A stretch of DNA of 64,000 bases from Pelagomonas calceolata. Lineage: Eukaryota. The stretch's first letter is position 1. Each line of letters opens with the position of its first letter. The notes below the pieces were generated by a model. That model was not told the origin of the DNA and did not search any database. It saw only the letters and a list, made by a program, of their open reading frames with translations. The stretch is taken from assembly GCA_918797485.1 (NCBI GenBank), contig CAKKNE010000004.1, positions 2,356,001 through 2,420,000 on the forward strand, read 5' to 3'. Both the position numbers and the translations under genes were made by a program. Below, in pieces: positions 1 through 64,000 of this stretch.

Positions 1-518
1 GACTCCTGTTGCTGGGTCTCCTCCTCTTCCACGTGGCTCGACGCCGGTTCCAATACCGTTCTATACATCTCGTGGTAGGCCCTCAATAAGTTAAAGCAGT
101 CGTCCCGGTCCCAGAAGCTCCGGAACACGTACTCTTTTCTTGCGGTAATTACTGCAATGGCATTCGGGATGAACACCGCCGTGTTCTCCTTCGTAACACA
201 GGTCACGTGCGAATAGGGGATCTTGATCTTCTTCTCGAAGCCGAATAAGTTGGAATAGAAGCAGATGAACCGCTCCGTGACGTAGAGTCTACCGTGCAAC
301 AGTATTTTCCTTTCGATGGCGCACGAGAAGTCCCTCCGAATGGCCCCGACGTCCCCAAATATGGTCCTGACGATCTCGTCGCGCCACGCCGCCGGGTCCT
401 GCTTGTCCTCCTCGGTGTCTATCTCTATTTCTTTCGAGCTCGCGCGGCACGCGGGCGTCTTTATTGACGCGCTGTTCTTCCGCCCGAAGCGGTCGCTCGC
501 GCTGGGGATCTGGCTCAT
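1..518 (-). CDS. GRAM-domain protein (GRAMD1/LAM/VAD1-like), 3' end runs off the window
   Basis: Manual translation from ATG 518: MSQIPSASDRF...DFSCAIERKILLHGRLYVTERFICFYSNLFGFEKKIKIPYSHVTCVTKENTAVFIPNAI...FRSFWDRDDCF, a typical GRAM signature. Not in the ORF track because it is truncated. Confidence 0.85.
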   Translation of the reverse strand, partial: MSQIPSASDRFGRKNSASIKTPACRASSKEIEIDTEEDKQDPAAWRDEIVRTIFGDVGAIRRDFSCAIERKILLHGRLYVTERFICFYSNLFGFEKKIKIPYSHVTCVTKENTAVFIPNAIAVITARKEYVFRSFWDRDDCFNLLRAYHEMYRTVLEPASSHVEEEETQQQE

Positions 519-1048
519 GGCTGTTATGCAGCGGCGCGCGTCGGCGGAGTAGCGCGCTCTGGCACACTCTTTTTGGGTCAGGCTTTTCAGTTCTCTCCTT
601 GCGCGGCACGACGCGCGGCGGCTGGGTGGCGCGCTGGGAGAGGACTGTGGCAGTGGTTCTTACGCACGTCGCTAGAGGAGAAAAGCCAGCGCGCACTTTT
701 CACTCGTGCCAGGCTAGTGCATTAATGCCGCTAGCTCACTTGGACATGTAAGCCGGCGAGATGCGTCCGCGGCTCAAATTCGGCACGGCCGTATACGATC
801 AACGAGCCCGCGGACTGCTCTAGCGAATTACGCACACTAGCCTTCTGCTCTGCGCTTTGCCAGAGAGCTTGTCTTTTGGGCAGCCGGGAGAGCGCCGCCA
901 TGGATCGACGTTGAGCCGCAAGCAGGAGCGGGGCAGCCTCTCTCCGCGGGGCAGTGGCCGCTGCAGCCTCCCGCGCCGTCGACGCGTCCGTGTGTGGGCA
1001 AAGGCAGGGCAGTGGCCGCTGCAGACTCGACGCATCCGTGTGGGCAAC

Positions 1049-1588
1049 ATGGGCTTTAGCAGGGGCATCAACTACAGGGGCTCGCAAGGCCTGAAGCGCG
1101 TGGCGACCAAGCACAAGGACCACGCCCACCGCCTGCGCGCCAAGAAGGCGCACCTCACGAGCGGCTTCGCAAAGCATTTGGATTCCCTCCGGAGCTCTTC
1201 TCGGAAATTGCTCAAGAAGCTCAAGGGCGCGAAGGTCGAGCCCGAGGAGCCCCTCGAGCCGAGCTTCGACGAGAAGCTCGATATTCTCTTTACGCGCTAC
1301 GACGCGGACCACTCGGGCGAGATCGACGCCGAGGAGCTCGTGAAGCTGCTCTGGGACCTGACGCCGCCGCGGGAGCGGCCCTTCGTCAAGCCGAACCTCG
1401 GGGACGCGAACTTCATCATGGAGCAGTGCAACGACAACGGCAACGTCGCCTACCTGTCGCGCGACGAGCTGAAGGACGCCGTGCTGCTCTGGCGGCGCAT
1501 CGAGAAGTCGACGCGGCCCTCGCCGACGGACCGGTCGCGGACGGGCCGGCAGCTCGGCGCGTGCTGCCTTAAGTTGTGTTGTGGGTAG
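1049..1588 (+). CDS. EF-hand protein with Cys-rich C-terminus
   Basis: EF-hand loop DADHSGEIDAEEL, second degenerate hand; ends GACCLKLCCG. First in-frame ATG at 1049. Confidence 0.75.
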   Translation: MGFSRGINYRGSQGLKRVATKHKDHAHRLRAKKAHLTSGFAKHLDSLRSSSRKLLKKLKGAKVEPEEPLEPSFDEKLDILFTRYDADHSGEIDAEELVKLLWDLTPPRERPFVKPNLGDANFIMEQCNDNGNVAYLSRDELKDAVLLWRRIEKSTRPSPTDRSRTGRQLGACCLKLCCG

Positions 1589-1613
1589 GCGCTCTTACTA
1601 CAGGAATAGGATC

Positions 1614-2120
1614 CTAGAAGATCTTCTGCGTGGAAGAAGGGCGCGCCTTGAGCGCGTCGAGCTTCGCACGCGTCGCCGCGTCGACGTCCTTGTCGAGGCC
1701 GAGCTCGGCGCGCACCCAGTCCGTGTGCGGGACCGGTTGAGGGGCCACTTTGCACCCCTTCTCCACGTGGGCCTCGCTGAAGGGCAGGAGGCACTTCGCC
1801 GAGACCCAGCCCTCGCCGCCCTCCGCCTCGACGCGGACGCGGCGCTCGTCCGCCGTCGCGTCGACGACCTCGACGAGCGCGTCCTGGGCGAGGACCGCGA
1901 CCTCGCGCGAGTCGAGCGCCGGGCCGGCGCGCACCGTCGCGCCGTTCGGCGCCGCGACGCGGAAGGCCTTGCCGACGCGCGACGCCGCGGGGCTCCAGTC
2001 CGGCCCTCCGATCACCCTCGGCATCGCGCGCGGGTCCTGGACGGGCCGCAGCTTCTGCACCAGGTAGGTCTGCTGGCTCGCGTCGACGTCGTACTGCGGC
2101 GGGCGGTACACGGTGCCCAT
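1614..2120 (-). CDS. Small protein with SH3b-like domain
   Basis: ATVRAGPALDSREVAVL...VEV...RVRV...EGWVS pattern of bacterial-type SH3 domains; GC3-rich codons. Confidence 0.65.
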   Translation of the reverse strand: MGTVYRPPQYDVDASQQTYLVQKLRPVQDPRAMPRVIGGPDWSPAASRVGKAFRVAAPNGATVRAGPALDSREVAVLAQDALVEVVDATADERRVRVEAEGGEGWVSAKCLLPFSEAHVEKGCKVAPQPVPHTDWVRAELGLDKDVDAATRAKLDALKARPSSTQKIF

Positions 2121-2507
2121 GGTACCGGTCTGCTTTGGTGTCGGCGGTGTTTGACGTGGTTGGCGGCGTCAATTCGTGCCGCGGCCGTGCGTCTTGCTCT
2201 GTTGGAAGTGGCCTCACACCAACACACAGCCCACCAACTGCGGACCCCGGTGGCTAGAGTGCTTCGGAGGGCTGCCCTTCGCGCGGACCACTGCCGGCAC
2301 GCCTCCGCGGAGAGGCCTTGCGCCCCCAAAACACACTAGCCCTACTCTCATGCGAGCGCTGTGTTTGGCCGGCTCTCCCGCGGCAAAACGCGCAATCACA
2401 ACCACGCGCACGCTTCGCGCCGCCGCAGCGCTGCCTCGGCTGCGCATTGCTGCTCCGGGCTGCCTCGCGCCGCCCGAGAAGCCAGAGCACCCACAGCCCA
2501 GCAAACC

Positions 2508-3260
2508 ATGGTCTCCCTCGGCGACCTCGCGCCGCCGGAGAAGCCCACGGGCCGCCGCTACCTGACGGGCCGGCCCGACGGCCAGGAGGCCGTCTGGCGC
2601 AACCCGCGGCGCTACCTCGTCCCCAAGCCGTCGAAAGGCGAGCCGCCGCACGGCAAGAAGGCCCTCAAGAGCCCGCGGGGCGGCGATGAATATAGACACA
2701 AGGTCGCGCGCCAGTTCCCGGACCGCGCGGCGCAGTCGGGCTACGACTCTCCCGAGCGCGACTTTGTCGGGACTCACCTCAACCGAAAGATTATTCCCGT
2801 GCCCCTCGAGGAGACGCTCGAGCATCGCCTGGGCTTCAAGGGCCGCGTGCGAGATCGGCGCAACGGCATCCCGAAGATAGGATTGAAAGAAGTAGTAGAC
2901 ATGTGGCCCGGCTACATGAAACAAGAGGGTCTCATCCCGGGCCAGTGTATTGTGGATAATCGCACGCCGGACAACGTCGTGCCCAAGCCCCACAAAGTGA
3001 CGCCACTCACCTACGAGGAGAAGAAGCGGCGCGACCGGCTGCGCGGCGAGATGGGCGACGTCTCGGGGCTGACGAACGCGGCGGGCGACGGCGACGACGC
3101 GCTGGCGTCGTGGGAGGAGCGGACGGGGTACTACGTCTGGAAGACGAAGGCCGTGCGCGCGGGCGAAGAGGCGCCGTCGGCGTCGCCCTCGGCGCGCGCG
3201 TCCCGCGCCAGCCGCGACTCCGAGGCCTCGCAGGCCGAGCCCGAGGCGGCGCCTGGGTAA
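2508..3260 (+). CDS. Hypothetical protein
   Basis: ATG 2508 (MVSLGDLAPPEK), coding-like codon bias, no recognised domain. Confidence 0.65.
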   Translation: MVSLGDLAPPEKPTGRRYLTGRPDGQEAVWRNPRRYLVPKPSKGEPPHGKKALKSPRGGDEYRHKVARQFPDRAAQSGYDSPERDFVGTHLNRKIIPVPLEETLEHRLGFKGRVRDRRNGIPKIGLKEVVDMWPGYMKQEGLIPGQCIVDNRTPDNVVPKPHKVTPLTYEEKKRRDRLRGEMGDVSGLTNAAGDGDDALASWEERTGYYVWKTKAVRAGEEAPSASPSARASRASRDSEASQAEPEAAPG

Positions 3261-3353
3261 GTATCTAGTCATTATACGCCGCCGCCGCGACCCCCTAGGA
3301 GAGTTTTAGTACAGCTTTACCCGCGGGACCACGGGAACGGGGGGACGGGACGT

Positions 3354-4775
3354 CTACTTCATGCCCACGGGCTTGCCGATGGAGTAGACCGTGAAGCCGA
3401 TCTCGCGCAGCGCCGCCGCGTCGACGATGTTGCGGCCGTCGAAGAGGAAGGCCGGCTTGGCCATGGAGTCGTAGATCTTCTTGTAGTCGAGGGTCTTGAA
3501 CTCGTCCCACTCGGTAGCGATGGCGATGGCGTGCGCGCCCTGGGCGGCGCTGTAGGCGTCGGGAGACGTGACCACCAATTCGCCCAAGCCCGGCTTCGTC
3601 TCCTCCGAGAGATTGAGCGTGTACTTGAACTCGGCGAACATGGACTCTCTGGAGACCTGGGGGTCGTAGACGTGGACCCTAGCTTGTTCTTCGACCAAGT
3701 CGCGCGCGATGAAGGCCGCCGCCGTCTCGCGCGTGTCGCCCGTGTCCTTCTTAAACGCAAAGCCGAAGATCGCGATCTTCTTGCCCGTGACCGTGTTGAA
3801 CATGGAGCGCACCATGTTTAAGCTAAATCTGGACTTCTGGTACTCGTTCATCTGCACGACCCAGTTCCAGTACTCGGCGCACTCCCTTAAACCATAGGAT
3901 TCACAGAGGTACACTAAGTTGAGGATGTCCTTCTGGAAGCACGAGCCGCCGAAGCCTACCGAAGCTTGGAGGAACTTGGGACCGATGCGCGGGTCCGTGC
4001 CGCAGGCTCTCGAGATCTCGCTGATGTCCGCGCCCGTCGCCTCGCACAGAGCAGAGATGGAGTTGACTGAGGACACTCTCTGGGCCAACATAGCATTGGC
4101 TACTAACTTCGAGAGCTCAGAAGACCACAGGTTCGTGGTCAGGATCTTGTCGCGCGGCACCCAATTCGCATAGACGTTTACTACCGTCTCGAGGGCCTTG
4201 AGACCTTCCGGGGTCTGCATGCCTCCCAGCAACACGCGAGACGGCGTTTCGAGGTCGGGCACGGCCGTGCCCTCGGCCAGGAACTCGGGGTTGCTCAGCA
4301 CCTGGAATTTGACGCCCGGTTTAGCGCCATGCTCGAGCACCGCGCGGACGGCGTCCGACGTGCGCACGGGCACCGTCGACTTCTCGACGACGATCTTGTC
4401 GGACGTCGACACTTCCGCGATCGTTCTCGCGCATAACTCGCAGTTCTTGACGTTGGCCGCGCGCCCGGCGCCGATGCCGGCCGTTTTGGTGGGCGTGTTG
4501 ACCGAAATGAACACAATATCAGCCTCCGCAATACTTTCATTGATTTTGGTGGAGAACACTAAATTACCTCTCTTGAGACCCACCGCCACGACCTCCTCGA
4601 GCCCAGGCTCGTAGATGGGCAATTTATTACCCGTGTTCCACGCGTCGATGATCTTCTGGCTCAAATCAACCACGGTGACCTTAATGCGGGGGCACATCTT
4701 CGCGATGACGGCCATGGTCGGGCCGCCCACGTAGCCGGCGCCCATGCAGCAGATCTTGACGTCGTACTGCGCCAT
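3354..4775 (-). CDS. UGDH: UDP-glucose 6-dehydrogenase
   Basis: KICCMGAGYVGGPT Rossmann motif, VEKSTVPV, SNPEFLAEG, catalytic GFGGSCFQKD, GFAFKKDTGDTRE, FDGRN. Confidence 0.97.
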   Translation of the reverse strand: MAQYDVKICCMGAGYVGGPTMAVIAKMCPRIKVTVVDLSQKIIDAWNTGNKLPIYEPGLEEVVAVGLKRGNLVFSTKINESIAEADIVFISVNTPTKTAGIGAGRAANVKNCELCARTIAEVSTSDKIVVEKSTVPVRTSDAVRAVLEHGAKPGVKFQVLSNPEFLAEGTAVPDLETPSRVLLGGMQTPEGLKALETVVNVYANWVPRDKILTTNLWSSELSKLVANAMLAQRVSSVNSISALCEATGADISEISRACGTDPRIGPKFLQASVGFGGSCFQKDILNLVYLCESYGLRECAEYWNWVVQMNEYQKSRFSLNMVRSMFNTVTGKKIAIFGFAFKKDTGDTRETAAAFIARDLVEEQARVHVYDPQVSRESMFAEFKYTLNLSEETKPGLGELVVTSPDAYSAAQGAHAIAIATEWDEFKTLDYKKIYDSMAKPAFLFDGRNIVDAAALREIGFTVYSIGKPVGMK

Positions 4776-4828
4776 TTCGGCCCTGTGTTTTTTTTCTTTT
4801 TCTGGGGCCTTTGTTTCTGTCTCTGTGC

Positions 4829-5035
4829 CTGCGCGCGGCGCCGGCGTCGGGGGCTTGGTCGCGACGACGGGGTTTGGGGGGTCGTGGTGGCTGCGAGGTG
4901 TGTTTGCGCGCGCGCGACCCGGCGGGTCGGTTTCGGGGGCGCGTCGGGCCGCGCGGCCGCGGAAACCGCGTCGCGGCGGTCGGCGCAGCACCGGGTTCGG
5001 CCTGGCGCGTTTGTTTTGCACCAATTGAACCGTAC
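4829..5035 (-). other. Possible 5'-UTR intron of UGDH
   Basis: Minus-strand GTACGG donor at 5035 and CGCGCAG acceptor at 4829, 54 nt before the ATG. No coding-frame support is possible. Confidence 0.3.
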
Positions 5036-5645
5036 CGCGGATGACTGAATTTTTTTAGCCAAAAAAATGAATGTGCTCGATCGCCGTCGGACCGTGCGTA
5101 AGAGCCGGCTCGTTGCATCCACGTTGTTGGGGCGAAAATTGAAGCGCGCGCGCGAGCGGATAGTCACGCACCTTTGCTGTATGGCGAGTTAGCAGCTCCC
5201 AATAGCTGACCGGGTCTGCGTAGCCCAAAAAATTATTAGTCCGACGACCTATTTTTTTTTTAGCATTGGTAATGTGAATGGCCACCGTCGGAGTGCTGAA
5301 GAACGATGGCAAGGCTGCAGGTACCTTTCCTCTAGCGTAGTGACACACTAGGGTTTGTCAGCTCCTTCGCGCAGCGCACCCCTGTCGCGACGTCTGGTTA
5401 CGTGCAGACGTGCGCGAGTGGTTGTTTTCATTGCTCCTAACGCCTCCTCGATTGCTGCGCTTCGCAAGTCGAGCGAACACGCGTAACAAAAAAGCCACAG
5501 CACAGCGCCTGAAGCTCTCAGCCCTGAACGCCGCGCGCCCGCACCGGACAGTCTCGCAACCGCCGCACGCCATTGACGCCACCAGCGCGTGGCCACACCA
5601 AAAGAATCGGACAGCAAAGAGCCACCGGAAAGCTCACAAACAGCG

Positions 5646-6368
5646 ATGAAGCGCTCAATAGACGAGACCGACGACCCCAACGCCAACGACGCGCGCCAGA
5701 AGCTCAAGGACTCGCTCATCCCCTTCGACCAGAGCCGCGAGGCGTCCGAGGCGCTGCTATTGCAGTGCTGCTACTCGATCTTAGAAAGGCAGCCGTCGAG
5801 ATCTCTGAATGTGCGCGGCCTCGTCCACGAACTGAATCGGACCGTGGCGCCGGGCGCGTTCACGAAGCGGGGAGAAGAGCGCACGGCGAGCACGTACGTC
5901 AAGCAGGTATTGGGGGGCTGCCGGGCCTGGTGCGAGGCGCTGCCCGCGGACGTGTTTGAAGTGGTCGGCTCGTGGGAGACGAATGTGGAGCTGCGATTGG
6001 TGAGCCGCGACGACGCGGACATGACCGACGACGACGCCTTTGTGGATGGGGAGCGAAGGCAAGGGCGCGTCGAGTTCTGGGACCGGGGCCGGGGCTGGGG
6101 GCGCGTGTCGCTCGACGGCGACGCGCGGCGCACGCGCGTCTTCGTGCATGCCCGCGACGTCGCCTCGGCGAAGAAGCAGTTGCCGCGGGGCGGCCGCGTC
6201 GACCTGCGTTTGAGGTCTACGGAGCGGGGCTGGTGCGGCGAGGACGTGCACCTGCTCGACGCGACGGACGACGAGGTCGACGCGCTGCTGGGCGCGGCGG
6301 CGATGGCGTTGGGGCCCGACGAGCCGCCGCCCGCGCCCTCCGAGCCGTCGCGGCCCGTGACGCCCTAG
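5646..6368 (+). CDS. Protein with C-terminal cold-shock (OB-fold) domain
   Basis: GRVEFWDRGRGWGRV...VFVHARDV...LPRGGRVDL, RNP1/RNP2-like cold-shock motifs. Confidence 0.75.
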   Translation: MKRSIDETDDPNANDARQKLKDSLIPFDQSREASEALLLQCCYSILERQPSRSLNVRGLVHELNRTVAPGAFTKRGEERTASTYVKQVLGGCRAWCEALPADVFEVVGSWETNVELRLVSRDDADMTDDDAFVDGERRQGRVEFWDRGRGWGRVSLDGDARRTRVFVHARDVASAKKQLPRGGRVDLRLRSTERGWCGEDVHLLDATDDEVDALLGAAAMALGPDEPPPAPSEPSRPVTP

Positions 6369-6395
6369 TTTTGTGCATTATATAGGTCTAGTCTA

Positions 6396-6503
6396 TTACA
6401 CCCCCACCGCGACCTCGCCCCGGGCCTTCGCGTCCAACAACGCTAGAGTAGCGGGCAGGTCCAGGAACCGCAGCCCGAAGCGCGAGTTGTACTTCGTGAG
6501 CAT
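6396..6503 (-). pseudogene. Orphan 3' end of a minus-strand gene
   Basis: Reads MLTKYNSRFGLRFLDLPATLALLDAKARGEVAVGV-stop with coding-like codons, then abuts a truncated introner. Confidence 0.4.
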
Positions 6504-6573
6504 GGAAATAAACCAGTGAGTTAGGTTACATCATGTCGATGGCGTGGGCGCCCGAAATTTGATTTCCACACAG
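6503..6573. mobile_element. Introner element with truncated left TIR
   Basis: tggaaataaaccagtgag...gtcgatggcgtgggcg...tttgatttccacacag, closely similar to the 60095-60170 copy; left ctgtg end and left TSD are missing. Confidence 0.8.
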
Positions 6574-6693
6574 GTACGGAGAAGCAATTGAATCGACTGT
6601 CGCATGTGAAAATGGACATGCCCGTGGGCGCCGAGCTCATAAAACTATTGGATGACGAGCGGGCGGCGCTCGACGATGCGCGCCGGACCATCG

Positions 6694-6805
6694 CAACACG
6701 ACGCTCAAAGTCCACGTCGGACCGGTCTCGAGCCACGTTGCGAACTGGGAAGCCGTCGAGGAGACTTTGCGGGGCACGCGCTACGAGCACTTCCTCTCCG
6801 AGTAA
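6694..6805 (+). pseudogene. Orphan C-terminus of a NodH/Stf0-like sulfotransferase
   Basis: TTLKVHVGPVSSHVANWEAVEETLRGTRYEHFLSE-stop resembles the C-terminal motif of plant NodH-like sulfotransferases (KIH.GPLS..V.NW..V...L.GT.Y..FL). The frame is closed upstream by TGA. Confidence 0.5.
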
Positions 6806-6820
6806 AAGAATAATGGTAAA

Positions 6821-8212
6821 TCACGCCGTTAGTCGCATGAGCGGCGAGGACGCCATCGCGCAGGCCAACGCGCACGCGGCGAAGACGATCGGCGCGTGGC
6901 CCGCGTAGAGCAGCGCGCCGACGACCGACGCGATGGTCGCGCAGGCGGCCTGGGCCCGCGCCGCGACGTCGCGCTGGTCCGGCGCCACGTGCTTGCCCCG
7001 CAGCGCCGCGAGGCACGGCTTCGCCGCGCCGAGCGCCAGCTGGAACGCCAGGAAGGGCGCCAGGGCCGCCCCCAGCCCCGCCGGCTGCGTCGCCAGGAAG
7101 GCGAAGGCCAGGCCGCCCGTCGCGCAGCAGGCCGCCGCGAGGTGCTCGAAGCGCTTGGACGACGCCGCGACGGCGCCGAAGACCTGCGTGCCCGCGACGG
7201 CCGCGGCCATCGTCAGCGAGAACACGAAACCGAAGGGCGCGTCCGGGTCCGCCCGGGACACCGTCGGCGCCCACGCGACCAATGCGATCGCCGCCGCCGC
7301 ATCCACAATAGCCGCGCCGGCCGTCACGACGGCCCCGCGCACGCTCCTTCCGCCGCTCGTGTCCCGCGGGAACTCGAAGAAGCGGCCCAGGCCGGCCTCG
7401 GCGTCGCCTCCACACAACGGCGCTTCTCCAAGAACCGGCGCGTCCGCCGTCGACACCGTCAGGCCCGCCGCGACGAGCGCGACGAAGGCGCTCATTAACA
7501 GCGGCGCCCTTCTATCGTCGCAGAGGCGGTACAACACCTCCGACAGGGCCCCACTCAACAAAGCAGCCAGCGTCGTCGACCGTCCTATACTACGCATGGT
7601 CTCGCGGCGCCAGAGCGCCGGCCAGCTTTGGTGAGCGTGCACGGCCCGCTGCCAGCCCTCGAACGTCAATTGTAGCAGCGGCTGCGCGATACCCGAACAG
7701 ACGCGGCCCGCCAGCAAATAAATATGGTGACCGTGCCGCGACCCGTGCAGCGCCGCCGTGATCGCGGATATCGATACGCAGACTAATGCGAGGCCGCACG
7801 CGCCCCTCAACCCCAAGGCCCGCTCGATCGCCGGTCTTAAACAAGTCCGCGCCGCCCAGGCCGTGGCGAAGGAGGTTGCGAAGAGCTCCGCGACCACAAT
7901 CAGCGGCAGGTCGTCGCGCACACACGCGTATAATTGGGCCGCAACCACATAATCCGCGGCCAGTCCCAAGGCCAACCCCGCGACGGACAACCTTCTAAAC
8001 TGCTGAAATGCTTTAAACTGGCCCTCCGTGTGCGGCGCCGTGCCCTTGGGCGTCGTCGGCGCGGCGTCCTCGGGCCCGCAGGACCGCGCGGCGGCGTAGG
8101 CGGCCGCGACGGCGCCGGCGGCGAGCGCGTAGGTTTCCATTGTTGACAGCATCGTTAGTCGCTGGAGGAGGGCTATGGTGGTTGTCGGGTCGTCGTTCGG
8201 CTCGAGCGGCAT
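6821..8212 (-). CDS. MFS transporter, MFSD5/MOT2 (molybdate-anion transporter)-like, divergent
   Basis: Multiple TM helices; LLAGRVCSGIAQPLLQLTFEGWQRAVH matches the family motif GR..GG..TSLL...FE.W...EH. Start could be 8212, 8152 or 8140. Confidence 0.7.
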   Translation of the reverse strand: MPLEPNDDPTTTIALLQRLTMLSTMETYALAAGAVAAAYAAARSCGPEDAAPTTPKGTAPHTEGQFKAFQQFRRLSVAGLALGLAADYVVAAQLYACVRDDLPLIVVAELFATSFATAWAARTCLRPAIERALGLRGACGLALVCVSISAITAALHGSRHGHHIYLLAGRVCSGIAQPLLQLTFEGWQRAVHAHQSWPALWRRETMRSIGRSTTLAALLSGALSEVLYRLCDDRRAPLLMSAFVALVAAGLTVSTADAPVLGEAPLCGGDAEAGLGRFFEFPRDTSGGRSVRGAVVTAGAAIVDAAAAIALVAWAPTVSRADPDAPFGFVFSLTMAAAVAGTQVFGAVAASSKRFEHLAAACCATGGLAFAFLATQPAGLGAALAPFLAFQLALGAAKPCLAALRGKHVAPDQRDVAARAQAACATIASVVGALLYAGHAPIVFAACALACAMASSPLMRLTA

Positions 8213-8658
8213 TTTTTCGTGTTGTCTGTGATTTTGTATTCGGCTGCTGGGTGCTATCCGTGCGTCCAGAGATGCTTCGCTGGCTACGCCGTTCGAGGGC
8301 CTGTCACTTGGTTTACTTCCTTACGATCCAGGACTGCCACAGACACCGAGACGGCGCTTTTTTGCCTTCGGCGGCGGCGGCTGAAGCTAGCGTCCAGTAA
8401 GACACTAGCAAACACACAAGCTCCGCAGCCAAGCTCCTAAATCCGGGTGATATACAACTGTCTAGACGAGCCAGCGGTCGCACGAGTGGCCCACGGCATC
8501 GCCTGGACGCACAGCGCTGGCGCATCGACTCTCTTCGCACGCATATTCTCGTAGAGGCTCCAAAGCCAGAGGGCGCGCGGCGCACAGTGGTCGCATAAAT
8601 ACGCCTCGAGGGAAGCGGAGGTCGCAGACGAGGCTGTACAGCCTCGAGGCGCTAAGAT

Positions 8659-9192
8659 ATGGCCGACCCCACGCCACCGTCCCCCGCGAAAGACGACGAC
8701 GACGCCAGCGACGGCGGCGACGAGGATCTATTGAAAGTGGACCTCCTCGCGACGCTGGACGACGCGCTCGCGTACATCCATCAAAGCTTTCCGCAAGACG
8801 ACGAGGCGGGCAAGGTACGAGCGCGGGACGCCGCGCTGCGCGTCGCGGACGATCTTCTTGGAGGCGACCCGGCCGGCCGCGATCTGATGGACGACGCGAT
8901 CGACGTCCTGCAGACGCGCACCCTAAAGCGCGTCACGGCGCGGCCCTCGGGGCGAAGCTTCGTTGCTGTGGATGCGGCCTTCGGCGGGACGAATGGAGGC
9001 CGCTACGCATGTTGGACAGACTTCTGCACCTGCGAGAAATTTGGGGAGGCGGCGGCGCGCGTTTCTACGAAAGTGCTCTGCAAGCACATGCTCGCCGCGA
9101 GATTGGCGCCCCTCTGTTCAAAAATGGAGGCCCAGGACATTTCTGATGATCAGTACCATTCTTACATCTCTTGTCGCTATGTTGAACTGTAA
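8659..9192 (+). CDS. ZSWIM7: SWIM zinc-finger protein (SWS1/ZSWIM7-like)
   Basis: PSGRSF...FCTCEKF...LCKHMLAARLA (CxC...CxH) in a small protein. Confidence 0.8.
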   Translation: MADPTPPSPAKDDDDASDGGDEDLLKVDLLATLDDALAYIHQSFPQDDEAGKVRARDAALRVADDLLGGDPAGRDLMDDAIDVLQTRTLKRVTARPSGRSFVAVDAAFGGTNGGRYACWTDFCTCEKFGEAAARVSTKVLCKHMLAARLAPLCSKMEAQDISDDQYHSYISCRYVEL

Positions 9193-9197
9193 TAAAA

Positions 9198-9638
9198 TTA
9201 AGATTCGTGCACAATGTATCCCTGGGCGTCGACGCGCCCCCGCATCGTCAACCGGTCGCCCGTCAAATCATCAATACCGTCGCCGTCCAGGTCGCCGCGC
9301 AGCTTGTCCGCCATGTACGCGCCCACGATGCGATTCAGCTCCGCGTTCGTGTTGCCCGCCTCCTTTATAGATAGGTCCCCGTCGCCGTCCTCGTCGGACA
9401 TACGCCACGCCTCGGCGAGCACCGGCTCCAAATCGGGGTCGCGCGACAGGTGCGGCGCCCCGCTCATCTTGAGCATCTCCCGCACGAAGTGGTCGAGCTC
9501 GGGCTTGTTTACTCTACCGTCCTCGTCCGTGTCGAGCATCCCATGATACACTTCTCCCATCGAGAGCTCCGCGTCCTCGGCCCGTATCCGGAGGCAGGCC
9601 AGGGCGGCGGCGAGGGCGGTCCTGAGGCCGGGGGCCAT
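9198..9638 (-). CDS. Secreted/ER EF-hand protein
   Basis: Signal peptide; DTDEDGRVNKPEL and DEDGDGDLSIKE loops, plus DLDGDGIDD. Confidence 0.75.
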   Translation of the reverse strand: MAPGLRTALAAALACLRIRAEDAELSMGEVYHGMLDTDEDGRVNKPELDHFVREMLKMSGAPHLSRDPDLEPVLAEAWRMSDEDGDGDLSIKEAGNTNAELNRIVGAYMADKLRGDLDGDGIDDLTGDRLTMRGRVDAQGYIVHES

Positions 9639-9641
9639 CGC

Positions 9642-9699
9642 TGGCGTAAATGGGCTGCTTGCCGCCTCCGGGACCGCGCCGGTGGCGTAAATGGGCTGC
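9642..9699. repeat. 17-bp perfect direct repeat upstream of the EF-hand gene
   Basis: tggcgtaaatgggctgc at 9642-9658 and 9683-9699. Confidence 0.85.
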
Positions 9700-10075
9700 C
9701 CCCTTACGACTCCTGGTGTGGGGCGCAGAGTGTGGGTCGCTTGGTGGGCTGCGGCGCACGCAGTGGTTGCGTGCGTGTGTCAGTATGGCTGTGAGCCCTA
9801 CCGTTTTGGCCGCTACCCGAGCGCCGTCCGAGCTGTGCTTGCTCAGGTTCGTGCGGCGCTTCGTGCTAGTATGTCATTGCGCTAGTTTTGCTCTCCGCTC
9901 TTTGCTCTTCACTTGTTGCTCTTCACTAGTGCTGCGCTCAGCACGACAAGCCTAGTAGCCGTTTTCGCACCAATCTTCGATACGTGGTGTGACCAGCCAG
10001 TCTGCGGAACCGCTCTTACGCCTGTAGCCTGTACAGAGCGGTGCTCTCAAGGCTGAGCACACAAGAGACGCGCTC

Positions 10076-11176
10076 ATGGCAGCAATGAACGCGGACAACG
10101 AGGTCTTCTTGACGGTAGCGCTGCCCACGGACATAGTCACACGAGACTATCGCCTTCAATGCCTCCGGGAGGCGGACGGCGTGCGATCCGTCGTCGTCGA
10201 GGAGGACAGAGTACGATGCGGTCCCTTCGTGCTGGGAGACGAGGCCGCGGTGCCGCCGCTTCTGTACGCGTTCGCGTGCGCGGCCGCCGACGCGGGCGAG
10301 GACCCGGTCGTGACGTTCGACGAGGCCGAGGACTGCCTCGAGTTCCTGCGCGCGGTCGCGCAACAGCGGCCCGGCGCGGCGGCCGCAGCGGCAAAGACCA
10401 TCGCCGCCGTCGAGCGAAGCATCAGCGACTCGGCACCGCTGCCGGAAGCGGACCGCGCCGTCCACGAAGTGGGAGCCTTCCTGCCACACGAGTGTAGCAA
10501 GATCATTGAATACGCCGAGGCGCACGGCTTGGAGCGGGGCGCGCGGCATGCCGCGCACGCGACGACCGACGTGTCCTGTTTTGATGTACCACAGCTCCGG
10601 TGGGTCGCGGCCGCGTGTTCAGAGCGCGTCGTCCCGCTGCTCGCAAAGCTATTCGGCGTTGATGATCTAGTACTCGCCGACCTCTTCGTGGCCCGCTACG
10701 CGGCCGATGGCCAGCGGGCGCTCGAGGAACACGAGGACGGTTCGCCCTGGTCGTTCGTCGTGCCGCTCAATGACCGTTTCGAGGGGGGCGGCACGCAGTT
10801 CGTCGAGCTCGAGGGCGCGCCGATCTTCCGGCCGGCGGTCGGCGCGGCGCTGCTCTTCTCGGGCAAAAATCGCCACCGGGGCGTCGCCACGACGGAAGGG
10901 GTGCGCTACATTCTGGCCGGATTCGTCGACGTGCGCAAGGGCTTCGTGGACAAGCGCAAGCGGTCGCGAAGCCGGTCACCGCCGCCGGAATCGTCTCCGC
11001 AGTCGCGGAAGCGTGCGCGCGGCGCGGCGGCCTCGCCCGAGTCCTCGCAGAATCAGGGGGCGGCTGCGTTCGACGCCTGCGCTCGGGCCGCCCGCCCCGT
11101 GCTCCAGCAGCTCGCAGGCATGCCGGATGACCGCGCACGCCTCGCTCAGGCTGTGCTCGACGCGATTCCGGAGTAA
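10076..11176 (+). CDS. 2OG-Fe(II) dioxygenase (P4H/PLOD-like catalytic domain)
   Basis: LFVARY...LEEHEDGS (HxD), LNDRFEGGGTQF, distal H in RHRG, RYILAGF. Confidence 0.85.
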   Translation: MAAMNADNEVFLTVALPTDIVTRDYRLQCLREADGVRSVVVEEDRVRCGPFVLGDEAAVPPLLYAFACAAADAGEDPVVTFDEAEDCLEFLRAVAQQRPGAAAAAAKTIAAVERSISDSAPLPEADRAVHEVGAFLPHECSKIIEYAEAHGLERGARHAAHATTDVSCFDVPQLRWVAAACSERVVPLLAKLFGVDDLVLADLFVARYAADGQRALEEHEDGSPWSFVVPLNDRFEGGGTQFVELEGAPIFRPAVGAALLFSGKNRHRGVATTEGVRYILAGFVDVRKGFVDKRKRSRSRSPPPESSPQSRKRARGAAASPESSQNQGAAAFDACARAARPVLQQLAGMPDDRARLAQAVLDAIPE

Positions 11177-11215
11177 GTTGTATGCGTGTGTATTTCACGG
11201 TAATTTAAACAAAAA

Positions 11216-12142
11216 CTACGAGTCAAGCCAGTCCTGCACGAGCGCCACGAGGCCGACCAGCGCCACGTCGGTCCGCAGCGTCCGCGGCCCGAGCGTCACG
11301 AGGTCGAAGCCGTGCCGCCGGAGCGCGAGGAGCTCCCCGGGCTCCTCCCAGCCGCGGTCGGGGCCGACGCACAGGACCGCTTTTCCGCTCGCGTCCACGC
11401 CCTCCACTAACTCCCGGAGCCGCCGCGCGCGCGGCACTTCGGTCATGGCGCCCGTCGCGTCGTCGAGCGCCTCGAAGCCCTCGCCCCGGTCCGGGTGCGC
11501 CGCGAGTCGGAGTGCGTAGTCGTTCTCCGCCGCGGCCCGCAGCGCCGGCCGCAACGACCCCGCGAGCGCGACTCTGGGGAGCGCGCCGTCGCCGCTCTGC
11601 TCGGCGCCCTCGACGAGCAGGTCGCGGAGCTTCCCTGCCGGCGCGGCGCGCGGCACCGCGTCCCGTTTGAGGCCCTCGAGGAATTTGGCCCCGAAGTAGC
11701 TCCGCTCCGTCCGTTGCGCGCCGCACAACCACAAATTATCCACGCCGAGCGAAGATAACGTCGGCAGTATGCGTTTCAGCCGCAGCGGCGCGGGCAAGGC
11801 CAGGATCACGTCCAGGCGGGGGCGCGTCGCCGGCGTCGCCAACCCCTCGGGCAGCTCGAGCCGGAGCCGCCCTTGTCCGTCCAGCGCCGCGGCGCAGTCC
11901 GCGGCCCCTCCGTCGAGGACGCCGACTCGCAGCGTCGCGTTCGGCGGCGGCGCGCCGCGCCAGATGATTGTTTTCACGTGCTCCGCGCGCCGGTCGGCGG
12001 CGTCCAACGTCAATTGCGGCGCTGTCGCCTCCTCGGCCGTGAGGAAGAGGCGGTTCAGGTGTCGCCGCGTGAGCGGTCGGCGCGCGACGCGTTTCGCGAC
12101 GAGTGATAAGGCTGCGGGGAGCAGCATGAGCAGGCGGCGCAT
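11216..12142 (-). CDS. rsmE: 16S rRNA m3U1498 methyltransferase (SPOUT), probably organelle-targeted
   Basis: EGAEQSG, VGPDRGW, LGPRTLRTDVA; signal peptide-like N-terminus. Confidence 0.85.
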   Translation of the reverse strand: MRRLLMLLPAALSLVAKRVARRPLTRRHLNRLFLTAEEATAPQLTLDAADRRAEHVKTIIWRGAPPPNATLRVGVLDGGAADCAAALDGQGRLRLELPEGLATPATRPRLDVILALPAPLRLKRILPTLSSLGVDNLWLCGAQRTERSYFGAKFLEGLKRDAVPRAAPAGKLRDLLVEGAEQSGDGALPRVALAGSLRPALRAAAENDYALRLAAHPDRGEGFEALDDATGAMTEVPRARRLRELVEGVDASGKAVLCVGPDRGWEEPGELLALRRHGFDLVTLGPRTLRTDVALVGLVALVQDWLDS

Positions 12143-12351
12143 ATGTTATGTACGTGGTTGCGCCGCGATGCCGCTTGCAGTCCAGTGCTCCTGCCTGGGT
12201 GGGGCAGCACTCTCGCTTATGGTTGCTCAGAGCTGGCGCAGCTTTGGCGTGGTCGCAGCGCAGCTATAGCACTGCGTCTATCGGCATTAATCGTTGCGTT
12301 TGCAATGTCAAGACGCCACCAAGCAGCTTTGCGAAGAGTTATGTTTTGGCG

Positions 12352-12373
12352 CTAGCGGCCTGTAAGACACTAG
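12352..12373. promoter_or_regulatory. CTAG-N12-15-CTAG promoter-region motif (representative copy)
   Basis: ctagcggcctgtaagacactag. Related copies at 714-734, 820-840, 5332-5351, 8387-8408, 9866-9885, 13948-13967, 16642-16661, 28684-28705, 31958-31980, 35118-35138, 42036-42057, 46666-46688 and 56680-56700, all intergenic and upstream of starts. Confidence 0.65.
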
Positions 12374-12547
12374 TATTTTCCAGCCTTTTGCGCCCCGGCA
12401 AGCGCAGCGGTGCAAAGAGCAGGGCGCGCGGGCTCACCGCATCGTCAAAGAGGCCCAAGACACCGCGGCAGCGATCGCTGCTGGTCTGCGGTCGCGTACG
12501 CTGCGCATAATTCGTATCCAGCTGACTCGCCGCGCGAGAGCACGACC

Positions 12548-13849
12548 ATGGCGACCACCGACATCGACAAGTTACTCCTGAGGCCGACGCCCTTCGGATC
12601 TGAGTCAGGCGCTTTGGCTGTTGGTGAATTTGACCCGGGCAATGACACGCGGGAATTCCTCACCGAGACCTGCAAGGTTTTGGTAGTAGGCGCCGGCGGC
12701 CTCGGCTGCGAGGTCCTCAAAGATCTAGCCTTGTCCGGCTTTAGAGATGTAGAAGTGATCGACATGGACACGATCGACGTCTCGAACTTGAACAGGCAAT
12801 TTCTATTTCGACAGAAAGACGTCGGAAGGCCGAAGGCCGAGGTCGCCGCCGAGTTCATCAGAGAACGCGTGCCGCAGTGTAATGTGATCGCACACGTGGG
12901 CAAGGTCCAGGACAAGGACGCGGACTTTTATTCGCGATTCAACGTGGTTTGTAGCGGATTGGACAACGTCGAAGCGAGAAGGTGGCTCAACGCCATGCTC
13001 GTCGGCCTGGCGGAAGTGGATGATGAGGGCAACGTCATAGATCCGTCGCAAATCATACCCATGGTTGATGGGGGTACGGAAGGTTTTCGGGGCCAAGCGC
13101 GAGTCATCATTCCTCGATTCACGTCGTGCTTCGAGTGTTCGCTGGACTCCTTCCCGCCGCAGCGAACGTATCCACTCTGCACCATCGCGGAAACACCGAG
13201 ATTGCCGGAGCACTGCATCAGCTACGCGCAGCTCGTCGAGTGGCCAAAAACGAACCAACGGGCCATCGACACCGATTCGCCGGACGACATGAAGTGGCTC
13301 TTCGACGTCGCGTCCAAGCGCGCGTCCAAGTTCAACATCGAGGGCGTCACCTACATGAAGACGATGGGCGTCGTCAAGAACATTATTCCCGCCGTGGCGT
13401 CGACGAACGCTGTCGTAAGTGCGATGTGCGTCAACGAGGTGTTCAAGCTCATGTCCTTGTCGTCGCAAACTCTCAACACGTACCACATGTACATGGGGTC
13501 TACGGGCATCTATTCGCATACCTTTTGTTACGGGAAAAAGAACGACTGCCCCGTGTGTTCTTCTTGTGTCCGTACGGTGACTTGTTCTGCTACGAAAACT
13601 TTGGGCGAACTCGTGTCGGATTTAACGGAAGAGCCCCTCAAATTGAAAGCTCCTTCTCTAGCCACGGCCGACGCTACTCTGTACCTGAGGAAGCCGAAGT
13701 CGCTCGAAGCCGCGACGCGGCCGAACCTCGACAAGCCCTTGTCAGCTTTAGTGGCGAACAACGCGGAGATCACGGTCACGGACCCGGTCTTCCCGGGGGA
13801 CGTCGCGCTCACGCTGCGGGTGTGCTTCGCGCAGAACGGGGCGGCGTGA
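12548..13849 (+). CDS. UBA3: NEDD8-activating enzyme E1 catalytic subunit
   Basis: VLVVGAGGLGCE, DMDTIDVSNLNRQFLFR, DGGTEGFRGQAR, PLCTIAETPRLPEHC, KNIIPAVASTNA. Confidence 0.95.
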   Translation: MATTDIDKLLLRPTPFGSESGALAVGEFDPGNDTREFLTETCKVLVVGAGGLGCEVLKDLALSGFRDVEVIDMDTIDVSNLNRQFLFRQKDVGRPKAEVAAEFIRERVPQCNVIAHVGKVQDKDADFYSRFNVVCSGLDNVEARRWLNAMLVGLAEVDDEGNVIDPSQIIPMVDGGTEGFRGQARVIIPRFTSCFECSLDSFPPQRTYPLCTIAETPRLPEHCISYAQLVEWPKTNQRAIDTDSPDDMKWLFDVASKRASKFNIEGVTYMKTMGVVKNIIPAVASTNAVVSAMCVNEVFKLMSLSSQTLNTYHMYMGSTGIYSHTFCYGKKNDCPVCSSCVRTVTCSATKTLGELVSDLTEEPLKLKAPSLATADATLYLRKPKSLEAATRPNLDKPLSALVANNAEITVTDPVFPGDVALTLRVCFAQNGAA

Positions 13850-14186
13850 GCGCGGTCCCCTCCTTAAGTGTAACGTTTATGATGATATGGCGCGGCAGCG
13901 ACGGCGTGCGGCTGGGTCTTTTGCGGATGGCTACGGTTTTTTTAGTCCTAGTATGTTTGCGCACTAGCTAGCTCCGCTGCGAGGCTGCTCTCGCGAGGGC
14001 GTTAAGGGTGCCAGCCCGGGCAGAGAAGGCGCGCAAAAATAGTGCACTGCTGCGGCGAGCCGGATTGCTGCGGCGCGCGAGCCGTGCAACGCCGCGCAGC
14101 ACGCCGTCCCCGCGAGCACTCGAGCAGTGCACCTGGCCCAGCAGCGAGGCCGCGACAAGCTCACGCAAATAGAGCACCAACCTAAA

Positions 14187-15552
14187 ATGTCGGCCCTCGA
14201 CCGCGCCACGGCCGACGAGACGGAGCGGCCGCCCGACCCAAGTGCCTTCGGCGTCTACTACGCGCGGCTGCAGCACCAGCAGAACATGCTGCAGGACGTG
14301 GTAAGGACGGACACGTACCGAAGGGCTATTGTGGGCAACGCGGATGATTTTAGGGGGAAGGTTGTGTTAGATGTCGGTGCTGGGACGGGAATTCTGTCGT
14401 TCTTCGCGGCACAGGCCGGCGCCGGGCGCGTCTACGCCGTCGAGGCGTCGGCCATGGCGGAAAGAGCGGCATCTCTAGCAGCGTCGCAGGGCAACGCTCG
14501 GTTAGCCCGCTACGCGCCGGACGAATCTCGAGCAAAAGCGGGCGCGCTGTCCACGTCGAAGCTCTCGGCGGACGCGGCCTGGGACGCCCTGGACCCGACG
14601 GCGCGCATCCACGTGGTCCGGGGCAAGGTGGAAGATGTTACTATACCTGAACACGTGGATGTTATTATATCAGAACCTCTTGGCACGGAACACAGCGTCT
14701 ACGTCAATACAAACAACCCGGATGACGACACACGCAAAACAATCCTACGCCGAGCCAAAACGGCCTTGAGAGATACGCACATAACTCAGCTCATTCCGAC
14801 GGGTTACTTACTATATACACACATCCCCATGTCGCGATAAAATCTCACTCACGTGTATAGGTTTCTTACTCGTCCACGAGCGCATGCTCGAGGCCTTTAT
14901 TAATGCAAGAGATAGGTTTTTGAAGAGTGGAGGCCTCGTCATGCCCTCGAGGGGCGACATATTTGCGCAGCCGATCACCGATGGTCAGTTGTGGCAAGAG
15001 CAGGAAGCCAAGGCAAGTTTCTGGCGTTCCCAAGATTTCCATGGGGTCGATCTGTCGGCGTTACATGATGCGGCCCTCGACGAGTACTTCGGCCAGGCGG
15101 TGGTCGGCTATTACCCGCCCGAGGCGGCTGTAAGTGACGACGTCGCGACGTACGCTTTTGATTTTGGCACTTGTAGTGTGCAAGACCTGCGGAAGTTCGA
15201 AATTCCTTTCTCGTTCCGCATTACGAAAACAGCAATACTCCACGGCTTCGGCTGCTGGTTCGATGCCCGTTTTGACGGGTCGACGGAAAGGGTAGTACTC
15301 TCGACGTCACCGAAAGCCCCGGGCACGCACTGGTACCAGTCTCGACTACTATTGCGACGGCCGATCGCCGTCAACCCCGGCCAATCTATCTCGGGTACCT
15401 TGTCATTTAAGGTTAACGACCGCCTGTCGTACGACGTTGAGGTGAATGTGGTCTTGGACGGGACGTCGGTGTCTTCGCACCAGCGCGTGCGTTTGGACGA
15501 CCAGATGTACCACTACCTGACGCCGGGCCAGCCCCAGGTGCCGCACGCGTGA
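14187..15552 (+). CDS. CARM1: Protein arginine methyltransferase PRMT4/CARM1-like; exons 14187-14682 and 14861-15552
   Basis: [37 protein letters not shown] joined across a GC-AG intron (14683-14860), THWYQ loop. Spliced length 1188 nt, in frame. Confidence 0.92.
14715..14805 (+). ncRNA. Candidate intronic double-guide box C/D snoRNA targeting LSU rRNA
   Basis: Terminal stem aacccg/cgggtt; box C ATGACGA 14722-14728; D' CCGA 14750-14753; C'-like TTGAGAGA 14766-14773; D CCGA 14796-14799. Guides aacaatcctacg and aactcagctcatt are complementary to conserved LSU segments CGU(N)GGAUUGUU and UGAGCUGGGUU. Confidence 0.75.
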
Positions 15553-15599
15553 AGAACGCGCCCTCCCCCTCTTACGTTTCGTAGTAAGACACAAGATTA

Positions 15600-16472
15600 T
15601 TACTCCATTCTATCGTATCGCGGCGGCGTGATGGCGAACTTCGCGTCGGCCGCGTGCCTCCTTTTATGTCCGCGGCCCGCGAAGAACAGCTTGTCGGGCC
15701 AGTGCGGTTTCTCGTGCCAATTCAGCTGGGGCAGCTCCACGGTCGCATCCGCCGGCAGCCGATCTAGTAACGGATCGAGCGACGGGCCGAGCGCGGCCTT
15801 GTCCGCCTTCGAAATTGGTAAAGCAACGGCTCTGACGGATGGGTCGTCGACGACGGCCAGCACCTCGTTGACCGAGCCGTCGCCGAAGGGCCGATAGATC
15901 TTCCCGCAGTCGCTCGCGAACGTCGCCATGTTCTCGACGACGCCCAGGATCGGTATATTAAACTTGCGCAGCATGCTCACGCCCCGCACGACGTCCGCGA
16001 CCGCGAGCTCCGACGGCGTCGTCACCACCACGCAACCGGAATAGTGCGCCCGCGCCGCTAAGGCGCGGGGAATTTCGCCCGTGCCCGGCGGCGTATCCAC
16101 TATAAGATCGTCCAGCCGGCCCCAGTCCGTCGTGTGGAGCAGCTGCACGGCGAGCTCGCCCGCGCCGCCCGCGCCCCGCGGGTCGATGTCCGCCTCGGAA
16201 TCCCACAACTCCCCAATGAACCCGAAGCTCATCAGCTTCATGTCACCAGCCTCGACGGGCGCCATGCGCCAGCCGTCAGTTGTGGGTGTGGCGCGTTTGT
16301 CTTCACCTAACTGCGTCGGCAGCGACGGGCCGTGCACGTCCGCGTCAAATATACCCACGCGGCGGCCGCGGCCGGCCAGGCGTCGCGCCAGCTCGAAGGC
16401 GACGGTAGATTTACCTACACCGCCCTTGCAGGATGTGACGCCGATGATGCGGCCGATTTGGGACGTGGCCAT
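15600..16472 (-). CDS. Mrp/NBP35-family P-loop ATPase (HCF101-like Fe-S carrier)
   Basis: SCKGGVGKST, DADVHGPS, DTPPGTGE, VVVTTP, GVVENM. Confidence 0.85.
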   Translation of the reverse strand: MATSQIGRIIGVTSCKGGVGKSTVAFELARRLAGRGRRVGIFDADVHGPSLPTQLGEDKRATPTTDGWRMAPVEAGDMKLMSFGFIGELWDSEADIDPRGAGGAGELAVQLLHTTDWGRLDDLIVDTPPGTGEIPRALAARAHYSGCVVVTTPSELAVADVVRGVSMLRKFNIPILGVVENMATFASDCGKIYRPFGDGSVNEVLAVVDDPSVRAVALPISKADKAALGPSLDPLLDRLPADATVELPQLNWHEKPHWPDKLFFAGRGHKRRHAADAKFAITPPRYDRME

Positions 16473-16744
16473 GGGGCTCTCTTGCTAGGACGATGTTGTC
16501 GTGCCGTTCAGTCCAAACGATTGCAGCGCTGCACAATGTTGTGACGTACACGCAATTAAACACTGCCGCACTCAACAACTCGAATGAATGTGCGCGTTCT
16601 CGCTGCGCGTGCTGCAAAAACGTCACTATTTTTTTGCCTAACTAGCGGAAAGACACACTAGCAAAACTCTACGCCGTCGCTCCGAGGGTCAGCTCGGAGG
16701 CGACATACTCATTTTATCATTAAAACTTAAACTCCCAAGACGAG

Positions 16745-18025
16745 CTACTGCTGCGCGCACTGCTGCACCTGCGGCCCGCGCCGCCGGCGCCCGTCGTCGT
16801 CGTCCTCGTTCGTCGCGTCCCCACCATCGGCGCCCGCGCCCCTTCCAAAATCGTCCATGCCGCCCTCGACACGCGTCAGGAAGGCCTCCTCGGCCTCGTG
16901 GCCGAGCAGTTCCCTCACCGATTCGTTCTTCTCGGCCAGCTTCTTCAGAGCCTCGGCATCCGCGCCGACGACGGGATGGTCCAAGGGCGCAGGCAAAGCT
17001 TTCTTTAGATACGCTACTGCTTGTGATGATAAGGAACCGTCCGTCGGAAAGGCGATGTGGAATAGAACAAACAGCCTCCCTTTATCAAAAGGGTTCCCGT
17101 ACTTCGGCATGCCCTCGCCGTCGACGCACATGACGTAGGGCACGCCTGACCGCACCTCGGGCCGGATGATCTGGCCCGGCTTCGCTTGTACGCTCAACTT
17201 TCGACCATCTAGCGTGGGCACGACAAATTTGAACCCTGTCAAGGCCTCCACGAGGCCAATGTCCTTCCTAATCAACAAATCAGCCCCGTGTCGCTTATAC
17301 AGGGAATGGGGCTTCTGCTGAATCACAAAATGCACATCGCCCTGTTCCGCCCCAGCCGCTTCCGAGCCTTTATCTTTGAGCTTGATCTTCGACTTGTCGG
17401 CGGCGCCCTTGTCTATTCTGACTTCAACTTCGCAGCGCTCCTTCTTCATCTGAGCGCGGTAGCCGCCATTACACTGCGAGCACTGCGCTTGCGCCCTCGT
17501 AACCATCCCAGGCGCGATCTGCACGTTTTGGACTGTTATTCCAGTGCCGCCACACGTCGCGCACTTCCGCGGTTCGCCCACCAACGCATCTCGTTTATAG
17601 GCGAGCTTGACGGTCTTGCCGCAGTACAGGTGTTCTAGCGAAGCTTTCACTGTGAAGACCAGGGGTTCCACCTTCCGCTTGCCATTTCTTCGTCGCCCGC
17701 CCCCGAACAAGTCGAAGATGTCGCCCATGCCTCCTCCCGGACCGCCGCCTTCCTCCAATCCTTCGAGGCCATACTTATCATACGTTTTCCGTTTATCTTC
17801 GTCAGACAGGACGTCGTAGGCCGCTTGTAATTTTTTAAATTCTTCGGGGTCGCCGCCCTTGTCCGGGTGCATCCTCAACGCCTTTTTCCTATAGGCTTTT
17901 TTGATCTGCGCCGCCGTCGACGACTTCTCGATTCCTAGCGTCTCGTACAGCTTCGTCGTGTCGGCGGGCTCGCGCTTCTGGGGCATGCCGGGGAAGCCGC
18001 CGCCGGGCATGCCGCCGAAGAACAT
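16745..18025 (-). CDS. Type I DnaJ (DNAJA/Ydj1-like) co-chaperone
   Basis: J-domain HPDKGGD, G/F region, C-terminal domains, CaaX end CAQQ. Confidence 0.92.
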   Translation of the reverse strand: MFFGGMPGGGFPGMPQKREPADTTKLYETLGIEKSSTAAQIKKAYRKKALRMHPDKGGDPEEFKKLQAAYDVLSDEDKRKTYDKYGLEGLEEGGGPGGGMGDIFDLFGGGRRRNGKRKVEPLVFTVKASLEHLYCGKTVKLAYKRDALVGEPRKCATCGGTGITVQNVQIAPGMVTRAQAQCSQCNGGYRAQMKKERCEVEVRIDKGAADKSKIKLKDKGSEAAGAEQGDVHFVIQQKPHSLYKRHGADLLIRKDIGLVEALTGFKFVVPTLDGRKLSVQAKPGQIIRPEVRSGVPYVMCVDGEGMPKYGNPFDKGRLFVLFHIAFPTDGSLSSQAVAYLKKALPAPLDHPVVGADAEALKKLAEKNESVRELLGHEAEEAFLTRVEGGMDDFGRGAGADGGDATNEDDDDGRRRRGPQVQQCAQQ

Positions 18026-18482
18026 GGTTGTTCACGAGAGTAATCGATCGGTCGAGGTCGGTGAGGCTGCTCTTGCGAGCGCTTCCTTTGCAAAGGGCTG
18101 CCCTTCCGTGCGAGCGAGCGAGCCGAGCGAGCGAGGAGGACGGGCAGCCGCCTCTGTTGTTTGCGAATGGCTTGCGAGCGCTGCAAGCAAGTCCACTGTG
18201 TGACAGTCGAACTCTTGGAGCTCTTCTAGATCAAGCTAGTGGGAAGATTTGAACGCGAGCGGGTCCGGGACAAGCGGTCCCGAGCTCTTCGTGGTTGGCT
18301 GCCCTTGGGACGAATAATACTTGCGGCTAGAGTCCTTGGCTAGCGCACTGTGAGAGCATCGATGCTCTCCGCTGCCCCCAGGCACTGCTATATTGTGCTC
18401 TCACTGCGAGCGTTGCCCAGTTACGCAGACGTATCACCTCAACGAGTTCGTGCGATTTAGGCCACAGGGATTCGCAAGCACG

Positions 18483-19441
18483 ATGCGTTTTGCACTGCTT
18501 GCATTGCTGAGGGCCTGCACCACTCACGGCCTGGCACTGAACCGCCGGCAGGCCCTGGGAGGCAGTGCCGCGGCAGCGCTTGCCACCGGTGGACCGGCTC
18601 TCGCAGCAGGCAAGCCCATCGCGGTCATTGGTTCGGGCGGGCGCACGGGATCGCTGTGCGTCGCGGCCTGCTTGAAGCGCGGTCTCGCAGTGAAAGCGCT
18701 GTCGCGCTCGGGCTCGGCGCCGCCGGGCGTCGACGCCGACCCGCTGCTCAGCATCGCGGCGTGCGACGTCCGCGACCCGAGCACCATCGACGTGACTGGC
18801 GCGGGCGCCGTGATCTACGCCGCGTCGGGCAGCAAGAAGGGCGGCAGCCCCCACGAGGTCGACAATCTAGGTGTCGTCAACGCGGCGAAGGCGTGCGTGG
18901 CGGCGAAGGTGCCGCGGCTGGTCGTCATCTCGTCGACGGCTGTGACGCGGCCGCAGTCCCTGGGATATAAGTTCACCGACGTGTATGGTAAGATTATGGG
19001 CGAGAAGAAGCTCGGCGAGGACGGCGTCTACGCTACGTACGCCGGCTCGGACCTGGCGTACACCATCATTCGCCCCGGCGGTCTCGAGGAGCCGAAGGAG
19101 AACGTCGTGCAGGGCCCCGGCGCGCTGGAGATCTCGCAGGTGCGCCGCGGCGTCCTCATTGTTTCCGCCTCGACGCCATCGACGCGACCCGTCCGCAGGG
19201 AGATGCGCTGGCCGGCATAATCTCGCGCAAAGATCTGGCCGAGGTCGCGGTGGAGGCGTGCGCGAGCCCGGCCCTGCGGGACGCGACGTTCGAGCTCTAC
19301 TACACCAAGGGCGCGCAGCCCTGCGAAGGAAAATTCAAGAAGCTCCTGGCCGACGAGTCCTTCCCGCGGCTCCACGGCGACTCGTACGCCGCGCTCTTCA
19401 AGGGCGTCCGCAGGGACGGCGCCTACGACGTCCCCGCGTAA
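18483..19441 (+). CDS. NAD(P)-binding atypical SDR (Tic62-like), probably plastid-targeted; exons 18483-19139 and 19199-19441
   Basis: Signal peptide + RRQAL; GSGGRTG; VDNLG; YTIIRPGGL. GT-AG intron 19140-19198 gives ISQ|GDALAGIISRKDLAEV. Confidence 0.88.
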
Positions 19442-19452
19442 CAACAAATAGG

Positions 19453-20556
19453 TTAGACCTCGTCCCGCGGCGACGATCCAATTTTGGCTTGCTCAGCAGC
19501 TCGCAGCTTTTCGTGGTACTTCGCCAGCCTCCTTTTCCGCCGCGCCGCGGCCTTCGGCCCGAGCCGCGCCTCGTAGGCCCGGCACTCCGCCAGGAGCGCC
19601 CGTAATAATGCCGCCTCGAGGCGCTCGTGCCTCGGCCACGTCTTTGATGCTGGGTACGCCTTCACCAAGACATAGTTCAGGGAGCGCGTCGACCGCAAGT
19701 AAAGCATGGCGTAGTACCGTAAAGTTTTAACGAAGAGCCAGGCCTGGCGCGGCAGGCGCCACGCCGTCTTGAGCACGATTCTGATCTCTCTTGTATTTAA
19801 CACCATCAAGCCATAGTATCTTGAAAAAAAACGTTCGATGGGGCCCTCATATCTATGCATGACCTGGTTGAGCTCGTTGACCGTTTCTTCCCGAGCTTTG
19901 ATCAGAGCTTTCGCAAACCCGCGCCGCAACGCGTCGTCCGTGAAATTTGCATATCTTTCCAGGAACGTCCCCACGCAGCGATCGCGCAACGGCCGGACGC
20001 AACACCTTCGGACGACAAACACGACAACCCTCAAAGGGATGCCAACCACCACGCCCAGCAACCTTCCTAAAGAAGCAAACCCATCGGAATCCCACGAGCC
20101 CCGCTTCACGAAGAGTCCGATCCTATCTTGGGGCGCCGCCCGGTTATTCATCTTCCAGAGCTTCTCCTGCATTTCAACCGAATTTTTCGCTTGCTCCCAC
20201 ATGGTCAGGTAGTGCCGCGCGTTCATCGCCGTGCCGTTGCTCGATAGAGACGAGAGGTTGTAGGCCCTGATGTCCAACAGTTTTTTTGGGTCGGGCACAG
20301 CGTACGAAAAGTTGCGGCGGGGCACCTTGACCTTGATGGCGGCGAGCTTGGCCCTTCTTCCTCTTCCTAGCAATTTGGCCCGCTCCCACCGCTCCTCAGC
20401 CTCCATTCGTTCTTCGAGCGGCAGGGCCTTCCGCGCGACGGCGTAGACGCGTTCGATGTTTCGTCTCCGCTTCGAGCCCTTGCGCGTGTTGTTCGCGTCG
20501 GCGCCGAATTGTAGCTTCGCTGCGGCGGCGTGGAGGAGGAAAGGGAGGAGGCGCAT
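19453..20556 (-). CDS. Hypothetical protein with signal peptide
   Basis: 367-aa ORF, MRLLPFLLHAAAA N-terminus, one hydrophobic segment. Confidence 0.65.
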   Translation of the reverse strand: MRLLPFLLHAAAAKLQFGADANNTRKGSKRRRNIERVYAVARKALPLEERMEAEERWERAKLLGRGRRAKLAAIKVKVPRRNFSYAVPDPKKLLDIRAYNLSSLSSNGTAMNARHYLTMWEQAKNSVEMQEKLWKMNNRAAPQDRIGLFVKRGSWDSDGFASLGRLLGVVVGIPLRVVVFVVRRCCVRPLRDRCVGTFLERYANFTDDALRRGFAKALIKAREETVNELNQVMHRYEGPIERFFSRYYGLMVLNTREIRIVLKTAWRLPRQAWLFVKTLRYYAMLYLRSTRSLNYVLVKAYPASKTWPRHERLEAALLRALLAECRAYEARLGPKAAARRKRRLAKYHEKLRAAEQAKIGSSPRDEV

Positions 20557-20743
20557 GGCTCGTCGCGGCGCGCAGCCGCTGCTGCGGTGGCAGGGGCAGC
20601 CCTGTGCGGTTCTAGTACGTCTACGTCTAGCTTTTCACACCGGCATCCGCGGCGAGACTGACGCTATCTATAGATCGTCAACTGGCTGCCCTTCACTCAG
20701 AAATACACCATCAGCTGCCTCTGCGAGTCCTGGGCTCGCCGCG

Positions 20744-21910
20744 ATGATCCTCACCCAATGCCCATGCTGTGCTGCCCCTTTGCCGCCCACCTCAGCCAAA
20801 CAATGCAGCCGCTGCAAGACGCGCTACTGCGGAGTGGCCTGCCAGAAAAAGCACTGGGAAGAGGGCGGCCACGACAAGCTCTGTAGAAAGATAAGGAAAG
20901 GCGGCGGAGCTGAGCAATACAACGCAAATAAGAAGTACACGGAGGCTGTAGCTGTCGCGGCGGAGGAGTGCGCCGAGGACACGAAAGGCCAGACGTGCTA
21001 CATCTGCACGCAGGCCCTCCACTGGAAAACAAAGGAGGGCCTCGTGCGCGGGTGCTCGTGCCGCGGAACGGCGGGCTATGCGCACGTGTCGTGCTTGGCG
21101 GAGCAGGCGAAGATCTTGGTTGCGGAGGCCGAAGAGAACAACTTGGACCTGAAGGTGAAGCGGGCGAGGTGGGCGCGATGGAGCGCGTGTAGTCTGTGCG
21201 AGCAACGGTACCACGGCGCCGTGGCGTGCGCACTCGGGTGGGCGTGCTGGAACACGTATGCGGGGCGACCCGAGTCGGACACTCCTCGACAACTGGCGAT
21301 GAACCTGCTTGGGGTCGGTTTATACCAAGCACAACACTTGGAGGAGGCGTTATCCGTGAGGGAGGCCGCGTTGTCTATGGCGCGGCGGCTTGGTGGACCA
21401 GCAGAGCACATACTTACCTTGCAAGGCAATCTTGCGAATTTATATGGTCAACTCGGACAAAAAGAACAGGCCCTGCGCCTGCGACGAGACGTATATGCTG
21501 GAACTCTGAGGCTCCATGGCGAGGAAAAGGAACATACCCTCATAGAAGCCAATAACTACGCAATGAACCTTCTTGACCTACGGCGCTTCGAAGAAGTCAA
21601 GCTGTTCCTGCGCAAAATGCTACCCGTGGCGCAACGCGTTCTCACAGATAGCCATTTGATCACGCTTAAAATGAGGTGTTGTTTGGCGATGGCGCTCCAC
21701 GACGACCCCAGCGCCACGCTCGACAATTTCCGCGAGGCCGTGACGACGCTCGAGGACGTGGGACGGATTGCGCGGCGCGTGCTCGGCGCCAAGCACCCGT
21801 TCGTAGGATTGACTGAGCTACGCCTGCGGAACGCGCGAGCAACGGCCCGCGCCCGCGAACTCAACGTCAGCTCCCTCGCAGACGAGCTGGAGGCCATGAC
21901 GCCGACGTAA
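20744..21910 (+). CDS. MYND zinc finger + RING-CH (RINGv) + TPR-like repeat protein
   Basis: CPCC...CSRCKTRYCGVACQKKHW...HDKLC; CYIC...CSCRGTAGYAHVSCL...CSLC; kinesin-light-chain-like TPR repeats (NLANLYGQLG..EQAL). Confidence 0.85.
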   Translation: MILTQCPCCAAPLPPTSAKQCSRCKTRYCGVACQKKHWEEGGHDKLCRKIRKGGGAEQYNANKKYTEAVAVAAEECAEDTKGQTCYICTQALHWKTKEGLVRGCSCRGTAGYAHVSCLAEQAKILVAEAEENNLDLKVKRARWARWSACSLCEQRYHGAVACALGWACWNTYAGRPESDTPRQLAMNLLGVGLYQAQHLEEALSVREAALSMARRLGGPAEHILTLQGNLANLYGQLGQKEQALRLRRDVYAGTLRLHGEEKEHTLIEANNYAMNLLDLRRFEEVKLFLRKMLPVAQRVLTDSHLITLKMRCCLAMALHDDPSATLDNFREAVTTLEDVGRIARRVLGAKHPFVGLTELRLRNARATARARELNVSSLADELEAMTPT

Positions 21911-21925
21911 AATACCACTCTAAAC

Positions 21926-24900
21926 TTAGTAGTCCCCTTCCTCGTCGTCGTCCTCCTCCGCATCCGAAGCCTCGGCCGCCTCGCGCTGCTTCTGCGCGAG
22001 CTCCGCCGGCAGCAGCCGCTCGTCGTCCGTCGGCTCGCGCCGCGGGACCGCGTCGAGGCACGGCGCGAAGGGCCCGCCGCACAAGATGTGAGCGAAGGCG
22101 TTCCGCCCGTCCGCGTCGACGAGGCAGACGCCCGACTCATTTTCATCATCATCAGCATCGCCCGCGAAATTCCGCGCCCAGGTCGTCGCGGTCCGTCCTG
22201 CAATAACGACGAGCGCTTTTCGTTCCGCCGCGGCCTCGGCGCAGGCCTCGGCCACATCCCTTGTACCCTGCTGGAAGGCCGAGCACTCGACGCTGCCGAC
22301 GGCGCCGGACCAGAAGATGGTCGAAGCGCGGTTCAGCGACGCCCGGAAAGATTCAATAGTCTGCTGGCCGATGTCGAGCGCGAAGACGTCGCGCGGCACG
22401 CCGTTCTTGGCGCCCGCGCCCTCTAGAGCAGCATCACTAATATCGCCGTCATACTCGAAGCCGCCCGCGTCGCCGTCCTCGTCGTCGTCCTCCTCCTCTT
22501 CCTCCTCCTCGGACTCGTCCTCTTCGTCATCGTCGTCTTCACTCACCTTGATCTGGCCCTTCTCGTCGACGTCGATATCACCGGTCGCGAAGTCGCAGGG
22601 TAAGCGTAACGCGACCTTGCGCCTGACAGCTTTGGCCATCAGCCGCCTGGCGACGGGGAAGACGGCCTCGTCAACAACTCCGCGGCCGACATCCACATTC
22701 AATGCCGCGAGGCACTCCCGCGCGCATAATCCTGAAAGCAGCACCTCGTCGGCGTGGTCGAGCAGGAAATCCACTAAACGGGCCTGCCGCAGGAAGCCGC
22801 ACCCCTGGACGCGGTCGTCGCCGACGACCGCGACGATGGGCCGCGGCCCACTGAGTAACCTGGAGACGGTCGCCGTATCTAAATGGGCGTTCAATCCTAG
22901 ACTCCGCGGCAGCGTGCAAAGTTGTAATGAACGCGCGTCCGCGTCGTGCATCCGTTCGACGTTGTATGTTGGCATGAAGGCGTTCAGCGAGTCCTGCACT
23001 AAGATATCGGCGAGCTCTGTTAAACGATAGCCCGCGTCGTTCTCCCGGAAGGCGTTTTCACATGCTTCAGCGGCCTCGGCGTCGTCGGCGTCGGCCCAGT
23101 AGGGGAGCGCCGGCGCGTCCTCGTCGACGACGATCTCGCGATCGATGACCGTGCACAGCGCCGGCCCGGAGTTCCGCGCTTCCAGGATGAACAAAGGCGT
23201 CGCGTCGTCCTCGTCCTCATCAGTCATTTTCTCCAGGATGGCTTTGGCTCGTGCAATATCTCCGACGAAGCGCGGCGCCCAGTCGGGGCCGGCCGCGTGG
23301 ATGAGCGGCTCCACCAAGGATTTCGTCGACCCCTCGGCGAGCTCCGTCACTATCAATACAGCCTTGGCCGCCGTGAGCGTCTCGAGCGTTTTCGCGACGC
23401 GCTGGAAGGCCTCCGGGAGGTCGTCCTCGTCTATATCTTCATCCACAGAAACGTCGAGGTCGGCCTGGAGGAGCACGACCTTCCCATCGACGTCCTCCGG
23501 CCGCGCCGCCTGGATGGAGGCGATGTCCTCGGCCCGCTGGGCGATGGCGTCGTGGACCGCGTTCGGCCGCCGCGCGGGCGGCGCCGGGAAGGTGGCCGCC
23601 GTCGCGTCGTCCGGGGCGTCCTCTTCATCTGGAGAGGGCGGCCCTATCATATCAGCCAGCAACCGCTTGACCGACGCGCAGGCCGCCGCGCGATACGCGT
23701 CCTGGCCCTCTCCAGTCACGCACGCGGCGCCGAAGTCCTCGAGGCCCTCCTCTCTTGCTAAATCCTGGACGACCTTGGGTCCGTCCACATACTTCATCTG
23801 GGCCGAGTCCCAGACCTTGGGCGGCGGGAGCGCCGCGACGGCGTCCGACGCGGCTATCGATGCCTCCAACGCACCATTCAGCGCGTCCGGGTCCTCGCCG
23901 AGCGCCGCGGGCGGCTTCGTATCCTCCAGAGCCGCGACGGCCTCGCAGGTCGTGAGCGCGAAGGCGGCCTTCTCGATTACTCCATCGAGGTGCGGCTTCA
24001 GGGCGTCGATAGCGCAGTCCTCGTCGGCCGTGGTGGAGCAGGACGCCAACAACGACGTGAACCTCATTTTCAATGAGAGGATGCGCCGTTCGCGCGGGTC
24101 GGCGGGCGGCGCCGGCTTTCGAGGCGGCGCGCCCGTGGCCAGAGTGTCGTCCTCCTCGTCCTCCTCCTCTTCTTCCTCTTCTTCCTCGTCCTCCTCTTCA
24201 TCGTCGTCGGAACCCTTCTCTCTCGTAGCAACAGTGAGCGCCTCGTCCTCGGGGGCCTCGGGAATGGAAATCGACGCGATCAGCGCCTCGATGGCGTCTA
24301 TATCACCGTCCCACTCATCCGGATCCGGCTTTGCCGCTTCTTTGCGCTTCCGGTACTTCTCGCGCGCGGCACCCAAACCCCACGTCGGGTCGATGGGCGG
24401 GACCGGCGGCATCCAGTCGGGCAGGCCCAGGGCCTCGGGGTCCCAGTCCTCCGGGACGGGCGGCGGCGGAGCTACTACGTCCTGGTCGGCTTTGTGTCCG
24501 AACACGTCGACCTCGCGCGGCTCGAGTCGACGTGCTGGAAGCGGCGCGGCCTCTTCTACCGCGGGGGCCGGCCCGGGCGCCGGCGCCGGCGCGCAGGCCT
24601 CTTCTTCGGTTATCTCTTCCTCCGGCGCCTCGATCTCCTTCTTGGCGACGCGCGCGTCCTTTCTCAATTCCTCGAAGGCGGCCCACCGATCAGGCGTGAA
24701 CACGAGGCCTCGACAAGCGTTCCGCGCCTCGAGCTTTGCCTTGTGAGACGCGTTCCGCGCCCTCTCGGCACCGGCGGGAGACAGATCAATATCCCACAAC
24801 ACCTCATACAAAATCTCTCTGCAAATATCCGGCCCGACGTGCTTCTCAAGAATCGCATCAACATGGTCGCGCATGTGCGGCTTGTCCTCGGGCGGCTGCT

Positions 24901-26566
24901 GGTAGCCTTGTAGGGAGATGCCCTGGCGCTTCTTGCACTTCTTGCCCTTCTTCGCGTTACTGAGTTTTATGAGACCCGTAATCTCCGCTTTAGGACGCAC
25001 CTTGAGCTGCCACTCTTCGACAAAACAGCCCGGCACCCGCGACTTGAACGCGAAGCGACAAATAGTAGAACAACCAGGTAATATGGAACCACTTGGAGTC
25101 ATGCACTGAAAGAAGCAGTCTTTGTTCGTCGCAAAGACCTTGTCGTCCATGGGCGTGCCGTCCTTGTACTTGGGACCGCGCTCGACCCAGAGCTCGTCGT
25201 CCGGGGCCCGGTCCGGACCTTTCGAGTTGAGCCGCCACTCGAAGAACATGACCTTGTCACTCGTATTTTTCAGCGTCACCGAATTCTTGCCGGCTTTGCC
25301 TGAATGGGTTGCTTCCAAGTGCAGCAAAGCATTCCCGACGACCTCGAGTCTTGGCAAAGGCTTGACCACTGGTTCTACCACTTCTGGCTCTTCCTCTACT
25401 ATCGTAGGGGGCTCGCTGACGACATTTCTGGCATTGAGGACGTCCTCGGAAGCGTCCGCGGCCCACCGGAATAGGTCCGTACCGACGACCGCCAATTCCG
25501 TCGCGTCGTCACCGGAGCCAACCAAGTGGGGCTGCAGCGTCTTCAGGCCCTTCTCCCACTGCTTCTTGCGCTTCAGCATGTAGGGGTCCGACCGCCAGTC
25601 CTTCTTTTCTCCCAAAGAGCGTGTTGTCAAGCCCGCGGCCGAACCAGGTAATTTCGGCCTCCTGATCTGTTGAGGGGCTTTCTCGCCCTTCTTCAGAGGA
25701 CAATACAAGCCCGAAAATAAATTCCCGACGCGCACCATGCGCTGCCCTTCGCCCCGCAGGTTCATCTCCCAGTACGACTCGCCCGCGCTTTCCTCTTGCG
25801 GAATGGAGGCCTGGATGATCTGGAAGTTCTCGGACTGCTCCCGATAATCTTCGCAGGACTTCATCATGAGCACTTCGTCCGCAGGTTTGCCCTGTTTTTT
25901 GGCAAAAGTTGCGGTGAGTCGCCGCCAGTCCTTTTGCTGCTCCTTCCACCGCTTGAGAGCTCTCGCTTCCCTCGCACCTCCAAAGGTGTCCTCGGCGTCG
26001 GGGATGAAGGTCGAGTCGTCCCGGGCAGCCGTTTCCTGGAATTGAATGATTTCGACCTCGGCCGCCTTCGCTTTGAGCGCATCCACATAAGACTCGTCGG
26101 TCGTCAAATCCCCCGCCGAAAAGGCCTCCACAGGAAAAACGTCGGACGGCGTCCGCGCGCGCGAGGACGCCGGCGTGTCGGGTTTTCCGTCGTCGCCGTA
26201 CTTGCAGTAGACCTCGTGCTCGACGAACTTGTCGGCCTCGCCGAGCACACTTCGCTCGATGACGCCCGCGTTCCTTGGTAGGCGTCTCAGACCCTTGAGT
26301 CGTGCCGGCGAGGCCACGTTGCTCATGCGATTGCGGTCCAGCAGGTCGTCCTCTCTCGGTTTTCGGGCGACGAGCACCGTCTTCTTGGGCCGGTACTTCT
26401 CATTTTGGCGTCTTACGGTCACGGACTTCTTCCTAGTGGGGCTCGGCACGAAGGTCTGGAACATCGCAGCGGGGGCCGGGGCCGCGGCCGCGCCGGGCGC
26501 CGGGCCCGGGGCCGCCGCAACTCCCTCGGTCTCCACCGGCAGCGCGTCGGGTGCCGTGTCCTCCAT
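21926..26566 (-). CDS. MYCBPAP: MYCBP-associated protein-like N-terminal half fused to a degenerate phosphoglycerate kinase-like domain
   Basis: GSILPG...FAFKSRVPGCFVEEWQL (MYCBPAP-like). C-terminal DVDGKVVLLQADLDV, LPCDF, LDIGQQT...ASTIFWSGAVGSVECSAFQQGT (PGK-like). Confidence 0.7.
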   Translation of the reverse strand: MEDTAPDALPVETEGVAAAPGPAPGAAAAPAPAAMFQTFVPSPTRKKSVTVRRQNEKYRPKKTVLVARKPREDDLLDRNRMSNVASPARLKGLRRLPRNAGVIERSVLGEADKFVEHEVYCKYGDDGKPDTPASSRARTPSDVFPVEAFSAGDLTTDESYVDALKAKAAEVEIIQFQETAARDDSTFIPDAEDTFGGAREARALKRWKEQQKDWRRLTATFAKKQGKPADEVLMMKSCEDYREQSENFQIIQASIPQEESAGESYWEMNLRGEGQRMVRVGNLFSGLYCPLKKGEKAPQQIRRPKLPGSAAGLTTRSLGEKKDWRSDPYMLKRKKQWEKGLKTLQPHLVGSGDDATELAVVGTDLFRWAADASEDVLNARNVVSEPPTIVEEEPEVVEPVVKPLPRLEVVGNALLHLEATHSGKAGKNSVTLKNTSDKVMFFEWRLNSKGPDRAPDDELWVERGPKYKDGTPMDDKVFATNKDCFFQCMTPSGSILPGCSTICRFAFKSRVPGCFVEEWQLKVRPKAEITGLIKLSNAKKGKKCKKRQGISLQGYQQPPEDKPHMRDHVDAILEKHVGPDICREILYEVLWDIDLSPAGAERARNASHKAKLEARNACRGLVFTPDRWAAFEELRKDARVAKKEIEAPEEEITEEEACAPAPAPGPAPAVEEAAPLPARRLEPREVDVFGHKADQDVVAPPPPVPEDWDPEALGLPDWMPPVPPIDPTWGLGAAREKYRKRKEAAKPDPDEWDGDIDAIEALIASISIPEAPEDEALTVATREKGSDDDEEEDEEEEEEEEEDEEDDTLATGAPPRKPAPPADPRERRILSLKMRFTSLLASCSTTADEDCAIDALKPHLDGVIEKAAFALTTCEAVAALEDTKPPAALGEDPDALNGALEASIAASDAVAALPPPKVWDSAQMKYVDGPKVVQDLAREEGLEDFGAACVTGEGQDAYRAAACASVKRLLADMIGPPSPDEEDAPDDATAATFPAPPARRPNAVHDAIAQRAEDIASIQAARPEDVDGKVVLLQADLDVSVDEDIDEDDLPEAFQRVAKTLETLTAAKAVLIVTELAEGSTKSLVEPLIHAAGPDWAPRFVGDIARAKAILEKMTDEDEDDATPLFILEARNSGPALCTVIDREIVVDEDAPALPYWADADDAEAAEACENAFRENDAGYRLTELADILVQDSLNAFMPTYNVERMHDADARSLQLCTLPRSLGLNAHLDTATVSRLLSGPRPIVAVVGDDRVQGCGFLRQARLVDFLLDHADEVLLSGLCARECLAALNVDVGRGVVDEAVFPVARRLMAKAVRRKVALRLPCDFATGDIDVDEKGQIKVSEDDDDEEDESEEEEEEEDDDEDGDAGGFEYDGDISDAALEGAGAKNGVPRDVFALDIGQQTIESFRASLNRASTIFWSGAVGSVECSAFQQGTRDVAEACAEAAAERKALVVIAGRTATTWARNFAGDADDDENESGVCLVDADGRNAFAHILCGGPFAPCLDAVPRREPTDDERLLPAELAQKQREAAEASDAEEDDDEEGDY

Positions 26567-26813
26567 GCTGGGCAGCTCGCTCTACGCTCGGGCTGCTCCG
26601 GGCTACTCTATGCTATGGGCTGCCTCACAAAGGCCTTGGCGCCGGTTCTTCCGCGGCGGGCAGCTCGCGCTGCTCCGTGAGCACTTGACAACGCCTCGTT
26701 CCGCCACCGATGGCTGCCTCGCGGCCGCGCGGACGGCGTTTTACGCTCAGCGCTGCTTGTTTTGCGTGATAATGTAAGCTGTAGCTTGTAGAATGGAGAG
26801 GGGGGGGGTCGTA

Positions 26814-28420
26814 CTACACACTACTACCATTACTCGTCGCCGCCCGCTCGCGCAGCGCCGCACGCCACGCGTTGAAGCCCAATTTCTGGCTCCTGCGCGC
26901 GCTCGAATAGTTCATGGGCGGGGCGCCCGGGCGACGCATCTCCGTGACATAGTCCAGGAGCATCGGGATCCACCACTTGAAGACGCCCGTCCGCGACCCG
27001 GGGAGCGCGTGAAAGTGGAGGCAGTCCCGGGCGTGCAGGTCCGTGCGGGCCGTCACGAGCGGCCCGACGTCGTACAGGGTCGCGCCTTCAACCTTCGGCA
27101 GAAGCTCCTCCGCGACCATGGCCTCGAAGTCGAGGAATTTGCGCCAGAAATACGTGTCCTTGAGCGCTCTGTATTCGGGACTGCCTCGATTCTGGGGGTC
27201 ATCAGCGGCCCGCGACGCGACCGCCTCCTCGACGGCCTCGATTTTTTCCGGGGTGCTCGGCCCGGCCAGGTACGTCTCCCGGCAGCCGTAGACGGGACGG
27301 TAGATACCGCGAAACAGGAACGTCGTAGCGCCGGTGCCGTTCGCGAGCTTTTCCGCGAGAACCTGAACAGCGTGCGCCATGGCCCCGGGCTTACCCTGGT
27401 GCGCGCCGGTGTTGGCCTGTGTGGAAATCAACCAGTGTGTCAGGCACTCAGTCTTCCCGGCGATGACGTGGTCGAATGCGCCGTAAATTTGATTTCCACA
27501 CAGGTTTTGGCCACCACCACATCCCACTTCGGCAGTAATGATAATGCCCAGTGCGCCCGGTCGACGACGTCGTCGCGGCAGGCCTGCTTCCCGCCTCCAC
27601 GCCCGTGGCAGCGTGGGCTACCCCTGTCGCCGCACTTGTCGAGAACGGCCAGACCCTGCGCCGCGAGCGCGGTGCAGGTCGCGTTCGGGAGGATGGCGTC
27701 GTCGCCCCAGAGGTAGTCGTCGCGCAGAAAGGCCACTCGTAGCGAAGTGTCGCAGGCGTCCCCGCGCGTCATCGCGAACTTTTTCTTTTTGGGGTCGCCA
27801 GGGAAGGGTATACCCATTTTTTTGGTGGCGCGAAGGCGCGTGACGAGCGCGTCGTAGAAGCTTTGTGACGTCGAGTCGCCGACGACGAGGAGCCGCCGGA
27901 CGCGCGCCTCTGCGAAGCGCGCGCAGAGCTGCTCCGGTGTAACGAGGTCCGCGGGCGGCGTCATCGCACAGATCGCGCAGGTCGCGCGCCAGCGCCAGGC
28001 GAGCGCGTCGCGCGTCCGATTCCACTCGGCCTGGGTCCCCAGGCGCCAGTTCCAACGCTCCATCCAACCGTCCTCGCGCGGTATCGCACTCTCCCACAGG
28101 CCGGCGCCGAAGCCACCCTCGCGGTCGTACGCGCAGCCGCGGCGCGTCGCCGGGCACGTGATATTGACCGGTATTGGCGTCGGTCGGTGCGGCGCCTGCG
28201 GCGGTGGCTGCTGCGTGTGCTTTGCGTCAATGGTCTGCTGCCGCAGCCGCGCGAGTTGTTCTTTGAAATCGCCGCGCGCTCCCGCTGGTGGCTTGTAGGT
28301 GTGCTGCCTCTGCCGCGCGCGCCAGCGGTCCACGTCTCGCTGCCGCATCGGCCGGGCCGGCCGGCGGCTCGCTTCGTCCGCGCTACCGCAGGCGAGGACG
28401 ACTGCCAGCGCCAGACGCAT
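26814..28420 (-). CDS. PC-esterase/trichome-birefringence-like SGNH O-acyltransferase; exons 28420-27512 and 27416-26814
   Basis: Signal peptide, VVGDST, DVVV|ANTGAH restored by splicing out the introner, DCLHF (DxxH). Spliced length 1512 nt, in frame. Confidence 0.8.
27417..27511 (-). mobile_element. Introner element forming a GC-AG intron
   Basis: Perfect inverted ends cctgtgtggaaatcaa / ttgatttccacacagg; TSD gccaaaac vs gccaacac (7/8). Confidence 0.9.
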
Positions 28421-28817
28421 CGGTATCAGCCTATCATGCGCGCATGCTGCCCTCCTATGCATCTGCCGTCCGCGCTCGGCGGTCACCTCCAAAAATGCTT
28501 TGAGCTTGCACGCGCGCCGGCTCCCTCCGAGCTGTTCGAAGCGCACCGGTAGCTGCCAGCCGCGAAACAATGCAGAGAGGCTGCCCGATGCCGTTGCGGC
28601 GACCAATCTGTTGCAGACGAAGCTTTTCGATGCAGCTGTAGCGTCTGGCGGGCTTGTCACGACTCCCAAAACTTTGGGCATGCCTAGTGTCTCACGGGCT
28701 GCTAGCCGCGCGAGGCACGGGAAGCGCGCCTCGATGAAGGGCTAGCACCGTAACAACATCTATCCTCGATGTGAGACTGGATTTCTTTCCGCATACGTTA
28801 ACATGACTTACCCGGCC

Positions 28818-29804
28818 TCACGACGACGATGCCGCCGCGTGCGCCGCCCACGCCGCCCGCGCCCTCGCGACCAGCAGCACCTCCAAATCCCTACCCCGGT
28901 GGTCGTCGTTCGCCAGCGGCGCGTGGAGCGGCCTTCTAATAGGAATGTCCACGGGCACGTCCATAAATTGCGGCTCCGGGTCCGCGTCGCCAGCAGATAA
29001 TTGTCTATCTAAAAACACGGGCTCCGGCACCAGTAAATGGGGCTGCAATAATTCCTCGAGCTGCGTGAAATTGAACGACGGGACGCCCAGACAGCCCTGC
29101 AGGACCGCGTCGCATTGAATCTGCCGGCCGTCGCGCGCGTCCCGCAGGTTCTTCACGTCGACATATCGCGAAATCGCCCGCACCACATTGTCGCGCGTCT
29201 CCTCGTCCCGCGTGATGCGCATGAGCTTTTGTAATGATGGACCCAGCTTCACCCGGTCTCGGTCGAAGGCGCGGCGCCGCGCGAAGATTGAGACTCTAAT
29301 TAAACAAGACGCCTTCGCGCCCGGTTTAAAGGCTCTGGATAGGACCAAACCGTCGACGCGTCTATCTCGCGGCGACGGCCGCCAGCAGATTGTCGCGCCC
29401 TTGCCCTGCTTGCGGTCCAAGCTTACTTCCACGCGATCCACGAGGTCGCCGAAGGTCCGAGCGTCGGCCGAGATTTGATTTTGGCCGTCACAACCATCAT
29501 CGATGACCTTGCCATCAATCGTCAGCTCCCAGAAGTGCTCCTCGCCTGCATTCTCCGTCTTGGCGCGTTTCTTCGGTGAGGGTTGGGTTGACGTTCTGGT
29601 GGCGACGCGGTGGGAGCACCACACTCTTAGTACTCCGCGCGCTCTGGCTGCTGCGGAGAAGCCTGGTGTGCCGCGTTGACTCCGGCGCACGGCCGCGCGT
29701 CTTTCCAAGTCGTCGATGCGCTGGTCGAGCGCGTCGAGGCGTTGCAAAGTTGCGCGGTGGTGGGGGTAGCGCTCTAATAAGCCGGTCGGGAGGCCGGCGT
29801 CCAT
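28818..29804 (-). CDS. SWIB/MDM2-domain protein, BAF60/SMARCD-like (short C-terminus)
   Basis: LRVWCSH, WELTIDGK, VDGLVLSR, and SWIB motif ETRDNVVRAISRYVDVKNLRD...IQCDAVLQ. Confidence 0.8.
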   Translation of the reverse strand: MDAGLPTGLLERYPHHRATLQRLDALDQRIDDLERRAAVRRSQRGTPGFSAAARARGVLRVWCSHRVATRTSTQPSPKKRAKTENAGEEHFWELTIDGKVIDDGCDGQNQISADARTFGDLVDRVEVSLDRKQGKGATICWRPSPRDRRVDGLVLSRAFKPGAKASCLIRVSIFARRRAFDRDRVKLGPSLQKLMRITRDEETRDNVVRAISRYVDVKNLRDARDGRQIQCDAVLQGCLGVPSFNFTQLEELLQPHLLVPEPVFLDRQLSAGDADPEPQFMDVPVDIPIRRPLHAPLANDDHRGRDLEVLLVARARAAWAAHAAASSS

Positions 29805-30056
29805 GGCTGCTCTCCGACCGTGTTTAGAGAGCTGCTCTCTGAAGCTAATATATGTATATGGCGGTGCGTCGCAGCTGAATCGTTCGAGGCTACTGATAGG
29901 GGCTCTCGCAACACGCCCGTAGTTCACTGCGCCCGTCTGAGCTCCAGCACGCGACGAGCACGCACGCCGAGTACGGGCTCCGCGATATCGTGCGGGTTTT
30001 ATAGGATCTGTCTCCCCGAGGGTGGGGCGACGAGGAAAGCGGCGGCAGATGTTAGT

Positions 30057-31715
30057 TTACTGTTGTGGTCTCCCTTCAATATAGGGAGGGTCGTCGAGGC
30101 TCAGGCCGCGGCGGATGAGCCTCTCTGTGATCTGCGAATACTCTGGGTGGCCCTTCCAGTGGTTGAAGCCGACAAATGCAAGCTGCCCGCCGTGCGCTTC
30201 ACTTTCGTGAAAAGCAATCGGTGTGTCGCGAGGCCTGTTCTCGCGCCACGCCTCGACCTCCTCGGCGTCGTAGCACTCGTGGTTGGTGTCGTCAGGATCG
30301 TACCCATAATCATGTTTGAAATCGTGCCTCGGAAGAAGGATCGACTCCCCTTCCGGCACCTCCAGGAAGTAGCCCTTTTCGTACGGGAAAATTTCGCCAC
30401 TCAGTTCGCCAGGTACCCCCCCGACGATTCGCGCCCCAGCCTCGGTGAGCACAAACTCATGCCTCGTGTACGACCTGAAGCTCCAATTTACGTTGAATAG
30501 CGGCTTGATTGTATCCTTGATGAAGTCAAACCTGCCCCCCGCCGGGAACACGACGACGCGTCCGCCTCCTTCGTAAAACTCCGAGAGGGCCCGACTGCTC
30601 GACGGAAACTCGTTCTCAAAGGTGGCGACGGTCCCGTAAACTTCAAGATCCAGGCCATCCGCAGGCACCTGCGCTAACACGTCGCACCCTTCACTCCACG
30701 AAGACCAGTCACCCGGTCGCCAAGCCGAGCCGAGCAGAGCTACCCGCTGTGGCACCACCCGTGTCTTGGGCATCATGAGCTGTGCAAGATCCTCGAGACC
30801 CGCGCCAAGGTAGAGGATGCCGTCGTTTTTCCAGTACGCGTGGTCCTGGTAGCTGGTGGGAAAATTTTGGACGCTGAATTTGGAGTCCCAATCGTGCCCG
30901 ATGCAAGCGAACGCCATGTTGTAGATATCTGTTTCTCTCTTGCTCATTTTCGACATGTGAACGCATTTGACAGATATGTGGAGGGGCACGGGCAGCTTGT
31001 CCACCACGAGCGCGCGGTCGAGCGCTAGCATGAGGCCAGTTTCTTTGCCAGACATCACGACGCTTATGTTCAACTTGTCAGGAAGCATGCCCAGCACGAC
31101 CTCACCCGAGGTTTTCGTCCCATCGAGGCTGGTGCAAGCTGGAACTGGCTGCACGAGCGACGCTAACAACTGCTCGCCATCAGGCAGCGACGCGACAAAA
31201 GCAAGATCAATAAAGGAACGCTTGTCGAGGCAGGCAGTCCCAAGGTCGTGCGACGCTGCGACGAGGCACCCGCCCACCTTCACCCAGACGATCCCACATA
31301 GGCTTGGATAAAAGGTTGCCGCGCGAGCTTCGGGCTGACAACGGTGGTATCCTCTGCCCGTGTGCTGACGCGGGTTACGAAATAGTTGCTTGAGGAGCTC
31401 CAGGTCCACATCTCGACGGAAGAGCTGCGTCTTGCCCTGCTGCGGGTGTGTGAGGCACGTGGCGACGGTCCTCGACGTGTAGTAGACGTGGATTTTCACA
31501 CCCTCCGCCGTCACAAAGGAGACCAGACGAGACGCCTCGTTGACGGCTAGTTCCTCCAGTCCAGCGCGCGCGGCCGCCAGGCGGGCTGCCTCCCGGAACT
31601 CGAGAGCTTGTAACTTGGCCTCGGCTGTGGCGGCTCGCTGCTCGGCATCGCAGACTTTTAGGGCTAAACCCTTTATTTCTTGGCTCAGCGCATCAGAGAT
31701 AGCCATGGCTGCCAT
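30057..31715 (-). CDS. Hypothetical mosaic protein
   Basis: 552-aa ORF. N-terminal VYYTSRTVATCLTHPQQGKTQLFRR...FRNPRQHTGRGY module; middle region resembles a degenerate retropepsin. Confidence 0.7.
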   Translation of the reverse strand: MAAMAISDALSQEIKGLALKVCDAEQRAATAEAKLQALEFREAARLAAARAGLEELAVNEASRLVSFVTAEGVKIHVYYTSRTVATCLTHPQQGKTQLFRRDVDLELLKQLFRNPRQHTGRGYHRCQPEARAATFYPSLCGIVWVKVGGCLVAASHDLGTACLDKRSFIDLAFVASLPDGEQLLASLVQPVPACTSLDGTKTSGEVVLGMLPDKLNISVVMSGKETGLMLALDRALVVDKLPVPLHISVKCVHMSKMSKRETDIYNMAFACIGHDWDSKFSVQNFPTSYQDHAYWKNDGILYLGAGLEDLAQLMMPKTRVVPQRVALLGSAWRPGDWSSWSEGCDVLAQVPADGLDLEVYGTVATFENEFPSSSRALSEFYEGGGRVVVFPAGGRFDFIKDTIKPLFNVNWSFRSYTRHEFVLTEAGARIVGGVPGELSGEIFPYEKGYFLEVPEGESILLPRHDFKHDYGYDPDDTNHECYDAEEVEAWRENRPRDTPIAFHESEAHGGQLAFVGFNHWKGHPEYSQITERLIRRGLSLDDPPYIEGRPQQ

Positions 31716-32165
31716 GGGGCAGGAGGCAAAGCCTTAAGCAGCCTGCCGGCTCGTGATATCGATCACGTTTTCGCAAGATCCCCTTTACGGAACCGGTTCT
31801 ACACACCCCAGCGCGCTGCCTCTGCCAGACGCTCTGCCGAGCAGCTTCTGCCGGCGCAGATTGACTGACGGGTTTTTTTGCAGCCTGCTAGGACTCCTGG
31901 CCGCTCGACCACGGCGGCCCTGGACGACTCGTGAAAAAACTGGCGGCCGTGCGCAAGCTAGCGGCCCGTAAAGACACTAGACCATCCCGGGCATTTTGAG
32001 TGGGCCTTGTTGCGCGCTTACCCGCAGGCGCCGCGCAGCCCAGCGGCGGCAGGCGGCCGCGACCGCATCGGTGCGCTCGCCGACGGCGCCGACGCGCGGC
32101 GGGCAGCTTCGGCGTTGCGCGCTCTGCGGCGGCTGCTAGAGTGGACTTGACCTACACACGCAGAG

Positions 32166-34901
32166 ATGCGCGCCGCGCACGCCGCTGTAGAATCAAGAGA
32201 CGCGGGCCTCGAGGCGCGCCTCCACGCTAGATTTGAGGGGCAACTAGAAGAACTGCGCGCCCAGGTCGCCGCGCTCGAAGCCCGTCTAACACAAGAACCG
32301 ACAAAGCCGAAGACACCTACAAAGCCGAAGCACGACAACACGACCCTGGAACCGCTGTCCTACGACGCCGCCTTTGAACAACTGGGCGGCCAGGCCGCGT
32401 TAGATGGCTACAGAGCACGCTCCAAAGCTTTGATCGAGAGAACTAGAGATGATGCCTTAGAAAAGGAGCTCGCGGACCTGCAGATGACGGAAAGGAGAGG
32501 ATTTAGTACAGCACTGGTGAATCAGCGCTTCGTCGAGGATCTGGACGAGCTCTACGACGACGCGCGACGAGCGATGCCGGGCTTTTTCGCGACGTGCCAA
32601 GATCTAGCGGTAAAGACCCAAGCCACCTTCCACGCCGGCGCCGAGAAATGCTCTACAAGAGCGAGGATGAAGGCCCTGTTCAAGTACAAAGATTGTACAG
32701 GTGTGGCCTACCACCGCTTGACCGACGTCGTGCGATGTACGCTGTCCTACACCTCTCTGGAGTTGCTCTATGATGGGTTTGAGAGTGTGTTGGATGCGTT
32801 TGGGGATCATGTCAAGGAGGCGCACGATAGGTACCAGACTCCTCTAGGAGACTACCGAGATATCCAATTAGTAGTATCTCATGAAAACCACTTATGTGAA
32901 TTACAATTGACCACATCTCTGTACATGCGGGCCAAGGCCACGACGGGCCACCGGACCTTCGAGGTGATCCGGGAGCTCAAGGCGGCTGTTGCGGATGGTG
33001 ACTCAACAAGGGTCGACACGGCCCTATCTTGGGGCCACTGCTCCCAGCTCAAGGATTTGTTGAGGACGCAGGCTTCCACCTTGTTAGCGGAGGCTTCCAA
33101 GAAAGGGCACGCGGGAATTGTTGCGAGATTGCTGAGAGCTGGTGCGGATGCGAACGCTCCGGCAACTGATGGGGAGACCGCTTTGCATGCCGCTATTCGT
33201 TTAGGTCACGAGCGCGTGGTCTGGGCTTTATTGGATGTTGGTAGTGCGGACCATTCGGTGGCTTGTGACCGGGGCGCTTGTGCCCTGACGCTGGGTTTCG
33301 CTCTACTGAGATCGTCAAAAGAAGAATCTAGAGCGCGAGCGGTGGCGACATTAGCGAGGCACGCGGGCGCCGAAGCCGTGAGGAAAGCGCGGGCGAACGT
33401 CGATTCTTATATAGAAAAACATTTATGGCAGAACTGCCGGCAGTTAGTGGAAGAGGCGGCCGAAGGCGATTACAAAGAGTGCGTCCGGTTACTTACGGAA
33501 CGGTGGGCCGACCCGAACTCCATGACTGATAGTCGGAGCGCTTTGACCGCGGCGTGCCGCAACGGCCATGGTGACGTCGTTTCTCTGTTGCTCGAGCATC
33601 GAGCGAACATAAACAGACCGTCGAAGAGCGGCGCGACGCCGTTGTACGCCGCCTGTAGCGGTCGCCACTACGATCTTGCATCGTTACTACTAGAAAGAGG
33701 CGCGGACCCGTCCCTAGCTCTACCATCTGCGGTAAAGAACTGTGAGGTGGACGTCGCGAGGTATCTGCTGGAGAAAGGAGCGGTCATTGATGATGATGTG
33801 GCAAAGCAGTTGACTCATGGTAATTTCGCGCCCCTCGACTCGCTCCTGGCGGACCCGAGTGATACTAAAAGGATGGACCTAGCTAGAGATTTGGTGGGCA
33901 TGCACCCGATCTTGCACGCCCATGAAGGCGCCCGACCGCTGGTCTACGACTTCAAGGCCGGGGATCTAGTCGTGGCGAAAGTGTCATTCAAGAGTGTACA
34001 AGTGGGAGACCTGGGCACGGTCGCGGAGAAGCCGGCTCGAGATCCTTCGCGGGTCGCCGTGGACTTTGGGCCGGGCAAAGGTATCTATAACTACGGCCGG
34101 GGCCAGATGTGCGTCAGAGCACCGTTAGTGCCCGGTTTTGAACTCGTGATTGGGGACCAGGTGACGTGCCTCGAGAAAGTCGACGCGGCCATTCCAAGTC
34201 ATAGTAGAGGCACGGTCATACGGCACGCCAACGAGCCGCCCACCGAAGTCATTGTACGGTTCAAGGCAGGGGAACGAAGTGTCGATGCGTCGCGATTGGC
34301 CCATGCCCCGCTGACCACCGGAAGCTTGATGGCGAAAGGTGATCGGGTCGTGGCGGGCGTCGCCTTCGAACAGGTGCGCATCGGCGACACTGGTATGATT
34401 GTAGGCCCCGGCTCGACTTCGGCGCTCGACAACGCCGCGCGTAGACTACTAGTGGACTTCGGCCAACAACGATGCTACAATTACACGCCGTCGCAACTGA
34501 CCTACGCGACGGAATCGGGCAGTTTCAGCAAGGAGGACAAAGTTGTTTCTGCAAGGCCGCACAACGGCATCCCGCGGGGCGCGCGAGGGATCGTGATTGG
34601 CCACACGGATCAAGTTTTGAGGGTCGATTTTGGTGGAAGATGCGTTTTGAGCAGAATCGGCGATCTGGCCCACGCGCCGCTCGTCCCCGGTAGTGATATA
34701 AGGAAGGGCGACCGCGTGGCGGCGCGCGTCGCGTACGGCTCGGTCCAGGTCAATGACCTGGGGACCGTTGTCGGTTCTGGTGATCAAAAGTCACAAAGAG
34801 TCTGTGTGGTCTGGGACCGCGACGGCGCGAAGAACAACTGGCTGCCCGGCGCGCAGCTCGCCGTCGTCGACGCGCCGCCGCTCTCGGAGGGGACGCCCTA
34901 G
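32166..34901 (+). CDS. RelA/SpoT-like nucleotidyltransferase + ankyrin repeats + five SH3-like repeats
   Basis: RLTDVVRCTL...DRY...YRDIQL...CELQL; ankyrins GETALHAA, SALTAACRNGH, GATPLYAAC; repeats of the form GD.V.....v..GD.GTV. Confidence 0.8.
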   Translation: MRAAHAAVESRDAGLEARLHARFEGQLEELRAQVAALEARLTQEPTKPKTPTKPKHDNTTLEPLSYDAAFEQLGGQAALDGYRARSKALIERTRDDALEKELADLQMTERRGFSTALVNQRFVEDLDELYDDARRAMPGFFATCQDLAVKTQATFHAGAEKCSTRARMKALFKYKDCTGVAYHRLTDVVRCTLSYTSLELLYDGFESVLDAFGDHVKEAHDRYQTPLGDYRDIQLVVSHENHLCELQLTTSLYMRAKATTGHRTFEVIRELKAAVADGDSTRVDTALSWGHCSQLKDLLRTQASTLLAEASKKGHAGIVARLLRAGADANAPATDGETALHAAIRLGHERVVWALLDVGSADHSVACDRGACALTLGFALLRSSKEESRARAVATLARHAGAEAVRKARANVDSYIEKHLWQNCRQLVEEAAEGDYKECVRLLTERWADPNSMTDSRSALTAACRNGHGDVVSLLLEHRANINRPSKSGATPLYAACSGRHYDLASLLLERGADPSLALPSAVKNCEVDVARYLLEKGAVIDDDVAKQLTHGNFAPLDSLLADPSDTKRMDLARDLVGMHPILHAHEGARPLVYDFKAGDLVVAKVSFKSVQVGDLGTVAEKPARDPSRVAVDFGPGKGIYNYGRGQMCVRAPLVPGFELVIGDQVTCLEKVDAAIPSHSRGTVIRHANEPPTEVIVRFKAGERSVDASRLAHAPLTTGSLMAKGDRVVAGVAFEQVRIGDTGMIVGPGSTSALDNAARRLLVDFGQQRCYNYTPSQLTYATESGSFSKEDKVVSARPHNGIPRGARGIVIGHTDQVLRVDFGGRCVLSRIGDLAHAPLVPGSDIRKGDRVAARVAYGSVQVNDLGTVVGSGDQKSQRVCVVWDRDGAKNNWLPGAQLAVVDAPPLSEGTP

Positions 34902-35335
34902 TCCTGCTCCTGTGCGTACTAAGTTATGTGTGCTTTTTTTTCTGTCCCCTCGTGCCTATTGGCGACTACTCCGTAGTGCTAGCCGGGCGACGTACGCGCG
35001 TAACGCGATTCGCCTGCGGTTTTTTCGGCAGAGAGCCTTCCTTGGAAATGCGGCGAGGCCTCCGCGGGCGGGTGGTGCACGAGTAGTTACATCCCAGTTG
35101 CTCGCAGCCGTGGCCTGCTAGCGTCATACAGCCTCTAGCCCCCGACAGCAACCTCAAACCACGCCTGTGCTCAGTGCTCATCGCATTACCACTGCTGTGG
35201 CTGTTGTGCAGTAGCAACTAAGCAGGACTGCGTGCGTTATTTGCAATCCGTGCGCTCGAAGACGCTGCTGGACCGCAAATCGCCGCGAGAGCAAGTCTGT
35301 GTGCTGCAAGGCAGAGCGGCGCACGGCGGTCGTCG

Positions 35336-37942
35336 ATGCGGGCGCTGATGCTGTGCTTCGCCGCGCGGGGCGCGAGCGCGCTGCGTCCGGCGCTCCGCAC
35401 AACAACAAGAACCTTGGTCGCGAGGCGCGCCGCGTACGACGTCGCGCAAGTCGAAGAAAAGTGGCAGCGGTTTTGGGACGACGACAAGACCTTTAGAAGT
35501 CAAAGAAATGCTGATAGAGACAAGAAGTACATCCTCGACATGTTCCCCTATCCTTCAGGTTCTGGCCTACATGTCGGCCATCCCGAGGGCTATACGGCGA
35601 CCGATATTATGGCTAGGTATTGGCGCATGAAAGGATTCGACGTGCTCCACCCCATGGGCTGGGACGCCTTCGGCCTACCCGCCGAGCAGCACGCGATCAA
35701 CACGGGCACGCACCCGCGGGAGACGACCCTCAAAAATATCGGGACCTTTAAGCGCCAGCTCAAGGCTCTGGGCCTGTCCTACGACTGGGATAGGGAGTTA
35801 AGCACGACGGACCCGGACTACGTGAAGTGGACGCAGTGGATCTTCCTCCAATTATTCGAGGCTGGTTTGGCAGAACAAAAAGAGGTTCCCGTGAACTGGT
35901 GCCCGGCGCTAGGAACAGTATTAGCGAATGAGGAGGTGATCGATGGCTTATCTGAAAGAGGAGACCACCCCGTCGTAAGGGCACCCTTACGCCAGTGGGT
36001 CCTGAAAATTACCGAGTATGCGGACAAGCTACTCGCGGGTCTCGATGGCCTAGACTGGCCCGCCGGGACACTACGTTCCCAAAGGGAGTGGATCGGCCGG
36101 TCCGAAGGCACTTCTGTGAAGTTCCAGGTCAAGGGTTCTAGTGAGGACGTCGAAGTCTTTACGACGCGACCGGACACGTTGATGGGCGCGACGTACGTCG
36201 TCTTGGCGCCCGAGCACCCTCTCGCCCTCAAACTAGGAAATGAGGATGCCGTGAAAGAGTACGCCGACGCCGCGGCCCGCAAGTCGGATTTGGACCGAAC
36301 CGCGGACGCGAAAACGAAAACGGGCGTTCCGACGGCTTCTTTCGCGGTGCACCCGATAAGTGGAGAAGATGTCCCCATCTGGGTCGCCGACTACGTGCTG
36401 GGGGCCTACGGGACCGGCGCGGTCATGGCCGTCCCGGCGCACGACACGCGGGATTATGCGTTCGCCGAGGCGTTTGGCCTGCCTATAGTAAGGGTGGTGG
36501 ACGGCGGCGACCTGCCGTACACCGACCCAGGAGTCTGTGTGAACAGTGGCGAGTTCGACGGGTTGAAGACGGGCAAGGCGAAGAAGGCCCGTGACCGGTG
36601 TGGAAATCAACCAGCCGTGCTGGCTCTCGCGCCGTAAATTTTGATGTCCACACAGGCCGTGACCTACAAGCTGTCCCAGCTCGAGAGGGGGGAGAAGAAG
36701 GTCACCTACAAATTGCGGGACTGGGTCTTCTCGCGGCAGCGGTACTGGGGCGAGCCCATTCCCATCACGTTTCCGGTACTTGATCAAAATGGAGCGCCGT
36801 TACCGGAGGGCGCGCTGGACCCTCGCGTTACGGATGAGGGCTTCGAGATCGACTTCAGCAAGCCGGAGGCCGTGCCCGTATCTCAGTTACCTCTCCAGCT
36901 CCCGGAAACGGACGACTACGCACCCGGCGAGGACCCCGCGGGCTGCTTAGCTAGAATAAAGGACTGGCGCTTCTACGTGGAAGACGGCCACTGGCGAGCG
37001 AGAGAAACGAACACGATGCCCCAGTGGGCCGGGTCGTGCTGGTACTACTTAAGGTATGCGGATAATGGCAATGATGCCGAGTTCATCTCTCCCCAGTCAG
37101 ATGAGGACTGGTTACCGGTCGATTTGTATGTTGGTGGCGCTGAACACGCCGTACTCCACTTACTCTACGCGCGGTTCTGGCACCTATTTTTACATGATCA
37201 AAAGAAAGTCCAGGCCCCGGAGCCCTTTAAAAAATTAGTGCACCAGGGGTTGATACTGGGCGCCGACGGCGAGAAGATGTCCAAGAGCAGAGGCAACGTC
37301 GTCAACCCCGACGAGGTCATCGCCGAGCACGGCGCCGACGCGCTGCGGCTGTACGAGATGTTCATGGGGCCGCTCGAAGCCGTGAAGCCCTGGCAGACGG
37401 CGCAGGTTTCGGGAGTGGTGCGGTTTCGGGATCGGGTGTTCCAAGCTTGTGCTAAGGCGGCTGATGTTGCGATAGATGAGGAGACTGAGGTATTACTACA
37501 TAAGTCGATGCGGAAGGTTACGACGGACATCGATCAGTTGGGCTTCAATACTGCTATATCTCAGTTGATGGTCCTCTCAAAACATTTGGAGGGGATGAAG
37601 GAGCCTCCTCGCGAGGCTTGTGAGAAGTTGGCATTGATGGTCTCGCCCTTCGCGCCGCATCTGGGTGAGGAGTGCTGGTCCGTGTTGGGCCATTCTGAAA
37701 GTCTCGCGGGTCACGCTTGGGTGGAATGGGACGAGGCCAAGTGCGTCGACGCGACCGTGACCATGGCCGTGCAGGTCAACGGGAAAGTACGGGCCAAGAT
37801 CTCGCTCGCGCCGGACGCGGCGGAAGACGACGCTCGAGCTCTGGCGTTTGCCGAGGAGGGCGTGCAAAAATTCACGGAGGGCAAGGACGTCAAGAAGGTG
37901 ATCTACGTGCCGGGGAAGATCCTGAACATCGTGGCGAAGTAA
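35336..37942 (+). CDS. leuS: Organellar (bacterial-type) leucyl-tRNA synthetase; exons 35336-36586 and 36656-37942
   Basis: [14 protein letters not shown] (HIGH), editing-domain FTTRPDT and [21 protein letters not shown] targeting-like N-terminus. Spliced length 2538 nt. Confidence 0.96.
36587..36655 (+). mobile_element. Introner element forming a GC-AG intron in LeuRS
   Basis: gcccgtgac + cggtgtggaaatcaa...ttgatgtccacacag followed by gccgtgac. Removal restores KAKK|AVTYKL. Confidence 0.9.
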
Positions 37943-38237
37943 GTAGTGGTGGGTTACTAGTCCGTCCGGCCGCGTCGTCGCCGCCGCGTCTTCCGTCGAC
38001 GGCGGCGAGGGGGCCGCCGCTCGCATAGACCGGTATGATGGATGCGTCTCGGCCGTGGAGGCATGGCTGCGACGCGGGGCGCGGCCTTGCCTCCGCAGCA
38101 GAGCAGCGCAGCGTCGGACATCGCATCGCGCAAAGAACTCCAGAAAGCCATCAACTCAACACACCATCCTAGAAGAACTGCCTGCTGCGGAGAAGCGACA
38201 GCTAGAGCCGCAGCGGCACCTTTTCCAAGCCTGGGCC

Positions 38238-39785
38238 ATGGAGAGCCAGCCAAAAAAAACAACGCGAGGGACCGGGCGCGGCACCAGGGATGCGGAAAAA
38301 ACAAAGAGCAAGACAGAAGAACCGGTGCGCGTCACCAGAGATGCGGAGAAAGCGAAGAGACGACGCAGCGGCGACAGCCTCAGATCGATATACATGCAGC
38401 TTATCGCCTGCCGCGTGCCCAAAGCCGACCACGACGCTTTACGGTGCGTGAGCAAGCGGTGGCGGGCAGCGGCGGAGAGGGTCGGGCTCCAGCGCCTGCG
38501 GGCCACGTGCGGCTGGACTGAAACAGCACTGATAGTGGCGGGCGGCGGCGACAGCGTGTTCGAGCGAGGCGAGTCGGATCCTACGCCCGACCGCGAGGAC
38601 TGCTGGCAATTGATAGGCGGCAAGTGGCGCAAAATGCGGAACGATCCCAAACCACGTTGCGATTCTGCGGTGGTGAGCTGGCGCGGCCGCGTAGTATGTG
38701 TGGGCGGGACGCGCACCGTGAAGAATGAGGAAGACGCGTGGTCGATGCGGACGGGCGTGGGCGACGTCGTGAGTTATGACGCGGCGACAGATGAGTGGAC
38801 GGACCTCCCGGCGAAGTGTGAGCGCCGCACGAGCGCATACGCCGCCGTCGACCCGACCACGGACGCGCTCGTCGTCGTCGGCGGCTGGCGCGTGCGAGGA
38901 GATCTGCTAGACCCTGATCCGGCCATAAATAATGGACACTTCGACGAGGAGGTCGGCACGATGCAGATGCTGGCCAACCCGACAGACCAGGCTTGGACGG
39001 ACCTGCCGCCCATGCCATCTGCCGTCTCCAACTTTGTGGGAGGCGTCATCGGCACCAAACTATATGTCGCGGGCGGCCTCCGCTGGGTAGGGGGTTGGCG
39101 CATCGCGAGCGACGAGCTGCAGGTATTTGATTTTGAGACGAGGACGTGGAGTCTCGGACCGGATTTGCCCGGCCCGCGTTACTATGGCGCCGGCTGTGTG
39201 TGCGACGGGAGGCTTTATATTGTGGGCGGCAAAGACGAGTCGCGGAACCTGACGCGGAGTGTCATCGTGTTCAGTCCGGAATCGCCTGCCGGTTGGAGCC
39301 AGGTCAGTAGCCTTCCCGAGTTCCGGTACTATCATTCGTGCTGCAATTACAAGGGTAAACTTGTGGTATTCGGCGGCGAGGGCGACGGAGAGGTCTTTCC
39401 ACCGCTCGTGCTGTCGTCGATCTCGGGACGCGATCCGGGCCGGCACCCGCCGGAAGAGCAGTTATGGTTGTCGGAAGCTCTTAGGACTGAAATATTGGAC
39501 GTGCTCGGGCGCGCGCTGGCACGCGACGTGCCTTTAGAAGGTAGGGTGCAGGTAGGGTCGTTGAACGAGGAATTGACGAAGCGTACTCTTCAGCGCTTTG
39601 GCTTTTACCTGGCTCAATATGGCGAAGTGTTTGGCGACGAGCTCACCTTGCAGGACCGCGAGCTCGCCTCAAAGCTATACAGGCGGCTCGACGACGACGC
39701 CGCGGTACTATCCATCCCGCCGCTCCCGGCGGGCTACGACCACCCACTCCTCGCGGCCATCGTCTGCAGCGCGCCCGTCGGTTAA
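38238..39785 (+). CDS. Kelch-repeat protein with F-box-like motif
   Basis: LRCVSKRWR (F-box-like); kelch blades VAGG/CVGG/VVGG/LYVAGG/LYIVGG with W residues. Start uncertain (ORF open from 38055). Confidence 0.85.
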   Translation: MESQPKKTTRGTGRGTRDAEKTKSKTEEPVRVTRDAEKAKRRRSGDSLRSIYMQLIACRVPKADHDALRCVSKRWRAAAERVGLQRLRATCGWTETALIVAGGGDSVFERGESDPTPDREDCWQLIGGKWRKMRNDPKPRCDSAVVSWRGRVVCVGGTRTVKNEEDAWSMRTGVGDVVSYDAATDEWTDLPAKCERRTSAYAAVDPTTDALVVVGGWRVRGDLLDPDPAINNGHFDEEVGTMQMLANPTDQAWTDLPPMPSAVSNFVGGVIGTKLYVAGGLRWVGGWRIASDELQVFDFETRTWSLGPDLPGPRYYGAGCVCDGRLYIVGGKDESRNLTRSVIVFSPESPAGWSQVSSLPEFRYYHSCCNYKGKLVVFGGEGDGEVFPPLVLSSISGRDPGRHPPEEQLWLSEALRTEILDVLGRALARDVPLEGRVQVGSLNEELTKRTLQRFGFYLAQYGEVFGDELTLQDRELASKLYRRLDDDAAVLSIPPLPAGYDHPLLAAIVCSAPVG

Positions 39786-39810
39786 GTATATATATGAATT
39801 ACTTGGAGTA

Positions 39811-41904
39811 CTAGGGGGAAGTACTCAGGCAGCGCCGCCAGCGCATCTCCACGAGGCGCAGCGTCTGCGACCGCGAGAGCTTCTCCTCGAAGTCGAGGTA
39901 GGCGCCGAAGTCGCGCTCGAGGCCCGTGAGGACGCGCTCGGGCGTGTCGTCCGCGCCCCCGTTGACGGGCATGAGCTTGCGGTACGCTTTTCCGGCGGAC
40001 ACGTACTCGACGGCGAGGCGGCACGGCCGGTAGGAGATGCCGAGGCGCGTCGGCTGCCAGTCAGCAGGCGGAGTCGCGGGCGCGTCCTCCATGCTGTGGT
40101 GGTGCTGCGGGGGCGGCGGCAGATCAGCATCTACTGAAGGCGGCGCCGCCTCGACGGCCGTCTCGGAACGGACCGCGCCCGCCTTGCGAGGTCGCACGGG
40201 CGACGTCACGGGCGACGTCATAGGCGTCGTGCCGCGAGACCCGACGCCCCGGTGCGTGCCCCGCGGCGCGTCCATCCGGCGCGCGCAAACCTGCACCGTG
40301 TCAAAAATCCTCGAGAAGTCCTTCCAGGCCATCCAGAAGAGACCGTCATCAGCCGAGAGGTACTTGCGGCCTATCTCTTTACCGACCTCCGGGTGCTTGT
40401 CCCAGAGCGGAGATCTGTCTGACCAATCGCCGTTCCACTCGAAGTTGTTGCCCCAGGGGTTACGGCACTGGACCAACCCAATGAATCCGGGAACGGACGT
40501 GATTCTGGCCACTCTGATGATCGAGTAGGCGTGGCGCTCGACTAAACCATCGTCGCGCTGCTTCTCGATCTCCGTGCCCTTGTTAATCGATCCTGCGAAC
40601 ATGTAATTCGACTGGTCGCAGTGTAAGAGGTACGAGAACATGTCCTTCGACGCCTTGGTCTCCCCGGAGGCCTGCGTGTACAGCGCCTGGTAGTCGTGCG
40701 GATCTTTTCTGACCTCCTCGAGGGCCACCACACTTTCCTCCCACCCTGCATCTTTCGCGTGCCAGATACTTAAATCTTCGCAGCCTGTCAAGGTGAGCCA
40801 AGCCAAGACAGGGTAGCCGCCTGATAAACGCCCGTATCCTCCCGCGAGCTTAGCGAAGGCCTTCTCCAGGATGAGTACGTACATCTCATTTCCATGTGGT
40901 TGACTGAAGAGCGGTCGGGGAGCCTCCCACCACGTCGCCTTGCCGCAAGGCACACGATCATCTACAGTAACGTGAGTCATCTTCCGCGCCTTGGCGTCGT
41001 ACAAGCGTAGGACATATTTACCGTCGGGCGAGACCTCCTGCGTCTTAAAGAGCGAATTTTCGACAAAGCCCGGGAACTCGGCCACGGCCGAGAGCGCGCA
41101 GAGCAACCAGCAGTCGCCGAGCGCCCCTTGCATAATATCCGAGGGCTCCACCCCGTCCCAGAGCTGGGGCTCGTGGTCCGGTCCCGACAGCTTGGCCGCT
41201 CGAATCCACTGCGAGTCGCCGTGGGCCGCGTCCAAGATGGCAGGGCCGGGCACGAAGTCCGGATCTTTGTAGCCTGAATCGTCCCCCTCCATCGACTTAT
41301 GTAAGGCTTCGATGGCTTGGATATCGACGGGGTGGATGTGCACGTGCTGGTCGGCCCAGTCCGCGACTTCGGGTGAAGCGGCGTTCTCTCCTTCGGCCGA
41401 TTCTAAGAATGCGTCGTAATCACCTTCCTCATCCACACCAGCGGCATCCGCGAAGCACCACTGGCCGTCGGGCGCGAGCCACAGGTCCTTGCTCTTCTCC
41501 TCGTTGCGGAAGACGGGCCTGTCGCACTCGACGCGGTCGGTCTTTTTGTAGCCGCCTGCCAGGTTCGAGTAGCGGCACTCGACGGCGAAGGCTTCTACGT
41601 CCGTTGACGACGTGCTTTCGGAGCCGAAGGTCAGCGTCACGTCGCTGCGCTTGGTCCACTGCTTCTCGAGGTAGAAGTGCCAGCCCTTCGAATCATACGC
41701 CTTGCAGGACTTGCCTCCGGCCTTCTTGCCGACGCACCAGTTCTGGGGCGAGCGCTCGTAGAGGTACAATCGATTCGTGGCGCAGTAGTAGGTGGCGCCG
41801 CCGGATTTTCCCTGTTCGCTCTCGAGGGCGTATGTGCCGCAGGCGGCCGGTTTGTCGTCGGAGGTGGACGCGAGGGTGGCGACGGGAGGCACGAAGGACG
41901 CCAT
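39811..41904 (-). CDS. Calpain-family cysteine protease with C-terminal CEP19-like domain
   Basis: Catalytic triad QGALGDCWLL, HAYSI, RNPWG; LEKAFAK; DDGLFWM. Confidence 0.9.
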   Translation of the reverse strand: MASFVPPVATLASTSDDKPAACGTYALESEQGKSGGATYYCATNRLYLYERSPQNWCVGKKAGGKSCKAYDSKGWHFYLEKQWTKRSDVTLTFGSESTSSTDVEAFAVECRYSNLAGGYKKTDRVECDRPVFRNEEKSKDLWLAPDGQWCFADAAGVDEEGDYDAFLESAEGENAASPEVADWADQHVHIHPVDIQAIEALHKSMEGDDSGYKDPDFVPGPAILDAAHGDSQWIRAAKLSGPDHEPQLWDGVEPSDIMQGALGDCWLLCALSAVAEFPGFVENSLFKTQEVSPDGKYVLRLYDAKARKMTHVTVDDRVPCGKATWWEAPRPLFSQPHGNEMYVLILEKAFAKLAGGYGRLSGGYPVLAWLTLTGCEDLSIWHAKDAGWEESVVALEEVRKDPHDYQALYTQASGETKASKDMFSYLLHCDQSNYMFAGSINKGTEIEKQRDDGLVERHAYSIIRVARITSVPGFIGLVQCRNPWGNNFEWNGDWSDRSPLWDKHPEVGKEIGRKYLSADDGLFWMAWKDFSRIFDTVQVCARRMDAPRGTHRGVGSRGTTPMTSPVTSPVRPRKAGAVRSETAVEAAPPSVDADLPPPPQHHHSMEDAPATPPADWQPTRLGISYRPCRLAVEYVSAGKAYRKLMPVNGGADDTPERVLTGLERDFGAYLDFEEKLSRSQTLRLVEMRWRRCLSTSP

Positions 41905-42324
41905 TCCGGGCAGCGTCCGCGGGCGCGAGGCAGCCTTTTTATAACGGAGGCGCGTGCGATGTCGGGAGGAGGCAGCTATCCGCGTCTATGGCGTTAGCGG
42001 AGCAGCCACCAAAAATCGCATCGAACCCGTACTTTCTAGTGTCTTACTCTACGCTAGCAGCGTTTTTTGGCTGAGCTTTTGCGACGGCATTGGTGGCAGT
42101 CCTACGGGTTACCTGCTCGCCTGCGCACCTACCGACTGCCAGCTTCAAGGCCTCGCCCAGCGAAACGCGTCCGCAGGGCTTGCAAGCCTCGGTAGCTGCC
42201 AGCCTCGGTCTCCGGCGCGGCGCGGAGCGCGAACGCTAAAGGGTAGCGTGCGCGCCGCGCAGCGCGGATGCCAGGGAGGCCGGCGCGCCAGCCCAGCAAG
42301 GCCCGCCCCTGGCGCCTCTGCGCC

Positions 42325-44382
42325 ATGAACCTCGACGAGCTCGAGAGCGCCGCGCCGCCGGCGCCGGCCCAGGCCAAGTCGCCGCGCGGCGAGGTCGTCA
42401 CGGACCCGCAGCAACTGAAGGCCTGGCGCGACGCGGGCGCGCTGCCGCCGCGCGGGTTAAGGACGGTCGTCGCCTTTCCCCTGGCGCTCGACGCCTCGTG
42501 GAGCGCCGTGCGTGCTGCTATAGCCGCCAAAACGCAGTCGTTGGGCGGCGACCTCGCCGAGGACCACGGAGCTTTATATGCTCGTAGAAGGCCCATCGCC
42601 AAGGACTTCGAGAGGATCGGCCCCGCCTGGAAGCGCCGCGAGGGCCTCGTGGGGACCGTCAAAAGGGCGGACGAATTGTGGGTCAAACGCACATTAACGT
42701 TGTCGCGGGGCGAGCTCGCCTACTTCGAGAAGCCGAACGACTGGATGGTGTCGACGAGCGCGCGCGGGAGATTGTCAGTGACGAAGGACACTTCACTGAT
42801 CGCGACCGAAAACGAGGATGGCGCCTACTTCCGCGGGCCCGCCGGCGCGCCGACGCCCCACACGCTAAGTGTGAACGACGAGTGGACCTTTGCGTTCGAC
42901 GACGCTCGTTCTTTGATAGCCTGGCGCGACGCCTTAGAAACAGCAAAAACGACGCCCCCGGGACCGGCGCCGCCGATCTTCGAGCTGCGGGCCGCCGCTG
43001 CGACGTCATCCGGGTCCGAGACGCGCCAGAGACACGTCGTCGTCGCCTGCGACGGCGACTGCCGCGAGCCGATCCGAGCCGCGGTCAAGGCTTTAAGGGA
43101 TGAGGACGCCGCTTGTGCTGAGTTGTGGAAGAGTGGATCGAAGGCGCCGCCGGACGTGTTTGTTCTGTTAGATCTCGCGGCGGCGGCTCGTAGAAAAGCC
43201 ATACAAAAACACCGCGACGCGTTTGCAAGGGTGCGGAGCGGCCTCGACCAAGCGGCGCTCCGCGTCGAGAAGGTCCGAGAATTAGTACAACCCGGCTACA
43301 CGGCCGCGCGCTTGGACGTGCCATCTGTACAAATCCCGGACATTGATAAGCCGTCGAACGACTGGCGCGACGGCTGTGTCGATGAGGACGCTAGAAGTGA
43401 TGCTCTAGAAGCTGCCGTGAGTTACCTGCCGGTGAATGAGACGGACCGACTCGTTTCGTTACGAAGAGCGTGTTCGTCGGCGTCCGCGGCTCTGGAAAGT
43501 CGCGCACATACAAAGGCCGCGGAGGACGCGCGGAAGCAGGAGCGCGACCTCGTGGACATCGTCGAGCCCGCCGTCAAGCGGGGACTGAGAGACATGTGCG
43601 ACAGTCTCGCGGACGCCGTCAAGGCGGGGGCCTGGATCGGGCCGGAAGCGCCGTCCTCCGACCTGTGGCGCGTCGACGAGGTCGCCGCCCTGACGAAGGA
43701 CGTCGTGCTCGTGCGCTTCGCGTGTACGAGGGATAGTGTCACGCCGGGAACCGTCTGGGTGACGCGCGACGCGACGTACTTCGCGCCGTCGCTCGTCGGC
43801 AAGGTGTCGTCCTTCTTCTCGTTCTCGTCGAAAAAGGAGGAGAAGTTGATCCGGATGGCTCATGCTGATTTATCAAAGGCGTCTCGGGTCGCGTCTCCGG
43901 TGCCGCTCAAATCCAATGCGGTGTCTCTGAAAAGTAGAGATGGGACGTCTTTGATTTTAACACTGATCACGCCGGGCGCCTCCGTGTCGGCCTTTGTGGA
44001 CGTGGTCACGACGTGCGCGGCGCCGCGGCCGCCGCCTCGACAAAAACCTGCGCCGGTCGTTGTGGAGGCCAAGCAGCCGGAGCAGCGCGAGGACGAGGTC
44101 GCGGGCGCGGCGCGGCGGCTGCGCGAGGCGCTGGCGCCGGTCGCGGAGCCGCCTCCTACGCCGCCGCGGCCCGAGCCGATGCTGCGCGCGCCGCCTCCTG
44201 CGCCGCAGTCGCTCGGTGACTTTACGGGCGTCAAGGACTCGAAGCTCGGGGCGCGGATCTCGCTGGGCTTTACCGCGACGACGCCGACTCATACGCTCGC
44301 GCCGCCGCCCCCGCCTCCCGCGCCGCCGCCCGAGGAGGACGACGACGACGATGTGTTTTTGGATGCGCTTGACGGGAGCTAG
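42325..44382 (+). CDS. PH-domain + GRAM-like protein with Pro-rich tail containing an RdRP-derived segment
   Basis: PH: WVKRTLTLSRGELAYFE...FAFDDARSLIAWRDAL. GRAM-like: FACTRDSVTPGTVWVT...YF. Confidence 0.75.
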   Translation: MNLDELESAAPPAPAQAKSPRGEVVTDPQQLKAWRDAGALPPRGLRTVVAFPLALDASWSAVRAAIAAKTQSLGGDLAEDHGALYARRRPIAKDFERIGPAWKRREGLVGTVKRADELWVKRTLTLSRGELAYFEKPNDWMVSTSARGRLSVTKDTSLIATENEDGAYFRGPAGAPTPHTLSVNDEWTFAFDDARSLIAWRDALETAKTTPPGPAPPIFELRAAAATSSGSETRQRHVVVACDGDCREPIRAAVKALRDEDAACAELWKSGSKAPPDVFVLLDLAAAARRKAIQKHRDAFARVRSGLDQAALRVEKVRELVQPGYTAARLDVPSVQIPDIDKPSNDWRDGCVDEDARSDALEAAVSYLPVNETDRLVSLRRACSSASAALESRAHTKAAEDARKQERDLVDIVEPAVKRGLRDMCDSLADAVKAGAWIGPEAPSSDLWRVDEVAALTKDVVLVRFACTRDSVTPGTVWVTRDATYFAPSLVGKVSSFFSFSSKKEEKLIRMAHADLSKASRVASPVPLKSNAVSLKSRDGTSLILTLITPGASVSAFVDVVTTCAAPRPPPRQKPAPVVVEAKQPEQREDEVAGAARRLREALAPVAEPPPTPPRPEPMLRAPPPAPQSLGDFTGVKDSKLGARISLGFTATTPTHTLAPPPPPPAPPPEEDDDDDVFLDALDGS

Positions 44383-44409
44383 CGGCCGTAAGATATATAT
44401 TATTAATCG

Positions 44410-44780
44410 GGCTGGTTCGTTCGGAGACTACTACCAGAGGGACCGTTATCAGATTGCTATCAGCACCCACGGGCCGTAGTCGCGACCCCCCCTCGTGAAG
44501 ACCTCAAACGAGTAATGCAGAAACGCGATAAGAGTCTGGCGCATGTCACAAGTCCGCAGCGGGTCGTTGACGGCGAAGCGGTTCGCAAAAGCTTGCCTGT
44601 TGGTTTGATGCATCAGCTGGTTTAAATCAATCCAGCACTTGGGGTTGAAGATGCTGTAATCCCCTCGGGGTTCAACTAGGGGTTCACCATTAATATCGCC
44701 CTGGCCCTGCTGGCAGAGCTCCTGCAGCTCGCCGCCGTCCGCGCTGAACGAGAGCCGCGCAAAGATCTCTTGGGCGCGTC
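44410..44780 (-). pseudogene. Possible degenerate alpha-kinase fragment
   Basis: LVEPRGDYSIFN...AFLHYSFE...DYG, then after a frameshift VGADSNLITVP; resembles alpha-kinase LVEP..G.Y.KFN, AFSHFTFE, DLQGVG...LTDP. No ATG start. Confidence 0.35.
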
Positions 44781-44810
44781 GCCCGCGTCCGATTCGCGAC
44801 GGCGCCGAGC

Positions 44811-45110
44811 ATGGTACACCACGCAGGCCGCCCGCCGATGAAGTCGGAACTCGCTCTTGCCGAGGAGGACGGCAAGGGACTGGGCATTCCCACCGAAGAC
44901 GTGAACTTGCCAAAATTCCCGGACTCAGAGGCGCGCCTAAACCGCCTGCCGCTCAAATATCTTCGAGAGCTCATCGTCGACGCGTGCGTCGCGGGCAAGC
45001 CGCCGACAGAGGCCGATATTGAGGCCGTGTTGCGGCGCCACATCGCCGAGCAGCAGGCCCAGACGACGTGCTGCGGGCGATGCTGCGGGTGTACCTGTGG
45101 TTGGGCTTGA
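44811..45110 (+). CDS. Small protein (or gene 3' remnant) with Cys-rich C-terminus
   Basis: 99-aa ORF with coding-like codons, ends TTCCGRCCGCTCGWA. Confidence 0.45.
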   Translation: MVHHAGRPPMKSELALAEEDGKGLGIPTEDVNLPKFPDSEARLNRLPLKYLRELIVDACVAGKPPTEADIEAVLRRHIAEQQAQTTCCGRCCGCTCGWA

Positions 45111-45154
45111 ATGTAACGTACATAAGTTTGTAGGTATAGTCCTTACGGCCAAAT

Positions 45155-46531
45155 CTAGAGCCGGCGCGCCTGGAGCGCGCCGAGCACGAGGAACGCCGCC
45201 GCGGCGAAGTACGGCGCGCCGACCGGAATGCCCGTGTCCCCGTCGAGCCCCCGCGCCAGCAACCTTCCATACAACGGGTAGCCCGCGGCCGACGCGAGCT
45301 CCTGGAGCGTCTGCAGGCCGCCCAGGACCGCTCCTTTTGAGTTTCTATCAGCCGCTCCAGCAACAATCGAAGTCAAGGCCGGCACGGCCACGGCACCGAA
45401 CCCGCACACGACGATGGCCGCGACGTATCGCGGCCCCGTCGGCGCGAGAGCCGCGCAGATAAAACCAAGAGCATAGACCAGACACCCGAAGTTCGCCGCG
45501 CCGACCACGCCCAATCTAGGAACAACTAATTTGGGCACGACGGCCAGCATCAGGCCCACTACAACTAATAAAGGCCCGGACTGCTGCGGGCCCCAGCCAA
45601 ACTTCGCGTCGACGTAGGGCACGAAGCACGCGTTCAGCGCGAGATTGCCCAGCCACACTAATGAGAAGGCGATCGCCGTCTTCTTTAAAGGTGTACTTTT
45701 CTTGAAGAGGTCCAACTGGCCTAACGACGAGATGGGGTTCGCCTCGTCCCACTTGATGCCCTTTGAAGCAGGCGCACTTTCCGGCGTGATGAAGAGAGCA
45801 AGGAACGCATTGAGGAGCTGCAACGACGCCGCCAGGTACATGGGCTTCCGATATTGGCCGCCCTTGGATAAGACGGCGGCCATGGGAAAGCCCACTATAA
45901 ATGCACCTCCTACAGATAAACCTTGAAAGACGCCTAGCGCGGCAGCTCTTGCGGCTCCTGAATCTTGTGAAGTGGCATCAGCTACAAACGCAGCACAAAC
46001 AGCGTTCATGCAGCTCGTCAGGCCGTCGATGGCGTCGGCGGCGAAGAAGTGGGCGACCTTCGTGGCGCGCGCTTGTACTAACACCGTCGTCGCGTAGCCC
46101 AGGGCCGACAACGCGATGAGCGGCTTCCTGCCGACGCCGTCGGAACAGGCGCCCAGCGCTCCCACGAAGAGGAAGGTCAAAAGCTTGTCTACGCCTTCCA
46201 CATCGCCCGCGACTCTGGCCGATTTCGACGTGATGACCGCCGCGCCGTCGTCGTTGACGGTCGAGGCGATGACCTTGGGCAGCACCGGGATGCAGAGTCC
46301 CAGCGACAGGAAGTAGAGCCAGTTGTGGAGCACGGCCCAGGCGTACGAGACTTGTTTTTGCTTGGCGCCGCCAGAGAGGGCGAGCGGTTTCTCTGTTACG
46401 GTTTTAGCTGCGGCTCGTCCCGTCGTTGGTGCCTTCGGTGCCTTGCTAAGCGCCGCCGCGCGACCGGTTGTTGGTTTCTTCGGGGCCTTGCTTATCGCAG
46501 CGGCGCTCGCAAGCAGGAGAAGGAGCCGCAT
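45155..46531 (-). CDS. MFS transporter, TetA/MFSD14-like
   Basis: Motif A GACSDGVGRK, LFITPES, about 12 TM segments, signal peptide. Confidence 0.88.
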   Translation of the reverse strand: MRLLLLLASAAAISKAPKKPTTGRAAALSKAPKAPTTGRAAAKTVTEKPLALSGGAKQKQVSYAWAVLHNWLYFLSLGLCIPVLPKVIASTVNDDGAAVITSKSARVAGDVEGVDKLLTFLFVGALGACSDGVGRKPLIALSALGYATTVLVQARATKVAHFFAADAIDGLTSCMNAVCAAFVADATSQDSGAARAAALGVFQGLSVGGAFIVGFPMAAVLSKGGQYRKPMYLAASLQLLNAFLALFITPESAPASKGIKWDEANPISSLGQLDLFKKSTPLKKTAIAFSLVWLGNLALNACFVPYVDAKFGWGPQQSGPLLVVVGLMLAVVPKLVVPRLGVVGAANFGCLVYALGFICAALAPTGPRYVAAIVVCGFGAVAVPALTSIVAGAADRNSKGAVLGGLQTLQELASAAGYPLYGRLLARGLDGDTGIPVGAPYFAAAAFLVLGALQARRL

Positions 46532-46918
46532 GGCAGCCAAGCGAGGAGCTGGGTTTCGAAGGTACAGCAGTCGTTGCCGGCTCCTAGAGTACTTTCAAAG
46601 CAACAGGAATGCAATTGCTGGCGTCCCAGCGGCTGCAAGCGGTTCTGGGGGCGGCAATCTGTTAGCTAGCGGCCTGTAAAGGCACTAGCCCAAACTCCAG
46701 CTTTTGCTTTTTCAGGGAGGCTGGCCGTGTGTCGAGCCAGCGCGCCTGCTTACGCATTGTTTTGATCTCTCACGCTATCGAGATCACTGCGCTAGCGCAG
46801 CCTGAAACGCGTAGCCGTCATAAAGGCGCTTTCCTAGCCCGCCGCCGCGCGCGCGACAGGCGCGCCGCCGCGGTTGGCGCAAGGAGCCGCTACCCCGAGC
46901 TCCACCACAAAAAAGAAC

Positions 46919-47677
46919 ATGCCCCGCCCGCGACGAAGACAACTCCTCCTCGCCGCCCTCGCCACTTTAACGAGCGCCGACCGCCTCCAGGACGAGGGCG
47001 TCGAACTGAGAGTGGCCGCGAAACAGACGAGATGTATATATGAGGAGCTGCCCGAGGGCGTCGGCGGCACGCTCGAGGTCTTCGTATTGAGTGGAGGCGG
47101 CGAGATGGACATCGACGTCGCCGTCGACGGGCCCCTGAAAATTGACGAGGTCAGCGGCCTGCCCGCCAAAAACGGGAAGCCCGCGGCGCGCGTCACGGTC
47201 AAGAGCGGCGGCGTGAATGAAGATAGGTTCGCTTCTCCTACACACGTGGCGCTCGCCGCGCCGCGCGACGGCCCGGGCGCCTATTCCATATGTCTGGACA
47301 ACTCGGGAAGCAGGTACACGGAGAAGGTCGTTTCGTTAGCCGTGCGCACGTCGGAAGACAAGGGCAACGCCGCCGTGAAGCACAAGAAGGACAAGAAGAA
47401 GGGCGGGCGGAACAGCGAGAATGTGGAAAAGGTCGAGGCGCGCGTCGTCGCGCTGCGCGGGCAATTGGCGACGCTCAAGGACAAGCAGGCGCGCGAGCGG
47501 CGGCGCCTCGCGAAGCACCGGGCGCTCTATGATGCGCGCCACGACGGCATGGTCCAGGCGTCGCTCATGGAGACGTGCGTCTACGTGCTCTGCTCGGTCT
47601 TCCAGTTGGTGTTTGTCCGGCGCTGGTTCGCGGGGAAAGGCGGTATGTTGCCGGTGTACAAGGGCAATATGGACTAA
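46919..47677 (+). CDS. p24/emp24/GOLD-family protein
   Basis: Signal peptide, RCIYE...YSICLDN GOLD cysteines, coiled coil, TM ending FQLVFVRRWF. Confidence 0.88.
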   Translation: MPRPRRRQLLLAALATLTSADRLQDEGVELRVAAKQTRCIYEELPEGVGGTLEVFVLSGGGEMDIDVAVDGPLKIDEVSGLPAKNGKPAARVTVKSGGVNEDRFASPTHVALAAPRDGPGAYSICLDNSGSRYTEKVVSLAVRTSEDKGNAAVKHKKDKKKGGRNSENVEKVEARVVALRGQLATLKDKQARERRRLAKHRALYDARHDGMVQASLMETCVYVLCSVFQLVFVRRWFAGKGGMLPVYKGNMD

Positions 47678-47772
47678 GTGGCTTGTAGTAATTCGTGGAT
47701 GGACTTGGACGGCTTTTTTGGCCAGCCGTCCGGCGACGGCGTGAGGTGGGGTAGGTGTGTTTTCGTGCGATC

Positions 47773-47830
47773 GTCGCGGTGATGGCGTTGGTCGTAGAGT
47801 TTAGCACAGCTCATACGCCATCGACGCGAC
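47773..47830. repeat. Inverted repeat built from the introner-internal motif
   Basis: gtcgcggtgatggcgt (47773-47788) pairs with acgccatcgacgcgac (47815-47830). Confidence 0.6.
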
Positions 47831-48005
47831 TCATCATCTCTTCGTTCTCGTGCGCGAGTCGACCATGCGCGACCGGGGCGACGCGCTGGGACGGTAGTGC
47901 CGTTGCGTTATGTAGTGACTACTTGAAACTTTCTTACTTCAAACTACGATAAATATTCGGACGAACGAAACACAGGGGCGTGCGCTTCTGCGCAGCCCGA
48001 AAAAG

Positions 48006-48896
48006 CTATCGCGACGTCGGCAGCGCCTCCGGCGGTCGATCGGGCGGGCACATGCGCGACGCGCCCGGCGGCCCGTCGCCGACGGGGCACTCCTCCGAGC
48101 AGCTCGCGGCGATGTCGCTGTTGACGGTGTTCCACGCGAGGTCGAAGATGTTGCTTACCAGTAAGCGGTACTCGACCGGCGTCGAGTAGACCAGCAAATT
48201 CGCCGGCGTCCAGAGCTTCGCGGAGGCGACGAGTGTCGACACGTACGAGTCGCGCACGACGTTCGGGACCCGCCGCGCGGGCACGCCGTTTAAACGAGAA
48301 GCGAAGGGCAAATCGTAGAACGCGACGTAGAGCGGCACCCAGAAGAACTGCTCGAGCGCCATCTGCAGGGCCACGCGCGCCGCGGGCCCGTCTACATTTT
48401 CTACTGCGAAGGCGTCCGCGAAATCAAAGTAGACCGCCCACAGCAGCCCGCCGCCGAGGCCCTTGAGGGCGTAGCGCGCCGCGCGCTGCCTGTCATAAAC
48501 CTGGCCGCGCTGCGCGATGGCGTCGCCCGTGACTCCTACAACAGCGTTCGTCACGCTCTTCGTCGCGAGCGGGTGCGCGTCGATGAGGCCGGCGTACGCG
48601 GTCCCGGCGGCGTGCAGCGCGTCGTGGACCGGCGACGGCGACGCGATGTACGCGTAGAGCGCCTCGGCGGCGTCGTAGGGGGCGGCCGACAGCGGCGCGC
48701 ACGGCGTTCGTCGTCGCCTCCCCGACAAGGCGGGGCCCGCGGCGGGGGGTCGTCGGCTGCCCGTACTGTGGGGTCGTCGACTCCGTTGGGCCTCCGCGGC
48801 GTGGAGTTTGGGGTCTGGCAACTGAAAGCTTTGAATTTGAAGCACCAGTAGAGCTAGGGACAGCGCCCTTCGCAGAGGCCGCCGCCGGGACATCAT
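48006..48896 (-). CDS. Mpv17/PMP22-family membrane protein
   Basis: HPLATKSVT...GDAIAQ, EQFFWVP, LWTPAN...PVEYR...WN. Confidence 0.88.
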   Translation of the reverse strand: MMSRRRPLRRALSLALLVLQIQSFQLPDPKLHAAEAQRSRRPHSTGSRRPPAAGPALSGRRRRTPCAPLSAAPYDAAEALYAYIASPSPVHDALHAAGTAYAGLIDAHPLATKSVTNAVVGVTGDAIAQRGQVYDRQRAARYALKGLGGGLLWAVYFDFADAFAVENVDGPAARVALQMALEQFFWVPLYVAFYDLPFASRLNGVPARRVPNVVRDSYVSTLVASAKLWTPANLLVYSTPVEYRLLVSNIFDLAWNTVNSDIAASCSEECPVGDGPPGASRMCPPDRPPEALPTSR

Positions 48897-49358
48897 GGCG
48901 TCCCTCGCAGCCACTCCCTTTCCAGCTCGACGCCTCTGGGCTCGGACACGCCACCGCGCACTGAATGCCGTCACAGCTGCTGGTTTGGGACTACCATTTT
49001 TTTTTTCGTCCGATCAGCCTTGGAAGGACCCGTTCACATCCCCGGATACTGATACGGTGACGCGGAGGCTCAAAAGCGGGCTCGACCATGAGCAACTCTC
49101 TTGTGGCTGGCAGGCAGGCTGGCATTGGCCATTTGTGTGCCGCGAGCAACCGCAGACGCCGTGCGACGCAGTTACGCGACGCCTCTTGTGTAGCATTTTC
49201 ACTGCTGCCAAAATCTTAAGCGCTCGGCACCGCTGTGGGGCATTTTTTTGCGAGAGCACATACAGCACTCTGCTGAGTACGAGCTTGTAAAAGCGCGGGC
49301 ATCAGTCGGATTGCAGGAGCGCGATCACACCAGGCTGCTACACAACGACAGCACAAAA

Positions 49359-50063
49359 ATGGCAGCACTACTAGATTTCCGAGGCGAGCAGCATCACTCA
49401 ATCAGCTGGGCGGACGCGCCAACGATCACACCCATCGATGCAGAACCGCCAAGGCGCACGCGCTCGAGAACGCCGCCGCCGCGACGCGAACCGCGCCCGT
49501 CAAGGAAGTCGCGACGCCGAAAGGACCACGAGGCCGCACTGGCGGCGACGCTCAAAGCTCTCGGAGACGCCCTCGACGAGGCGGCCGACGATGAGGTCGC
49601 CGAGCTGTACGAAAGACGGCCGTACCCGGAGCCGGAGACCGTCGAGACCTTCCTCGCCTGCCCGGCGCCGGCGCGGCGACGAACCAAGGCGCCGGGGCCC
49701 GAGACGCGCGCCAGCGAGGCGATGCGGGGGTATTTCCGCTGCGAGCGGGCGCTCCGCGGCGGTCTCAACGACGTGGCGACGCCCGCATGCGAGCGGCGCC
49801 TGCTCGAGTGGCTCGGCGACGGGCGACGACCGCTCTCGCCGACGTCGATGCTCGCCCAGAACGGGCTGAAGCTCGAGGCGCCCTACGGCTCGTCGGCGCG
49901 CGGCCGCCTCGTCGCGCACGCGTGCGCGCGCTTCCACGGCTGCCCCTCGAAAACGCTCGACGACGCGACGGTGTTGGTGGAGCGGCCGCTGTCACCTTCG
50001 CACGCGCTGCGCCATGGCGCGACAATAATCGACGCCTTCACGTCGAGGGGGAGACGGCTCTAA
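49359..50063 (+). CDS. R3H-domain protein (R3HDM4-like)
   Basis: GRLVAHACARFHGCPSKT, R-x3-H motif near the C-terminus. Confidence 0.6.
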   Translation: MAALLDFRGEQHHSISWADAPTITPIDAEPPRRTRSRTPPPRREPRPSRKSRRRKDHEAALAATLKALGDALDEAADDEVAELYERRPYPEPETVETFLACPAPARRRTKAPGPETRASEAMRGYFRCERALRGGLNDVATPACERRLLEWLGDGRRPLSPTSMLAQNGLKLEAPYGSSARGRLVAHACARFHGCPSKTLDDATVLVERPLSPSHALRHGATIIDAFTSRGRRL

Positions 50064-50091
50064 TGTTTTCTGTGAACAACAAATTAACAAA

Positions 50092-51657
50092 CTAGAAGTA
50101 CCGTCGGACCTCGCAGGGAGGCCTATCGGAATAAATCACCGGCAGCTCAGCATCACTCGGAGTAGACGCCATGCTCGCCGACCGCACGTACCGCGTCCGT
50201 ACCCCTGCATAAGCGGTCGCCGGCAACCCGTTGAAATCGCAGGCGCCGGCGCTCGTGTAGGCGCCGCAGCAGGGAAAGAGGAGCCAGTCGCCGCGCCGTA
50301 TTTCAGGAGCGTTTTCGACGCGCGAGAAGACCACGTCCAGCGAATCGCACGTCGGCCCGAAAACCGTTGTCAATGCATCAGACCCGTCCACGCTCGAACC
50401 GCCGACGACGACGGCGTGGGGCAGCCAGCCATCGTAGACGATCGCGTTAAACGCGCCGTAGACCCCATCCGAGATCCAGCACTGGCGCTCCTCCCTCCTA
50501 CTGTCGTTGGAGACGAGCTCCCTGCTTCTGGAACCGACCACCCGACAGCACAACGCGGCAGACGCCTCGGCGAAGTAGCGGCCCGGCTCCGCGATGATTT
50601 GTAATGAGGGATACTGCTCCAGCGGGAAGTACTTTGTCAGCGCTTGATTAAGCGCATCTACGACAGTAGTATCACCGGACGCCGACACGGCCGCATTGCC
50701 ATCATCACTAAAACCACCACAAAAACCACCGCCCACGTCTAAGACGTCCAAAGGTGTAGCATGCGGCCTTAACGTAGTATACAGGTCGAAGACGCGCTTC
50801 GCCGCACAAACGGCGTCCGCGAAGGCCTTCGGCGACCGCGCGCCGGACCCGACGTGGAAGGCGACGCCGCGTAAGTTAATAGATCGTTCTGCACAGGCCT
50901 CTATGAGTCCGGCAATCTCGCCCTCCAAACAACCATACTTGGCACCGAAGGGTAAACGACTGGCGGAGTCGTCCGCGCGGATCCGCAGCAACACGCGGCA
51001 GTTCGTTTTCTCTAATTTGTCCAATTCATCGATACAATCGAAGGTCGTCAGCGCTATGCCGGACGCGTGCAGGAACGCTATATCAGAGGGCAGCTTGCAG
51101 GGGTTCGCGAAGACAATCCTCGACGGGGGACAGCCCGCGTCGAGCGCCAACCGAGCCTCCTTCTCGGACGCGCAGTCGAAGCCGCATCCCTTCGTAGCGA
51201 GGGCCTTGATTAACTGAGAGTCCGGGAAGCACTTGACGGCGTATCTAGGTTCTATGCGCGGAAAGGCAGAACGCCACGCCTCGAGCAGCCTCTCCGCCGC
51301 GCCGAGGTCTACCACGTACATGGGTCCGGCGAAGTCCGCGCCCGCTTTTTGTACAACCGTCGCACAGTAGGCGGACAAGCCGGCGGCGCGGCCGTTCGGG
51401 ATGGCCTCGACGCTCGTGGACGGCGGCAAGGAGCCGCCCGCATTTGTGACAGGTTCGACGGCGGCGGGCGGCGCTCTTCTGGAAGGCCACTCGGCGGGCC
51501 ACTCGACGGCTTTTGCGGGAGGCGGTTTTGTGGCTCCGTCGAGGCGCGCGGACCACTGCGCGTTGATCTCGGAGATGCGCGCGTCGCGGCGGGACCAGGC
51601 GTCGGCCTGGATCTGGGAGAGGGAGTTGGCGCGCGGCCGGCTCGCGAGCTCGCTCAT
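50092..51657 (-). CDS. ODC1: Ornithine decarboxylase (fold-type III PLP enzyme)
   Basis: YAVKC (PLP Lys), FDCAS, FANPCK, FHVGS, DVGGGF, EPGRY, GPTCDSLD, GAYT. Confidence 0.92.
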   Translation of the reverse strand: MSELASRPRANSLSQIQADAWSRRDARISEINAQWSARLDGATKPPPAKAVEWPAEWPSRRAPPAAVEPVTNAGGSLPPSTSVEAIPNGRAAGLSAYCATVVQKAGADFAGPMYVVDLGAAERLLEAWRSAFPRIEPRYAVKCFPDSQLIKALATKGCGFDCASEKEARLALDAGCPPSRIVFANPCKLPSDIAFLHASGIALTTFDCIDELDKLEKTNCRVLLRIRADDSASRLPFGAKYGCLEGEIAGLIEACAERSINLRGVAFHVGSGARSPKAFADAVCAAKRVFDLYTTLRPHATPLDVLDVGGGFCGGFSDDGNAAVSASGDTTVVDALNQALTKYFPLEQYPSLQIIAEPGRYFAEASAALCCRVVGSRSRELVSNDSRREERQCWISDGVYGAFNAIVYDGWLPHAVVVGGSSVDGSDALTTVFGPTCDSLDVVFSRVENAPEIRRGDWLLFPCCGAYTSAGACDFNGLPATAYAGVRTRYVRSASMASTPSDAELPVIYSDRPPCEVRRYF

Positions 51658-52010
51658 CGCTGCGACGGCGTGTGGTGTGGTGCTCTCTGTCACCAGGCTG
51701 TCCCTCTGCTGTCACCACGCGTCGTCGTGCCGTTTTTGTAACCTGGGGCCACTCTTGCGCCAGCGATTGAGCGGCCGGTGCCACAGTTGCAGCGCTGCGT
51801 TCGCTCGTTAGCCGTGGCGCCTTTGCCAAAGTCGCTCTCCAGCTCCAGCAAAGTGGCCAGCGCTATTGCAGGCGCTGGACGGACGCATCACTCGCGAATT
51901 GTGCAGTGCGTGAAGCCACGGCACCGCTGCGCAGCGCCGCGATCGAAAAACGAGGCCGCGGCCGCCTACGCGCCGCCCCTCCAGCATCTGGCCAGCACCT
52001 CCACTGACCA

Positions 52011-52040
52011 CTCACGCCGACTCACGCCGACTCACGCCGA
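52011..52040. repeat. Tandem 10-mer x3 in the 5' leader of the GT2 gene
   Basis: ctcacgccga three times, then decaying cgccgccgac. Confidence 0.9.
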
Positions 52041-52064
52041 CGCCGCCGACGCGCGCCGTCACGA

Positions 52065-52808
52065 ATGGCGGACCTCCTCGCGAACGCCTTCGGCGCGATC
52101 AATCTGGATCTCGCGCCGCGCGTCTCGGTCGTCGTACCGACGCGCGGCACGAAACCGGAGCAGCTCGACCGCGCCCTGCGTTCGGTATTAGCGCAGACGC
52201 TGCCTCCCTACGAGATTATTGTTGTCGTCGACGGCGACGCTCAAAAGGCGGCAAGCATTAGACCACCGCCGGGTCCCTGTAAGATCGCCGTCCTCGCGTT
52301 GGGTCAGCCGTCGAACGGCCGGCCCGGCCTCGTGCGGAACCGGGGCTGCGGCGCGGCCCGAGGCGACTGGGTCGCGTTTTTGGACGACGACGACGTGTGG
52401 GCGCCGGACAAGCTCCGGTTGCAATTAGAGGCCATGCGTAATGACTCGACAAGGTTCTGCTGCACGGCGGCGGTCGGGACGGCCGTGCCGTGTAGAAGGC
52501 GCCTGGTCCTGGGCGACATCATGCAGCACAACTGCGTGGTGTGCTCGTCGGTCGTCGTGTGTATGACCGTGCTGCGAAACGCTCAATTCTTCGGCGACGA
52601 GCCGTACGGCCAGGACTGGCGCTGCTGGCAGCGGTGTCTGCAGCACACGGACGGGTCCTACCTGCCCGACGCGCTCGTGCGGCTGAACGACGACGCGTCG
52701 GACCTCGACCGGTCCACGGTGCGCGCGGAAGGGCGCCAGGCGCTCCGCGCGGCGATCGGCGAGACGGCGCCCGCGGCGCTCGCCGCGCAGTTCGCGGGGT
52801 TCATGTGA
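52065..52808 (+). CDS. Glycosyltransferase family 2
   Basis: VSVVVPT, SVLAQT, EIIVVVDG, RNRG...ARGDWVAFLDDDD, KLRLQL, QDW. Confidence 0.9.
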   Translation: MADLLANAFGAINLDLAPRVSVVVPTRGTKPEQLDRALRSVLAQTLPPYEIIVVVDGDAQKAASIRPPPGPCKIAVLALGQPSNGRPGLVRNRGCGAARGDWVAFLDDDDVWAPDKLRLQLEAMRNDSTRFCCTAAVGTAVPCRRRLVLGDIMQHNCVVCSSVVVCMTVLRNAQFFGDEPYGQDWRCWQRCLQHTDGSYLPDALVRLNDDASDLDRSTVRAEGRQALRAAIGETAPAALAAQFAGFM

Positions 52809-53107
52809 TATCTAAGTGAGTTCTATATATCGACGTTAGTGCAGAGCTGGGGATGTGGGGGCGACGCTCAGTGTGATGCATGTTTTCGAGTGGCTCTGGA
52901 GGAGCTGGCTGCGCGAGGTCCGTGATGGTGCCTAGCCGTTGCCGGTGTCGCCGCTAAGGTCGGCGGCCTTGGCCTGGTCAGACTTCTTCGCGTCGAGGTT
53001 TGTCGTGCCATTGTGCACTGCAAGCCCCGCGCCCCGTCGACGCCGTATCCCGCCGACGGGCTATGTTACGCAATTCACAGTCGATGACTTATAGGGGATA
53101 GGGGAAG

Positions 53108-56100
53108 TTAACTAGCGCCGCTCGCGATGCCCGCGAAACTCGTCGGGCCCTTCGCCGGCGCCTTGCCCGCGCCCGATCGTGAGGAGGGAAAGCCCTGCGA
53201 CGACGCGTCGAGGCCGAAGAGCGACGAGAGGCTGACGGCCGTCTTCGCCGCCTTGGCCGCGTGCGACTTGGCCGAGGGCGCGCCGGCGGAGTGCGACCGA
53301 TCTAACGCCGCGAAGAAGGAGCCGCATCGCCCGAGCAAAGTGTCCTCGGCCTGCTGCGACACGCCGGTCCCCAGGCGCGGCTTCTTCGCGGCCGGCAGCC
53401 AGGCCGCTTGCGAGTCTGAGGCGGATCTGATGAGTGATGGCGCGCGATCCAAGGAGGAAGGCAGCTCGCCCGACCGCTGCGACGACACCGATCTAGATGA
53501 TTGCGTCCGCGAGAGCATGGACAGGATGAGCTGCGAGTCCTCGTCGGCATCCAAGAGAGCGGCGCCGCCCTGCGACGCCTCGCCGTTCGCCTCCCTTTCT
53601 GCTTTTTCCCGCGCGGCCTTCTCGTCGAGCACGCGGCGCATCTTGGCTCTTCTAGCCCACTGTCTTGACTTAATCTTGATGGCAACCTCGTCCTCCTCGG
53701 AATCCGATCCAGCCTTAACAGCTTCGGCCTCGTCCTCGGACTCGGACTCGCTCTCGGAGATGAGTGGCTCCTGCTTCCTCCTCAATCTATCTCCCAAGTG
53801 GCGGTTCTTGAGCTCCTGGGAGATCAAAGCAGCTAGCCCGCGCTCCTCGTCGCCCTCGTCGTCGCCGTCCTCCTCCTCCTCATCATCCGAACCGGCTCTG
53901 AGTTTGCGGATCTCCTCGTCATCCGAATCCTCCAGTCCCAACCTTTTGGCCTCCTTCCTTGCGGACGCGTCCATACCAACAAGATCATCGATCCGGAACG
54001 CGCCGCCGCGCGCGTCCTGGCCCCCGAAACCGTCTCGCACCCGCCGCAACATCTGGGCCATCTCCTCGCGCTCCCGTTTGCGCTCCTCCTTGGCCCGCTG
54101 CTGCTCCGCGCCTTCTTCGTCACCTTCGCCATCACTCAATTCGTCGACGACGGCCTCGAGGTCATCTTCCGTGATCTTGACGTCCTCCTGCTCCTCCTGG
54201 TCCTGCTTCGGCTTGGAGACCCCGAACCCGAAGTCCCCGAGGCCCATCTGGGCCTGTCCCTCCTCGTCGCTTTCCTCGGCCTCCCCTTCGATGCCGTGCG
54301 CGGTTTTTTGTTTGGCCCTCTTCGCGTCGGCCTCGAGCATCGCCTTGTAGGCGGCGTTCCGGTCCTTCTTGGGTTGGTCTTGGTCCTCTTCAATATCCAT
54401 GTCCTCGATGCGCGGCGCCGCGTCGTCATCATTGTCGGCGCCTTCGGCCGGCGCGGCGACGGCGACAGGTTCGGCCGCCTTGTTGGGCGAGTCTTCGACG
54501 GGCGCCTGGTCTTCGGCCGCCTGGGCCGCCGTGACGCCGTCCGCCGCCTCGTCTTCCGCCGCTGGAGCCAGGTCCTCGGCGAGCGCCGTGGCCGACGCGG
54601 CCGGCGCCATCTCCGAGTCCTCGGCCGCCTGCTCCGCGGACACGCCGTCCGCCGCCTCCGCGGGCACATCTGCCGCCGGCGCGAGGTCCTCGGCGAGCGC
54701 CGTGGCCGACGGCGCCGGCTCCGGCGAGGGAGAAGACCACGCCTCGGGCGACTCCTCCGGCACCGTCGACAAGCGCCGCTCGGCATCTAAACAAGCCTGG
54801 ATCGCGTCCTGGGCCGCGGCCCGATCCATCGCTAAGGCGTCCTCGGCGTCCGGAACAAACAATTCCTCCTCGCGCGCGTCGATCTCCGCGAAGCGCCGGC
54901 CCGCGGCCCGCAGCTTCTGTTCTAATTCCCTTTCTTCCCTATCTCTACGCTCCGCTTCCCGCGCTTCGACCACTCGTTGGGCATCTAACGCCTCCAAACG
55001 TCTCACGTAGTCATCGGCCGAGATGTCTTCCACGGACGCCTGCTCGGCGTACTTGACCATGCCCGCTCTGGCCGCTTTCGCTCGTAATTTATCACGCAAA
55101 GCTCTACGACCGCCGGCTCGCTTCGTCCTAGCTCGTTTCAGAGCCTCGACCGTCGTGCTCTTGGAAGGAGACAGGGACTCGCGCCGCGCCTTCTTCGCCG
55201 GCGACGGCGCGCCCACGATCTCGAGCTCGACGTCGGAGTCGTCATCAGAAGACTCCTCCTTCATGAGCTTCGCGAGCGTCGCCCGCGCCGCGAGCTCCTC
55301 TTTACGAGCATCTTCCTCGAAGCGCTGCTTGATCGACGCCGCCAAGGCTTCTCGTTTCGCCTCGGCCTCCTGGTCCGCGGCCGCCTCCTCCGCGGCGATG
55401 GCCTCCTCGATGGCCGCGGCGCGTTTTGCCGCCTCGAGCTGGGCCTCGGTCTCGGCGACCTCCTCGGGGAGCTTTTCTTGCGGCTTGTCTTCCGTCTCGC
55501 AGAGCTGGGCGTACTCGGCGGCGTGGGCCTCCGGATCGAACGCCGGCGCGTCGGCCGCTTCCACCGACTTACGCTTCTTCGTCGACTTGCGCTTCTTGCA
55601 CTTGATCATAGGAGCTTCATCTTTATACCGCCGCTTGTCTTCCTCTGACAAAGCCTTCCAGAGCACTCCTAACCTTTTCGTCGCCTCGGCGTTGCGCTTG
55701 CCCCCCGACAGCTCGGCGAAGGCCTCGTCACCGTCGACCTCCGCGCGCACCTCGCTGCGCTTGAGTTTTGAGAAGTACAAATACGGGTTCATCGGGCGCT
55801 CCTCCGTGTCGTCCTCGGCTACGACGGGAGCCTCCTCCTCCTCCTCGTCCTCGACCAGGTCGTCAAAGCCCAGGCGCCGCGCCTCGGACGGCGGCGCCTC
55901 GTCGTCGTCGCTCTCCGAGGACTCCTGGGGCGCCGCCTGCTGGGCCAATGCTTCCACAATAGCGGCCTTGACGAGGGCCTTGCGCGCGCCCTTGACCTTG
56001 ATGCCGCCGAAGGCCGCCTTCAATTCATTGGTAATCGTCTTGACGGTCACGGTCTGCAAATCGGTTTCTCGCGAGACCCGCGCGGCGACCCAGCGCCGGA

Positions 56101-56440
56101 GCTCGTCGTCGGCCGGCTCCGTCGCCGCCGCGATCTTCGGCGACTGCACGGCGACGGGCGACGGCGCCTTGGGCGGCGGCGATTTGGGGGGCGGCGTCGG
56201 CGCCTTCGGGACCGGCGACCAGCCCTCGGCGCGCGGCGGCGAGGTCGCCGTCCTGGGCGGCGACACCGGCGACGGCGCCGACCAGGCGTCCAGGGACTCG
56301 GGCGCGCCCCAGGCGTCCTGGGATTGGTCGGGATTGAACTCGAGCGCGCTCTCCTCGGCGATGTCGCACGCTTGGGAGGCGGGAACCAGCTGCGTCGGCG
56401 CGCACTCGCCCTCGATGTCGTCCTGGGAGGTCCAGTCCAT
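53108..56440 (-). CDS. Acidic nuclear protein with DEK-C-like, HMG-box and Mrc1/Claspin-like regions
   Basis: DLQTVTVKTITNELKAAFG (DEK-C-like); RPMNPYLYFSK...LGVLWKALSEEDKRRY (HMG box); IEGEAEESDEE...GLG (MRC1-like); SQ/TQ sites. Confidence 0.75.
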   Translation of the reverse strand: MDWTSQDDIEGECAPTQLVPASQACDIAEESALEFNPDQSQDAWGAPESLDAWSAPSPVSPPRTATSPPRAEGWSPVPKAPTPPPKSPPPKAPSPVAVQSPKIAAATEPADDELRRWVAARVSRETDLQTVTVKTITNELKAAFGGIKVKGARKALVKAAIVEALAQQAAPQESSESDDDEAPPSEARRLGFDDLVEDEEEEEAPVVAEDDTEERPMNPYLYFSKLKRSEVRAEVDGDEAFAELSGGKRNAEATKRLGVLWKALSEEDKRRYKDEAPMIKCKKRKSTKKRKSVEAADAPAFDPEAHAAEYAQLCETEDKPQEKLPEEVAETEAQLEAAKRAAAIEEAIAAEEAAADQEAEAKREALAASIKQRFEEDARKEELAARATLAKLMKEESSDDDSDVELEIVGAPSPAKKARRESLSPSKSTTVEALKRARTKRAGGRRALRDKLRAKAARAGMVKYAEQASVEDISADDYVRRLEALDAQRVVEAREAERRDREERELEQKLRAAGRRFAEIDAREEELFVPDAEDALAMDRAAAQDAIQACLDAERRLSTVPEESPEAWSSPSPEPAPSATALAEDLAPAADVPAEAADGVSAEQAAEDSEMAPAASATALAEDLAPAAEDEAADGVTAAQAAEDQAPVEDSPNKAAEPVAVAAPAEGADNDDDAAPRIEDMDIEEDQDQPKKDRNAAYKAMLEADAKRAKQKTAHGIEGEAEESDEEGQAQMGLGDFGFGVSKPKQDQEEQEDVKITEDDLEAVVDELSDGEGDEEGAEQQRAKEERKREREEMAQMLRRVRDGFGGQDARGGAFRIDDLVGMDASARKEAKRLGLEDSDDEEIRKLRAGSDDEEEEDGDDEGDEERGLAALISQELKNRHLGDRLRRKQEPLISESESESEDEAEAVKAGSDSEEDEVAIKIKSRQWARRAKMRRVLDEKAAREKAEREANGEASQGGAALLDADEDSQLILSMLSRTQSSRSVSSQRSGELPSSLDRAPSLIRSASDSQAAWLPAAKKPRLGTGVSQQAEDTLLGRCGSFFAALDRSHSAGAPSAKSHAAKAAKTAVSLSSLFGLDASSQGFPSSRSGAGKAPAKGPTSFAGIASGAS
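54510..54712 (-). repeat. Intragenic tandem duplication (about 36 codons x2)
   Basis: SATALAEDLAPAADVPAEAADGVSAEQAAED / SATALAEDLAPAAEDEAADGVTAAQAAED. Confidence 0.85.
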
Positions 56441-56968
56441 CGTTTGTACTGCGCTTGAGTTGCGTGCGCGGCGTTTATGGCGCGAGCGTCGCGCTTGGAG
56501 CGTGCGCGGCTCTGTGAAGCGGCGCAGTGATTTACGCGCCAACTGCGTATCGCGCGCCAAACCTCTTGCACCCGCAGTGACAACGGTTGTACAGGAAGCC
56601 GCGAGTGAGCGCGCTTGTTGCCTGCTTGCTCACAGAGCGTGTTTGCAGCGGCTCAGTTTGATTTCAGCCGCTTGCTCTCCTAGTGTGGCTCTCACGCTAG
56701 GTCTTCGAGCACGACTCGCTCGCAGCCTGATCCGCACTCGCCCACGACTCCTCCGACGGCTGCGGCGAGAGCTACCGGAAGGCCGGCTCGCGGACGAGGC
56801 GGTGGCGCTAGCCTCCGTCCCCAGCGCTAAATCGGCTTAGCCCGTGGGCGTACGGCTGCCTCGCGTCGGTCGGGCGAAGCCCAGGTCTCAACGAATCACC
56901 ACCGGGCTGCCTCTCGACGCGGAGCCCGAGCGACCACCCAGAGAGGACACAGCACCCCCAAGCCAAGG

Positions 56969-57655
56969 ATGGCGGCCGTCGGCGCCGACGCCTTGGAGCA
57001 GTTCGCCGACTACGAGGCCTACCTCGACAGCCAAGTCTCCGAGACGGACATGTACTACTTGGAGGACGAGGAGATGGCCCGGCAATTGGTCGAGCTCGGC
57101 TACCGTGGCTCCGGAGACACGTTAAAAAGGGACGAGTTCGAGGCGAGGCGTCGAGCGCTGAGAGAACGAGGCACGCAGCGCGCGAACGTGCCCAAGGCAT
57201 TGGCTTCCCATGGAAAGGATCTATCAGGGAACCCGTTCCTGGCGGCGCTGGCGTCGCGAGAAGCCCTCGTAAGGAACGGCAAGTTGACCTCGATCATTTT
57301 CGTGCGGACGACGAACGCGAAGGGTCAACAGGTCTCGGCCTACATCGACTACGCGCATAGGTTAAAAACGGAGGACTTCGGCCCCTACTTCGCCGGCGAG
57401 AAGAAGCTCATGCCCAAGCCGACAGATTTATCCTACTACAACTGGGAGACGCAGGCCTCGACGCACAACTCCACACCCAATTTCCAGGTCGTCGCGGACC
57501 AGGAGGGCCTCCTCTTCAAAAACAAGCGGGACCGGAAGGTGGTCAACGTCGACCCGGCGGCGCCTCCCGGAGATAATTCCTCAAGGAACGAGCTCGAGTG
57601 CGAGGACTACCTCCAGGTGACGATTTTCGACCACCTGACGCGGCGCAAGAACTAA
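56969..57655 (+). CDS. CFAP299: Cilia- and flagella-associated protein 299 (C4orf22/DUF4464)
   Basis: F..YE.YLDSQ....D.YYLEDE..ARQLVELGYRG, IDYAHRLK, DLSYYNW, GLLFKNKRDRK, PGDNS.R, FDH.TRRK. Confidence 0.92.
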   Translation: MAAVGADALEQFADYEAYLDSQVSETDMYYLEDEEMARQLVELGYRGSGDTLKRDEFEARRRALRERGTQRANVPKALASHGKDLSGNPFLAALASREALVRNGKLTSIIFVRTTNAKGQQVSAYIDYAHRLKTEDFGPYFAGEKKLMPKPTDLSYYNWETQASTHNSTPNFQVVADQEGLLFKNKRDRKVVNVDPAAPPGDNSSRNELECEDYLQVTIFDHLTRRKN

Positions 57656-57680
57656 AACGGGGGATCGCATAACATGGGAT

Positions 57681-60600
57681 TCACTTAGACAGGATGCGCC
57701 GCGCCGCGCCGGCCGGCACGCCCACCTCGACGAGGTCCTCGACGGAGACGTGAGCCAGCGCGTCGTCGTCGATCTCGTTCTCGATGAACAGCTCGAGCAG
57801 ACCCGAGAGACCCTCGTTCGCCAGTGCGACGGCGACCAGAGCGTATCCATCAGGCGCGACGTCGCCGGTCGGCGCGACGTCGGGCGTGACCCTTCCGAGC
57901 CCGTCGGCGACAATTTGCTGAAGATTGCGCAGATTCTGGTTCTCGTCGCGCAGGCGCGATATCTCATTCGCCTGGCTAGCGATGTTCTCCTTGTCTGCGA
58001 TCCTTTCGCGGAGCTGGCGCGCGCGCTCGACAGCCCGGCGTGCTTGTTCCTCGGCGTCGCGTAGCTCGGCCGCCAGTCCTCCCGCCGCGTCGCCCGGCGC
58101 CGCAGCCGTGCTCGACGCGGCCAGCGCCCGTGCCAACTCCGCGTCCTCGGCCTCGCGTCGCCGCGCCGCATCGGCGTCCTCGGCGGCGAGCGAGGCCGCA
58201 AGCACCGCGTCGATGTCCTCTTCCGGCTCGTCAGCGACCGCCGGCGCCGGCGCCGAGGCCTCGCGCGCGCTCAGCTCCAGCGCGGCGAGCAGTTGCTTGT
58301 CGCCGTCGTCGCCGCGGCTCTCAGCGCACGACGCGTCCAGGCCGCGCTCTAGATCGGCCGGCGCCACGGCTGCATCGGCCGCGAGCGACGCAGCAGGCCG
58401 CTTCGACTCGGCCAGCGCCCGTTCCATCTCCGCGTCTTCTGCCGCGCGGCGCCGCGCCGCGTCGGCCTCGCTTTCCGCCATTGACGCCGCCACGGCCGCA
58501 CCTAAATCCTCGGTCGTCTCGGCCGGCTCGGCCGGCGGCTCCTCTTTCGACTCCGCCACGCCTCCCACTCCTCTTTCGACTAACTCGTCACGCGCCCGCC
58601 GCTCTAGCTTTTCCTCGTCCTTCACCTCGTCGGACTCGTAGCCTACTCCGTGTAACCTCGCGAGCCGCTCGCGCTCGAAGCGTCTGAGTTCACGTTCCTG
58701 TCGCTTCAGCTCGTCGCGTTCGTAGGCTTCGTAGGCTTCCCGCGATGCCGCCAGCGCCATGAGCTCCGAGTTATCGTTGACCTCCCGGAAGGTCCGCGCC
58801 CGGTCGGCGCGTCGTTGCTCGTCTTTTAGACTATTCGCCACGACGTCCTGTTCGAACTTGTCCGCGAGGGCGGCGCGCGCGCGCGCCTCGGCGAGGCTAG
58901 CTTCCTGTGCGCGCCGTAGCGCTTCCATCTCGCTTAATGGTTCAGGTTCGCGCCGCGGCGGCCGTGGCGGTCTCGCCGGAGCCGCCGCGTCGTCGACCGC
59001 GCGCCGCTCGTCGATCTCGGGCGCCGGCGCGCGGTTGGCAGCGCCCGCCGCGCGGTCGACGCTGTTGACGGCCTCTTCGACGTCGAGCATTTCCTTCGCG
59101 ATCCCGTCGGGATGGTCGTGCGCGACGGCGCGCATGGGATCGTCGGCAGCCGTCGGCGACCACTTGATCTTGAAGAGGATCTTGTCCTTGACCGTCTGAT
59201 GAGATACGTGCCAGTACTCGGGGCAGTCGAAGAAGTCGTGGACTCGTCGCCGATGCTGAGCCTCGAAGACGAACTTCTTCTCCTCGCCGACTGAGGCCCT
59301 CTCCGCGAAGCGCACGGCCTCGCGAAAATTCTCCCGGAGTGACGCGTCGGCGTCGCCCGCGCCGTCGTCCGGGAGCAGCCGTAACAAGTCCGGGAAGTCC
59401 TTGCGCCGCTGTTTCTTAAACGTCAAGACGAGCTTCTTCGGCTCCGTCCCGCGCGACACGTGCCGCACCGGCGCGTAAAGTTCGTCGGCATCTAACACAC
59501 TATGCAGGCGCTTTCGCACCTCGCGAGTAAGCTGTAGCTCCCGGCGGGCATCAGCGAAGCGCGGGTCCTTGTAGAGGTCCGCGAACATCTTCGCGGCGCG
59601 CAACGCGTCGTTAAAGCTACTGACGCGCTGCTCCCGCACGAGCCGCGCCGCCGTCTCCGGCTCCTCGGCCCTCGACAGGTCTAGCACGCTGCCCACGAGC
59701 TTCGCCTCCGCCCTCCGCGCTAGAGGGTCATCGACGTCGAATTGTAACTGCTTGATGCGCTTCTCGACGGCATTGATGATTGTTTCGTAGCGGTAGAACA
59801 TCCCTCTCATGATATCATGGTTTCCGTTGACGAGCTTGCCCCGCGGCGCCGCTGCACCGCTTGGAATCCAGCGTGGCTGCTGCTGCGACGACGACCTTGA
59901 GCACCGCATCGCCGCGTCGAAGGCGTTCTGGAGCGCGTCGCCGCGCCCGGTCGTCCGCACATCCAACGCCAGCTCGTGACACCGCGCCCAGCGTTCTGCC
60001 GCGTCCGAAGCTACCCCATGTCGATCAACGGCCAGCAACCAATTGATGGCCGACCGAGGAACCAATTTCCCGCGATCCAAAAGGATGCGCAGACCTGTGT
60101 GGAAATCAACCAGTGAGCTATCGCCGTCGCGTCGATGGCGTGGGGCGTCTGAAGTTTTGATTTCACACAGGCGCAGACTGCTAATCATCGCCGTCGCCGA
60201 GGGGGAGAACGCCCTGGTGCTCGGCGAGAAGACCGTCGTCGCCTTCAACGCGGCATCGGCCGCGGCCCACGCGCGTAGTTCGTCATCGGAGCGCGGGTCG
60301 CGCGCAGCGTATGCCGCAGGCGCCGCCTCTTTCGCGAGCAAGACAATCTGATAAAACGCGCCGCGGGCCAGCGCGAAATAAAGCTCGTCTCCGTCGTTGT
60401 CGCCGCCGGCCATTTTATCGGGTTCGGGGCGCTCGCCCTGGTAGCTGAAGACTGCGACGTCACATAGGTGGCGCCACGCCGGCCGGCCCGCTACGGCCAT
60501 TAATTTACGTACGTCGCCCTTGTTGCAGCACGGCGACCGGAAGCAGAGCACGGGTCCGACGTAAGCTCCATTACCTAACAACACCTCGCCTTCCGCCAAC

Positions 60601-63249
60601 TCTATGTTTACGTCGGCGGCGCAGACGCCCTGAGCGATCCAGAGGTCGCTCTCTCCGCTTGCGTTCACGCCACAAGGGATGTTCATTTTGGCCTTGGCCG
60701 CCACGAGAGCGCGGCTGATGGCTTTCAGCACTTTCAGATCTTCGGGCGTGCCGTCGTTGCTAAAGGGTGATCGCCAGCGCCGCTCCAGTAATCGCGCGCG
60801 GTCGTCGGCGTCGTCCTCGTCCCCGATGAACGTCTCCGGCAGGATCTCGATCTCCCGACACGCAGCTTCGAGCTTCGCGAGGTGATCGGGCGTCGCGCCC
60901 TCGTCCAGAATCCCATCTGAGCCGTCGGCCTTCGTCCACAGCAGCGTGCCCTCGATGAACTTGTTCATCAACTCGTGGAGGAACCGCACGTCGCCGCCGG
61001 CGCGGTCGCGTTCGTCCATCAACATGTTGCTGATCACGATGATCGCCTGGCAGAACAACATGTTGCCCGCCTTCTTGATCTTCGCGGCGGCCTTGACCTC
61101 GAGGCAGCGGTGGCCTGCGCGGTATTAGCCCATGAGTGTACTCTCAACACACGCCATCGAGCAGACGCGATGGCGATTTGATTTCGATTTCTGCACAGGC
61201 CTTGCTTGAAGCTCCCTTAATCATCGAGGGTCGTAACAACAGCTGGACTCCGGTCAGCGTGGGGTCGATGACCAGCATACCCTTGCAAAGACCGATTCTA
61301 ATCTGACACGCCGTGACGCGCGTGCCCATCGCCCGCGAAACGAGGTCTGCCAGCCCCTGAGATATGACGCCACAACCGTCGGACCAGCAGTAGCCGGCTC
61401 GCCAGACGTCCGGGATGACACTTATTTGGTGCGGCGCCAGCGTCACCGTAGGGATGGTAGCCGTGAACGCTAACGAAACGCGGTGGCCGAGCTTCGAGTC
61501 CTTGACGCCTGTAAAGTCGCCGAGCGACTGCAGAAAGTTCTCGGCGGAATAGAAGCGGTCCAGCTCGTCGGCTTCAGGGCGCGTCCGGAGGAAATGAATA
61601 GTAGGGCTGATGCCCTTGTCGAAGAGGTAGTAGCAGTCCTCGTCGCAGCACTGAATCGGCGCGAGCTCGCCGCCGCGCTTCGTGAAGTGCTCGACGATCT
61701 CTCCCGCGTCGAATTTGATGCGCGAACTCACAAAGCGGTCTGCGGCCGCCAACTCAAAGTGCGTCGCCCTCGAGTGCCCACGGAACTCGATAGAATTTGG
61801 CACAAGAATGACCGTGCCCGTCTGCATGTCGTGGTCGAGCCGCGCCCGCAGGTTTGGCACCTGCACTCGTGCTTTTGCCGACGTATCTGCACCGCCCGAG
61901 AAGAGCGCGCGCTCGTTGGAAATCCGATGTCGCAGCGCGTCGTCCATTGCCGCTTCCGTAGCTCTCGAGAAGAGACGCAGAGCTTCGTCGGGCGATCTAG
62001 TATCTTTGCGCTCCTCAGCGAGCCGTCCGACGAGCGCCGCCAGAGGATCGCCGAGCGCGACGGCCGTGTGCCAGGACTCGAGCTGACCGCGCCGCCGGCG
62101 GTTCCAATTCTGTGCCACCGTGGTGACGACCTTGGTCGAGAACGCCCTTGCGACGTTTTCGCACGTGACCTGGTCCTTGAGCGGCTCGTTCTTGAGAAGT
62201 GCGGCTTCCAGCGCGAAGCGAATGCAGAACGGGAGTCCTTTCGATTTCGCGAGGCTTCGAAAGTCCTCGAGCAGTGCCGCGACGTTTAACGCGCGTAAAC
62301 CTTCCCTCCGCGGCGGGTCTAGCTTGACCAAGTCGAGCATTTTACAAGCCATGCGTTGGCCCTGGAAGACGGAGAGCTGCGCGCGCCTCTCGTCTAATTC
62401 CTGCTTAGCAGTCGCTCTCGACTCGTTGAGAGCACTCTGATACTCGGGGTTCTTGCTATTTGCGACGCACTCCTCCCATAATTTGCGGCTTGCTATATTC
62501 TGAAGGTTTTCTACTATAGGAGTCGCTTCGTAAGCGGTTGGCGCGGCCGGCGTCGCGATCGCAATCTCCGGCGCGGGCGGAGCGATGCGCCGGGCGCCGC
62601 CCACGCCATAGGGCCGCGAGCCGTACCTCGGGCACCGTCTACAGATAAAGGTGGGCTGCTTTAATGGTATCGGTGCGCCCTGGGCGTACATACCCTCGCC
62701 GAACGTCATGTTGTAGTGAGGCTCGCCGATGCCATTGCTGAACGGCGTCTCGAGGTCAGTCGCCGGCCGCCCGTAGCCGCACCGTTCGCATAGGCAAATG
62801 ACGACCGGCTCCGTCGTCGCGTGCCCGCCGAAGATCGCTCGATATAATCCGTCGTCGCCGGGTACTTCGAGTATTTTCGGTTTCGCGTAGCGCCGAACGT
62901 GAATAGCCGCGTCCTGCTCGTGCGCGTCCTCAGCCGGCGTGGGCTGCGGTTCGACGTCTCGCGCGGCGGCTATGTCCTCCCTAAGGTCCAAACGGCGACG
63001 TAGCGCCGGCTGCGCCGGCTGCGCTGCGGACCGCTGCTGCGGTCGCTGCGGCTCGTCGGCCGTGTTCGCAAACGCTCCTCCGCTTCGCGGTTTTTTCGCT
63101 TCAACGCGCGGCGCTTGCTGCTGCGCTCGCAGCGCCTGCGCGACTGCGGCCGCTGCGTCGAGGTCTAATGCATGATCAACACGACGCGGCTGCGGCGCCT
63201 CGTCGGCAGCAGCCAGCGGTCTGAATTTAGTAGGAGTCCTGCGCGGCAT
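57681..63249 (-). CDS. Cellular RNA-dependent RNA polymerase (RDR/QDE-1 family) with R3H-like, UIM-repeat and SAM tail; exons 63249-61206, 61114-60179, 60094-57681 (1797 aa)
   Basis: KLGHRVSLAFT, WSDGCGVIS, CQIRIGLCKGML, RPSMIK..|..LEV, RSPCCNKGDV, FSYQGERP..DKMAGGDNDGD. Spliced length 5394 nt, in frame. Confidence 0.9.
60095..60178 (-). mobile_element. Introner element forming an 84-nt GT-AG intron in RdRP
   Basis: Perfect 8-bp TSD gcgcagac at 60087-60094 and 60171-60178 flanking ctgtgtggaaatcaa...ttgatttcacacag. Confidence 0.92.
61115..61205 (-). mobile_element. Degenerate introner-derived GC-AG intron in RdRP
   Basis: Starts gcaaggc-ctgtgcagaaatcg, contains the cgccatcg motif, ends cgcag. 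Removal gives RPSMIKGASSHRCLEV, the usual RDR spacing. Confidence 0.75.
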
Positions 63250-63480
63250 TGCTGCACTAATCCATGCCTTCTTGCTGAGTGGTTACAATTTTGCTGCGTT
63301 CGAGCAGTACGACCGTTTAGTCTCAAGGCTGCAAAAGAGTTGTGCGCTCTAGTTGTGCTGCGTTCGAAGTGAAACTCTCACGCTGCAAACGAGTGCTCTC
63401 CGCAAAAAAAGAGGGCTGCTCTTCGGGAATTCTAGTGTGTCTACACAAGCTCCTAATTTACGCACCGTAACAATAAGTAA

Positions 63481-64000
63481 TTAATTACCCCTCACCACGC
63501 TCGCCAGCGCATCATCATCGTCATCAAACCCCTTTGGAAACAACGCCTTCTCCAGCGCCGCGACGTCGGGCACGACGACGTCGAAGTGCCCCGACGCCTC
63601 CAATTTCGACGCGGCATGGCTGCCATAGCTGCAGCCAACGGCCGCTCCGTATCCAGCGGCCCGCGCCGCGGCTCCATCAGTAGGGGCGTCGCCCACGTAT
63701 ATGCATCCCTTCGGCTCGAGCCCCAAATCAGCAGCGACGCGGAGGCAGCCGTCCGGGAACGGCTTCGCGCGTTCGACGGAATCGGCGCCGTGGACCGACC
63801 CGAACGCGCCCCGCGCGTTGTTTACCAAGAGCACGGCCTCGGCGTACGCGACGGCTGCGTTCGTTAAAGCGCCGAGCACCGCGCCGCTGTCCCGCAGCCG
63901 TTCCAGTAGCGGCCTCAAGCCGGGATAGAAGCCCGCCGTCTCCGTCGATACCAACGCAATGTACTCCCGATCGAACTCAGCACCCAATCGCCGCCCGAGG
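63481..64000 (-). CDS. HAD-superfamily hydrolase (phosphoglycolate phosphatase-like), 5' end outside window
   Basis: FYPGL...L, LGALTN, AKPFPD, IYVGDAPTDGAAARAAG. Confidence 0.88.
   Translation of the reverse strand, partial: LGRRLGAEFDREYIALVSTETAGFYPGLRPLLERLRDSGAVLGALTNAAVAYAEAVLLVNNARGAFGSVHGADSVERAKPFPDGCLRVAADLGLEPKGCIYVGDAPTDGAAARAAGYGAAVGCSYGSHAASKLEASGHFDVVVPDVAALEKALFPKGFDDDDDALASVVRGN

What the first reader, a model, noticed from the sequence alone, without database searches (positions are those of the whole stretch)
44205..44305. A 33-codon RdRP segment embedded in frame in an unrelated PH/GRAM gene, diverged mostly at silent sites
Seen: QSLGDFTGVKDSKLGARISLGFTATTPTHTLAP in the tail of gene 42325-44382 matches RdRP QSLGDFTGVKDSKLGHRVSLAFTATIPTVTLAP (61431-61531, opposite strand). 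28/33 residues are identical, 12 of those 28 use different synonymous codons, and the first 45 nt are 43/45 identical. The segment is flanked by poly-Pro linkers. It covers the conserved RDR K..AR...F[ST] motif, and the copy's KLGAR is nearer the consensus than the RdRP's own KLGHR. Inference: either capture from another RdRP paralog, or a peptide kept under selection as a mimic or shared docking motif linking a membrane-binding PH/GRAM protein to the RNAi machinery. The near-identical 45 nt could also allow siRNA cross-targeting.
Basis: partly seen in the sequence, partly recalled or inferred. Interest (0 to 1): 0.8.

Follow-up and report, generated by a model that had tools for sequence, protein, structure and literature searches.

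The report
RNAi-enzyme peptide repeatedly copied into tails
In this marine alga the same short piece of an RNA-silencing enzyme sits in the tails of three unrelated proteins while the enzyme itself varies unusually at that spot, which likely means the copies are decoys for a still unidentified pathogen factor predicted to attack the enzyme there.

Summary
The match is real: 28/33 residues, 12 synonymous codons, 43/45 nt. A DNA contig and a putative RNA contig span it. It is a rare insertion allele: 0 of 24 wild near-identical alleles with a readable tail carry it. The silent differences are no sign of selection; ordinary alleles here differ at 31% of fourfold sites. The donor is likely another allele of the same RDR gene, not a paralog. 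The new result lies outside the window: the same 18-residue core sits, with different boundaries, in the C-terminal tails of two other unrelated proteins, a vWA-like protein (3 sequences) and a TPR-family protein (2 sequences). The core is the RNA-binding helix before the RDR's first barrel. It is the most polymorphic patch of the catalytic core among 25 alleles (p about 0.01-0.07), its RNA-contacting residues stay fixed, and 0 of 35 RDR sequences keep the I591+G594 form that all 6 inserts keep. Best reading (about 50%): selected decoys for a pathogen protease or suppressor. No attacker was found, and the control for captures of other RDR segments is missing.

The parts
42325..44382 (+). Host gene, 685 aa, no intron seen; weak PH domain; Pro-rich C-terminal tail
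   Evidence: orthologues 72-96% identical
42667..42945 (+). PH-like domain (residues 115-207), below Pfam cut-off
   Evidence: PF00169 E 0.012, 16.6 bits against 25.1
44206..44304 (+). RDR-derived 33-codon insert (RDR residues 574-606)
   Evidence: absent from wild alleles
44227..44280 (+). 18-residue core (RDR 581-598) shared by all six insert sequences from three host genes
44191..44206 (+). Left copy of a 16-nt near-direct repeat (host Pro codons)
   Evidence: 15/16 identical to 44311-44326
44311..44326 (+). Right copy of the 16-nt repeat; host flank likely duplicated at insertion
44332..44373 (+). Acidic tract plus VFLDA, FFAT-like (motif label recalled, untested); kept in all readable wild tails
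57681..63249 (-). Donor gene: eukaryotic RDR in two ORFs joined by an inferred GC-AG intron at 61115-61205
   Evidence: PF05183 E 1.4e-27 and 2.8e-20; intron inferred (wild read-through in P0088)
61432..61530 (-). Homologous RDR segment, residues 574-606, containing the helix before the first double-psi barrel (D1AH in QDE-1)
60387..60401 (-). Catalytic DxDGD motif of the RDR (DNDGD)
   Evidence: translation

Best explanation
A 33-codon piece of the RDR gene's RNA-binding helix sits in the tail of an unrelated protein, the same core sits in two other unrelated proteins of wild samples, and these copies likely act as decoys for a pathogen factor (most likely a viral protease or silencing suppressor) predicted to recognise this stretch of RDR as a linear sequence. 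Steps: (1, shown) three host genes carry the core near their C-termini with different boundaries; (2, inferred) each arose by microhomology-guided template switching from an RDR allele bearing I591+G594, a form found in none of 35 RDR sequences; (3, shown in protein sequences) RDR alleles vary at 584-601 while R590, S592 and T596 are fixed; (4, inferred) that variation is escape from the attacker under the constraint of RNA binding; (5, inferred) the inserts display the susceptible form in an exposed tail of a more abundant protein and soak up the attacker, or, in the RING-TPR family host, would bait it to a ubiquitin ligase. The window's copy is a rare allele of this kind.
For: Recurrence: vWA-like P0082, P0085, P0097 and TPR-family P0084, P0095 carry the core; P0096 and P0094 of the same clusters do not. 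Boundaries differ (RDR 568-601, 574-606, about 580-603), so the TPR and window inserts cannot be copies of each other. All lie 6-33 residues from the C-terminus. Core 18/18 identical among vWA-like hosts whose bodies are 86-94% identical. 6 of 6 inserts have I591+G594, 0 of 35 RDR sequences do; 9 of 35 are one step away by two routes. I and G are also the residues of a solved QDE-1, so this is likely the ancestral form. Patch polymorphism in residues 506-682: p 0.010 and 0.021 for the core window, 0.037 and 0.066 for a scan maximum, with radical changes F595 to N, C, S and A589 to H, V, P. Fixed residues match by spacing QDE-1 R671, Q673, S677 that bind the product RNA (PMC9508822). Escape of targets and short-motif mimics of protease sites are established in animals (PMC8591160).
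Against: No attacker found: no match to the motif in viral contigs, and no Pelagomonas virus among the 15 listed rows. Ascertainment: I searched with this peptide, so captures of other RDR segments, out-of-frame or non-coding captures could not appear; no control search was left. The patch is a cleft-lining helix, probably partly buried, which is awkward for a linear-motif reader; both folds failed (pLDDT 31 and 34). The permutation test treats related sequences and sites as independent, and the RDR's N-terminal region is more variable still (0.2-0.29 against 0.17-0.18). The window's insert has two departures from the other five (S597A, V602H) and is rare (0 of 24). 18/18 against 86-94% bodies is only mildly unexpected. 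No DNA of the wild inserts was seen; their species is inferred. Last 18 codons have 7/11 fourfold differences against 31% (p 0.03, post hoc), which also fits a nucleotide-level target.
Confidence: 0.5

Rival explanations
1. Neutral templated insertions from a favoured donor. The segment ends in Thr/Pro/Ala codons that offer microhomology to Pro-rich tails, RDR lies 17 kb from the PH gene, disordered tails tolerate additions, and the donor patch is polymorphic for unrelated reasons.
For: Junctions show 2-nt and 7-nt microhomology and a 16-nt flank duplication. All three acceptor sites are Pro/Thr-rich. Linkage of host and donor looks conserved (equal contig lengths 187078, 284441, 271840). The allele is rare and silent divergence is near background. 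No control for other segments.
Against: Thousands of genes offer such codons; three independent captures overlap in the same 18 of about 1,800 RDR codons; all keep a haplotype absent from 35 RDR sequences; only one such capture was seen in 64 kb of self-comparison. P0096 has no match in the window, so the vWA-like gene is not shown to be near RDR.
Confidence: 0.2
2. The target is nucleic acid, not protein: a viral or selfish small RNA or sequence-specific nuclease hits RDR mRNA at this site, RDR escapes by point changes, and the inserts are target mimics in abundant mRNAs.
For: 7/11 fourfold differences in the last 18 codons against 31% background (p 0.03, post hoc). A wild RNA contig in X15 lays across 44274-44275 with a listed 2-nt difference at 90% likeness or better, so the insert's codons have close wild relatives. 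Burial of the helix is no obstacle.
Against: Silent changes alone would suffice, yet alleles carry radical and multi-nucleotide replacements over about 50 nt; all known copies are sense and in frame (biased by the protein search); long-held balanced haplotypes also raise local silent divergence.
Confidence: 0.15
3. The peptide is a host linear motif (degron, modification site or docking site for an RNAi partner) that other proteins co-opt to change their own stability or location; no pathogen involved.
For: Terminal, exposed position in all hosts; core conserved among inserts.
Against: A host partner would conserve the motif in RDR, but RDR has left that form by several routes; hosts are unrelated and mostly lack it.
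Confidence: 0.1
4. The wild chimeras are assembly or gene-calling artefacts, leaving a single neutral insertion in one cultured genotype.
For: Only predicted proteins from short contigs (652-2548 nt) were seen; no reads or DNA.
Against: Each chimera recurs in separate assemblies (P0084 JGI and P0095 ENA on 2 contigs; three ENA vWA-like sequences that differ from each other) and returns to a Pro/Gly tail after the insert.
Confidence: 0.05

Closest known systems
Protease 'tripwires' in NLRP1 and CARD8, and host targets that evolve away from viral cleavage (PMC8591160)
   Same: A short linear mimic in an exposed region, set beside a true target that evolves to escape; polymorphic within species.
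   Different: Here the mimic is a literal copy of a host target captured as DNA into several unrelated genes; no FIIND/CARD or other death module in the hosts; no protease identified.
Plant decoys and integrated domains (PBS1, RRS1-WRKY, RGA5/Pik-HMA; recalled, not read)
   Same: Copy of a host defence target, acquired independently more than once, fused to another protein.
   Different: 24-34 residues rather than a folded domain; hosts are not NLRs; taken from an enzyme's active-site helix; segregates as presence/absence alleles.
Eukaryotic RDR, QDE-1-like (PF05183; PMC9508822, PMC1750930)
   Same: Donor gene has both Pfam stretches, the DxDGD motif and the D1AH helix with the RNA-contacting residues.
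   Different: That helix is highly polymorphic among alleles here.
Templated insertions by microhomology-mediated template switching (polymerase theta, FoSTeS/MMBIR; recalled)
   Same: Short copied tract, microhomology at both ends, duplicated flank, nearby donor.
   Different: Explains how a copy arises, not why one 18-codon stretch recurs.
miRNA target mimics (recalled)
   Same: Extra copies of a target site in other transcripts.
   Different: No small RNA known; copies are in frame and the donor varies in residues.

Membership tests
Eukaryotic RDR (donor gene) | PF05183 above cut-off and DxDGD catalytic motif | tested here: met
   (97.1 and 73 bits against 23.8); DNDGD
Eukaryotic RDR (donor gene) | Polymerase activity and a Dicer/Argonaute pathway in the organism | not testable with these tools
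   no whole genome held
Integrated decoy (NLR-ID) | Copy of a host protein segment acquired independently by other proteins | tested here: met
Integrated decoy (NLR-ID) | Host is an NLR (NB-ARC, LRR) | tested here: not met
   Pfam finds none in the window host or in the partial wild hosts
Integrated decoy (NLR-ID) | A pathogen effector binds both target and decoy | not testable with these tools
   no attacker identified
NLRP1/CARD8-type tripwire | FIIND plus CARD released on cleavage | tested here: not met
NLRP1/CARD8-type tripwire | Motif lies in a disordered, exposed region | tested here: inconclusive
   Pro-rich, length-variable tails; the fold is too poor to use
NLRP1/CARD8-type tripwire | Motif is cut by a pathogen protease | not testable with these tools
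   needs a bench assay
Microhomology-mediated templated insertion | Microhomology at both junctions and duplicated flank | tested here: met
   2 nt, 7 nt, 16-nt repeat with 1 mismatch
miRNA target mimic | Nucleotide conservation and pairing with a small RNA | not tested
   no DNA of the wild inserts and no small-RNA data obtained
PH/GRAM protein (host) | PH domain | tested here: inconclusive
   PF00169 16.6 bits against cut-off 25.1
PH/GRAM protein (host) | GRAM domain | tested here: inconclusive
   no Pfam hit at E 0.05; fold failed; atlas unanswered

The most novel reading that the evidence does not exclude
A wild algal population defends its RNA-silencing polymerase with 'peptide decoy alleles': unrelated genes repeatedly capture the 18-34 residue stretch of RDR that a virus attacks and display the susceptible form in their tails, in one case on a MYND-RING-TPR ligase family member, while RDR itself diversifies its active-site helix to escape. 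The decoys would give away the recognition sequence of an unknown anti-RNAi factor of marine viruses.
Probability: 0.45. Interest if true: 0.92.

Novelty: new variant of a known kind. Interest (0 to 1): 0.78.

Why it matters
If true it shows decoys arising from scratch, several times and still polymorphic, by short DNA capture into ordinary genes. It would be indirect evidence that RNA silencing is an antiviral front in a picoalga and that its viruses attack RDR directly at the RNA-binding helix. It gives a ready substrate panel (decoy form against about ten natural RDR haplotypes) to find that factor, and a general search rule: short segments of a defence gene recurring in unrelated tails mark where pathogens strike. 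Even on the neutral reading, a recurrent donor hot spot of 18 codons would need explaining.

Tried and rejected
Whole-genome search: no genome held. AlphaFold of a sister-lineage RDR (pLDDT 31) and of the host protein (pLDDT 34): unusable, no fold search run. Complex prediction not run: the peptide is an internal helix of RDR and no attacker is at hand. Viral contigs: 0 matches to an exact and to a degenerate motif pattern, 15 pattern hits but 0 confirmed for the RDR segment. Prokaryote genomes: 41 pattern hits, 0 of 41 with 12 or more of 27 residues matching, taken as chance. Metagenome scan gave only 2 loci, both empty alleles, from 14 of 64 parts. PDB search for the vWA-like host gave only chance hits; the atlas gave hypothetical eukaryotic clusters at 0.96 and vWA families at 0.86-0.88; its likeness to BABAM1/MERIT40 is recalled, not tested. 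Atlas for the host's second domain did not complete. Earlier findings: nothing in 3 look-ups. Rejected: closer paralog as donor; silent divergence as proof of selection; insert as an intron (no joint); the ENFLQS stretch as the key protease site (absent from vWA-like inserts and nearly invariant in RDR).

Full report
Observation. The match is as described. Window 44206-44304 (+) and 61432-61530 (-) give 28/33 identical residues (16 identical codons, 12 synonymous, 5 replacements), 74/99 nt, and 43/45 nt at the 5' end; tblastn E 4.9e-10 within the window. The donor is a eukaryotic RDR (PF05183, E 1.4e-27 and 2.8e-20 on its two ORFs). The host has only a below-cut-off PH hit and no GRAM hit. No whole genome is held. 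The organism is likely a Pelagomonas: the annotated copy of the host protein (P0021) lies on a 5.31-Mb contig, and P. calceolata is described as haploid with six chromosomes of 4-6 Mb and frequent GC-AG introns (10.1101/2024.10.30.620910, passages seen). This is inference.

Is it real and expressed? In one search a DNA contig (X2, possibly the window's own source) and a putative RNA contig (X6 record 17, 42200-44387, ending 5 nt after the stop) span the insert with no differences. Raw poly(A) reads (X21, about 6% of the run) cover the gene on the expected strand at depth 16-40 over 42605-43981, drop below 2 in the GC-rich 44063-44224, and give 7 own reads at 44274-44275; the 7 reads at 44217 and 44226 are RDR reads, as their loose ends show. 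So the left junction rests on contigs, not raw reads. No intron joint was seen. In X2, depth at 44217/44226 is the sum of two contigs (the gene and the RDR) and at 44274-44275 of one: no closer donor at 90% likeness or better, though copies below 90% would be missed.

It is a rare allele. Of 50 host-family proteins seen (48 of the 63 members of five clusters were listed, plus 2), 18 have no readable tail; of the rest, 0 of 24 wild near-identical alleles and 0 of 7 sister-lineage alleles carry the peptide, only P0021 does. Two metagenome loci are also empty (L002 is probably P0001's contig). The Pro runs pre-exist. The junctions show 2-nt and 7-nt microhomology with RDR and a 16-nt host repeat with one mismatch (44191-44206, 44311-44326), the anatomy expected of template switching during repair (inference from general knowledge).

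The silent-site argument fails. Wild alleles of the host gene differ from the window at 63/203 and 110/347 fourfold sites. Insert against window RDR: 10/20 fourfold sites (p 0.065), 12/28 synonymous codons (p 0.13), 3/9 in the first 15 codons, 7/11 in the last 18 (p 0.028, split chosen afterwards). Four of the five replacements are residues present in wild alleles of this RDR (A589 14/25, I591 14/25, G594 3/25, T599 15/25); H602 is private. The donor was therefore likely another allele of the same gene.

The peptide recurs in other genes. Searching with the 40-residue insert region returned 7 proteins: 4 RDRs and 3 that are not (P0082, P0084, P0085; P0082 also). Their clusters add P0095 and P0097 with the peptide and P0094 and P0096 without. 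P0082, P0085 and P0097 are a vWA-like eukaryotic protein (likeness to BABAM1/MERIT40 recalled only). P0084 and P0095 are C-terminal fragments of a TPR family whose member in this window (20447-21910, 22/37 identical to P0095) is MYND-RINGv-TPR; whether the insert-bearing genes have the RING is not seen. Boundaries differ: RDR 568-601 (TPR), 574-606 (window), about 580-603 (vWA-like), and all end 6-33 residues from the C-terminus. The shared core, 581-598, is identical in the five wild inserts and differs at one residue in the window; vWA-like bodies are 105/122, 107/122 and 132/140 identical. Searches see cluster representatives only, so this is a lower bound, but they were made with this peptide, so they cannot show whether other segments are captured as often.

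The donor patch is unusual. By alignment to solved RDRs the core is the helix before the first barrel. In QDE-1 this is D1AH (664-678); R671, Q673 and S677 contact the product RNA, and Q673 and S677 are among residues reported as important for activity (PMC9508822, passages). By spacing these are R590, S592 and T596, all fixed in 25 of 25 sequences, while 584, 585, 587, 589, 591, 594, 595, 597, 599 and 601 vary, with F595 to N, C, S and A589 to H, V, P (P0052, P0053, P0055 dropped for indels or frameshifts). In residues 506-682 the core window exceeds site shuffles at p 0.010 (heterozygosity) and 0.021 (allele count), a scan maximum at 0.037 and 0.066; sequences are related, so these are rough, and the N-terminal region is more variable still. 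Of 40 RDR proteins fetched, 6 do not cover the core; among the other 34 plus the window's there are 11 core haplotypes and none has I591 with G594, the form of all 6 inserts and of a solved QDE-1. Nine of 35 are one step from it, by either G594A or I591V.

Mechanism. Shown: three hosts, one core, different ends, terminal position, a polymorphic donor helix with fixed RNA contacts, a decoy haplotype missing from RDR. Inferred: an attacker reads this stretch as a linear sequence, RDR escapes, and captured copies that keep the old form are favoured because they divert it. The host transcript looks more abundant than RDR's (contig depth 23.8 against 4.8 in X6, a poor measure). Escape by targets and short mimics of protease sites are documented for animal viruses (PMC8591160, 12 of 15 passages seen). 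I put this at 0.5, neutral hot-donor capture at 0.2, a nucleotide-level target at 0.15, a host motif at 0.1, artefact at 0.05. Against the best reading: no attacker or viral copy was found, the helix may be partly buried (folds failed), the control scan and DNA of the wild inserts are missing, and the window's own allele is rare.

Literature. Ten searches; in the listings shown (titles and abstract starts only, often a small part of the hits) none describes RDR-derived peptides in other genes, RDR decoys, RNAi in Pelagomonas or a Pelagomonas virus; PelV-1 infects a dinoflagellate (PMC12338748, listing only). Most subscription papers are not in the library, and no supplements were read; those of the pangenome preprint are closed and might list RNAi genes. 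Papers read in passages: PMC9508822, PMC1750930 (6 passages; nothing on this helix), PMC8591160, 10.1101/2024.10.30.620910. Plant decoys, polymerase-theta insertions, target mimics, FFAT and introner labels are recalled.

Verdict. New variant of a known kind; interest 0.78.

Noticed in passing
window 6503-6575, 27422-27505, 60100-60171: Three related 70-85 nt elements with inverted ends (74-78% alike), one inside the second RDR ORF; likely introner-type introns (label recalled).
   Followed up: partly
window 20447-21910 (+): MYND-RINGv-TPR gene, same family as the host of P0084/P0095; its tail has no RDR peptide. The family may be an immune-type ligase expansion worth a tail-by-tail scan for captured peptides.
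   Followed up: partly
window 61115-61205 (-): Inferred GC-AG intron in RDR; many wild gene calls read into it or shift frame there.
   Followed up: partly
window 62300-62900 (-), RDR residues about 110-310: N-terminal RDR region has strongly diverged haplotype blocks among wild alleles (mean heterozygosity up to 0.29).
   Followed up: partly
window 57681-58950 (-): RDR C-terminal extension with repeated helical 'ELxRALxxS'-like motifs (ubiquitin-interacting-motif-like, recalled) and a weak SAM domain (E 0.018): unusual for an RDR.
   Followed up: no
window 44332-44373 (+): Acidic tract plus VFLDA kept in all readable tails; FFAT-like, suggesting an ER contact-site role for the host (recalled motif). 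The insert lies between the body and this motif.
   Followed up: no
L001, L002 against window 42325-44184: Alleles or sibling lineages differ at 31-32% of fourfold sites, very high for one species.
   Followed up: partly
P0038/P0073, P0031/P0052, P0044/P0053: Host-gene and RDR proteins list the same longest-contig lengths (187078, 284441, 271840), so their linkage is probably conserved.
   Followed up: no

What the first reader, a model, noticed from the sequence alone, without database searches (positions are those of the whole stretch)
57681..63249. RNAi-type RdRP with R3H-like, multi-UIM and SAM tail: a possible ubiquitin-reading, polymerising RNA amplifier
Seen: two ORFs join via two introns into one 1797-aa RDR-family polymerase. 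After the core come an R3H-like motif (HRRRVHDFF...HVSH, ~59150-59340) and about eight UIM-like helices (e.g. EMEALRRAQEASLAE, DLGAAVAASMAE, EMERALAESK, QLLAALELSARE, DIDAVLAASLAA, ELARALAASS; ~58110-58935). A coiled coil and a terminal SAM domain follow (LANEGLSGLLELFIENEIDDDAL...EDLVEVGV.AGAARRIL, 57684-57845). The N-terminus has paired Cys motifs (CLCERC...CRRC). Known: the plant, fungal and nematode RDRs I know carry RRM or helicase add-ons, not UIM+SAM; UIMs bind ubiquitin; SAM domains oligomerise or bind RNA. Inference: an RdRP recruited to ubiquitinated chromatin, ribosomes or viral factories and assembled into condensates. I do not recall this architecture being described.
Basis: partly seen in the sequence, partly recalled or inferred. 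Interest (0 to 1): 0.85.

Follow-up and report, generated by a model that had tools for sequence, protein, structure and literature searches.

The report
RNA polymerase with ubiquitin-reading tail
A marine alga's RNA-silencing polymerase carries a tail of likely RNA-binding and ubiquitin-binding modules, and a related polymerase has picked up a different ubiquitin-binding tail, which suggests these enzymes likely choose their RNA templates by docking on ubiquitin-tagged complexes such as stalled ribosomes.

Summary
The gene is real. RNA reads confirm both introns, giving one 1797-aa protein with a PF05183 RdRP core and an intact DxDGD motif (DNDGD). The UIM pattern is far above chance, and the tail is under purifying selection. 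Relatives form one small clade of mosaic paralogues. In one paralogue the same core is joined to an unrelated tail, a Pfam R3H plus a UBA domain, 96-100% identical to the end of a stand-alone gene whose R3H matches yeast Fap1. So 'RdRP + R3H + ubiquitin-binder' was assembled twice. None of 69 more distant RDRs showed such a tail, and no paper describing it turned up. Best reading (inferred): an RDR that docks on polyubiquitinated RNA-protein complexes, most likely stalled ribosomes, and copies their RNA into dsRNA. Ubiquitin binding, polymerase activity and the presence of Dicer/Argonaute are untested, and several relatives are broken. Verdict: a new variant of a known family; interest 0.7.

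The parts
57681..63249 (-). RDR-family gene, three exons, 1797 aa
61206..63249 (-). exon 1 (low-complexity N-terminus, Cys-pair region, helical region, first half of the RdRP core)
61115..61205 (-). intron 1, 91 nt, GC..AG; part of it resembles a repeat found in many other transcripts; absent from the syntenic orthologue
60179..61114 (-). exon 2, holds the catalytic motif
60095..60178 (-). intron 2, 84 nt, in frame, terminal inverted repeat and 8-bp duplication (introner-like); absent from the syntenic orthologue
   Evidence: introners with 8-bp TSD described in PMC9860276 (passages)
57681..60094 (-). exon 3 (end of core, R3H-like pair, UIM array, coiled coil, SAM)
62632..62790 (-). two CxxC pairs, aa 154-157 and 203-206; likely zinc site (inferred)
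   Evidence: no Pfam family; low-confidence model
59868..61569 (-). RdRP core PF05183 (spans both introns)
60387..60401 (-). catalytic DxDGD motif, here DNDGD (aa 920-924)
59418..59546 (-).
   Evidence: Z 5.1, rmsd 1.8 to Fap1 745-795
59166..59345 (-). R3H-like unit 2 (RxxxH = RRRVH)
   Evidence: Z 5.8 KhpB/EloR; Z 4.0-4.8 to four entries titled R3H
58884..58931 (-). worn UIM-like helix (aa 1386); fits the pattern in P0003 and type-B paralogues
58392..58517 (-). tandem UIM-like pair 1, motifs at aa 1524 and 1550, 26 residues apart
58257..58364 (-). UIM-like helices at aa 1575 (worn, Gly for Ala) and aa 1595
58101..58226 (-). tandem UIM-like pair 2, motifs at aa 1621 and 1647, 26 residues apart
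57900..58079 (-). likely coiled coil (by eye; absent from type-B paralogues, shortened in P0003)
   Evidence: sequence; alignment
57684..57860 (-). SAM domain

Best explanation
This is a cellular RNA-dependent RNA polymerase of the RDR family whose tail likely docks it on polyubiquitinated RNA-protein complexes, most likely stalled ribosomes, where it would copy the trapped RNA into double-stranded RNA for silencing. Shown: one spliced, transcribed gene; a core with its three catalytic aspartates; two R3H-like folds; an array of UIM-pattern helices; a SAM domain; a second, independent fusion of the family's core to R3H + UBA. Inferred: the UIMs bind ubiquitin (about 0.7). The two 26-residue tandem pairs would favour K63-type chains, as the RAP80 pair does (about 0.4). 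The R3H pair would hold single-stranded RNA. SAM and coiled coil would cluster the enzyme and add avidity. The tagged complex is a stalled ribosome rather than chromatin or a viral factory (about 0.3 overall). The dsRNA feeds a Dicer/Argonaute pathway (not tested here).
For: One transcript and ORF. Core and tail also lie in one intron-free ORF in relatives such as P0001, P0003, P0008-10, P0032, P0036, P0041, P0241. Core aligns to plant RDRs and QDE-1 at both barrels. UIM pattern: 5 in the tail against a mean of 0.45 and a maximum of 4 in 10000 shuffles; 5 within 150 aa against 4 in 14743 aa of 33 other window ORFs. Motif Ser kept in all 11 aligned rows for 4 of 7 motifs. The sister orthologue has 7 tail motifs that fit. 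Ataxin-3 UIMs are the only UIM entry hit by the family profile, weakly (E 0.097). dN/dS against the orthologue is 0.42 for the UIM blocks, 0.37 SAM and 0.36 R3H pair, against 0.90 for the linker between them. Second fusion: 8 of 28 fetched proteins that span the type-B junction continue into Pfam R3H (46 bits) + UBA (30.8 bits), as does contig L004. That tail is 96-100% identical to a stand-alone gene (P0248, 56 members) whose R3H matches Fap1 of the FAP-80S complex (E 1.8e-4). A more distant member of the donor family ends R3H - UIM-pattern helix - SAM-like (P0255), so UBA and UIM+SAM are exchangeable ends there too. RAP80's UIM centres lie 37.5 A apart on one helix (PMC2735176, whole text), about 25 residues. 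In Arabidopsis, RDR6 activity starts at ribosome-stall sites (PMC8892269, passages).
Against: Pfam support for UIM is only at the cut-off, and the long ORF gave no UIM hit at E<=1. The looser pattern (Val allowed for Ala) was chosen after seeing the sequence. R3H has no Pfam hit and Z-scores under 6 that tie with SirA/TusA and Smr folds. The syntenic orthologue in L002/L003 has TAG at a conserved Trp codon just before the catalytic motif, and 7 of 9 listed cluster members end there. Five of 20 type-B proteins with the R3H-pair tail break off in unit 1, and P0050 lacks the UIM block. The gene evolves 4-7 times faster than its two neighbours (dN/dS 0.34 against 0.05 and 0.09; one pair, rough). 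The window's own tail shows no significant homology to the donor family, so the ribosome link comes from the paralogue's tail. No long read spans the gene; contigs break at 59006-59017 in 3 of 4 runs, and one run shows 5 read starts at 59485. No genome was held, so Dicer and Argonaute were not looked for.
Confidence: 0.5

Rival explanations
1. Chromatin reader: the UIM pairs bind ubiquitinated histones, as RAP80's do, and bring the RDR to transposon or repeat chromatin for RNA-directed silencing.
For: The tandem spacing resembles RAP80, a chromatin reader. Aureococcus has a DNMT5 methyltransferase (PMC3145265, passages). The genome carries introner-like repeats. SAM polymers organise chromatin in Polycomb proteins (recalled).
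Against: Both tails pair the ubiquitin-binder with R3H, and the captured R3H is of the Fap1 type; no chromatin-reader domain was found in any family member scanned.
Confidence: 0.15
2. Turnover signal: the UIMs or UBA serve the enzyme's own control (coupled mono-ubiquitination, or delivery to autophagy through ATG8), not template choice.
For: UIMs promote ubiquitination of their host protein (PMC2951365, abstract start). UIM-type binding to ATG8 in plants is recalled; related papers appeared only as listings.
Against: Five to seven motifs in fixed 25-26-residue spacing suit chain avidity more than a single degradation tag. R3H travels with the ubiquitin-binder in both fusions.
Confidence: 0.12
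3. Neutral shuffling: a redundant, recombination-prone paralogue family collects common small domains; the tails are tolerated passengers and many copies are decaying.
For: Nonsense codon in the orthologue, truncated type-B copies, mosaics of core and tail, a hypervariable x in DxDGD (N, L, Q, Y, H, G). An unrelated coiled-coil protein shares the linker and in one record the whole tail (P0012-14).
Against: dN/dS well under 1 in the R3H, UIM and SAM blocks but 0.9 in the linker. The tail type is kept across three paralogue types with about 40-50% core identity. Two unrelated captures give the same pair of functions.
Confidence: 0.13
4. Antiviral sensor: the enzyme is drawn to ubiquitin-rich giant-virus factories or viral RNPs, and its fast, mosaic evolution reflects an arms race.
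For: Fast evolution and mosaicism. About 2100 stored viral stretches carry a ubiquitin N-terminal motif, which shows only that ubiquitin is common in these viruses.
Against: No block has dN/dS above 1. No relative in viral contigs (0 of 96 candidates). No infection data examined.
Confidence: 0.1

Closest known systems
Cellular RDRs: Arabidopsis/maize RDR2, Neurospora QDE-1 (PF05183)
   Same: Two-barrel core with the DG.G, QIR, RxPC and GGDxDGD motifs aligned.
   Different: Divergent core (Pfam 97 + 73 bits), x = N, Cys-pair N-terminus and a C-terminal R3H-R3H-UIMn-SAM tail. None of 69 more distant RDRs showed R3H, UIM, UBA or SAM; they carry helicase, PH-like, DUF7752/7636 or nucleotidyltransferase add-ons, or none.
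Plant RDR6 with SGS3
   Same: Proposed job: copying RNA from stalled ribosomes inside condensates (PMC8892269 and PMC12535099, passages).
   Different: RDR6 needs a separate cofactor; here RNA-binding, clustering and ubiquitin-binding modules are fused to the polymerase. No ubiquitin reading by RDR6 appeared in the passages seen.
RAP80 / ataxin-3 / epsin tandem UIMs
   Same: UIM-pattern helices in pairs about 25-26 residues apart with helix-prone linkers; weak profile match to ataxin-3.
   Different: Sit on an RNA polymerase; several motifs are worn; chain preference untested.
Fap1 / NFX1-type R3H proteins and the algal R3H-UBA family (P0248, P0253, P0255)
   Same: Donor of the paralogue's second tail; R3H matches Fap1 726-814; look-alike R3H(+UBA) clusters in haptophytes and diatoms, scores 0.85 and 0.81, leads only.
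   Different: The window's own R3H pair is not detectably homologous to it by sequence. The donor's RING/U-box-like N-terminus and DFPAL motifs are recalled resemblances; Pfam gave no family there.

Membership tests
Eukaryotic RDR (PF05183) | Profile score above the curated cut-off | tested here: met
   97.1 and 73 bits against 23.8
Eukaryotic RDR (PF05183) | DxDGD metal-binding motif with three Asp | tested here: met
   DNDGD at aa 920, aligned to DLDGD of solved RDRs
Eukaryotic RDR (PF05183) | First-barrel motifs (DG.G, QIR, KG, LRPSM.K) | tested here: met
Eukaryotic RDR (PF05183) | RNA-templated polymerase activity and a role in small-RNA production | not testable with these tools
   needs an assay and small-RNA data
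RDR alpha / gamma subclades | DLDGD (alpha) or DFDGD (gamma) signature, recalled | tested here: inconclusive
   window has N; close relatives L, Q, Y, H, G; the tree had no named references
UIM | Pfam UIM / UIM_2 cut-off | tested here: inconclusive
   UIM_2 21.1 against 21 on the 150-aa block; single motifs at most 14.7 bits; UIM 7.8
UIM | Acidic patch - hydrophobic - xx - Ala - hydrophobic - xx - Ser pattern (recalled consensus) above chance | tested here: met
   4 strict and 5 loose hits, 0 of 10000 shuffles reach either; at most 1 per 150 aa in 33 other ORFs
UIM | Binds the ubiquitin Ile44 patch | not testable with these tools
   needs a binding assay
R3H | Pfam PF01424 score | tested here: not met
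   no family at E<=10 on 59121-59420 or at E<=1 on 59001-59660
R3H | R-x3-H motif on the helix | tested here: met
   RKRLH and RRRVH; His kept in all 11 rows for both units
R3H | Small alpha/beta fold, strand-helix-strand-strand | tested here: inconclusive
   model shows it twice, pLDDT 77; best Z 5.8 and 5.1 to R3H-bearing proteins but tied with SirA/Smr folds; Foldseek no hit
SAM | Pfam SAM cut-off | tested here: met
   SAM_2 21.8 against 20.5 when cut out; SAM_1 22.2 against 23
SAM | Head-to-tail polymerisation or RNA binding | not tested
   no job spent on it

The most novel reading that the evidence does not exclude
These algal RDRs hard-wire ribosome quality control to RNA silencing: they read K63-type polyubiquitin on stalled ribosomes through exchangeable ubiquitin-binding tails taken from a Fap1-like ribosome ligase family, and turn badly translated RNA into dsRNA. 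That would be the first template-selection code built into an RDR polypeptide, arrived at twice.
Probability: 0.25. Interest if true: 0.9.

Novelty: new variant of a known kind. Interest (0 to 1): 0.7.

Why it matters
How RDRs tell aberrant RNA from normal mRNA is an open question; a 2025 review calls the choice between RNA decay and siRNA production a long-standing gap and notes that ribosome-ubiquitinating factors have not been studied there (PMC12535099, passages). A natural RDR with built-in ubiquitin readers, assembled twice, turns one answer into a simple test: one tail, defined motifs, defined chains. It also points to an unstudied, fast-shuffling silencing family in an abundant group of ocean algae.

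Tried and rejected
Co-folding of UIM pair 2 with two copies of a viral ubiquitin: no verdict (median 0.32, runs 0.32/0.34/0.30, mark 0.34; three controls 0.00-0.01; alignments not used); counted neither way. Foldseek on the R3H model: no hit at E<=0.001. N-terminal model: pLDDT 44, search meaningless. ESM Atlas on the R3H pair: no usable hit. PDB sequence search with the tail: only an interleukin-11 match to the Pro-rich stretch (composition) and a weak Shank2 SAM. Common ancestry of the window's tail and the donor family: BLAST gave collinear but weak pieces (SAM E 0.011, R3H E 0.3, UIM E 12) and profile-profile gave nothing; not claimed. Viral origin: 0 of 96 candidate viral stretches confirmed; flanking genes are ordinary eukaryotic ones. 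Tail as a separate gene: rejected, no stop from exon 2 to the end, same fusion in relatives, contig overlaps of 30 bases across the break in run X1. Assembly chimera for the UBA fusion: unlikely, since the core and the donor share no residues upstream of the junction and 8 proteins plus one contig from another source show it; donor DNA was not seen. Stop-codon recoding in the sister orthologue: TAG at one site only, read as a nonsense change, not tested further. Own genome not held. Earlier findings: four look-ups, nothing. Literature: searches listed no title or abstract start describing an RDR with UIM, UBA, R3H or SAM; these were read as listings, the library lacks most subscription papers, and supplements (for example genome annotation tables of PMC9481584) were not opened and may list the domains.
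Full report
Gene model. Two minus-strand ORFs cover the finding. Stranded poly(A) reads from four runs of one sample skip 61205-61115 (25 reads) and 60178-60095 (21 reads), and contigs from four runs of four studies skip both. Intron 1 is GC..AG. Intron 2 is in frame, has inverted ends and an 8-bp duplication, like the introners with 8-bp TSDs described for Aureococcus (PMC9860276, passages). The spliced frame is 1797 aa. Depth is low (mostly 1-17) and thinnest at 58006-58256. One contig runs from 63386 to 59006; the next pieces overlap it by 30 bases in run X1, and the break falls where another transcript shares 53 nt. Read starts at 57674 mark the likely 3' end. No long read was available. 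The host is a pelagophyte-type marine alga by inference (GC about 63%, introners, marine holders); no tool named it, and the 84-91 nt introns are shorter than the 210 bp peak given for Pelagomonas calceolata (PMC9481584, passages).

Core. PF05183 scores 97 and 73 bits. Both barrels align to solved plant RDRs and QDE-1. The catalytic motif is DNDGD; all three aspartates are there. The variable position reads L, Q, Y, H or G in close relatives.

Tail. Residues about 1180-1305 fold as two strand-helix-strand-strand units (pLDDT 77), each with R-x3-H. Against 48161 chains the best matches are KhpB/EloR (Z 5.8, unit 2) and Fap1 745-795 (Z 5.1, rmsd 1.8, unit 1); four entries titled R3H follow at Z 4.0-4.8, but SirA/TusA and Smr folds tie, and Pfam gives nothing. 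I call them R3H-like. The UIM block reaches Pfam's UIM_2 cut-off by 0.1 bit; 2 of 9 single helices score 14-15 bits. A recalled UIM pattern finds 4 (strict) or 5 (Val allowed, chosen after seeing the sequence) motifs; 0 of 10000 shuffles reach either count, and 33 other window ORFs give 4 hits in 14743 aa. Spacings between successive late motifs are 26, 25, 20, 26 and 26 residues; RAP80's centres are 37.5 A apart on a continuous helix and select K63 chains (PMC2735176, whole text). SAM passes SAM_2 when cut out.

Family. Word-indexed searches gave 7 and 13 relatives; a full search of 1.84 billion representatives gave 726 hits, 150 listed. Three paralogue types appear: A (window), B (P0008) and C (P0062), with about 40-50% core identity. 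On a tree of 55 cores chosen from proteins with a DxDGD and enough flank, the 9 tailed ones form one clade (100/99), sister to 8 untailed RDRs; fragments and P0003 were left out. Of the 71 listed hits of 500 aa or more not scanned before, 2 are family members; 0 of the other 69 showed R3H, UIM, UBA or SAM (five proteins had families beyond the five shown), and none had more than 3 scattered pattern hits. This survey is limited: Pfam missed the UIMs on the window's own long ORF, and the library's gene calls break at introns. Members are mosaics: P0001 has an A core and B tail, P0041 a B core and A-type end, P0005 a B-like first R3H. Single mosaics from metagenomes may be assembly chimeras.

The key new observation. 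Type B exists with two tails that diverge at one point. Of 28 fetched proteins spanning it, 20 go on into the R3H-pair tail and 8 into Pfam R3H + UBA; contigs L004 and L005 show the two forms in DNA. The second tail is 96-100% identical to the C-terminal part of a stand-alone gene (P0248 and relatives). That gene's R3H matches Fap1 from the FAP-80S ribosome complex; its N-terminus looks RING/U-box-like and it has DFPAL motifs, both recalled resemblances that Pfam did not confirm. A more distant member, P0255, ends in R3H, one UIM-pattern helix and a SAM-like domain instead of UBA. The window's tail is not detectably homologous to this family. So two unrelated tails give the core the same two kinds of module, an R3H and a ubiquitin-binder. 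That is the best evidence that the helices are working UIMs.

Selection and decay. The syntenic orthologue (L002, L003; same HAD, CFAP299-like and claspin-like neighbours) lacks both introns and is 62% identical over 1794 columns. Pairwise dN/dS is 0.34 overall, 0.24 in the core, 0.36-0.42 in R3H, UIM and SAM blocks, 0.90 in the linker, and 0.05 and 0.09 in two neighbours (one pair, rough). It has a TAG in place of a Trp codon before the catalytic motif, and 7 of 9 listed members of its N-terminal cluster end there. Five type-B proteins stop inside R3H unit 1. The family is therefore constrained but dispensable in places.

Mechanism. Shown: transcript, core, modules, second fusion. Inferred: UIM pairs bind polyubiquitin, R3H units hold single-stranded RNA, SAM and coiled coil cluster the enzyme, and the core makes dsRNA from RNA in the tagged complex. 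Stalled ribosomes are the likeliest target because the captured R3H is Fap1-like and because plant RDR6 starts at stall sites (PMC8892269, passages; PMC12535099, passages). Chromatin reading, self-turnover, neutral shuffling and antiviral sensing are the rivals. Dicer and Argonaute were not looked for, as no genome was held; related stramenopiles have RdRP and AGO genes (PMC3145265, passages).

Novelty. It is a member of the RDR family by every sequence test made. The architecture was not found in print in six searches read as listings nor among earlier findings. Verdict: new variant of a known kind, confined so far to one small algal clade; interest 0.7, higher if ubiquitin-guided template choice is shown.

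Noticed in passing
L002/L003 7652-7654: Syntenic orthologue has a TAG at a Trp codon just before the catalytic motif, in two metagenome contigs and 7 of 9 listed cluster members, yet both halves still show dN/dS near 0.24: likely a recent loss and a natural null for experiments.
   Followed up: partly
window 57674-57679: The RDR gene and the CFAP299-like gene (56831-57655, +) are convergent; read starts of both transcripts pile up within six bases, so their 3' ends touch or overlap.
   Followed up: no
window 6561, 27416-27503, 60095-60178; L004, L005: Further copies of the introner-like end motif in the window; type-B paralogues carry such elements at other positions. Many reads from other transcripts match the two introns.
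   Followed up: partly
P0012, P0013, P0014: An unrelated coiled-coil protein shares the roughly 35-aa linker that follows R3H unit 2; in P0012 it is joined to the whole type-A UIM-SAM tail (one record, may be a chimera). The linker may be a recombination hot spot.
   Followed up: no
P0248, P0253, P0255: An undescribed-looking algal family: RING/U-box-like N-terminus and DFPAL motifs (recalled resemblances), Fap1-type R3H, then UBA or UIM+SAM. Possibly a ribosome-associated ubiquitin ligase.
   Followed up: partly
window 60398-60396 and relatives: The x of DxDGD is unusually variable within the family (N, L, Q, Y, H, G), while L dominates the other RDRs fetched.
   Followed up: no
window 21929-26581 (-): 1551-aa ORF joining a MYCBP-associated-protein domain and phosphoglycerate-kinase-like stretches.
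   Followed up: no
window 53111-56629 (-): Acidic 1173-aa ORF with DEK_C-like and HMG-box domains and a claspin/Mrc1-like end (the last by recall).
   Followed up: no
P0174, P0203; P0091, P0098, P0168, P0182, P0193: Distant RDRs fused to nucleotidyltransferase domains, or to DEAD, Upf1-like or DEAH helicases.
   Followed up: no
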